A stretch of DNA of 63,099 nucleotides, filler included, from Octopus bimaculoides (taxonomy: Eukaryota), in assembly GCF_001194135.2 (NCBI RefSeq). It is 6 parts of 6 records of this genome, joined end to end, with 100 filler letters (N's around TTAATTAATTAA, not from the genome) between each part and the next. Parts side by side here need not be neighbours in the genome. Positions count along the whole stretch, not along the records: positions 18,076 to 39,733 come from NC_068981.1; 5 more parts are not named here. One strand, given 5' to 3'. This document shows positions 1-63,099 of this stretch, one piece after another (within the stretch, counting starts at the first letter, position 1; every line of letters starts with the position of its first letter). Below the pieces are notes generated by a model. It saw nothing but the letters and a program-made list of their open reading frames with translations. It searched no databases and was not told where the DNA came from. Position numbers and translations under genes: made by a program.

Positions 1-126
1 TATATATATATATGTATATAAATATATATGTATATGTATATATATGTATATAAATATATATGTATATGTATATATATGTATATAAATATATGTATATACA
101 TATATGTGCATATATTTATATATATA

Positions 127-392
127 GGGTAATAAATTGAATATTAATTCAATTTAAAACCAAGTGGCCGAGCATATAAAAAAATCTGAAAATTCAGAAA
201 AAATTGTATTACACGTGTATAAGGGATGACCACTAGGTGGATATCCAATATGCTAGAAAGAGGTCATCAACGACCCAATATTCTGTATATTTCTCATTTT
301 GTCTTGTTTTGGTGTTTTGCGAAGTTTTTTTTTCTGGAGAACATTATTTTTTTTTTCTGGTTGGGTCGTTGATGACCTCTTTCTAGCATATT
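127..392. mobile_element. Foldback/MITE-like element with a perfect 32-bp inverted repeat (247-278 / 361-392)
   Basis: aatatgctagaaagaggtcatcaacgacccaa is the exact reverse complement of 361-392. A related copy lies at ~48284-48536. Confidence 0.6.
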
Positions 393-599
393 ATATGTGT
401 ATATATGTATTTCTGTATATATTAATAAATCTCAGGTTAGCAAAAAAATTTTAGAAATTATATTTGCTACCAGTGGTCTAGCGAGAAGAAAAACTAGTCA
501 ATAGACTGTATATTATTCATATAAATATATACAGTGTACATTTAAACACATCAGAGAGATGTCCCATAATAGGACATCTCTCTTATGTGTTTAAATATA

Positions 600-636
<37 letters not shown>

Positions 637-637
<1 letters not shown>

Positions 638-1937
638 TAGCAGTTAAGCCCGGTTTCACCCAGTCAGAGAACGACGCGAAGAGAGAAACGAAGACATAAA
701 AAAGAGGAAGAATGTCATGGTGAGTTAGTAAGGAGAGCAAAGCAAGACTGGACTTACGTGGGCTGGCAGGACGATGAAAAAATTGCGGAGTTGAAATTGG
801 AGCAGTTGTTATCATTGGAGTGCCTCTTGGTAGATAATATTCTTCGTCCTTCCCTCGGGTGCACAAATAGAAAGACCATGGGGACAGCCAACGTACAGTT
901 GTGCGTGTGAGAATACTTGCTCTGTCAGATTCAAACCAACCGCTTGCACTGATTGTCCCTGCGCCTTGTTGATTGTTATGGGAAAGCAGAGTTTGATGGG
1001 AAATTACATGTTTAAACTTGTAGGTCGTATCGGAGTGGGTAAGGGATATGGGAGTTATAAGTATGTCTTAGCCAGCGGCCGGTTCATTCAAGATTGTTGC
1101 CTACAGAACTCGGGAGCACAATTTTTTGATAATCATCCGCGTACCATTGCACATTATTGCAGCATCTAAATTCCTTAGCAGCATGATTGACGCGCCAACT
1201 TTCAAATGCAGTTCGTGAGCTGGTAGTTCTGCGGGTCCCCCCTTTTGCCAGATTTGTCATGGGCCGGCCGGTCTATCTCAGATACATGGGAAGCTGGATT
1301 AAAGTTTTCATCAACACAGGGGAGCCGAAATAAATTTTTTCAATGTCCAAGGGAAGCCAAATCGCGAAAAAGGTTGAGAAATGCTGATCTATAACGATGG
1401 TTTTTATTTAGGTACATCGTAAAAGTAATTATAATGAATTGCTTAATATAACGAAAAGTATGTTTTTTCAAGCAAATACAGTTAGAAAAAATATTTGCCA
1501 TTTCAAGTCATCACTAAAAACAAAGCTCATCAATTTTTGAATGAAATAATAATTTATTCTGTTATTCTAAGTAGTAAATTTTGCCCGAGAAATAAAGCAA
1601 ATAATCACCAAATGCATTGTTAAAAATCTGCAACTCGATAGCAAATATCTCCAAATTGATTAGAAATGCATAAATTTAATAACAATGTTTTTGAGATTCC
1701 GGTTCGAATGACATGAGTGTTTTTGTTTCACTTTTGACACGTAATACTTAAATAGTGGAGGAGATATGATGTTGCCGTGGGCTGGAAGTATGCAAGAAGT
1801 TAAAATTTGTTTTGACTAAAACACAACCGGGACCCTAAGTAAGACATGTGTAAAATTTGAATGAAATTGGTTGTGTAGTTCTGGAGTTTTAGGGATTCCC
1901 ACAGACACACAGACACACAGATATACATTCTCAATTT

Positions 1938-1945
<8 letters not shown>
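637..1945 (+). mobile_element. Non-autonomous Helitron/HINE (Lep1/DINE-like) element, possibly composite
   Basis: Starts tACTAGcagttaagcccgg next to (TA)n. Ends with aaatttgaatgaaattggttgtgtagttctggag...acagacacacagatatacattctc, the style typical of these elements. A hAT-like end (ggttgagaaatgctg) lies at ~1373-1387. Confidence 0.4.
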
Positions 1946-1987
<42 letters not shown>

Positions 1988-2029
1988 TATGTATATATAT
2001 ACATACATATATATATACATATATATTTT

Positions 2030-3091
2030 ATTTAATTTGCTTTGCGGGAAGGACTGTTTCAACGAAGTCGCGTATTGTCCTTGCCTTCGAAACGAGGAGT
2101 AGAAGAAACAGGGACAACTGACGAAGGGGTATACTGTTTATGTTGTATGTCTCGTTTCTCTGTTTGCTTTTTTTCGTTGTTCGCAAAAAAGTTCGTTTTC
2201 TATGTTTTGTTTTTATGTTTTCGTTTCTCATTGTGTTCAACGTTATTTTGATGTCTGTACCCATATATGCATGTATATATACATATATATGTAGGTATGT
2301 ACAGATATGTATCGATATATGCATATATTTATATATTATTTATATTAATATATGATAGAATGCCACGCATCCTTTTCCAAGAAAGTTTTATCCTAATAAT
2401 TACGATGCGCACTCTTCTATCTATTCTCTGTCTATCTCTCTCTCTCTTGTTCTTCATCCTTTCTGTTTCTCTCGCCCACCCTTTCCCTATTCTTCTCTCC
2501 CTTTCACCGTTCCCTCTCTCTCTCTCTCACTTTTCCTCTTTGACTCTCTCGTCGCTGACACGTGACGAAAGGGGATCTCTCTATCTGTCGTCTGTCTTCC
2601 TAAAAAAAAGACGTGTCTTTTTCTGTCTCTTCTCTCATGGCTCGTCTACCTAGCGTTCATAATAATTTTTCTATCATCTTGGCTCAACAGTCCCCACCGC
2701 TTGTTTTTACTGTCTTGTTCTCACTGTCCTGTTCTTGTTAACAATTTCACCCTCCGCATAAAATCCCACATTTTATTTAATTTACTTTGCGGGAAGGCCT
2801 GTTTCAACGAAGTTACGTATTGTCCTTGCCTTCGAAACGCAGAGTAGAAGAAACAGGGACAACTGACGAAGGGGTATACTCTTTATGTTGCATGTCTCGT
2901 TTCTCTGTTTGTTTTTTTTTCGTTGATCGCAAAAAAGTTCGTTTTCTATGTTTTGTTTTTATGTTTTCGTTTCTCATTGTGTTCAACGTTTTTTTTTATG
3001 TCCTGTACCCATATATGCATAGATATATACATATATATGTAGGTATGTACATATATGTATCGATATATGCATATATTTATATATTATTTAT

Positions 3092-3095
<4 letters not shown>
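2030..3095 (+). mobile_element. A-B-A repeat (A 2030-2352 and 2773-3095; B 2356-2772), pseudo-LTR-like non-autonomous element
   Basis: The two A copies are near-identical. The same A and B modules recur at 48560-49382. Confidence 0.6.
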
Positions 3096-3147
<52 letters not shown>

Positions 3148-3171
3148 TATGCATTACGTTTGTCTCCTGAA

Positions 3172-4495
3172 GCTGCTGCATGACCATTCAGATGTCGAAG
3201 TAATATATCTTGACTTTGCAAAGGCCTTCGAGAAAGTTAATTAAGGCATGTTGTCACAAGCTGTGACATAACATAAAAAGCTGGTAAACTAGGAAAGTTG
3301 CTTGATGACTTCCTAAACAATAGAATTCAAACTGTTGCATCCAATGGTGCACTCTGTAGGGAAACACAAATTTTGTAGGTGTGTATCAGGGAACTGTCCT
3401 AGGGTTATTACTGTTTATACTAGTCCTCTTAGACATGCCGACAGTCACTCAGACAGTCACTGTCACTAGCTACGCCGATGATACAAAATTATCACAGGCT
3501 CTAAAGTATCCTAATGATGTCATAAACCTACAGAACGACCTAAATGCAATATGCAATTGGGCAGAGCAAAATAATATGCAATTTTATGCTGAAAAATTTC
3601 AAGCACTACGCTATAAGATCACAAATGCTCTACAACCGGCATTTACAGGATCTGGAATCCCAAATTCACAAATACTGAGAGACCTGGGCATCAGCATATG
3701 CAATGATACATCATTTCATATACACATTACCAAGTTGATAGCAAAGTGAAGACAACTCGCGGGATGGATACTAAGGACAATCAGAACAAGAGATCAAGAA
3801 GTCATGTTGACTCTATGGAAGACCTTTGTCCTGAACCGCTTAGTCTACTGCTCTCAGCTGTGGTCACCACGCAGTGTCAAGCTAATAACGGGGCTTGAAG
3901 CAATCCAGCGTCACTATACTAAAAAGATTGCTACAGTCCATCAGATGAACTACAGGGAAAGGCTGAAAGGACTACGATTCTACTCCTTAGAGCACAGACG
4001 TGAGAGATATGTAATAATTTACATCTGGAAAATACTGGAAGGACTAGTACCCAATTTTGGCATCAAGTGTGATATTAATGCTCGTACTGGATGCCACTGC
4101 ATAGTACCGTCCAATGCATCTAATATAAAAACCAGGTGCTGCAATAGCCTAGGGTTTAGAGGACCACAGCTCTTCAATGCTCTGCCAAAACAATTGAGAA
4201 ACTTACACGATATAGATGTGGAAGTCTCCAAAAAGAAATTGGACTCTCTCCTATCCGCAATACGAGACGAACCAATTCCTCGACATAGGGCAGTTGAGGC
4301 AACAGTGTCAAATTCTATCATACACCAGATGGGCTATAGAAAAATTTTGATAGGATCGCATTAGTCAGAGCAGAGGAACCATGGAAGGATTTTAGAGAGA
4401 GTACAAAAATAAAGAGTGAAAAACCATGGTGGTGCTCCAGCATGACCATAGCCAACTGGCTGAAACACATAAAAGAATAAATAAAGAATAAAAGA
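3172..4495 (+). mobile_element. CR1/L2-group LINE, 5'-truncated, degenerate RT and C-terminus plus 3' tail
   Basis: LDFAKAF-like, QGTVLG, YADDTK and YCSQLWSP...LEAIQR motifs in ORFs 3381-3749 and 3804-4364, with stops and frameshifts. Confidence 0.9.
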
Positions 4496-4689
4496 ATATA
4501 TGTATATGTATATATATACGTGTATATGTATATATATATGTATATGTATGTATATGTATATAAATGTATATATATGTATATATCTATATGTACCGGAGTA
4601 AGCACATAGAATGTGCAACAAGGTGGAAAAAAGAGTACTCAAATAGCAGAGGTAGAGTAATATGCTTTATTTAAAAGCAGCAGAAATAT

Positions 4690-4743
4690 AACAAAAGACT
4701 GTTACTCTGAGTTTCACGTTCCCGTTCATCGGACAGTTTTGTT
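4690..4743 (-). ncRNA. Minimal type-I hammerhead ribozyme-like motif
   Basis: Minus strand: AACAAAACTGT-CCGATGA-ACG(GGAA)CGT-GAA-ACTC(A)GAGT-A-ACAGT(C)TTTTGTT. All three stems pair; the core has a U4C change. Confidence 0.6.
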
Positions 4744-5569
4744 AGAAATGGGAAATGAATAACAATGCAATCAAAAGTAATATAAAATTTAAAATTTGAA
4801 ACACATAGATCTGTTTGATTGGTCGTTTCAAATAACGGTCATCGATGCGTAATGAACAACAAATGAATTTAATATAGATTCATCCTATTTTTAATAAAAT
4901 CGAAGAAAACCTTAAATAGAAAAATGGGCTCAAATTACATATAATTAATTATATTCGAATTAACACATTAAAATAAAATAAAATAAAATATACGCTACAT
5001 TCAAAATAAAATAAAATTACAATAGCATATACGCATACTAGACTATCCACAACATATATATACATCAAAATACACAGATGTATACGTACAGATAATCTAC
5101 GTATATAGGTATATATTTGCAATGCACAAATATATACAGGAAGACAAATTTATACACATACACATACAGACGCATTTAAGCTCGCGCACGAAAAAACTTA
5201 CGCGCTGGTAACAAAAATTGTATCTTAACCTATGAAATAGAGGGGGAAAGGGTAACATATCGATAATAACGTTACTAATATAGAAAGGGAGAAAGTGTGG
5301 CTATCGTGAGGAAGGAAAGGAAGAAAGAAAGAGAGAAAGAAAGAAAGACCGAAAGGAAGAAAAGAGAGAAAGGTGGGAATGGGAAGAAAGAAGTAGAGAA
5401 AGAAAATGAGCAAGAACGCATGTATATAGTAAACCTACATAAAATTTAGACTGCGTATATATGTGTATACAAAAATGTATATTAGCATCACGTATATAGA
5501 TATATATGGGGATATGTACGTAGATACTCACAAACATAACCGTATACATGCGTATGCACACATTCACTG

Positions 5570-7487
5570 TTGCTGTCATCAGCCATGCTTCTTCTAGCTC
5601 TGGGAGTACTTTGCCTACTCGCACTCTGGCCACACGTTTGCCACAGTACGACGGCAACAGCACCCATTCCTCCGATCGTATAGCCTCCGTGGAGTTCTTA
5701 ATTGCTTCTACTTCTGTTGCAAAGCGTACCTCCACAGTGGCATACGTTCTTCCTCTTGTTACAAATGTTGTTTGCTTCCTGATACTTTTCAGGCATTCCT
5801 CAATCTCCTCCACTGTCGCGAGCTCTATCTTTCTAGTTGCTATTTTCATGGTCTTAAATACCACAGTTATCTTTCTTACTCCGCTTATCAGTTCCACAGG
5901 TGGTGTCAACTTCAGCGTGTCTCCGACCTTCGCCAGCAACTTCTCACATTCTTTCATCTTCTTCGGCTACACTTTAATTTCAATTATTTCTAGTTTTCCT
6001 TCCTCTGTTCCTCTTTCGGTTGCGGCCGCATAACTCTGGCCACCCAACGGCGCCTTCTCCATTTTCCACAACGGGAAGATATAAAAACAGTGAACAATAT
6101 CAACAATTAACAGCAATAATTAACACTCAATTTTTCAACAAAAAATACTCAACGTTGTAACTCACATCAAAAAACTCTCCGTCATCGACAACTCAAATTC
6201 CAAAAAACTGCCGCTCAACGTTTTCTTTATTAGGCACTACGGCCATACCACAGAGGGGGACACTACAAGGACAGGCACAGCACCACAATGGTGACACAAA
6301 ACATGAAACGAATGGCAACGAGATGTTATATAATGTAGAAATGAAATGGCTGCATGGGCCCCATAACCATGCAGTACCATTTGAATCGTTTATATAAACT
6401 ATTTACCATCGTTCACTTTTTCTATTGTTTTTCTTAATTATCTGTTTTTTCTCTCTTTTTTTTAAAAATTATATTTATAACATAAAACACTTACCTTTTT
6501 TTCCTTTTTTGTTTCTCTTCTTTTTTTGCCAGAATTAAAAAAAAAATTTATTAATACCTCATAAACGGCTCCAAGTCCCTGAGTTCGATCACTGGTGGCN
6601 NNNNNNNNNNNNNNNNNNNNNNNNNNNNNNNNNNNNNNNNNNNNNNNNNNNNNNNNNNNNNNNNNNNNNNNNNNNNNNNNNNNNNNNNNNNNNNNNNNNN
6701 NNNNNNNNNNNNNNNNNNNNNNNNNNNNNNNNNNNNNNNNNNNNNNNNNNNNNNNNNNNNNNNNNNNNNNNNNNNNNNNNNNNNNNNNNNNNNNNNNNNN
6801 NNNNNNNNNNNNNNNNNNNNNNNNNNNNNNNNNNNNNNNNNNNNNNNNNNNNNNNNNNNNNNNNNNNNNNNNNNNNNNNNNNNNNNNNNNNNNNNNNNNN
6901 NNNNNNNNNNNNNNNNNNNNNATTTCATCCTCGCATGTTTTAACTCTCGAATCTTTCTCCTTCGCTGGTGAAACCTGCGTCATTAGCAATGTTCCCTCCT
7001 TCTGTAAATCCACCTGTTTAGTAATTGCCTTCTCTCTTTCTTTCTCCGTCACCTCTTCGTCTGCCTTCCCTCTGGTCACAGCTTTCTTTTCCACTTTCTT
7101 CTTTTTCTGGTTCTCTGGTGGCGAGTTTGTTCTTCCACTTCTCCTTCGTTTTCTTTCCACTACCGTGAATCCCTCCTCCGTTGTATTTTCTTCTATCTCT
7201 GCCTGTACTACCTGGTTCGTGTTCTCCTGCTTTTCTGTTGGTTCTCTCTGCGGGCATCTCGCCTTCATGTGGCCTTTCTCGCCACATGCAAAACATATAG
7301 GCGGCTTGCCCTCCACTTTCACTCTTAATCTTAGGTCGTCGGGCAGCACTATCTCTTCATCGATTCTATTTAGGTCTTCCACTGTTGCCTGGATAGTGAG
7401 TTCGATTCCATAAACCCAGTAATCCACACTTTGTGTTCTTGTGGCCTTCAATATCTTGGTCACTTCCTTCATATTGTACATTATTGA
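5570..7487 (-). mobile_element. LINE with gag-like ORF1 (CX2CX4HX4C knuckle; L1/Tx1-like by inference), circularly permuted
   Basis: 7487-6922 encodes the ORF1 C-half with CFACGEKGHMKARC. 6599-6223 is the 3' end finishing aataaagaaa. 6222-5570 is the 5' UTR plus ORF1 N-half (ATG 6062). Homologous to the colinear copy at 24258-24940. Confidence 0.8.
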
Positions 7488-7871
7488 AATTACTACTACC
7501 CCTTCAATTAGATTATATAGAATTTAAATTCTTGTTTGATTCACTAGACTGTTGAACAGCAGCATAGTCAAGATGGTATGTTTTCTTCTCTTACTCTTGT
7601 TTTTTGCACACATCTACAAAATGACTTTCTAAAATGAAATTCCATTATGCAGCTGAGGAGTACATTTTCATTGTACATTTTATGTAGTGTTCTCACTACA
7701 TGAATAAATGGAGCTTGTACGAAACGTACGTACTGCTATAACCTATTGAATTTTTGTTGCTTTTCTTCAAATATATTTATATATATATATGTGTGTATAC
7801 ATATATAAGTGTATATATTTATGTATGTATATATATGCATGTATATGTATATAGATGTATATATGTCTGTG

Positions 7872-7902
<31 letters not shown>

Positions 7903-7959
7903 ATTTATGTATACATGTGTGTATATATATGTGAGAAAATTTTAAACTGAAGGACATGT

Positions 7960-10110
7960 CTCCGGACATATTGAAATGCCTCATCTTTGTGCAAGGTTTG
8001 ACGGCAAACAAAGATGCAGAAATATGTGCATGGATTCTTACAAAACTAGAACAGGAGGACTAGAATTTAACCCTGAAGGCAGTAGAAGAGGAATGTCAAA
8101 GAATTATTAACTTGCGACAGGATGTAAAGAAAAGGGAAAAAAAATTCTCTCAAGTACAGACATGTCGACCGGGAATAAATAAAGAAAAAGGAATGTTACG
8201 ACCAAATCAATGCTATGGGTGTAGAGGTCTGTATTTTAAGAAAGACTGTCCATTTCAAACTCGGAAATGTTTTAGTTGTCAAAAAAATAGGACATAAAAG
8301 CTCGCACTGCATAATGAAGCAAAAATGGTCGGAAAAAACTTCCAAAAAGGTTTACTCAACGGGAAGTCGTGACGACACCCAAAAATGAAAGTATGCGTAT
8401 GTAAAAATGAACGACGCGAACGTGAAACTAAAATTAGACACAGGTAGTGACATTACAATTATTGATACGGACACGTGGAAGAAAATTGGGAAACCTACAT
8501 TAAAGAAAACATCGAAAAGTGCGCGCGATGTCACAGGTGAAAGATTATACTTCTAAGGCGAAATGGTAAGCGACATTACATTTCGTGGCAAACCCTGTAA
8601 AGCAAAAGTGTTTGTGTTAAACAACGCAACAAACTTGTTCAATACTGTCTGGCTGGAGTTGTTTGATTTATGGGACCTCCTCATAAATCTGCCTGTAAAA
8701 ACATAAATAATTGTTCTTCCAGTAAGAAGAATAAGGCATCAGATGAATTGAAGAAAAAATTTTAAAATGCTTTTCCCGAAGTGTTGGATAAATTAGGTTT
8801 GTGTACTTAGAGTGAGGCATGTTTCCAAATTAATGAAAATGCAATACCAGTGTTCAAACCAAAATGAAGGTACCTTTTGCTGCGATAACACAGGTCGATG
8901 AAAAATTAGAGAGATTAGAGAAAATTGGCGTCATCCAAAAAGTGGAATATGCAAAATGGGCGGCTCCAACGGTGTATATTAGAAAAAAAAAATGAATAAA
9001 AAAACCCCAGAGTGTGTGCCGATTTTTCCACTGGCTTGAATGAATGTCTGAAAACGTGTCACTATCTGCTACCTACGACAGAAGATGTTTTTGAGAAGTT
9101 AAACGGGAGCAAAATATTTTCGAAAGTGGATTCATTCGATGCATACCTGCAAATTAGAGTAGACGAGGAATGCTCAAAATACCTGACGGTGAATACGAAT
9201 AAAGGACTATATAAATATAACATTACCATTTGGTTTAAAGGTCGCACCTCTAAGTTTTCAACAGATTATGGATGCAATGTTAGCGGACTGTGAATTCGCA
9301 ATTCCATACCTGGATGATATATTAATTAAAAGTGAATTTCGTGATCAGCATGTCGAGCATGTAATGTGTCGAGCATGTAATGAGGAAAAATGTGAATTTT
9401 TACCTACAATTAAGTATTTAGGACAAATTATCGACAGGAATGGACGACGACCGGACCCGTCGAGGGCATACGCAATTAAACATATGCCTCCTCCGACTAA
9501 TATAACGACCTTACAAGCTTTTCTAAGTCTAGTGAATTATCAAAATTATATACCAAATATACAAGAATTGAGAGCTCCACTAAATAATTTGCTAAAAAAG
9601 GATGTGAAATGGAATTGGTCAAAATAATTGTCAAAAGGCGTTTGACGATATTAAAAAAATATAAATATCAGATTTGTTACTGGCTCATTTCGATCCTGCA
9701 GCGGAGATTGTTGTAGCTTCTGACGCATCTGAATACAGCATAGGAGCAGTAATGCTACACAAATATAAAAACGGTAATATGAAGGCGGTGGTTCATGCCT
9801 CACGTTCTCTGATAGCGGCAGAGAAAAACTATAGTTAAATAGAGAAAGAAGCTCTAGTGATCATTTTTGCCGTGAAGAAATTTCACAGATTTTTGCAGGG
9901 CAGAAGTTTTAGGCTACAAACTGATCACCGACCATTATTATCGATTTTTGGTTTAAAAAAACTGGAATTCCTACCCATACAGTAAATAGGTTACAGCGCT
10001 GCGGTACAATGTTATTGAATTACAACTTTAAAATGGAGTATATACAATCCAAGAGGTTAGGCCATGCAGATTGTTTATCAAGGCTAATTCAAAAAACTAT
10101 TCGAAGATAC
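7960..10110 (+). mobile_element. Ty3/gypsy LTR retrotransposon internal region (gag knuckles, protease, RT, RNase H), degenerate
   Basis: KLDTGSDIT protease, CADFSTGLN...YLDDILI RT, and DASEYSIGAV...EKEAL...TDHRPLL RNase H, with many stops and frameshifts. Confidence 0.92.
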
Positions 10111-10325
10111 CTTGATTTCCGCATAATGTAGGTGTCTTCAGAACAAATCTGGATCTCATCCTGTCAAGAGTTCCGAATAACCTACCTCGCGGCAAGAAGC
10201 GCAGATGAACATGAAACACCCTCATCCATCAGATTCCATATATCAGAGGAGGTTTAGTGAAAGTGTAGAAAAGCTAACGCGGTGCTCTAGCATGGCCGCA
10301 GTTCCCGAGCTGAAACTAGTAGAGA
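10110..10325 (+). mobile_element. CR1-like LINE 3' fragment with SINE-shared tail
   Basis: VFRTNLDLILSRVPN resembles the CR1 C-terminus at 4220-4290. It is followed by gctctagcatggccgcagt...ctgaaac. Confidence 0.5.
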
Positions 10326-11404
10326 ATATATATATGTACTATATTGGATACACGGTGTTCGTTTGGTATGTTGATTCTCTGTTTACTGCTATTTTTCTAG
10401 ACCATATTATACTGACGAGTAGAGGTTGTATAATACTACAATAACTACGAAATCATGATCTATAATTCAGTCTGTTTTTAAGGGGTTGGCTTTGAGAGTT
10501 GCATTTCCTCGCGTTCGGTAAAAATGTGTTTTTTTATGGTAGTCTGACCTTAGAGTCCCTCATAGCGTGAGGCATTATTGTATAGTAATGCCCTTATATA
10601 ANNNNNNNNNNNNNNNNNNNNNNNNNNNNNNNNNNNNNNNNNNNNNNNNNNNNNNNNNNNNNNNNNNNNNNNNNNNNNNNNNNNNNNNNNNNNNNNNNNN
10701 NNNNNNNNNNNNNNNNNNNNNNNNNNNNNNNNNNNNNNNNNNNNNNNNNNNNNNNNNNNNNNNNNNNNNNNNNNNNNNNNNNNNNNNNNNNNNNNNNNNN
10801 NNNNNNNNNNNNNNNNNNNNNNNNNNNNNNNNNNNNNNNNNNNNNNNNNNNNNNNNNNNNNNNNNNNNNNNNNNNNNNNNNNNNNNNNNNNNNNNNNNNN
10901 NNNNNNNNNNNNNNNNNNNNNNNNNNNNNNNNNNNNNNNNNNNNNNNNNNNNNNNNNNNNNNNNNNNNNNNNNNNNNNNNNNNNNNNNNNNNNNNNNNNN
11001 NNNNNNNNNNNNNNNNNNNNNNNNNNNNNNNNNNNNNNNNNNNNNNNNNNNNNNNNNNNNNNNNNNNNNNNNNNNNNNNNNNNNNNNNNNNNNNNNNNNN
11101 NNNNNNNNNNNNNNNNNNNNNNNNNNNNNNNNNNNNNNNNNNNNNNNNNNNNNNNNNNNNNNNNNNNNNNNNNNNNNNNNNNNNNNNNNNNNNNNNNNNN
11201 NNNNNNNNNNNNNNNNNNNNNNNNNNNNNNNNNNNNNNNNNNNNNNNNNNNNNNNNNNNNNNNNNNNNNNNNNNNNNNNNNNNNNNNNNNNNNNNNNNNN
11301 NNNNNNNNNNNNNNNNNNNNNNNNNNNNNNNNNNNNNNNNNNNNNNNNNNNNNNNNNNNNNNNNNNNNNNNNNNNNNNNNNNNNNNNNNNNNNNNNNNNN
11401 NNNN

Positions 11405-11443
<39 letters not shown>

Positions 11444-11840
11444 ACAATTAATGACAATTGAATTTTTCCTTTTGGTTTTACATTGCTTATAGCCGTCTTC
11501 GTTATCTTATAATTTTCAAATGACTATTTTGCTGAATCATCCACTGATTTATATAGTAAATACTATATACTAATTTAGCCAAACTATCCAGCAATGGAGT
11601 AGTCATCACTGATGAGCTTTTAATTCAAAGCAAAACAAGACTAGTGTGATGATCTTCCTCGCGTGGGGTGGAGCGGTAATCTCCCTTGTCAGTACATAGG
11701 CATGTACGGGTTTTAGTAAGGGCTTTTAGCTCTTATTTCTAGCAATGTATATGCTAACGTGCACTGTCAGTCACAATTAATGACAATTGAATTTTTCCTT
11801 TTTGGTTTTATATTATAGCTGCCTTCGTCACACACACACA

Positions 11841-11909
<69 letters not shown>

Positions 11910-12117
11910 GCACGAAGGCACGCACGCGCGCGCACACACACACACACAGAGTCACAATGAGGATATCTAAACCTCTTATAGGGATATTTTATCCAAGATA
12001 CACTGGTTTAATATATTATATTTTGAAGATATATTTCTTCAATGAATAGATTATATAAAATATCGTAAAATCCTAAATATTATTATCGAGTTAGGAAACA
12101 GGGAGGTCTAATCGATA

Positions 12118-12680
12118 CAAATTAATTAATTAACATATTCACCTACAATTGTTTTATTTCACAAACAAAATTAAAATTACAAGACATATAAATATATATT
12201 TTGCATTTTAAATACCTTGGATGGAAAATCATCAGGGTGTACAAAGGACAATACAAGGATTACATTAAGATAAGTTTAGAATACGCAGAATATATAGGCA
12301 TGTTTATTATGTGTGTATGTATATGTGTGTGCACGCGTGCGTTAAAATTATTACTTTCATTCTTAATTCAATAACAACAATTATAATAATTATGGATAAT
12401 GGGTTATTGTTCATGTTTATTACTATTATTGAATTAAAAATGAAAGTAATAATTAATGAAAGTAATAATTTTAACGCATGCATGTACACACATAATAAAC
12501 ATGTCTATATATTCTGAGTATTCTAAACGTATCTTAATGTAATCCTTGTATTGTCCTTTGCCTGCTGATTCTCCATATAAGGTATTTAAAATGCAAAATT
12601 ATATATTTACATATGCTTTATAATTTAAATTTTGCTTGTGAAATGAAACAATTTTAGGTGAATATGTTAATTGATTAATA
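12118..12680. repeat. Long foldback (inverted repeat arms ~260-280 bp, short spacer)
   Basis: attaattaattaacatattcacctacaattg...ttcattcttaattcaataa is mirrored by ttattgaattaaaaatgaa...caattttaggtgaatatgttaattgattaat. Confidence 0.8.
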
Positions 12681-13179
12681 AATTATATATATATATATAT
12701 NNNNNNNNNNNNNNNNNNNNNNNNNNNNNNNNNNNNNNNNNNNNNNNNNNNNNNNNNNNNNNNNNNNNNNNNNNNNNNNNNNNNNNNNNNNNNNNNNNNN
12801 NNNNNNNNNNNNNNNNNNNNNNNNNNNNNNNNNNNNNNNNNNNNNNNNNNNNNNNNNNNNNNNNNNNNNNNNNNNNNNNNNNNNNNNNNNNNNNNNNNNN
12901 NNNNNNNNNNNNNNNNNNNNNNNNNNNNNNNNNNNNNNNNNNNNNNNNNNNNNNNNNNNNNNNNNNNNNNNNNNNNNNNNNNNNNNNNNNNNNNNNNNNN
13001 NNNNNNNNNNNNNNNNNNNNNNNNNNNNNNNNNNNNNNNNNNNNNNNNNNNNNNNNNNNNNNNNNNNNNNNNNNNNNNNNNNNNNNNNNNNNNNNNNNNN
13101 NNNNNNNNNNNNNNNNNNNNNNNNNNNNNNNNNNNNNNNNNNNNNNNNNNNNNNNNNNNNNNNNNNNNNNNNNNNNNNN

Positions 13180-13220
<41 letters not shown>

Positions 13221-13559
13221 TTTATATATATATATTTATGTGTGTGTGTGTGTGTATGTGTGTGTGTATATATATGTATGTATGTCTGTGTGTGTGTAAT
13301 TTGTCTAAGAGTTCATAAGTCAGGAAAAAAATGTACTCGTATATCTATACGAGTGCATTTTTTCCTGTGTGCATTTTCCTGTGTGCATAAGAGTGCATTT
13401 TTCAATCCGAAGTGTACAAATCCGAAGTGCACAGTATTATATATCCATTACGGCCGATCTTACTGATCGATTTCGGGCTAGGGATTCAACAGAGTATTAG
13501 GTAACAATCTGATTATGTAACCATGCTCTCATCAGAGGTAGCCGATATGGAAAGAAATA

Positions 13560-15330
13560 TAGCGACTGCTCTCTATTGTTGCTGGGGAACTGACACATCC
13601 GGTTTGCGGTTGCTGTGAAAAAGATTATGAAACGAAACCAGAAGAAACGAAAATCATGGTGGGAAATTTAAGGAAAGTCTTATAATGTTAAAAGAAGTAC
13701 TAACAAAACTGGATCAAAGTGTTGAAAAATGGGTTATCCAGCAAAATTGGCCAAGAAGTCTCTCTATGCAAGACATGGATATGAAACTTAAAGAATTCAT
13801 CTCAATAATGCGAGCCATATACATTAAATTTGTCCCAGAGAAGAGACCAACCACATACAAAAACATCATTCCCCGGAAAAGGAGAATCCTTATGAGACGG
13901 AGAATCACTTAAATAAACAACTTAACGACAGCGAGAAATCCTTCCTAGAAGAGAGACTTTTAGAGATCGAAAATATACTCAGCCTCTCTCATGAAAAGGA
14001 AAGGGTAGAAAGAGAAACCAAGGCGGTGGAAAATATAAAAATAAATACTAAAGCATTCTACAAGTTCACGAAAGAGTCTGCCTTGGTGCACTACAAGATA
14101 GGGCCACTGAAGAAGACGGCTCGCTAACTGCAGACCCCAAGAGTATGGGTGAAGTACTAAATAAGCAATTTCATAGTGTCTTCACCTCTCCACAGGGAAA
14201 CATGCAAACAAGCGAGCTTAGAGAGTTTCAACACTGCAAAGCTACATGAGAAAAAGGCAACAATCGATTACAGCGACATAAAAGAGAAAGATGTAATATC
14301 GGCCATTGACGAGATGAGCTCAAACTCAGCAACGGGCTCAGATGGGTTTCCGGCGGTTCTCCTAAAGACATGCATGAAAGCTCTTGCAAAACCACTGCAG
14401 GTACCTTTTCAGAGTTTCCTTCTACGTTGAAAACTTCCCAGAATATTAAAAGAGGGTATTCATATGCCTTGTCTATAAAGGAGGAAGCGGAGCATATGCT
14501 AAAAATTATAGGCCTATCTCTTTGACTTCACATGTTAGCAAGGTTATGGGACGCATTGTCAGAAGAAGACTGATCACGTTCCTGGAAGAGAATAACTTGC
14601 TCACAAACACGCAGCATGGTTTCCACCCAGAGAGGGGCTGCCTCACACAGCTAATGAAACATTAATACTAGGTACTGAAACTGCAGCTCAACCACTTAAA
14701 TGTGGATGTGATATATCTCGACTTTGTCAAAGCCCTTGACAAAGTTGATCATGGGATGATATGCCACAAACTACGTGACCTTGGTACCACTGGAAAACTG
14801 GGAAAGTGGCTGCACTACTTTTTAAAAGACAAAAGTCAGACAAAAGTTGCAGCTAATGGTGCTTTCTCTGGAGAGACATCAATCCACAGTAGAGTTCCTC
14901 AGGGAACTGTACTGGAACCACTACTGTTTGTAGTGGCTCTCTCAGACATGCCGTCATTTGTACAGTCAGTCACTCTCACCAGCTACGCCGATGATACAAA
15001 GGTACCTCAGGCGGTCAAGAACTCTGAGGACGTAGTAAAACTGCAACATGACCTGCATGCAAATTATAAATGGGCTGATGAAAATAACATGCAGTTCAAT
15101 GCTGATAAGTTTCAAGCACTCCCTTATCGGCCCACAAACAGACTATAATCGCTGTACATAGGACCAAGGGGCAGTGCAATCATCCCAGAGTTAGAATCAT
15201 ACGTGATTTGGAAATTCACATGAGCAATGATGCAACATTCCATGTGAATATTACGAGGATGGCAATACTGTGCAGACGAGTAGCTAGAGGGATCCTTAGC
15301 TCATTCAGAACCAGAAATAAGGACATGTAG
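13560..15330 (+). mobile_element. CR1/L2-group LINE ORF2 remnant (linker plus RT)
   Basis: GSDGFPAVLLK, NYRPISLTS, QHGF, DVIYLDFVKALDKVDHG, VPQGTVL and YADDTK. Confidence 0.92.
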
Positions 15331-15404
15331 TGTGAATGGTGTATGGGATGTAAGGGGGTTAGTGATATTAAATGGAAGATTAGTGGTGTTCTATATTATG
15401 TTAT

Positions 15405-15652
15405 GTGTTTATATTTAGTTGAGGAAGATATTTATTAATGAAAATTGCCTCTTTATTCATTCCTTGTTGTGTTGATGTGTTCTGTGAACATTGATAGAAG
15501 GGAAAAATTAGGAAATTAGGATTAAGATTCCTCGCACACCTTTCTATGTGTCCACTAACCTGTATCTGTCTGTAATGTGGGTGGCGGATTTGTTCTTTGT
15601 GGAGAGTAGTTCTTCTACGGAGTGATATTCCTGTTTGGCCAATATAGATATT
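15405..15652 (-). mobile_element. Penelope-like GIY-YIG endonuclease C-terminal fragment
   Basis: The minus strand reads YIGQTGISLRRRTTLHKEQIRHPHYRQIQVSGHIERC...FLIFPFY...EAIFINKYLPQLN. Confidence 0.7.
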
Positions 15653-16659
15653 NNNNNNNNNNNNNNNNNNNNNNNNNNNNNNNNNNNNNNNNNNNNNNNN
15701 NNNNNNNNNNNNNNNNNNNNNNNNNNNNNNNNNNNNNNNNNNNNNNNNNNNNNNNNNNNNNNNNNNNNNNNNNNNNNNNNNNNNNNNNNNNNNNNNNNNN
15801 NNNNNNNNNNNNNNNNNNNNNNNNNNNNNNNNNNNNNNNNNNNNNNNNNNNNNNNNNNNNNNNNNNNNNNNNNNNNNNNNNNNNNNNNNNNNNNNNNNNN
15901 NNNNNNNNNNNNNNNNNNNNNNNNNNNNNNNNNNNNNNNNNNNNNNNNNNNNNNNNNNNNNNNNNNNNNNNNNNNNNNNNNNNNNNNNNNNNNNNNNNNN
16001 NNNNNNNNNNNNNNNNNNNNNNNNNNNNNNNNNNNNNNNNNNNNNNNNNNNNNNNNNNNNNNNNNNNNNNNNNNNNNNNNNNNNNNNNNNNNNNNNNNNN
16101 NNNNNNNNNNNNNNNNNNNNNNNNNNNNNNNNNNNNNNNNNNNNNNNNNNNNNNNNNNNNNNNNNNNNNNNNNNNNNNNNNNNNNNNNNNNNNNNNNNNN
16201 NNNNNNNNNNNNNNNNNNNNNNNNNNNNNNNNNNNNNNNNNNNNNNNNNNNNNNNNNNNNNNNNNNNNNNNNNNNNNNNNNNNNNNNNNNNNNNNNNNNN
16301 NNNNNNNNNNNNNNNNNNNNNNNNNNNNNNNNNNNNNNNNNNNNNNNNNNNNNNNNNNNNNNNNNNNNNNNNNNNNNNNNNNNNNNNNNNNNNNNNNNTA
16401 TATATATAGATATGTGTGTGTGTGTGTGTCTGTCTATCTATGTTTTGCCCTTACCCCCTTCTGATTCGTCAGACATTTCGTCTAACAAAGAAAGTTCAAC
16501 AGAATGGCAAGTAGCCATGGGGGGGGGGGTTAAAAGAAGAAGATAAAAAAATCCCAAATAAGCAAATGCAAGCAAAGCAGGGAAAGCCAAACCAGCATCA
16601 ACACCACAAAAACACACACAATGGTATCAGCGATACACACAAAAAACACAAAACTAATA

Positions 16660-17150
16660 GACTTCATCACAGCTCAAATTCTTTCGTCAATTTCTTTTGT
16701 CAAATTCTTTCGTCGCTATATTGTGATCGCAAGGAGTACTCATGTCAATTAAAAAACACATCTTTTTTATCTGATCTTTTATAATAATATCCGGTTTATT
16801 AGCTTTTATAGTTTTCTCGGTATGTACGAGGAAGTCCCAGAGAATCGACACATTTTCTCCCTCAGTCACAGCTTCAGGATGGTGTTTATACCATTTGTCA
16901 GTAGTTTTGATTTTATAATGCCGACATATTGTCCAGTGTAAATACTGGCCGACTCTGTATTTTTTTGCTTTATATTCTACAGGTGCTAAGACTACACTCT
17001 GAGATTAGGTGGTCCATAATTTCAATCTCATCGTGACAGAATCGGCATTGTGCGTCAGCTCCATTTTTTATCACATTGGCTTGGTAGTTCCGGGTTAATA
17101 AGCTTTGGTCTTGAGCAGCTAAAATGAAACCTTCACTCTCTGCTTTTAGC
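16660..17150 (-). mobile_element. R4/Dong-like non-LTR fragment (CCHC knuckle plus REL endonuclease), abutting (TAA)n
   Basis: GLKAESEGFILAAQDQSLLTRNY...CRFC...DHLISEC and ILWDF...NKPDIIIKD...LIDMSTP. Confidence 0.88.
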
Positions 17151-17153
17151 CCA

Positions 17154-17271
<118 letters not shown>

Positions 17272-17289
17272 ATTCCTTCGTNNNNNNNN

Positions 17290-17926
17290 NNCGTAAAAAT
17301 GCACCGGAGTCTTTAGTCATCTGTCAATTCACAACAAGGACCTCAGACAGATAATACTTTCCTTAAGATGTGCGCTGTGCCCGATAAGGCTACTTTTTGC
17401 AAGACATCAGTCTTGCATGGGATTTCCAGTTGCCTTAAGAAGTCTTGAAGTTTCAATGGGATTGAGCCCAACGCTCCGATTACCACTGATATCACTTTCA
17501 CATTACCCTCTCGCATTACAGTCTTGCTATTTCTACTTTCAGTTCGGAGTACTTGGTGATTTTTTAACCTCTTTACTAACAACATTCATGTTATTTGGTA
17601 TGGCTACATCAATGATCTGACAGTATTTGTCTCTCTTATTCAATATGACAATATTCGGCCGACAGTGTTTGATTACACGATCTGTCTGAAAATCATAGTC
17701 CCAGACTGTCGTTACTTTTCCATCCTCCTGCCTAACTTTACTTGGTACAGGCTCATACTAGTTCTCTGTTACTCCATATTGGTATTTACGGCATAAGAGC
17801 CAATGAAGATACACACACACACTTTATCAGGGCGGCAGTTGTATTCTTTTTGTGCAAGGCTCTCACATCCACTTACCAAGTGGGTCACATTTTCCACACT
17901 CTTTCCACAGAGTCTGCATTTCTGGG
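17290..17926 (-). mobile_element. R4/Dong-like non-LTR 3' fragment flanked by (TAA)n/(CAA)n
   Basis: C-terminus VISVVIGALGSIP...LQKVALSGTAHILRKVLSV; (ATT)n lies on both sides. Confidence 0.85.
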
Positions 17927-17975
<49 letters not shown>

Positions 17976-18130
17976 NNNNNNNNNNNNNNNNNNNNNNNNN
18001 NNNNNNNNNNNNNNNNNNNTTAATTAATTAANNNNNNNNNNNNNNNNNNNNNNNNNNNNNNNNNNNNNNNNNNNNGAGAGAGAGAGATATGCATTCTTGT
18101 GTGTGAGTCTATTTGTCTGTCTGTCCGTTC

Positions 18131-18179
<49 letters not shown>

Positions 18180-18189
18180 CATATGTATA

Positions 18190-19000
18190 TTTATCTACGT
18201 CTAATTGTTAAAGAGCTCAACTGACGTTAAGGCAAAACACACATCTCAAGTCATATCCGTTACTATGACTGGAAAAATTTAAAGTCTTACGGCTGTTTTT
18301 GGGATATCCCAGAGTATGGGACATTCCGTCATCGGAGACAAAATACGGAAAATGGGAAGGCTATAGATTAATGAAATGACGACAGAGAGGACAAGAGTAT
18401 AGGAATAAGGAGCTGAAAAATAAGAAGAAAGAAAAAAAAATGCTTAAAAGTTCACAGTTCAACTTTCCGATCGTGTAGATGTTAGGCCATTTGTACTTAG
18501 GTGCAATTCTGTTTAAATCCATGCAGGTTAAAGTACTAATAGTGTAAATATCCAGTAATAGATGTAAAGGTATCGACATTCCCTAAGTAAATNNNNNNNN
18601 NNTTTATCTACGTCTAATTGTTAAAGAGCTCAACTGACGTTAAGGCAAAACAAACATCTCAAGTCATATCCGTTACTATGACTGGAAAAATTTAAAGTGT
18701 TACGGCTGTTTTGGGGATATCTCAGAGTATGGGATATTCCGTCATCGGAGACAAAATACGGAAAATGGGAAGGCTATAGATTAATGAAATGACGACAGAG
18801 AGGACAAGAGTATAGGAATAAGGAGCTGAAAAATAAGAAGAAAGAAAAAAAAATGCTTAAAANNNNNNNNNNGATCGTGTAGATGTTAGGCCATTTGTAC
18901 TTAGGTGCAATTCTGTTTAAATCCATGCAGGTTAAAGTACTAATAGTGTAAATATCCAGTAATAGATGTAAAGGTATCGACATTCCCTAAGTAAATGATA
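18190..19000. repeat. ~410-bp direct duplication across a 10-N gap (likely two haplotypes)
   Basis: 18190-18591 and 18603-18996 differ by only a few substitutions. Confidence 0.65.
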
Positions 19001-19025
19001 GCGGAGAAAGAAAAATAAATAGAGA

Positions 19026-19063
<38 letters not shown>

Positions 19064-19302
19064 GAGAGAGTAGGGGAGGAAAGCAAGGATTGGCATTAAG
19101 GATAAAATAAGGTATATAAGAATATATTGTATAAAAATATAGTGTACAAATATAACGAAGAAGATAAATAAATAAAATTAATAGTTGTCGCCAAGCCAAC
19201 ATGGCAGTCCCAAAATTAGGACGAATGCTGCCGTTGATTAGCTCCAAGAGGCTATCGCCTCTAGCTAGCTATGTGACACACGAAACCTGTGTCCTTTATA
19301 AC

Positions 19303-19399
19303 TAAATAAATATCTAAGGGTAAATAAATATCTAAGGGTAAATAAATATCTAAGGTTAAATAAATATCTAAGGTTAAATAAATATCTAAGGGTAAATAA
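19303..19399. repeat. 18-bp minisatellite (TAAATAAATATCTAAGGK) x~5.4
   Basis: Read directly from the sequence. Confidence 0.9.
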
Positions 19400-19689
19400 G
19401 GAAAGAGGTGGAGGTCAAGGAAGTTAAATGTAAAAAACAAAATAAAGTCAAATGAAAGGGATTCAACGAGAATAACAGGAGCCTGTGGTATTCTTCTAAT
19501 CTGTAGGGGTTGGGCAGGAAATCTAGTTGTAAGTGCTTGTGTCCGTTTTATGGCTGTAGAAATATATTTAGCTATGGGGGTATGGGTGTGTTAGGCAGTC
19601 GTGAATGCAGAAACCAGTTGAATGTTAAATTATTTAGGAATGAGAGTTAGAATTGAATATTAGGGGATTTTATTACTCTTTTACTCTTT

Positions 19690-20190
19690 TACTTCAGTTG
19701 CTCTGAATCACTTGGAGAGACTACTTTGAGTATCGGAAAAAATTCTACCAAGGAATTATATAACATAGTAAAACTTACAAAAATATAAGATGATATTTGA
19801 ATTTATCATCGTTGTTTATTCCATTCCAAAAGAAAGGAAATTTGGCTACCACTGAAGTGAACAGTTGTGATACAATTAGAACCGACGTACGCTTAGAGTA
19901 GATTTCTTTCTGCACAACAGTGACTGGACAAAAGTTTATGATACTATGTTAAAATTAGAGAAAGCAGGCGAAACAACATATATGGCAGTTTAGATGAATG
20001 TGTATCATTAAGATCTACAATAACACTTACTAGATTAGGTCATGATAGCAGTGAAATTCTATAATTTATTAAAAAATCAGACACAATGTCCGGATTCTCT
20101 ATATCACCGGATGTAAACTCTTCCGTATAGTTTGGAGTTCCACCAGTAATATTTTTAAATCAAAAATTTTCTTGTCTTCTTATATAAAGC
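19690..20190 (+). pseudogene. Paralogous IL-17 promoter cassette copy 1, with exon 1 and the ATG deleted
   Basis: Aligns by eye (~80%) to 38970-39415 and to 25570-25830, then jumps directly to aaagcgtcagaa (intron-1 sequence, cf. 26138-26149), skipping the whole exon. Confidence 0.7.
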
Positions 20191-20214
20191 GTCAGAATGT
20201 ATCTACAGTAATTA

Positions 20215-20216
<2 letters not shown>

Positions 20217-20245
<29 letters not shown>

Positions 20246-21000
20246 TATCATTATTCAATTTTTCTTCAAGATTTCTTGCCAGTAGAGAAAGAACCGATTT
20301 CTAAGCAAGATCCAAGGCTCCTCCATTGGAATTTCAATATCAACAACAGGATATATTTGTATGTATGTATGTACGTATGTATGTATGTATGTATGTATGT
20401 ATGTATGTATGTATGTATGTGCAGATTTGTATGTTTTGTGTAGGTATTCTCATGCATATAGTTGCATATCTAGACATGTTCATATATATTTACAAATAAA
20501 CTTCTGAAAAGTTTTACAGATTTTTACAGTTTCAGTGATGGATTGGATCTGTAGTCTTCGAATTAGCTTTCTACTTTCTGATTTTGAGAAGCCTAAATTC
20601 TCAAGATTGATATTTAGGCAGTGTGTTACATACCCCAGGTCCCCAATAATTACAGGTATAAACCTGAACTTGTAATCTGAATAGAGTAACTGTAGATTTC
20701 TCAATAGTTTAGAATAGGTGTTCTCTTTTTCACTGATCTTCAGCTTTATGTTAGCTTCCGCTTGGCAGCTAATTTCCACAACTGTGCACTGTTTCTCTTC
20801 TCTATCCCAAATCCTTATATCAGGTCTGTTGTGCTAGCTTTTGATTGAGGTCTTCACTGGTACATCCCTCCAGTATTCCTTTTAATTGAGCAGCTATGGT
20901 TTCTGCCATATTGTGGGTTCTTATTTCTTTGTCCGACGGATTTCATTATAGAGTGCCCTAGCTACATCATGTCTCATTGTTTGACAGTAAAGATACAATC
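20217..21000 (-). mobile_element. R4-like REL non-LTR family 2, 3' fragment with (CATA)n tail
   Basis: ORF 20480-20779 (EISC...KENTY..LLRNLQLLY...FIPVIIGDLG) and RHDVARALY upstream. Confidence 0.88.
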
Positions 21001-21374
21001 AGCTGTGCCCCTGGAGGAACGAACACCACACTGAGATTCAAACACTATATTTGGAACTATAAAGGTTTTTAAACGTTCTAACAAAATAAGAGCAAGTACC
21101 TTTCCAACCACAGACAAAAGCGAAATCTCACGAAAATTACCACACAGATTCTTTGGTCTCGATTTCTACAAGGAGATTAAAATGGCATCAATCCAATCTT
21201 AAGGCACTTTCTCAGTTCTCCAACAGTGACGATTTAATATATCTAAGAGTCCAAACGTTTTATCACACCCATATTTCAAGACTTCTGCACAGATTTCCTC
21301 AGACCCTGGATACTTATTGTCATTCAGCTTATTCACAGCTAAATAAATGTCATTTAGAGTTGGTTCAAATGCCA

Positions 21375-22189
21375 TCTCTTCTATAATTGGAAGGTGTAAA
21401 ATTTTTCCGTCGTCCTCATGTCAACAGATGATTGTCTATTCAAAAGTGCAGTCAAATGTTCTACCCAACGCTTATGAATAGAAGTGGTGTCAGTCAGAAG
21501 AAAACGTCCATTTGCTGTTCTCACTGGAGTTATTGAAGAAGATTTTGGGCCATATACCTCCTTAGCATAAAAGTACAAACTCTTGGCATCATTTCTATCA
21601 GCTGCTTCTTGTGACCCTTTTGCTCTATCATTCCACCATTCCTGTTTAATTTTCCTTAGAGCAGCCTGCACTTTCCTTTTCAACTTTCTGTAAGTTTCGT
21701 TTGAGTTGGGGTTCAAGGACTGAGAAAGAAGTGTATTGCTTTAGTTTTGTTTTTCTAAAAGTAGATCATGAATTTCTGCTGATCTGTTTGAGAACCAGTC
21801 ACTGGATTTATGAGATTTAAATCCCACTGACGAACTTGCAGCCGCAAATCCTTTTGTTTTGAAATCTTCCACTGATTGTTTGGGTCAAGATTGATACTTT
21901 CTATAGCATTGTGGAATCTTGGCAAGTTGATTGATAATTTAAACTTTTCAACATTTAAGTTTTTGGGTGCCTTAGGACTAGACTGTTGATTTTTAGGCAT
22001 TATCGAAAAATCTATTTTTCCACGCAGTAGATGACGGTCAGTCCAGCTCTCTGCCCCTCTCATGACCCGAACGCTAGAAACGTCTTTTATATCACGTTTC
22101 CTGATCAGAATATAATCTATGAGATGCCAATGCTTACGTCTTGGGTGCATCCAGGTGGTTTTAGTTTTATTTTTCTGTTTAGACAGAAT
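21375..22189 (-). mobile_element. RTE-BovB LINE ORF fragment (endonuclease end plus linker)
   Basis: TTWMHPRRKHWHLIDYIL...VMRGAESWTD and WW...AADRND...KEVYGP...RWVEH. Confidence 0.9.
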
Positions 22190-22334
22190 NNNNNNNNNNN
22201 NNNNNNNNNNNNNNNNNNNNNNNNNNNNNNNNNNNNNNNNNNNNNNNNNNNNNNNNNNNNNNNNNNNNNNNNNNNNNNNNNNNNNNNNNNNNNNNNNNNN
22301 NNNNNNNNNNNNNNNNNNNNNNNNNNNNNNNNNN

Positions 22335-22379
<45 letters not shown>

Positions 22380-22589
22380 AATGGAAAGAAATGAAATCTG
22401 AATATGCTGAACACTTTATCGGAGATGTAGAATGCGCTCTGTTTGGCGGCAAAACAGAAAACTATTATTTGATGTTTATCTTCTAAAACCACTAAGATGT
22501 ATATCATAACATACTTGTAGCATTGTGTACCTGTTGTACTAATGAATTAAAGATTAATACCGGTCATAAATTTTCTTTTATCAGCACAA

Positions 22590-22915
22590 GTAATTTTGTA
22601 TGGTTAAGAAGCTCGCTTTGCAACCATGTGGTTTTGGGGTTCAATCCCACTACACACCATCTTAAGCAAGTGTCTTCTATATCCTCAATGACTTGTGGGT
22701 GAATTTGGTAGACGGACACTGTATGCAACCTTATGGAACATACATGTGTATGTGTGTGTGTGTATGCACGCGCGTGTGCGTGAGTTTGTGTGTGACTCTG
22801 TGTGTGTGTGTATGTGTGTGCCCGAGTTTTAACAATCCTAGCTTTAAAAAATAAGCACTATTATCGATCCGTTCCATGAAACACATCACAACGGTGTCCC
22901 AGCATGGCCAAAAGA
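22590..22915 (+). mobile_element. tRNA-derived SINE with internal (TG)n
   Basis: A/B-box-like head (tggttaagaagctcgctttgcaacc...ggttcaatccc), core gcaagtgtcttcta...tttggtagacgg, tail ccagcatggcc. Confidence 0.75.
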
Positions 22916-22920
22916 TATCC

Positions 22921-23082
22921 TCCAGTAAATTTCAACAATTCGTTGTACCTTATCTTCATGATTCAAATGTTGTTTCCTTAGAAAATATTTTCCTCGTATA
23001 AAAGCTGTTTACTTATGATTTCACACATTTATTTGTATACTGTAACATCTCTATTTAATATACTTATCCTTTGACTCTTATT
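22921..23082 (+). repeat. Paralogous intron-1 block X (copy in unit 1)
   Basis: High similarity to 27771-27938. Both copies directly follow a SINE 3' end and lie downstream of a promoter cassette. Confidence 0.8.
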
Positions 23083-23184
23083 TTCTCACGGCTGACACAC
23101 TTACTATTTGAATTATTATCAGGTGAAACAATCTTGTGCATTTTGAAAACCTTATCTGTGTGTTTATTATCCCCCCCCCCCACT

Positions 23185-24060
23185 TAACGACGGCGGAGGT
23201 ATTTTTTTTAGTCGTGTTTGTTTGTTTGCCCGTGGACAAGTTATCTCAAGAATCACTTGATGGATTCGGATGAAACTTTCAGGGACGTTTGGCCTTGTGA
23301 TGGGCACGAAGTGCTTAGATTTTGGGATCGATCCGGTACCGGACAAGGATTCTGGACTAGTTGTTATATTTACTTTACTTTACATGATTACAATCTCACA
23401 TTGACTTTCCAGTCTTTCTCAATTATCTCCCTTTAGGCTGTCTCTAAAGTTATTTTCGTTTCTCTATTATTAATTTTACTCCCGTCTCTATCTTAGTAGA
23501 AAGTGATGGATAAAGAAATCAAACTACATAAGCAAACGGCAGCAAAACCGTTCAAAAAATTAAATAACACTAACATATTTTTATAATATATATATTACAT
23601 ATTATACATACAAATTAACACTTTACAATATACTTACACATATACATACATGTCCACATCAATCTAAAACAACAGGAATACTAAAGGAAGGTCGGAATTT
23701 TAGAGAAGAGAAAACCAAAATGTCTCATGCTATTCATTTAAAATTTCCTGAGTAGAAATTATTATTATTACCTCTGCCTTTGAAACTATTTTGAATGGTG
23801 AATTTGTTAACTTTGGCTTGTATTAAGACAAGGATAAACTACTTATTACTGTTACTAAATTTTCTACACCCTCCATCACATTCCATGACTATCATTGGGA
23901 TCGATCAGGTACCAGACGAGTATTCTGGATTATTTTTCTGTTTTTTTTTTACTTAATTTTTGAGAGCGGTTGGCTTCATTTTTAGTATTCTCGTTTGTGA
24001 GAGTAGTCGGGTTTACTCCAAATATTCTCATTTTAAAAATCATCTCCGGTTAATCGTTGA
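23185..24060 (+). mobile_element. HINE/Helentron-like non-autonomous fragments (23185-23350 and 23765-24060)
   Basis: ggcggaggt...gtttgtttgtttgcccgtggacaag...ggattcggatgaaactttcagg and ttattacctctgcc starts; shared gggatcgatc.ggtacc.gac block. Confidence 0.45.
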
Positions 24061-25225
24061 GAAGACGTTGGTGTCGTCGTTAGTGTTGTATTTGGGTCAG
24101 TTGAGTTGGAAGTGTATACGCTCCATGTGAGTACTGTTATTGCTAAACTGTTATTTATTGAATTATGGATTGTTGTTACCTGAAATTGTTAAACTTGCTT
24201 CCTGGTTTTTAAATTTTCTTCCCCATTTTTATGGGGGAAGTTGTGAATAATATTGTGATGGATGGTATACCAGTGCAAGCGGGCAGTTATGCTGCGGTGA
24301 CTAGCAAAAGCCTGTCAGCAGGGGTACTGCAAGTTAGAGAAATTAAATTGCAGGAGGAAAGCTTCAAGAAACATAGGAAGGAGGGAGATAGCCTGAGGCT
24401 GACGCCTCCCAAGGAAGTGACAGAAAAAATGGAGAAGAATACAATTGTATACAGAACATTAAATATTGCAGTGAAAAAGGTGGAAATAGCAGCGGTGGAG
24501 GCGGTCGATGAGTGCCTGAGAGAAAGTAAGAGTGTAACGACGTACTACACCAAAGGAAGGAAATACGGCACAGTGGAGGTATGTGAGTGAAAAAGAACCG
24601 AGAAAATACGCCACTGTGCCTTTGAGATCAGCAGAGTGGCACTACTACTTACTGTGGCAAACAAGCGGCCAGAGTAAGAATAGGTAGAGTGCCCTCCAGA
24701 AATTGATGGGGCGTGGCTGGTGGCAGCTATCCTCTTCAATACAGAGGAGGACACCGAAGTATTGAAAATATCGAGAACTACGGAAGTGAATTGTTGGGGG
24801 GTATGGACTAAATGTATTGGTCCATATAAGCTTGCCAGACCTCCACAAGATTGCGGAAGAACTGGTAATGCCAGATGAAACAAGGTTAAGAATAGTGGAG
24901 GAAGGAAGACCAGTTGTATGTTTTCTATGTGGAACCTCGACATTCTCAGTGATAAACATGGCAAGACAGAAAACACAATATATGACAAAGCACTTACATG
25001 AATAGTAGGTCCATGTCATATACAGAAGTGTAAAACCNNNNNNNNNNNNNNNNNNNNNNNNNNNNNNNNNNNNNNNNNNNNNNNNNNNNNNNNNNNNNNN
25101 NNNNNNNNNNNNNNNNNNNNNNNNNNNNNNNNNNNNNTCGCCCCCCTCGAAAAGAAAAAAACTCTACATTTGTATTTTGTCCCTTCTATCTTGAGCCCTG
25201 TGTGGCTAATAAAGAAACATATCTT
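24060..25225 (+). mobile_element. LINE ORF1 (same family as 5570-7487), colinear, degenerate
   Basis: ATG 24258: MDGIPVQAGSYAAV...RLTPP...GTVEV...YCGKQAARVRIGRVPPE...LRIVEEGRPVVCFLCG. 3' end ctaataaagaaa at ~25205-25216. Confidence 0.82.
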
Positions 25226-25569
25226 AAGCTTGAATGCAAGTTCTAGATGTATCTGGCATTTTTCTCATATTTCATAAAACATGGAAACGCTTATTCTCCG
25301 CTGATGAGATACTTTCAAATATTTATAAACTCTGCCTTACGACGCCAGTCGAAAATTGTTATATCCCTCTTCAGAAAATGGCGAGGAAGCCACTGAAAAA
25401 TTCATCGTTTCCTCTTTATACACTCTTTATCCTTTAGCGATAATTAGGAGTTTGAAGCTCTTTCCTAAAATCCTTCCATGAAATAATTTTTAAATAGCAA
25501 TTTCAGGTTTGAATAAGAGAGAAAAAAGAAGAAGACGTAATCTTTCTTTCGTTCCTCTTAGCGAGTGTC

Positions 25570-25930
25570 TTATTAGACACAACAGTAACCGTGCGAAAAT
25601 GCATAATGTTATGTTCAAATTAGAGAAAGCAGCTGAAAGAGCATATGTCGCAGTTTAGATGACTGTGTATCAATAAGATCTAGTAAAACACTTACTGGGC
25701 TGGGTCATGATAGTAGGGAAATTCTTTATACCATTAAGAAATATTTCCCAGCGTCCGGGTGCATTATATCACCGGATGTAACCATTTCCATGTTATCTAT
25801 TGTTCTGTAAGCTGATATTTTTAAATCATATATTTTCTCATTGTATTATGAATAGCATTGTGTGAGAATCCCAACGGTGGTTTTCAGAAAGATATATAAA
25901 GACAAAAATTCAAGACAGGTGAGTTCATTT
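25570..25930 (+). promoter_or_regulatory. IL-17 proximal promoter (cassette copy 2): ETS site, kB-like sites, TATA, Inr
   Basis: ACCGGATGT at 25771-25779, GGGAAATTCT at 25716-25725, TGAGAATCCC at 25863-25872 and TATATAAA at 25893-25900. Homologous to 19690-20190 and 38970-39500. Confidence 0.65.
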
Positions 25931-26059
25931 CTAAGCAAATCACTTTAAGAAACGAGTAAAATATCTTGCTGCTTTAGTGCATTACTGACTTACAACCGTA
26001 CAGCTCTCATCTTGCTTTCGATTTCATAGAGAACAAACACCACAGTAAAAATAACGATG
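25927..26059 (+). CDS. IL17: IL-17-like exon 1: 5' UTR plus the ATG only (26057-26059), followed by donor GTAAGT
   Basis: TATATAAA at 25893-25900 and Inr-like TCATTT at 25925-25930. No other ATG occurs in the exon. aaaaataacgATG|gtaagt gives a phase-0 junction matching exon 2. The same architecture and spacing recur at 39469-39640. Confidence 0.75.
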
Positions 26060-26974
26060 GTAAGTAGGCTTTACTTTATAATATCTAGCGAATTTTTGCA
26101 TTTTACTCCTTAACTATTTGAGTTTTCTTTCTGAAGTAAAGCGTCAGAATAGCAACAATAATTAAAACCTATGTATGTATCATCATCATTATGATCAATA
26201 TTTAACGTCCGTAGTCCATGCTGGCATATTAAGTTTTCATTTCTTCTATATGGAGATGTGACATATATATATATATATATATANNNNNNNNNNNNNNNNN
26301 NNNNNNNNNNNNNNNNNNNNNNNNNNNNNNNNNNNNNNNNNNNNNNNNNNNNNNNNNNNNNNNNNNNNNNNNNNNNNNNNNNNNNNNNNNNNNNNNNNNN
26401 NNNNNNNNNNNNNNNNNNNNNNNNNNNNNNNNNNNNNNNNNNNNNNNNNNNNNNNNNNNNNNNNNNNNNNNNNNNNNNNNNNNNNNNNNNNNNNNNNNNN
26501 NNNNNNNNNNNNNNNNNNNNNNNNNNNNNNNNNNNNNNNNNNNNNNNNNNNNNNNNNNNNNNNNNNNNNNNNNNNNNNNNNNNNNNNNNNNNNNNNNNNN
26601 NNNNNNNNNNNNNNNNNNNNNNNNNNNNNNNNNNNNNNNNNNNNNNNNNNNNNNNNNNNNNNNNNNNNNNNNNNNNNNNNNNNNNNNNNNNNNNNNNNNN
26701 NNNNNNNNNNNNNNNNNNNNNNNNNNNNNNNNNNNNNNNNNNNNNNNNNNNNNNNNNNNNNNNNNNNNNNNNNNNNNNNNNNNNNNNNNNNNNNNNNNNN
26801 NNNNNNNNNNNNNNNNNNNNNNNNNNNNNNNNNNNNNNNNNNNNNNNNNNNNNNNNNNNNNNNNNNNNNNNNNNNNNNNNNNNNNNNNNNNNNNNNNNNN
26901 NNNNNNNNNNNNNNNNNNNNNNNNNNNNNNNNNNNNNNNNNNNNNNNNNNNNNNNNNNNNNNNNNNNNNNNCAT

Positions 26975-27280
26975 CTGTAGCCATAGTGAAGGTGCATGGC
27001 TCAGTGGTTTGAGCTTCGAGTTTACGATCGTGCGGTTGTGAGTTCGATTCCCGGACCGGGTGCGTGTTGTGTTTTTGAGCAAGAAACTTTATTTCACATT
27101 GCTCTAGTTCACTGTTGTCACTGGTATCAGACTTTGCCTTTCCCTTGGATAACATCGCAGGCATGAAGAGAGGAGGCTCTTGCGCGTGGGTGACTGTTGG
27201 TCTTCCATAAACAACCTTGCCCGGACTTGTGCCTCGGAGGCTAACTTCTAGGTGTAATCCTATGGTCATTCATTACCGAA
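26975..27280 (-). mobile_element. SINE-like element (tRNA-like head at ~26980-27060)
   Basis: Contains a tRNA-like A/B-box motif (ggctcagtggtt...gttcgattcc) and an RTE-like 3' part; orientation uncertain. Confidence 0.4.
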
Positions 27281-27474
27281 AGGTGGTTGGTGGGTATCCT
27301 GTAGCCCATCCACGGATTTGCAATAGAGAATTATGAAGAACCATAATTTGGGAACCTACCAAGACATTACTTGGAGTTCTTCACCAATCTAAGTAATATT
27401 GTTAGCCTGGTGTGCCAACAGGGAGCTTAGGAAGTATTTTGCCCGGATTGTTAATCCCTAACTAATTGTCCCCC

Positions 27475-27526
<52 letters not shown>

Positions 27527-27770
27527 GTCTGTCTGTCTTTGTGCGTGTACCTTTCCGTTTGATTTTATCCCCTTTCCTATCGCTTCACATCCAGTGCTGA
27601 TTTGCTTACGTGCCCCGTACTGAGCGTCTCGCTTAAGAAATCGATAGAATAAGTACCTGGCTTTATCAAATAAGTACTAGTATAGATGCGATCCATGAAA
27701 CTCATCACAGCGATGCCTAAGCAGGACCACAGTCTTGTCATTGGAACATGTAAAAGATGAAAAATTCTCT

Positions 27771-27938
27771 TCAGTAAATTTCAACAATTCGTTGTACTTT
27801 ATCTTCTTCATTCAACTGTAGTTTCCTTATACTATAGAAAATCTTTTCCTCATATAAAAGCTGTTTACATATGATTTCACACATTTATTTGTATACTGTA
27901 AAACCTCTATTTAATATACTTATCCTTTGACTCTTATT
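27771..27938 (+). repeat. Paralogous intron-1 block X (copy in the IL-17 intron)
   Basis: Matches 22921-23082 (cagtaaatttcaacaattcgttgtac ... tatacttatcctttgactctta). Confidence 0.8.
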
Positions 27939-27995
27939 GTCATATTAAATTCCTGTGTCTAGTATTTACATCCATCCATCTATCTATTCATCCAT

Positions 27996-28081
27996 TTGCA
28001 ATCCATACGTTTGCAATCCATACGTTTGCAATCCATACGTTTGCAATCCATACGTTTTCAATCCATACGTTTGCAATCCAT
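27996..28081. repeat. 15-bp minisatellite (TTGCAATCCATACGT) x~5.7 in IL-17 intron 1
   Basis: Read directly from the sequence. Confidence 0.9.
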
Positions 28082-28099
28082 GAATAGGAAATATCGACC

Positions 28100-28939
28100 A
28101 AGTACCTGATATGTAAAAGTGATAGAGATATAGGAAAAGCCGTAAAATGCGACAAGCGATGCAGACTTCGATGAGTTCACTGAAGATATCGCCTACATTG
28201 TAAGCAGTTAACCGAAAATGTCATCACGGTATCATCTACCGATGAGACATGATGAAATCCGTCCGAAGGATAATCCCGAGGACAAAGAAATAAGAACCCA
28301 CAATATGGTAGAGGCCATAGCCACTCATAATGAAAAGGAATACTGATGGAATACACCAGTGAAGACCTGATATAAGGATTTGGAACAGAGAAGAGAAACT
28401 GTGCACAGTTGTGGAAATTAGCTGCCCAGTGGATGTTAACATAAAACTGAAGATCAGTGAAAAAGAGAACACCAATGTTGAACTATTGAGAAATCTGCAG
28501 TTACTTTATCCAGATTACAAGTTCAGGTTTATACCTGTAATTATTGGGGACCTGGGATATGTAACACACTGCCTAAATACCAATCTTGAGAAATTAGGCT
28601 TCTCAAAAACCAGAAAAGAGAAAGTTAATTCGAGGACTACAAGTTTACTCCATCACTGAAACTGTAAAAATCTATAAAACTTTCCAGAAGTTTATTATGT
28701 AAATATATATGAGCATGTCTAGATATGCAACTATATGCATGAAAATAAATACATAAAACATACAAATCTGCACATACATACATACATACATACATACATA
28801 CATACATACATACATACATACATACATACGAACAAAAATACCATGTTGTTCATGTTGAAATTTTAACGGAGTCGTGAATGTAGCTTAGAAACCGGTTCTT
28901 TCTCTATTGACAGGAAATCTTGAAATAAACTGAATAATG

Positions 28940-28960
<21 letters not shown>
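28100..28960 (+). mobile_element. R4-like REL non-LTR family 2, 3' fragment inside IL-17 intron 1
   Basis: KCDKRCRL..EDI.YIVS..PKMSSRYHLPMRHD and ORF 28411-28659; (CATA)n-block-(CATA)n 3' end. Confidence 0.88.
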
Positions 28961-28975
<15 letters not shown>

Positions 28976-29420
28976 CCATCCATCCATCCATACATACATA
29001 CATACATACATACATACATACATACATACATACATACATGCATATATACATACAAAATTACATTCGTACATACATACATTTGTGTGTGTCTGTGTGTGTC
29101 TGTGTGTGTCTGTGTGTGTCTGTGTGTCTGTGTATGCATACATGTATGCATACATAGACACACAGACACACAGACACACACACGCACAAAGACATAAATA
29201 TATAGAGAGAAGCCAACAAATGTTTCTTTCATTATTAGTAGAGAAAGTTATTCACCCTCCTTTTCAGCTTGTGTCTACGACTTGAGGGAAATTCGTGTGT
29301 GTGAAAGATGTCACCTACAAATACTAAACGAATTCCGAATATATATATATCCATACGGACGTATACATACTTACAAGCACACACATACATTCATACATAT
29401 ATACACATTTACATACATAA

Positions 29421-29506
<86 letters not shown>

Positions 29507-29819
29507 ATACACACACACACACACACATACACTCACACACGCATATATATATATTTAAATATATGTAAGTATGTATTAAGATTAGGATTCATATTGTAGG
29601 TACACTGGCGTGCAATGTTAGTGATGTTGCGGGGGTCTGATGGTTTTTAGGGTTTTTCGATATCAGACCCCTCCTCCGAGTTGATTCAATCGCGGTTCAT
29701 CAATTCCTAGCTGACATCTCAATAACACAGGTCTCCCCTCTGCAGCCAAATCCACCTAATGGACTTTCCCTCATCTATCTCTCCAGCATTCCGTGTTTCT
29801 CTCTTTTTTACTCTCTCAG

Positions 29820-29900
<81 letters not shown>

Positions 29901-29933
29901 ATCTATATCTATATATATATATATATAAATTAA

Positions 29934-30090
29934 CGTAGAAAGCTTAATGAAAATATTTCTTATTTTATTACAGGATCTCTTTCAAGTTGTAACCTTTCTC
30001 TTCTTAAACTACATCTTGATTGTATCTTCGGCATCAATTCCAATCCGATGTAAAATACCAACAGACTTAAAAGTTCGCTACGAGAGCTTG
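29934..30090 (+). other. Exact partial duplicate of the IL-17 acceptor/exon-2 start, probably an unmerged contig overlap
   Basis: Appears identical to 30174-30330, ends at a 10-N gap, and the flanking (CTAT)n(AT)n is repeated as well. Confidence 0.65.
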
Positions 30091-30100
30091 NNNNNNNNNN

Positions 30101-30140
<40 letters not shown>

Positions 30141-30213
30141 ATCTATATCTATATATATATATATATAAATTAACGTAGAAAGCTTAATGAAAATATTTCT
30201 TATTTTATTACAG

Positions 30214-30723
30214 GATCTCTTTCAAGTTGTAACCTTTCTCTTCTTAAACTACATCTTGATTGTATCTTCGGCATCAATTCCAATCCGATGTAAAATACCA
30301 ACAGACTTAAAAGTTCGCTACGAGAGCTTGTCCAATGCAACCATTGGCAATCATTTTTTTCTACCAGCTGAAATGGCTCCAGCCGAAAGTAACCAGACAA
30401 CACTGACCGATGGTGATAAAAACTGCCCAACATCGCCTGTATCAAGTGGTGAAATCCGTGAACGTTCCACCTGTCCTTGGTACCTGAATATTACTCATGA
30501 TTCAACAGTTTTCCCTCCATCACGTAGCGAAGCGGTATGTCGCTGTACAGAGTGTGTAGGGTCTACGAGTACCAACCACCAATGTACCACTGTATACACT
30601 AAAATGACTGTCCTGAAACCTACAGGTGAATGCATTGATGGATTGTATGTGTACGAACCACATGTGATTGATGTAGCCACAGCTTGTGTGTGTGCACAGA
30701 GGGAGGATGTCAATGTTGATTGA
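30214..30723 (+). CDS. IL17: Interleukin-17-like cytokine, coding exon 2 (169 codons plus stop; the initiator Met comes from exon 1, predicted protein 170 aa)
   Basis: The translation has the IL-17 cystine-knot pattern: CPT...RSTCPW...EAVCRCTEC...QCTTVY...VL...C.DG...Y...V..ACVC. The N-terminus (M)DLFQVVTFLFLNYILIVSSA is a hydrophobic signal peptide. The exon is preceded by the acceptor tatttcttattttattacAG (AG at 30212-30213), in phase 0 with the ORF. Confidence 0.93.
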   Translation, partial: DLFQVVTFLFLNYILIVSSASIPIRCKIPTDLKVRYESLSNATIGNHFFLPAEMAPAESNQTTLTDGDKNCPTSPVSSGEIRERSTCPWYLNITHDSTVFPPSRSEAVCRCTECVGSTSTNHQCTTVYTKMTVLKPTGECIDGLYVYEPHVIDVATACVCAQREDVNVD

Positions 30724-31209
30724 AATGGAGACGGCTATGAGACGTAGAAATCGACCAACTGCCACATTGTTCAATGCGTGTAACGCAGAAGTTGTTTACA
30801 GTATCATGAAACGTCATGTTGACCACTGTGTGGTTATTATTATTTTCATTTTACTTTCTATTTGCTTTTATATTTAACTTTTTACCATCATGTTTGGTTA
30901 TTTCATATTACTATCTGGGGCATTTTAATAATCAATTACATCAAATCTATATGAGGCACATGAACCGATATGGATCTAACCGAAATTACACATGTATTCG
31001 AGCATTCGAGACTAACATTCATTTGGCAAGTGAGTGGGAACGTATATGCTATGTGCATACGTATGCATATATGCACACCTCATCATTTCTGCATGTTCTA
31101 TTTAATTATATTCTAGTACATATATGCATATACATACATACATACATACATTCGTACATACATTCATACATACATACATACATACACACACACACATACA
31201 TATGTACAT

Positions 31210-32820
31210 ACTTTGAAATTGTATGCCAAGAACATGGATGATATGAAAAAAAGCCTCGACCTGGTCACAACATTTTCTGGTGATGTAGGACTAGAGTTTG
31301 ACCAAGATAAATGTTCATATATGGTTGTGGAACGAGGAAAGGCTAAAAACCACCCTAACAACATCTCCATCAATGGCCTATCTGTTTCTCCAATATCTGA
31401 TGAGGAATCCTACAGATACCTGGGAGTAGATGAAAACGTATCATATGAAGGTACCTGTAACAAGGAACGTGTTACTAAGAAATACAGAAATCGGGTTNNN
31501 NNNNNNNNNNNNNNNNNNNNNNNNNNNNNNNNNNNNNNNNNNNNNNNNNNNNNNNNNNNNNNNNNNNNNNNNNNNNNNNNNNNNNNNNNNNNNNNNNNNN
31601 NNNNNNNNNNNNNNNNNNNNNNNNNNNNNNNNNNNNNNNNNNNNNNNNNNNNNNNNNNNNNNNNNNNNNNNNNNNNNNNNNNNNNNNNNNNNNNNNNNNN
31701 NNNNNNNNNNNNNNNNNNNNNNNNNNNNNNNNNNNNNNNNNNNNNNNNNNNNNNNNNNNNNNNNNNNNNNNNNNNNNNNNNNNNNNNNNNNNNNNNNNNN
31801 NNNNNNNNNNNNNNNNNNNNNNNNNNNNNNNNNNNNNNNNNNNNNNNNNNNNNNNNNNNNNNNNNNNNNNNNNNNNNNNNNNNNNNNNNNNNNNNNNNNN
31901 NNNNNNNNNNNNNNNNNNNNNNNNNNNNNNNNNNNNNNNNNNNNNNNNNNNNNNNNNNNNNNNNNNNNNNNNNNNNNNNNNNNNNNNNNNNNNNNNNNNN
32001 NNNNNNNNNNNNNNNNNNNNNNNNNNNNNNNNNNNNNNNNNNNNNNNNNNNNNNNNNNNNNNNNNNNNNNNNNNNNNNNNNNNNNNNNNNNNNNNNNNNN
32101 NNNNNNNNNNNNNNNNNNNNNNNNNNNNNNNNNNNNNNNNNNNNNNNNNNNNNNNNNNNNNNNNNNNNNNNNNNNNNNNNNNNNNNNNNNNNNNNNNNNN
32201 NNNNNNNNNNNNNNNNNNNNNNNNNNNNNNNNNNNNNNNNNNNNNNNNNNNNNNNNNNNNNNNNNNNNNNNNNNNNNNNNNNNNNNNNNNNNNNNNNNNN
32301 NNNNNNNNNNNNNNNNNNNNNNNNNNNNNNNNNNNNNNNNNNNNNNNNNNNNNNNNNNNNNNNNNNNNNNNNNNNNNNNNNNNNNNNNNNNNNNNNNNNN
32401 NNNNNNNNNNNNNNNNNNNNNNNNNNNNNNNNNNNNNNNNNNNNNNNNNNNNNNNNNNNNNNNNNNNNNNNNNNNNNNNNNNNNNNNNNNNNNAGGGTTC
32501 TCAAAACCTGAAAGAAAAAGGCTGATTAGAAGACAACAGATTCAAGCCATCAATGGAACTGTAAAGATATGTAAAACTTTCCAAAAATTTAGCACATAAA
32601 TACATATGCATGCATCTAGACATAAAAACCCATCCATAAAACAAACATACAAATCTGCGCATACACTAACACCAAATACTGCACACACACACACATATGC
32701 ACAAATACCTAGATGATGTTGATAAAAGTTCCAATGAAGGAGCCTTGAATCTATGTTAGAGTCCGGCTCTTTCTCTATGGACAAGAAATACAGAAATGAA
32801 ACTGATTGATAACATACATA
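31210..32820 (+). mobile_element. R4-like REL non-LTR family 2, 5'-truncated in RT, ~490 bp after the IL-17 stop
   Basis: LKLYAKN...GLEFDQDKC...YRYLG before the gap and GFSKPERKRLIRR...VKICKTFQKF after it; preceded by (TACA)n. Confidence 0.88.
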
Positions 32821-32839
32821 CACAAACACACACGACACA

Positions 32840-33560
32840 CACGCACATATTTATGTAAATATCGATCTCTGTATAACGACAAGGAGCGGTAACTTACAGG
32901 AATGACATTCACTATTTCAAGCTATGCTGGAGCTCTTCCGAACTGGTGCTGTTAAGCACCTCCGTAGTTTTCTTCTTCACCTCTTCCACATCTGCAAATT
33001 CCTTCGCATCTACCTTCGTCACTAGTGAAGGTAAAAAAAGTCATTGAGCAACTTCCTGTAATTCTTGCATCTCACATCACGTGACTGCTTTGGATCTTTC
33101 GTGTAAGCGAAGCACGAATTTTGCTGTAACTATTTTCCTTCGAAATTCCCCGTTCAAAATTCGTCAGCAGGAGCTCCAGGACATACTAGTTATATCAACA
33201 AGTTTTTCAATCCTTCGGTGACGGTCCTCCAAGATCAGTTCATTGAATTTTCATTGTGTTTTTCATTGTGTTTTTCATTCGTTCGGGAGGTCAAGGAACG
33301 TCCTGAACGAGATCGGTCTTCAAGCGACAAGTGACCATTCCTAAAGCGTGGAAACCACTCATAAACTTGTGTTTTGCCCATGGCAGCATCCTTGTAAGCT
33401 GCTTGAAGTATGACAACTGTTTCCACCGCCGTTTTCCCCAGCAGAAAACGGAATTTCAAGGAGGCAAGCAATTCCGTTGTTTCAGTCATCGCAAAAATTG
33501 ACGAAAAGGCAAGTAAGTGTGCAAAACAAAAGCGTACCACGTGGCAGTACGACTAGACGC
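32840..33560 (-). mobile_element. Tc1/mariner transposase N-terminal remnant
   Basis: LKFRFLLGKTAVETVVILQAAYKDAAMGKTQVYEWFPRFRNGHLSLEDRSRSGR (mariner HTH). Confidence 0.88.
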
Positions 33561-34849
33561 GACGAGGCCGGTCGGGAGACTAATGCCTAAGGGTCGTATG
33601 ACGTGGCTTCTATCGGCGCAAGTCTGAAGTACAATGGGTGCATCCCACAAAGAACGACGTTTCCGGTTACTTGTGAGTATTACCTCGTATGTGTGCGGGT
33701 ATATATATATATATATATACAAACAGATATACATACATACATATATATATATGTATATANNNNNNNNNNNNNNNNNNNNNNNNNNNNNNNNNNNNNNNNN
33801 NNNNNNNNNNNNNNNNNNNNNNNNNNNNNNNNNNNNNNNNNNNNNNNNNNNNNNNNNNNNNNNNNNNNNNNNNNNNNNNNNNNNNNNNNNNNNNNNNNNN
33901 NNNNNNNNNNNNNNNNNNNNNNNNNNNNNNNNNNNNNNNNNNNNNNNNNNNNNNNNNNNNNNNNNNNNNNNNNNNNNNNNNNNNNNNNNNNNNNNNNNNN
34001 NNNNNNNNNNNNNNNNNNNNNNNNNNNNNNNNNNNNNNNNNNNNNNNNNNNNNNNNNNNNNNNNNNNNNNNNNNNNNNNNNNNNNNNNNNNNNNNNNNNN
34101 NNNNNNNNNNNNNNNNNNNNNNNNNNNNNNNNNNNNNNNNNNNNNNNNNNNNNNNNNNNNNNNNNNNNNNNNNNNNNNNNNNNNNNNNNNNNNNNNNNNN
34201 NNNNNNNNNNNNNNNNNNNNNNNNNNNNNNNNNNNNNNNATATATATATATATATATATACATACACACGCACGCAGCAATAGTTGTATATACTGAATAA
34301 GTATCTGATTATTTTAAAGATTATTTACTCGCATATATTTTCTGTTCATATATATTTCTACATATTCAAGAAATAATGTGTAATTAATTTTATAATTTGT
34401 ACATAATAACTGTATATATTTTCATAAGCAATAATTTGTAAATAATAATTTTGCATGGTTTTACAACCATTTATTTTGTAATAATAATACGTTTAATAGA
34501 ATCTTGCTCACTATATTTTATAAATATGCGAAGCAAGAAGAGATCAATTCATACTGTGTATAAATCATAATTCTAACGAAAATTTACATTTGATTAATAA
34601 AATATATTATAAGCACAAATATTCCACCTTTGTTATTTTCTCTGTATTATACCTTTGTTTGAATAAATCATATAACTTTTGAATAAAATATTGGACAGCT
34701 GGGTGTCGCATTCAAAATCTTAATCGGTGTTTTGCTGCGGTTCTTAATATAATACTTTTATATTCGTACTGTACTTGGTTATATATTAAAAGTAAAAGGA
34801 TTTCTGCAAACAATGCCTGCACTACGCTAACATAGTGAGCTGTCCTCAT

Positions 34850-47973: not shown

Positions 47974-48010
47974 TCTTTCTGTTGAAGAGCGTAGCTCGAA
48001 ACGTCAAAGA
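47974..48010 (+). ncRNA. Minimal type-I hammerhead-like motif
   Basis: TCTTT-CTGTTGA-A-GAGC(GTA)GCTC-GAAA-C-GT-C-AAAGA. Stems I and II pair, ACGT is palindromic in stem III, and there is a GUC triplet; the core has an A6U change. Confidence 0.5.
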
Positions 48011-48136
48011 CTTTCCGTATTCTCGAGCGTCATACTAATATATACTTTTGTTATTTACACCACCTGTCCTCGTCTGTTGTTATTATTTGTATATTCTCCC
48101 ATATATATATGTATATATATATGTATGTATATATGT

Positions 48137-48290
48137 CATCATCATCGTTTAACGTCCACTTTCCATGCTAGCATGGGTTGGACGATTTGACTGAGGACTG
48201 GTGAACCGGATGGCTACACCAGGCTCCAATCTGATTTGGCAGAGTTTCTACAGCTGGATACCCTTCCTAACGCCAACCACTGATCAATGA
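48137..48290 (-). mobile_element. RTE-type 3' tail ending in (GAT)n
   Basis: catcatcatcgtttaacgtccactttccatgc...; same family as 49385-49960 and 26172-26228. Confidence 0.7.
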
Positions 48291-48559
48291 CCTAACCACA
48301 AAGAAAAATAATGTTCTCCAGAAAAAGAATTCAGCAAACACCAGAACATTTTTTTTCTGGAGAACATTATTTTTCTTTGTGGTTGGGTCGTTGATGACCT
48401 CTTTCTAGCATATTGGATGTCCATCTAGTGGTCATCCTTCTTATACGCATATAATACAATTTTTCTGAATTATCAGATTTTTATATGCTAGATCACTGGT
48501 TTTAAATTGAAATTAATATTCAATTTATCACCCTCAGTATATAAATATGTATACGTATT

Positions 48560-49382
48560 TATATATATGTATATATATACATGTATTTGTACATATATAT
48601 GATATATATATATATGTATATGTACATGTACATCTATAACGAAAAAAACAAACAGAGAAACGAGACATGCAACACAAAGAGAATACCCCTTCATCAACTG
48701 TCCATGTTCCAGCCACTCTGCGTTTCAAAGGCAAGGACAATATGTATCCTTGCTGGAACACTCCTTCCCGCAAAGCAAACCAAATAAAATTTGTAATATT
48801 TTGCGGAGGGTGAAAGTGTTAACAAGAACAGGACAGTGAGAACAAAACAGAAAAAATAAATGGTGAGGGCTGTTGAGCCAAGATGATAGAAAAATTATGA
48901 ATGCTAGGTAGAAGTGCCATGAGAGAAGAGACAGAAAAAAGACGTCTTTTCTTTAGGAAGGCAGTGGACAGAAAGAGAGATCCCCTTTTGTCACGTGTCA
49001 GTGACAAGAGATTCAAGGAGGAAGAGTGAGAGAGGGAACAGTGAAAGGGAGAAAAGAATAGGGAAAGGGTAGGAGAGAAAAACAGAAAGAATGAAGAACA
49101 AGAGAGGGAGAGAGATAGACAGAGAAGACATAGTAGAAGAGTGCGCATTGAAATTATTAAGATAAAACTTACTTGGAAAAGGATGTGTGGCGTTCTCGTT
49201 TCTCTGTTTTTCGTTGTTTGAAAAAAGTTTGTTTTCTGTTTTCGTTTTTATGTTTTTGTTTCTCATTGTGTTTTACGTTTTTTTGATATCCTGTACCCAT
49301 ATATGCATATATGTATACATATAGATGTAGGTATGTACATATGTGTATAGATATATCCATATATTTATATATTATTTATATT
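48560..49382 (-). mobile_element. Second copy of the A/B repeat: B-A on the minus strand preceded by an inverted A fragment (49190-49382)
   Basis: The reverse complement of 48640-49185 matches 2360-2940, while 49190-49382 matches 2155-2345 in plus orientation. Confidence 0.7.
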
Positions 49383-49384
49383 CA

Positions 49385-49960
49385 TCATCATCATCATCAT
49401 CATCATCGTTTAACATCCGCTTTCCATGCTAACATGGGTTGGACGATTTGACTGAGGACTGATGAATCGGATGGCTGCACCAGGCTCCAATCTGATCTGG
49501 CAGAGTTTCTACAGCTGGATGCCCTTCCTAACGCCAACGACTCTGAGAGTGTAGTGGGTGCTTTTACGTGCCACCAGCACGAGGGCCAGTCACGCGGTAC
49601 TGGCAACGGCCACACTCAAAATGGTGTTTTTTATGTGCCACCTGCACAGGAGCCAGTCCAGTGGCACTGGCAACGACCTTGCTCGAATGATTTTCTAACA
49701 TGCCTCCGGTACAAGGTCCAGTAAGGTGATGCTAGTAACAATACGCTCAAATGGTGCTATTTACGTGCCACTAGCACAGAAGCCAGACAGCTGATCTGGC
49801 AATGATCACGCTCGGACAGTGCTGTTAGTGCTCCACTGGTACAGGTACCTGCCATCGAATATGGTTCAATTACGATTTCGATTTCACTTGCCTCAACAGG
49901 TCTTCGCAAGCAGAGTTTAGTGTCCAGTGAAGTAAAGATACAAATAAGTGAGCTGGCTAC
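49385..49960 (-). mobile_element. RTE-type 3' region with internal degenerate ~60-70-bp repeats
   Basis: (CAT)n end; the motif tttaYgtgccacYDgcac recurs at ~49562, ~49630 and ~49760. Confidence 0.65.
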
Positions 49961-52299
49961 ACTTCTGGCAGAGGCCAAAGATTATGCTCTCACTTGGCTT
50001 GCTGGGTCTTACACACACATTATTCATGGGATTACTCAATACATATGAATGTCTTTATCTGAGTTTACATGTGTTTATGAACATGTTTTTTGCATCCCCC
50101 TACTCCATTTCCTACATATGCTTTTTTCAATGGTAATGCTTTTCTATGAATATGTATAAATGTAAATGCTTTCCCAAACAACATTACACTTCATTTTTGA
50201 ATCTCTGATAGAGCGATAGGGTGATACTCAAGCACTCAACTATGAATGCATTGCATCTGATAACCGAAACAGGTGTAAGCTAATACAGTTCATGACATAA
50301 TTTCTTATTCCTTTGTCATTTTAATTTCATATATGTTTATACATACACACACACACACAATACAGAGAAGTATAGAGATGTTTATAAAGGTGTGTGTGTG
50401 TGTATGTAAGTGAGTGAGGATCCCTGAAGAATAAAGAAATTATGTAATGTGTAAAAAATGATTGTGTAAATCTGGGTGAGGCCAAGGAGCAGAATGTGGT
50501 TTGGTAGAAGTTTTACTGTTAACTTTTGCTGTAAGTTTCAGTTTTGACTTCTTCAGATATGCATATTTTTGAAGAATCATTATGCCGGATGTTTAAAACA
50601 AGTCTGAAAAAGATTTTTCAGAAGGACTCAAAACTGAAAAATTACTGAAATAAAAGAGTGGGCAAAAAAATTCTCCAGCTCCTCTGAATTTACTTTTTTT
50701 TTCAGAATTGTAATCTATTATGGCTAAGACCTACACATCTGAAGAAATTACAGTATTTGGTGAACTAGATAATTTCTGACTCTATTGTTTAGGAATGACA
50801 TATGTATGTATGTATGTGTGTGTGCAGTTGTGTACCCAGGCCTGTATGTTTCAGTGTCAGTTTGTCAGAAGAGCGTTTTTGTGAGATGATAATGTTAAGT
50901 CTCTTGTCAACAGAGACAGCCCACTTTTTTTATTATAAAGTATCTTTCTTATTTAAGACTGATCAATGTGATTTAAAGGAAATTTGGTTTCAATTTCTGG
51001 CAGGTAGTACATGGAAAACCACAATGGGTACCCTTATGTTGATGATACAAGCCTTCATTCTTTTCTAACATTCCTCAAACAAACGTTTTCTACATGTAAC
51101 CTAGATTCCATATGTCAAACCTGCACTGATTTCATGATTGGTGACCGTGTGAATTTCTAGTAGTGGTGCCAATGTTGTCTCTTGTAACAGCAGAAAATCT
51201 CAAGCTCTATCGTTTCTGGATATGATTGAGCTTGAGTATCAAGAAAACGCCATTGTACCACACCACTTGCTAAACATGAGTGAGACTCGGCAAGAGTTTT
51301 AATGGTTACTTCAAATGGTGGGTGTCACATCATCTCCCCTGGTAAAGGCACATCCTTACCATAGCCTCATTTGCATCCCAAAAATTGGCCCATCTCTTCT
51401 GGGCTAGAAAATATTTCAACACCCAACAATTACTGACACTCTACAATGCTCAAATGAAGCTTATTATGGACTATTGCTCCCACACTTAGGATGAAGCAGA
51501 GGCTATGCATGCAAACATTTGTGGTGTCTATTCTCTCAACTGATTAGCATTAAATTACCCAGAGATACTATCAAATCTTTGGCTCCCATGCATACTGTCC
51601 CTTCTCTCTATCTTTTCATTTACTATATAGACCTCTGTTCCTCATAACTGTCTGTTCCTATACCTCCTCCATTTTGACATTCCTACCCATTTGTTTCTCT
51701 ACCATTCAGACCTGGTTAGTCATGTAATCATGCAGTCAGAGGAAGCATTTACTCTTAAGACTTTTCTCAAGAAAATTTTAGTAAGCAAAATGTAACTGAG
51801 CAAAATTTAGAAATTGCAGCAATTGGGGATCATCATATCCTTCTAAGTTCTGTCATATATATGGAAAGATTTTTTTTTTTTTTTGCCTTTTGAATTTAGT
51901 GGAAGAAGCAGTGTTTATGTCCTTTGCTGGTTTTTCATGACCGGTGAACATGATACATGTCAACACTTGCATCAAAGATGTGAGCAGAGCAGAGATTCTA
52001 GAGGCTAGAGTCTGGGAAAATTTAATGTTAGTTGAGTGGCTCTTCTTTGAATGCCATCCAGGATGCCTGTGTGTGTAGAAGCAATACCATACCAGCTTGA
52101 ATAATGTCATTCTTGAAGCTTTTCAAGTGTGTTTCTTTCATATGTTCTTGTTGTAATGAGGATTATAGATAGTGATGCTGAGAATCTTTTGTCTGACATA
52201 CTCATGAAAAATGTTCTGCTTTTTTGTAATTGTGGCTAGTTTCTTTGGGGATCAACTCAAAAAGTGCATCTATAGGTTGATTTGTTTATGATGGTTGTG

Positions 52300-52945
52300 T
52301 ATCCTTACAGCTAAGTGAGAGAGACTGTTTTCACCATGGCATCAGGTAAGACATTGAGAGAAATGAGTAAGCCCCTGCATCACTGAGCCAAAGAGAGATC
52401 CATGCCATGGAAACACCCTTCCTCACCTGTTCCAAAGAAGGTTAAGTTTGTTTCATCTGCAAGGAATGTGATGGCATTGTGTTTATTGACTATCTTCAAA
52501 AGGGCCACACCATCAATGGAGAGTATTATGCCAACTTGCTGAGACAGTTACAAAAGCTATCAAAACCAAACTCCCAGGAACACTGATGAAAGGGGTTCTT
52601 ATTTCAAGAAGACAGTGCTCCAGCAAACAACCCCTTGCTTTCAATGGCTTTGAACTGGTTGGTCACCTTTCTCTTCATTTGGCCCCATCTGACTATCATC
52701 TGTTCCCTCAACATGAAAAAGCACTTGGTTGGAGACCAGTATCATGGTGATGATGCCATCATGTCTGCTGTTGATGACTTTTTTGATGAACAGGATGAAA
52801 GCTTCTCCAATGGTATCCAAACACTGCAATACCGATGGAAAAAATGTGTTGACTGCAAGGGGACTATATTGAAAAATAAACCTCATTTGGTCACATTCTG
52901 TGAGAGTATCTTGGTTGGCCTATGAACTTTTCAGCCAATCCTCAC
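52300..52945 (+). mobile_element. Mariner transposase C-terminal remnant
   Basis: GHTINGEYYANLL, FQEDSAPA, LAPSDYHLFP.MKKHL and LQYRWKKCVDCKGDY-like motifs. Confidence 0.9.
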
Positions 52946-55900
52946 AGAGCAAATCTTTTGTTTGCAATTGTGTCTGAATTTAGCAAGAAAATTCAGGAAA
53001 ATTTTAATTTGCCCTTGTTTCTACTCTGTAATTATATCTCATGTAAGTGATATCAAAGCAATTTGCCTGAAGAAATTTTTCCATTGTAATTGTTGTATTT
53101 GCAAGTTTTAACTGAATAGATTAATGTGACATGAAACAGCTGCTGAAAAATCAATCATTTTTGACAAATACAGGTGTTTGCCCCTGTATTTCATATACTA
53201 AAGTTCAGCAACCATAATGCAGTGCCTTGATCCAGAATATTCTATATCATTTCTACAGCAGATACTACTTTTATGAACTTGATAGTTATATTCTGTATCA
53301 TTGCTCTCATTTGAAATATTTGTTGTATTTATCTATTCTTCATTATCTATATACTATATAACATTTCGTAGTTACCTTTCTAAACATGAAAAATGATTGC
53401 TCAATCTTAGAATTGCATATCAAGAAACACACTTCTATCAGATCCATCATAAACTGTGCTAACTTGTCTGTGCTTGCAACATCTCAGTTACAAACTAAAC
53501 TAAACTACTTACCACGTAAAGCTAATATATTTCCTGCATCATCAGTTATGCACAAATTACACACATTGAAAGTAGTTAAGTTGGTAAGTCCCTGTTTCTT
53601 CTAACCCACAAAGCATTTGCGGCTACATATCAACAGGATTTCAGAACACCCTATTGATATAACTGTCTATTTCCCACCTGATGTTAGCAACATAGAAAAT
53701 GCATATCAAAATAACTATAACATCAACTTCCCTAGATCCAAACTTTGAACCGGGTTGTCAATATGCTGTTGTCTGTATAGCTACAATAATCATGCATTTA
53801 AGTTCCTCATTGCTTAACTCAACAAAGACCACTATTGGAGCCTTCAATAATCTAAGAATTGAGTGGGAAGCTGCACTCACCACCAGCCATGTCATTATTG
53901 ATATCTACAGTGTACATATTCATAATGATATGGTATATGGTAAGATCTTAAGTGTGATTAAATAAGGCATGTAACATATATCTTGTTGAATTGCCCATTT
54001 GGGCTATAAAATCTTAGTAAAGGATGTGTGTATTAATTATGGTGTTAACTATAGAAGCTGTTCACTAAACATTGTATAAGCGTTCTATTTGACAGAGCTG
54101 TTCTTCAAGTGAATTTAGATGACATTAACACATCCAGTTGTATAAGATAGTGCCTTAGTGAGAAAATGTTGATATCCTCTGAATGTAAAATTTATATTCA
54201 AGAGTTTAGAGGCGTGTATACTGTGCTCCTACTGTTTACGGCAACAAACTATACTTGATATTCTTAATGAAGAGACTTTTTTTGCTGTGAAGATAAATGC
54301 GACACTAGTAAAATCAACCCTTTCTGCCTGGAAAACCAACAACAACTTAACATCTCAGCTGTGCCACCTTCTGTGTTGTCTACAGCATTCGGGCTCCATA
54401 TGCAGAATGAGAAAAATTCCCATTCAACTTGTAGAAAACAGCAAAACATCTGATATTCCTAAATGCTTCACATGGCCTGACCTACAGCATTCTTTTATGT
54501 TGTATTCAAGCATAATACATTTTTATACTTCTAGAAACATTTTAGAGGTATTTCATTTTGTTGTTGTTTAACCCCTGATCAGTCCTGATGGAACTGATTA
54601 AAACAGCTTCAAAACATGATATTGTGTTATTTTCAAATTGTATTAGATAGAAAGGTGTGACTTGAAGAAGGCTTGGCTGCTATTTCTAGCAGTTTCAGTG
54701 GCCATATAGAAGGTTCTTCGTTTATATTTCTCATTTTTCAAATGTGTATGTGGAAGGTACTGGGTTCATCTCAATATCTGCCAACATAATCAACAACTTT
54801 AACACCATTACAAATTCCCTTAACAACCCTTCTTTTATATAACCTTTACTTTGATACTATTGGTGAGCAGTTAGCACCTTAAGTGATATACCCAAATTAA
54901 CAATGTTTTATCAATTTAGGTAAGTTGATAAAATACTGAATTATTTGCTCATAAATTGCATATTCAAATCCACTGTGTGAATCACTTTATTCTTCATTAA
55001 TGATATTGGATTTTGATGCTGGTAGTCTAATTATTTAATGGAAAGAGGCTATCAAGTCAAAAGGGAGCCTATATGTAGTTGCTTGACCTGTTAGAAATAG
55101 ATGTTAAATCTCCCCCAAATCACACTCTACTGTCTTAAAGAAAGGACACATTTAATATTGATCATATAGTTTGGAAAAACTAAAAGATAAGATAATCACA
55201 AACTTTTGATAACAGTTTTTTCTTAATGAGGCCAATCTGGTGTTAAACAACAACATTGATTCATTTCAAGATAAAGGTTTCTGATCTGGGAATGTTACAT
55301 TTATCTATTATCTGCTTAATTTTCTGGCTTGGCTATTGATACAGTGTTTACAATTACTAAAGTCCCAAACTGCTTAGCTAAATGTCTCTTGTCTTAATAA
55401 TATGATCTAGTTACATGACCATCTATTACTCCTATTAATATTTATTAATGACATTGCAATCACTGTCACCCTTAATCAAGATCATCATCATAATCACAAC
55501 CAACTTCAACATAATTAGAAATGTCTGTAACAACCCAATTTGTTCCACCACATAACTCTAATGAAAGTGATAATCCTTTGTCCTACATACATATGAGAAA
55601 CTACTATCCCCTAAGAGCATCACAACTATTACCACCACCCTCCATAAACCAATTTGATATATCTCTCTTACAAAGACATGAATCACCCCCACCTCCCAAC
55701 ATGATCACTACCTCTACTACAAAATCAAACAGTTACTTAAACTCAATGTTTCCAGCAACACTTTTACCATTAACCCACTATATCACTTTCACTACAACTA
55801 ATATGTTTCTGGATATCCCACCATTTCTAACACCTGTACCAAGATGAGTCAACAAGAAAGCCTCTGTAGCTGCTTGACCTACTATATTTAACAGCCGAAT

Positions 55901-56670
55901 CTCCTTCGAATCATTTCCTGCCAACTTAATGAAAAGGAGTGTCATATTAACTGATGTAGTTCTAGTTACACAGTTCCTTGATATTACTGTGATTGTAAGT
56001 CTATTCAAACCATGCTGACCTAGGGCTAAACAGCAACATAGTACCATCATAAGAACTGCCATGTCTGCTATATTCACCACTAAATTAGTAAATACCACTA
56101 ATAACACTTGACTACAACTGCCACCACAACAACTACAACCCTATCAATAATGGCTCCCGTTAACACTGCCAACCCTATTAGATTCATCATTAACACTACC
56201 ATCCAATAAATATCACTACCACCTGTCGCTGCCATAATCAAAAGCTCGTACTAAAGTTCTGACTCAAACTATATTTATATTTTCCCTTCTCTCACTAATT
56301 ATCCCATTTACTGCTATTCTTGTTATAGTTGTTATCATTGTTAGTGTGACTATCAAAATTGTTGTTTTGAGTGGATGAGTCAGTAACTCATTAAAGCCTT
56401 ACAGACATGTCCGTCTAATTTAGTTTATATACTAGCAATTTTATTAGCATTACTAAACTCTTTTAGTCACTCTATTGTGTAACATCATTACACTATTTGA
56501 TCTATTCACAAATGGTTGGTCATGGCAACTGTTACTAGTTTCATTATTAATTGCTAGCAATAAGAATTAACTTGGTAACTTTCTGACTGTTTGACAACTT
56601 GCCTACCTATTCACATGCATGCTTGCTTGCTCACTTGTGTCAAAAGTGAAACAATAACATCTCTCTATAG

Positions 56671-56900
56671 CAGAGGTTCTTAAACTTTTTGAGCCACTGC
56701 CCCACCTCATAACCACATAATACCCTCAGCGCCCCCACCCCTATTTTTATGTATAAATAAATATTTTATATTTTACTAGTTTACATATATTATGAATCAT
56801 TTCATATTTAATATATTATATAATTTGTATACAATACTGTAATAATATTATAAATTCATAGCATCCCCCAATCCACTGCCAAAAAAGAAACCGTCATTAC
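56671..56900. mobile_element. hAT (Charlie/Buster-type) terminus
   Basis: CAGAGGTTCTTAAACTTTTT is a hAT-Charlie-style TIR. Confidence 0.5.
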
Positions 56901-57299
56901 ATATTCTTACTCGATAAAATAATGCACAAATTTACACCGCATATTGGAGAAGTCAGCAGTGTAGTGGCATGCATGCTTTTTAAAGGTTTTAATTATATCA
57001 GGAGGAGAAGGCTTTGGACTTAACAAAGTGTCTTTGTTAGGCATGAAATTAAATCATCGTCATATTTATTTGTCATAAATTATATATACAAATAATAAAC
57101 ACAGGAAGTGTAGCAGATATGGCTAAGTGTGTCAAAGAAAGACATTTTGGTGTAAGTAGAGAATATATGATGATCTATGTTGAAATATCATAATACAAAA
57201 CTTAGTGAATTAATTGAATTTTCACAGAGAAGAAATAATCTTTTTCTTCAGGAATATGAGAGAGAAAGGTGTTCGAAAGCATTGAGCTGTTGGACAAAG

Positions 57300-57500
57300 G
57301 TTTCCAAGATCTTCTGATCGTTCAACATTATTCACACTTCAGTCGCAGTTCTCTCTTCGAGGTACAACAGAAACAGATCTTGTCACCTCTCTGTTTCGCA
57401 AAAGAACCTTTAGCAGCAACATTCAGCAAAGTGCAGTACACATGCACAGCAATAGTGTTTTGGTAAACGGAGCTTTCCACTTCATAAATGCTAACAATAT
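57300..57500 (-). mobile_element. Possible piggyBac-like transposase C-terminal relic
   Basis: The minus strand reads AVHVYCTLLNVAA, weakly resembling the (W)PVHVFYN.L..AA motif. Confidence 0.3.
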
Positions 57501-58099
57501 GTGAAAAAAGGTAGTTAACTCGCTTTGATATATCACTATATTATCCTGTGACAAGCCAATAAGGCATTAGGAAAAAAAAAAAGGAAGCAACATTGTAATA
57601 CAAAAATCGAAAAATAAAGAACAACATATGCAAACATACTGAGAGCAAGTGTCAGTAGTATGCTGCCCAGAAAGGTAGTTTCCGTATGTAATTTATTACC
57701 TCTAAAAAACTATGCACAACTTTACATGAAATAGAAATCATGAAATACAGTGGTCAATAAGTGGTTGCAAGTGCAGGTTTTGATTACTAGTAGTGCAGCA
57801 GTGTTAATGGAACAAGAGTCTCCCACAAAAGAAAAGAAATGCATGCAACAAAGAAATGTGTAAAAAAGGCAATGTTATAAGTCCTGTATGAAAGGAATTT
57901 TGCACCAATAACAAGAGTTTGTTCGTATAAATGTCACAAAGTTCATGCATTAAAAAAAGTATATGTTGGTACAATGTTCATAGCAAAAGAATAGAGATAA
58001 AAGACTAAAGCCATAACAGTATTCCACTAAAACAGCCCATCCAGGTAGGCTTTTAGGAAGGGTTCAATGAGAAGGATGAACTTGGTGAAGTGAAAGTAA

Positions 58100-59755
58100 C
58101 CTCTCAATGTCAGGCTGAATAAGCCTGAGATCACCACATTCCGCATGATTCATAGCTTACACCGCTGTTTCGTAAGAAGGCGAGTGACTGCACTGAATCC
58201 TCTCTCAACCAAATAAGATGCTGGAAAGGCAATGAAAAACAATTTGACTTTCTTCCAAAGCTCCAGATAGTGGTCACGGATAGCTTTTTGAAGACAAAAT
58301 ACTTGATTGTACTTGCAGAATTTAGGCTTCAATTGAATATCATTTTGAAGAGTTATCAGCTCCTCTTCTAGCTTTCCACTCTCTTCTTCTCCGATGTCAA
58401 TGAAGGGGATGACAATCTAGTCAGAAACTTGAAGAGCAAACAGATCATGAAATCAATGCTCCATATCTTTGTGCAGTGCGGTGAGGTGTGAGCAAAAGAC
58501 AAGCAGATCCTCGTCTGCAAGTTTTCCATCCTTTTCAAAATTAGACTAGCAAAGAAACTGGAAAAACTCCCTGCATCCAATTTTGCACTTATACATAACA
58601 AGTTTCACTTGAAATGTTGAGATGGTTGACTTAACTTGGATGAGATTAACACCATCTCCTTGCAGCTAGTTATTCACTTCATTGAATTTAATAAGTCAGA
58701 CAAATATGCAATATCTTTCTTTATACTTATAAAGTATACTCACACTATTTTATACTTATAAAGTATACTCACACTAAGTTCTGGGACGGTGGTATTAAAG
58801 AACTCCGTTACTGAATCAAGCAAAGCATAAAAATAATTCAGACAATTTCCCTTTGATAACCACCTCACCTCTGTGTGGAGCAGCAAGTTTTGAAAGTCTT
58901 CGTTGATTTCAAAGCAAAGCTGTTGAAACAAGCAAGTATTCAAAGCATGAGATTTGATTTTATTCACGGTGGTGATGACCATGTTTAGGGAATTGTGAAG
59001 ATGACCTCTGAGGTTTCGTGCAACAAGGTGTTGTCAGTGAATCACGTAGTGCATCAGGCAGGCTGACTTTGAGAGCCGCGTTGACAGCCAGTCATCGATG
59101 GTGCACCATCAATTGCAATAGTATTCAGTGGGATGTCCTTTTTGTCAATAAAGCTCTTGATCACATTGAAAATGGATTTACTCTTGCTATTAGTTTCCAA
59201 TAGTCTGGCAAAGAGTAATTCTTGGCCCTCTTTCACAAAACGAACATATACAAGGAGGATGGAATCATTACCTGGCAAAGTAGACTCGTCCAACTGCAAG
59301 CTGAATTCTGTTTTCTTCAGAATTGTGCAGAGTTGGTCTTCGACGTCTTCTGCCATTTCATCAACTCTCCTCTGGACAGAGCTATTACTCAGAGGAATAC
59401 CTTTGATAATTGGCTCTGGTGCCTTGTGTAGTACCATCTTCAGGACTTCTTTTACAGCTGGTAAGATTAGCTGTTCTCTTATTGGGTGAGGTTTGCTGGA
59501 CTTCGCAATGAGAAGTGATATGTTATAAGAAGCACTCAAACCATCACTAGATTAACTGGATGAACTCGAGGAAAAACTTCCAAGTTATTTTAAGGGATTG
59601 AAAATAATTCAAATTTTTTTCTTCTCTATCAAGATGCCTTTTATTTAAGTGTTCTTGAAGCCTTGATGGTTTCATCACTTCATTTGTAAAAGTCTTTTCA
59701 GAAAGTAGACGAATTGGTTGCTTTTCTTTGTGTGGAGTTACAATAAACCCATACT
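58100..59755 (-). mobile_element. hAT transposase (Buster/Charlie/ZBED5-like), degenerate
   Basis: ASYNISLLIAK.SKPH, PLSNSSVQRRVDEMAEDVE, FSLQLDEST, DGAPSMTG, LLLHTEVRWLSKG and FPASYLVERGFSAV. Confidence 0.95.
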
Positions 59756-59859
59756 ACTCCAACACCGCTTGACAACCAGTTTTGATTTGAGGGTAGCTGC
59801 ATCAAATACCATTCTACACAAAGTGCCACATATTAAAGGAGGATCTCAGTAATAACAGT

Positions 59860-60000
59860 GTAGCAAAACGGCAGTGCTCCAGCATGGCCACAGCTATGAG
59901 CTGAAACTACAAAAAAAGCAAAAAAAAAATATATATATGTATTTGGTGCTCCAGCATGGCCGCAGTCGAATGACTGAAACAAGTAAAAGAGTAAAAGAGT
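59860..60000 (+). mobile_element. Two tandem SINE/LINE 3' tails
   Basis: gtgctccagcatggcc.cag...ctgaaac occurs twice. Confidence 0.7.
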
Positions 60001-60074
60001 ATATATTTATATTTATATATATATATATGTACTTATATATTCATATATATATATTTGTATATGTGTATTTATAT

Positions 60075-60407
60075 ATTTATATATTTGTGACATGCGTAAG
60101 CTCGCAAGGAATGAAGCCAGTATGCTCCGTTGGATGTGTAATGTCAATGTGAATACCCGTCAGAGTGTAAGTATCTTGAGAGAAAAGCTGAACATTAGAA
60201 GCATCAGTTGTGGCGTGCAAGAGAGACGATTGCGCTGGTATGGACATGTGGTGAGAATGGAGGAGGATAGCTGCGTGAAAAAGTGCCACACCCTAACAGT
60301 TGAGGGAACCCGTGGAAGAGGTAGGCCCAGGAAGACCTGGGCTGAGGTGGTGAGGCAAGACCTTCGTACATTGGGCCTCACCGAGGCGATGACTACTGCC
60401 CGAGACC
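60075..60407 (+). mobile_element. RTE (RTE-X-like) C-terminal fragment
   Basis: EASMLRWMC...RRLRWYGHVVRM...EGTRGRGRPRKTW. Confidence 0.9.
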
Positions 60408-61289
60408 NNNNNNNNNNNNNNNNNNNNNNNNNNNNNNNNNNNNNNNNNNNNTTAATTAATTAANNNNNNNNNNNNNNNNNNNNNNNNNNNNNNNNNNNNN
60501 NNNNNNNTTTTCGATACTCTCTTTTATAGAGCTTTCAAATATTTTGCTTTATATTTATTATATTCTAAACGTCATTCATAAATACCACTCAGTAATGTTG
60601 CATTATAATTTTCTGTTGTTTAGTGGGGATTGTTTTCCTTGTTCTGAACTTCTAGTATTTTTTCCTACTATTATACAACGACTTATCGTTAATTCAATAT
60701 ATCAAATCATTTAAAATGGAGAACAGTTTTTCTTCAGTTATCTACAAATGAACTACTTATAAATTATTATTCCTTTTGAACAGGAAAAGTTCTCGTGAAA
60801 GAGGTTTATGAAGTAGATTCATATTATACACAAATTAATTACAAAATTTGTTGAATTTATTTGGAATTTCGTTTTTGTTTCTTCTTTCCTCCTCGTCCAC
60901 AATGGGGATTGAATATTAGGAACTTGAATATAATACATGAAGTATTTTTCATCGTGTCAATATTTTCGCCTTTGTATATAATTAAATAGGGATGAATTTG
61001 TACAATAGAATGCATTAAATAAAGACTGTGTTATTCATACCACAACTTGGAATCAATTTATATAGCCATATAAAGATTTAGTATAGTGTTTCCTAAATTG
61101 GGCAAACAATAAAAGAAACGTACCGAGTAGTAGTAAGAATACACTGCTTCGATGAAAATAAGGATATTCTACTAATTGCTGTGCGAGTGTAGTAAATGAC
61201 AAACGCTAGAAGTTCCTAATTTTAGAGTGTTCTTGCGTGGATCAAAATGAGAAAAAAACTTTGGTGTATCTGAGAGAATTCAACCGTCC

Positions 61290-61610
<321 letters not shown>

Positions 61611-62187
61611 TTATTAATTAATTTCCCAAATTCTAACGGCGTCCTCTTTTTCTCAATATACGCTTTTAACACTCGATACATACATACATACATATATATN
61701 NNNNNNNNNNNNNNNNNNNNNNNNNNNNNNNNNNNNNNNNNNNTTAATTAATTAANNNNNNNNNNNNNNNNNNNNNNNNNNNNNNNNNNNNNNNNNNNNT
61801 ATATATATGTATCGCTTTCTATTCTTTCGCATGTGTTTGTTATATGGTGGCAATCAGTCTTGGCACGCAAAGACTTCGAGAAACAAAGAAAAGAATGCGG
61901 ACGTACAGAGACCTTTGTTTCAAACTTATGGCTTTACAAGTGAACAGGTAAGTCACTTCTATATCTCTCGTCAATAAACAACAACAAAAGCAACAAAAAC
62001 AACAACGTCATTAATAGCAGCCTTATCACCATACATATTTCTGTAATTGCCAAGATGGCAGTCCACCAAAAGAATGAAAACAATACCATATAATGCNNNN
62101 NNNNNNNNNNNNNNNNNNNNNNNNNNNNNNNNNNNNNNNTTATTATCATTATTATTATTATTATCATTATCATTATTATTATTATTT

Positions 62188-62330
62188 AAGGCGGCGAGCT
62201 TGCAGAATCGTTAGCGCACTGGGCAAAATGCTTAGTGGTATTTCGCCTGTCGCTACGTTCTGAGTTCAAATCAAATTCCACCGAGGTCGACTTTTCCTTT
62301 CATCATTACTTAGTAGCACGGTTGTGAAAG
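62188..62330 (+). mobile_element. Second SINE family, 5' half
   Basis: ggcggcgagcttgcagaatcgttagc...gagttcaaat...gaggtcgacttttcctttcatc, directly after (ATT)n. Confidence 0.7.
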
Positions 62331-63099
62331 AAAGTATCTTGTTTTGTTTATCACCCTTTAAATCTTTAGAAAATCTTGCAGATCTTTATAATTCCAGATA
62401 TCGTGATCATTTGTAGAGTTGGTTATGTATCCTGTTGCTTCAGTAATTGTAGGTATGAAGCTAAAAGTGCATCTTATATGTATGTGTGTATGCATGTGTG
62501 TATGTATGTATACATGTATGTATACATGTATGTATACATGCATGTATGTATACATGCATGTATGTATACATGCANNNNNNNNNNNNNNNNNNNNNNNNNN
62601 NNNNNNNNNNNNNNNNNNNNNNNNNNNNNNNNNNNNNNNNNNNNNNNNNNNNNNNNNNNNNNNNNNNNNNNTGTGTGTGTGTGTGTGTGTGTCCCATTCT
62701 GTATCTCGCTGAATTTCCTTGTGAACTACGTTAAGGGTACGCATTTCTGTGGAGTACTCAACCACTTGTACATTACTTTTACTAATAGATTGTTCCGTTG
62801 ATCTGATCAACTGAATTGCTCACCGTCGTTATCGACGCAGTGCCAATTATATACGTACGTATTTATATATGTATATATGTATGTGTGTATACTTGTATGC
62901 GTTCCTATATGTATGTATGTATGTATGCTTGTATGCGTGTATGGCCTACAAGAATTGAATTACTGCATTAAGCTACTGATAAAGACTGCACGTTTCTATT
63001 AAGGTAGAGTTATGATTTAAATGGCATTTGATTGCTATTTCTAGCAATTTCCCTAACCACGAAGAAGACGTCATTATTGTTTGTAACTGTACTCTGGTT

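What the first reader, a model, noticed from the sequence alone, without database searches (positions are those of the whole stretch)
25893..30723. The IL-17 gene has a hidden start-codon-only first exon 4.15 kb upstream; the ORF-finder start is intronic
Seen in the sequence: the ORF's first nine codons (MKIFLILLQ) are the pyrimidine tract and AG of a splice acceptor. Upstream lie TATATAAA, an Inr 32-34 bp later, a 133-nt exon without other ATGs, and then ATG|GTAAGT in phase 0. Splicing gives MDLFQVVTFLFLNYILIVSSA-SIP..., a clean signal peptide. Inference: single-exon annotation would give the wrong N-terminus and miss the real promoter. The ~4.15-kb intron is filled with a SINE, an R4-like LINE and satellites.
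Basis: partly seen in the sequence, partly recalled or inferred. Interest (0 to 1): 0.75.

Follow-up and report, generated by a model that had tools for sequence, protein, structure and literature searches.

The report
Octopus IL-17 gene, start-codon-only first exon
An octopus interleukin-17 gene is made of two exons, the first ending with nothing but the ATG start codon; transcripts confirm this, but the neighbouring copies of the gene are already annotated the same way, so it is a correct gene-model fix and not a new kind of thing.

Summary
Transcript contigs from five runs in two studies join 26059 directly to 30214 (…AACGATG|GATCTC…, GT–AG intron, phase 0). None of the eight RNA runs examined covers the intronic "MKIFLILLQ" stretch. 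The product is the 170-aa precursor MDLFQVV…SSA|SIP… with a Pfam IL17 domain.

The window is Octopus bimaculoides chromosome CM046601.1, inside a tandem IL-17 array. The paralogs on either side, and an O. sinensis relative, are already annotated by NCBI with the same ATG-only exon 1. More distant octopod paralogs have the same phase-0 intron after four or five codons. The architecture is therefore known. What is new is that this gene appears in neither form among about 15 billion public proteins.

Three corrections apply:
- The 10-N gap at 30091-30100 is flanked by a 230-nt, 100 % identical overlap (29861-30090 = 30101-30330). This is almost certainly an assembly artefact, so the acceptor appears twice and "4.15 kb" is only nominal (about 3.9 kb, including an estimated 688-N gap).
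- Either N-terminus would give the same mature protein.
- The SINE and R4-LINE labels could not be verified.

The start site near 25927 is supported only indirectly: TATA and Inr are conserved, and the longest contig starts at 25935.

The parts
25893..25900 (+). TATA box (TATATAAA) of the predicted core promoter
   Evidence: Read directly from the sequence. TATATAA is conserved in the two flanking paralogs. Its function was not tested.
25925..25931 (+). Initiator-like TCATTTC; predicted transcription start at A 25927
   Evidence: TCATTT is invariant in three paralog promoters at the same spacing from the TATA box. The longest RNA contig (X5) begins at 25935, and nothing lies upstream of it. 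The start site itself is not mapped.
25927..26059 (+). Exon 1: 130-nt 5' leader plus the ATG start codon (26057-26059)
   Evidence: RNA contigs cover 25935-26060. There is no other ATG, and an in-frame TAG lies upstream. The context is A at -3 and G at +4.
26060..30213 (+). Phase-0 GT-AG intron. The nominal length is 4154 nt, which includes 698 N and an artefactual 240-nt repeat unit.
   Evidence: The junction 26059|30214 is present in RNA contigs of X1, X4, X5 and X33. The intron is colinear with the paralog's intron. Its content is microsatellites and interspersed repeats.
26284..26971 (.). Assembly gap of 688 N (estimated length) inside the intron
   Evidence: Both flanks match the paralog's gene in the same order.
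29861..30090 (+). Left copy of a 230-nt, 100 % identical overlap that ends exactly at the 10-N gap. It is most likely an unmerged contig end and not real sequence.
   Evidence: The upstream paralog has a single copy. The two other 10-N gaps in the piece show the same pattern.
30187..30213 (+). The ORF-finder's 'MKIFLILLQ': polypyrimidine tract plus the AG of the 3' splice site. It is intronic.
   Evidence: RNA depth is zero here in eight runs. The ATG is ATA in the P0001 gene. The initiation context is poor, with T at -3 and A at +4.
30214..30723 (+). Exon 2 coding part: codons 2-170 plus TGA. It holds the rest of the signal peptide (predicted cleavage SSA|SIP) and the IL-17 domain.
   Evidence: Pfam PF06083, E = 3.4e-13, 50.2 bits against a cut-off of 24. 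RNA contigs match with 0 mismatches.
30724..31041 (+). 3' UTR, minimum extent seen in RNA contigs. The true end is unknown because contigs break at the (ACAT)n microsatellite.
   Evidence: No AATAAA or ATTAAA was found in 30724-31500.
39404..39634 (+). Promoter and exon 1 of the next tandem paralog (the gene encoding P0004). Its ATG-only coding part is at 39632-39634.
   Evidence: 84 % identical to 25815-26160. Maps to L002. NCBI's model splices ATG|gtaagt … cag|GAT.

Best explanation
This is an expressed two-exon interleukin-17-like gene of Octopus bimaculoides (chromosome CM046601.1, at about 24.995-25.000 Mb), lying in a tandem IL-17 array.

Transcription most likely starts at a TATA and Inr core promoter near 25927 (inferred). 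Exon 1 is a roughly 130-nt leader that ends in the ATG (shown). A phase-0 GT-AG intron of about 3.9 kb, whose length is uncertain, is removed (shown). Exon 2, from 30214, supplies codons 2-170 (shown).

The product is a 170-aa precursor. Its first 21 residues (MDLFQVVTFLFLNYILIVSSA) look like a signal peptide (inferred), and the rest is a secreted IL-17 cystine-knot cytokine.

The 'MKIFLILLQ' start of the naive ORF is the translated pyrimidine tract of the 3' splice site.

The ATG-only exon is the state shared by one subfamily (the 'MD…' proteins of O. bimaculoides and O. sinensis). Other octopod IL-17 genes have the homologous intron after codon 4 or 5.
For: Junction:
- X1's 728-nt contig maps to 25956-26060 and to 30213-30809, the latter with 0 mismatches. 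X4's 246-nt contig maps to 25985-26060 and 30213-30384.
- X5's contig maps to 25935-26060 with 0 mismatches and to 30213-30329. X33's maps to 25975-26060 and 30213-30488.
- Loose ends read ATCTCTTTCAAG… after 26060 and …AAAAATAACGAT before 30213.

No read-through: depth is 0 at 30165-30206 in X1-X7 and X33.

Not a retrocopy: four DNA runs cover intron and exon contiguously at the acceptor, with no loose ends.

Identity: Pfam IL17. The best relatives are 'interleukin 17-like protein' of O. bimaculoides and O. sinensis, at 82-87 % identity.

Locus: L001 20146-23263 is 100 % identical to window 18076-21193.

Same architecture in paralogs:
- P0001, P0004 and O. sinensis P0005 all read ATG|gtaagt…ttattacag|GAT.
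- The P0001 transcript shows the same junction in X6 and X7.
- Others read MNTTN|, MKITS|, MKSFQ|, MNIKN| (Argonauta) and MLYK|.

Promoter motifs are conserved across three paralogs.
Against: - The transcription start is not mapped. The longest contig stops 8 nt short of 25927. A TATA box at -34 is slightly further from the start than the usual -30/-31.
- The runs are labelled 'RNA?' (a guessed kind), and Logan contigs show presence, not absence. A rare unspliced or alternative 5' isoform cannot be excluded.
- Raw-read RNA runs X13 and X14 gave no reads on exon 1, so there are no read-level counts.
- The signal peptide was judged only by hydrophobicity and the -3/-1 rule, not by a trained predictor.
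- The n-region 'MD' lacks a positive charge.
Confidence: 0.93

Rival explanations
1. The gene is a single coding exon. Translation starts at the ATG at 30187 (MKIFLILLQ…), from a promoter inside what is here called the intron.
For: An uninterrupted 178-aa ORF exists. Its N-terminus MKIFLILLQDLFQVV… is also hydrophobic enough to act as a signal peptide with the same SSA|SIP cleavage. The same intronic ATG is present in the P0004 gene.
Against: - No RNA contig covers 30165-30206 in eight runs, and every contig reaching 30213 is spliced to exon 1.
- The ATG is ATA in the P0001 gene.
- The initiation context is poor.
- NCBI models of three close relatives all use the upstream ATG.
Confidence: 0.02
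2. The splice is real, but 25927 is not the start. Either the transcript has one or more further non-coding exons upstream, or it starts elsewhere in the 25.9-kb region.
For: - The start site is only inferred. Contig 5' ends lie at 25935, 25956, 25975 and 25985.
- Some paralog models (P0002, P0003) carry other 5' exons joined to the same acceptor.
- A CAG|GTGAGT-like string lies at 25917-25925.
Against: - TATA and Inr are conserved at fixed spacing in three paralogs, whereas the CAGGTGAGT string is unique to this copy.
- No contig carries a loose end upstream of 25935.
- The upstream paralog's contig in X7 extends about 125 nt before the junction, which is also just short of the homologous Inr.
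Confidence: 0.08
3. The 230-nt repeat around the 10-N gap is a real tandem duplication. The intron would then contain a truncated extra copy of the acceptor and the start of exon 2.
For: The assembly shows two copies. Laying DNA-run contigs over the left copy did not decide the matter.
Against: - Identity is 100 % over 230 nt. One copy ends, and the other begins, exactly at the gap.
- The other two 10-N gaps in the piece have the same 98-100 % duplicated flanks.
- The paralog has one copy.
- RNA runs straight from …GAGAGCTTG into TCCAATGC.
Confidence: 0.07

Closest known systems
NCBI gene models of the flanking O. bimaculoides IL-17-like genes (proteins P0001 and P0004 on CM046601.1) and O. 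sinensis P0005
   Same: - Exon 1 carries only ATG, followed by gtaagtag.
- The acceptor is ttattttattacag|GAT.
- The N-terminus is MD(L/V)(F/S/P)QVV…IVSSA|SIP.
- There are two exons, and the genes lie in the same tandem array on the same strand.
   Different: - This gene's protein is 82-87 % identical to them.
- It is in neither form in the public protein collection.
- Intron lengths differ: 2726, 3288 and 7469 nt against about 3.9 kb here.
Other octopod IL-17-like genes (P0011, P0013, P0019 and the L008 gene of O. bimaculoides; P0027 of Argonauta hians)
   Same: Two coding exons. A phase-0 GT-AG intron lies at the homologous point of the signal peptide. Exon 2 starts at the residue aligned with D2 of this protein.
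   Different: Their exon 1 encodes 4-5 residues (MNTTN, MKITS, MKSFQ, MNIKN, MLYK) rather than M alone.
'Start codon introns' (Nielsen & Wernersson 2006, PMC1626468)
   Same: [quoted passage not shown] The paper also reports a phase-0 peak at position 5 in Drosophila signal-peptide proteins.
   Different: In that survey the codon-1 peak is typical of short, lysine-rich proteins without signal peptides, such as ribosomal proteins. Here the protein is a secreted cytokine.
Mollusc IL-17 expansions (Saco et al. 2021, PMC8353272; Albertin et al. 2015 as cited there)
   Same: - Tandemly duplicated IL-17 genes in O. bimaculoides (31-36 genes).
- Two exons as the commonest structure in mussels.
- The CPW motif.
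- A warning that signal-peptide exons are often missed in annotation.
   Different: That work does not describe the octopus exon structure or this gene.
Vertebrate IL17A/IL17F genes (own knowledge, not tested here)
   Same: Secreted cystine-knot cytokines in which a short first coding exon carries the start of the signal peptide.
   Different: Vertebrate genes have three exons and several codons in exon 1. No orthology is implied.

Membership tests
Interleukin-17 family (Pfam PF06083) | Significant match to the IL17 domain model above the curated cut-off | tested here: met
   E = 3.4e-13, 50.2 bits against a cut-off of 24, covering profile positions 1-80 of 81.
Interleukin-17 family (Pfam PF06083) | Conserved cysteines of the knot, and the invertebrate 'CPW' motif | tested here: met
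   STCPWYL with C88. RC-x-x-C at 110/112/115 and CVC at 159/161. The CPW motif is described in PMC8353272. Disulphide connectivity was not tested.
Interleukin-17 family (Pfam PF06083) | Secretory signal peptide | tested here: inconclusive
   A 21-residue hydrophobic N-terminus (mean Kyte-Doolittle hydropathy 1.66) with S at -3 and A at -1. 'SSA|SIP' is conserved in paralogs. No trained predictor or experiment was available.
Interleukin-17 family (Pfam PF06083) | Binding to an IL-17 receptor and pro-inflammatory signalling | not testable with these tools
   Needs biochemical or cell assays.
Start-codon intron (ATG-only first coding exon) | In the mature transcript, the ATG is the last three bases of exon 1 and is joined to codon 2 | tested here: met
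   Contigs read …AACGATG|GATCTCTTTC… in X1, X4, X5 and X33.
Start-codon intron (ATG-only first coding exon) | Canonical GT-AG boundaries, phase 0 | tested here: met
   GTAAGT at 26060 and TTATTACAG at 30205-30213.
Start-codon intron (ATG-only first coding exon) | This ATG is the first in the transcript, and no in-frame extension is possible | tested here: met
   There is no other ATG in 25849-26056, and an in-frame TAG lies 10 codons upstream. This holds for any start site downstream of 25850.
TATA plus Inr core promoter | TATA box about 30 nt upstream of an Inr (YYANWYY) that coincides with the mapped start site | tested here: inconclusive
   The motifs are present at a spacing of 34 nt and are conserved in three paralogs. 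The longest contig starts 8 nt downstream. There are no cap-selected data.

The most novel reading that the evidence does not exclude
The ATG-only exon may be a derived state of one young, fast-diversifying octopus IL-17 subfamily, shortened from an ancestral exon 1 that encoded 4-5 residues. Its nearest tandem copies would be under positive selection in the mature cytokine (dN/dS about 3 against the next gene). The real IL-17 repertoire of O. bimaculoides would then be undercounted, because assembly artefacts hide members such as this one.
Probability: 0.3. Interest if true: 0.3.

Novelty: new member of a known kind. Interest (0 to 1): 0.2.

Why it matters
The result yields a correct, transcript-supported model (promoter region, 5' leader, start codon and signal peptide) for an expressed IL-17 paralog that the public protein sets searched here lack. 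It shows why the gene is missing: an unmerged 230-nt contig overlap and a gap within the gene. It also documents that the octopod IL-17 family shares one phase-0 intron at the very start of the signal peptide, with one subfamily reduced to an ATG-only exon. This helps anyone counting or expressing cephalopod IL-17 genes. It does not change the mature protein, and it reveals no new mechanism.

Tried and rejected
Exons 1 and 2 were therefore laid separately, and the junction was read from loose ends and shared record lengths.
- Raw-read RNA runs X13 and X14 (about 6 % sampled) gave no reads on exon 1, so there are no read-level counts or strand information.
- The DNA-run test of the 230-nt duplicate was not decisive. 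Contigs are short unitigs that run over the end of the stretch, and the letters beyond are not shown.
ARAGORN found no tRNA-like sequence. Pfam found nothing in the intron's ORFs, and a six-frame request failed on stop codons. Rfam gave only sub-threshold miRNA-like hits on palindromic microsatellites. The labels remain unverified, although part of the intron (28272-28970) is an interspersed repeat with another copy at about 20218-20942.
- I considered special conservation of the 5' leader and intron start between tandem copies, and rejected it. Identity there (92-94 %) equals that of the coding exon (92.7 %).
- The bacterial promoter and terminator scan was not used, because it does not apply to this organism.
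Full report
**What is in the sequence.**
- TATATAAA lies at 25893-25900.
- TCATTTC lies at 25925-25931, with its A at 25927.
- From 25927 a 133-nt stretch runs to 26059. Its only ATG is its last three bases (26057-26059), and an in-frame TAG lies ten codons upstream.
- GTAAGT follows directly.
- At the other end, the naive 178-aa ORF (30187-30723) begins ATGAAAATATTTCTTATTTTATTACAG|G, which is a pyrimidine tract plus AG.
- Joining 26059 to 30214 gives a 170-aa protein, MDLFQVVTFLFLNYILIVSSASIP….
- The ORF carries a Pfam IL17 domain (PF06083, E = 3.4e-13, 50.2 bits against a cut-off of 24). It also has the invertebrate CPW motif and the RCxxC/CVC cysteines.

**The gaps (tested first, as asked).**
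- *Gap 26284-26971.* These 688 N lie entirely inside the proposed intron, so the reading frame is not at issue. Sequence on both sides is colinear with the gene of the upstream paralog. Window 25578-26180, 27655-27941, 29570-29855 and 30101-30856 match L001 9525-10126, 11024-11310, 11621-11908 and 12617-13370 in the same order. This supports the scaffold order.
- *Gap 30091-30100.* This gap is different. 29861-30090 and 30101-30330 are 100 % identical over 230 nt, the first ending and the second starting exactly at the gap.
  - The two other 10-N gaps of the piece are flanked in the same way: 18190-18449 matches 18603-18862 at 98 %, and 18469-18592 matches 18873-18996 at 100 %.
  - The upstream paralog has a single copy.
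  - RNA contigs run from …GAGAGCTTG straight into TCCAATGC.
  - I therefore read this as an unmerged contig overlap. A direct test with DNA-run contigs was not decisive.
- *Consequences.* The acceptor and the first 117 nt of exon 2 appear twice in the assembly (29974 and 30214). The intron's nominal 4154 nt becomes about 3914 nt once the overlap is collapsed, and that figure still contains an estimated gap. The coding sequence lies wholly to the right of the gap and is intact.

**Transcript evidence.** Runs holding exon 2 were found, and their contigs were laid on the two exons separately.

| Run | Contig length | Exon 1 part | Exon 2 part |
|---|---|---|---|
| X1 | 728 nt | 25956-26060 | 30213-30809, 0 mismatches |
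| X4 | 246 nt | 25985-26060 | 30213-30384 |
| X5 (a 2015 study) | 241 nt | 25935-26060, 0 mismatches | 30213-30329 |
| X33 | 360 nt | 25975-26060 | 30213-30488 |

- The loose ends read ATCTCTTTCAAGTTG… after 26060, and GAGAACAAACACCACAGTAAAAATAACGAT before 30213. The one- or two-base overlap is the shared G.
- The mRNA is therefore …AACGATG|GATCTC…, exactly the predicted 26059|30214 junction, with GT-AG ends in phase 0.
- Depth over 30165-30206 is zero in all eight RNA runs examined.
- Four DNA runs cover the acceptor contiguously with no loose end, which argues against a processed retrocopy as the source of the junction.
- In X6 and X7 the contigs that reach 30213 have four mismatches and carry GAGAACAAACATTACAGTAAACATAACGAT. 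That is the exon 1 of the upstream paralog (compared), so the neighbouring gene shows the same splice in RNA.

**Where the window comes from.** L001, fetched for the best protein hit, is from O. bimaculoides GCA_001194135.2, chromosome CM046601.1. Its positions 20146-23263 equal window 18076-21193 at 100 %. Window coordinate x is therefore record coordinate x + 24969167.
- The gene sits between the gene for P0001 (about 18 kb upstream) and the gene for P0004.
- The promoter and ATG-only exon of the P0004 gene are at the end of the piece, with its ATG at 39632-39634.
- Further IL-17 genes follow at 25.06, 25.19, 25.31 and 25.37 Mb.
- Tandem IL-17 expansion in this species is known (PMC8353272, citing Albertin 2015).

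**Is the architecture new?** No.
- NCBI's models for P0001, P0004 and O. sinensis P0005 resolve uniquely into ATG|gtaagt … ttattacag|GAT…, with introns of 2726, 3288 and 7469 nt.
- Five proteins of the two species begin MD(L/V/P)….
- More distant paralogs have the same phase-0 intron at the homologous place but with four or five codons in exon 1: MNTTN|VLLQ (P0011), MKITS| (P0013), MKSFQ| (P0019), MNIKN| in Argonauta hians (P0027) and MLYK|.
- The ATG-only exon is thus one end of a family-wide two-exon plan.
- Introns directly after the start codon are a recognised class (Nielsen & Wernersson 2006, PMC1626468). That survey found them mainly in proteins without signal peptides.

**What is new here.** Neither the 170-aa spliced product nor the 178-aa ORF product is in the collection of about 15 billion proteins. 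The best hit to the spliced product is only 86-87 % identical. This expressed paralog therefore seems to have no public protein model. The gap and the duplicated contig end inside the gene are the probable reason; this is my inference.

**Promoter.**
- TATATAA and TCATTT are conserved with the same spacing in the three 'MD' paralog promoters.
- The splice-donor-like CAG|GTGAGT at 25917-25925 is unique to this copy and is therefore probably chance.
- The longest contig begins at 25935, and none has a loose end further upstream.
- The upstream paralog's contig in X7 extends about 125 nt before the junction, which again stops a few bases short of the homologous Inr. Only 30 of those letters are shown, so this is weak evidence.
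- All this agrees with a start near 25927, but it is not a mapping.

**Consequences for the protein.**
- The upstream ATG has A at -3 and G at +4. The intronic ATG has T at -3 and A at +4, and it is ATA in the P0001 gene.
- Both candidate N-termini are hydrophobic and end in SSA|SIP, so the mature cytokine would be the same either way. The practical gain from the correct model is the promoter, the leader and the signal peptide.
- An unspliced transcript would give only MVSRLYFIISSEFLHFTP.

**Intron content.**
- Microsatellites are abundant: (ACAT)n, (CA)n, (TCTA)n and a 15-mer array at 27995-28081.
- Window 28272-28970 is an interspersed repeat with an inverted copy at about 20218-20942.
- Its ORF at 28363-28656 is the same LINE-tail ORF that occurs at 20480-20779 and 32494-32599.
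- I could not verify 'SINE' or 'R4-like'.

**Verdict.** It is a sound gene-model correction for an unannotated member of a known, already similarly annotated family. Scientific surprise is low.

Noticed in passing
window 18190-18996 and 29861-30330: All three 10-N gaps of the piece (18593-18602, 18863-18872, 30091-30100) are flanked by 98-100 % identical duplicated flanks. This suggests a systematic failure to merge overlapping contig ends in this assembly, which can create false partial gene duplicates.
   Followed up: partly
window 30214-30720 compared with L002 (the P0004 gene): Against the next tandem paralog, nearly all coding differences are non-synonymous. dN/dS is 2.5 overall and 3.1 in the mature part (about 31 non-synonymous against 3 synonymous changes; one-sided Fisher p of 0.04 and 0.02). 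Against the upstream paralog the ratio is 0.44. This may reflect diversifying selection between the youngest copies, but the counts are small.
   Followed up: partly
window 25917-25925: A perfect splice-donor-like CAG|GTGAGT overlaps the predicted initiator. It is absent from the two paralog promoters (GTCGATATCATTT there), and no transcript uses it.
   Followed up: yes
window 26049: Contigs of run X33, and probably X1, carry G instead of A in the 5' leader (…CAGTAAGAATAACGAT). This is likely an allelic variant.
   Followed up: no
window 30213 (runs X6, X7): Transcripts of the upstream paralog (the P0001 gene), recognisable by four mismatches and that gene's own exon 1, show the same ATG|GAT junction. 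Their contig depth (18-67) is much higher than this gene's (3-7).
   Followed up: partly
window 20480-20779 (-), 28363-28656 (+), 32494-32599 (+): Three copies of one ORF tail (…EISC…NIKLKISEKEN…FIPVIIGDLGYVT…LGFSK…IRR.QIQ…TVKICKTFQKF). This is presumably the 3' end of one non-LTR retrotransposon family. There is no Pfam match. A weak RVT_1 hit (E = 0.003) lies in the ORF at 31213 onwards, just upstream of the third copy.
   Followed up: partly
window 33238-33540 (-): A fragment of a mariner/Mos1-type transposase (Pfam HTH_48, E = 4e-7) lies between the two IL-17 genes.
   Followed up: partly
window 35064-36411 (-): Two adjacent long ORFs (314 and 122 aa) have no Pfam match. By eye they look like a retroelement polymerase or endonuclease remnant, which is unverified.
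   Followed up: no
window 28760-29580 and 31040-31210: Many sub-threshold Rfam 'miRNA' hits (mir-297, mir-466 and others, all far below gathering scores) fall on palindromic (ACAT)n/(TG)n microsatellites. They are artefacts.
   Followed up: yes
proteins P0002 and P0003 (O. bimaculoides paralogs): Two NCBI models in the same subfamily have long, odd N-terminal extensions joined just before the conserved …SQVV. These may be alternative 5' exons, or leader sequence read as coding. Either way, the 5' ends in this array are annotated inconsistently.
   Followed up: no
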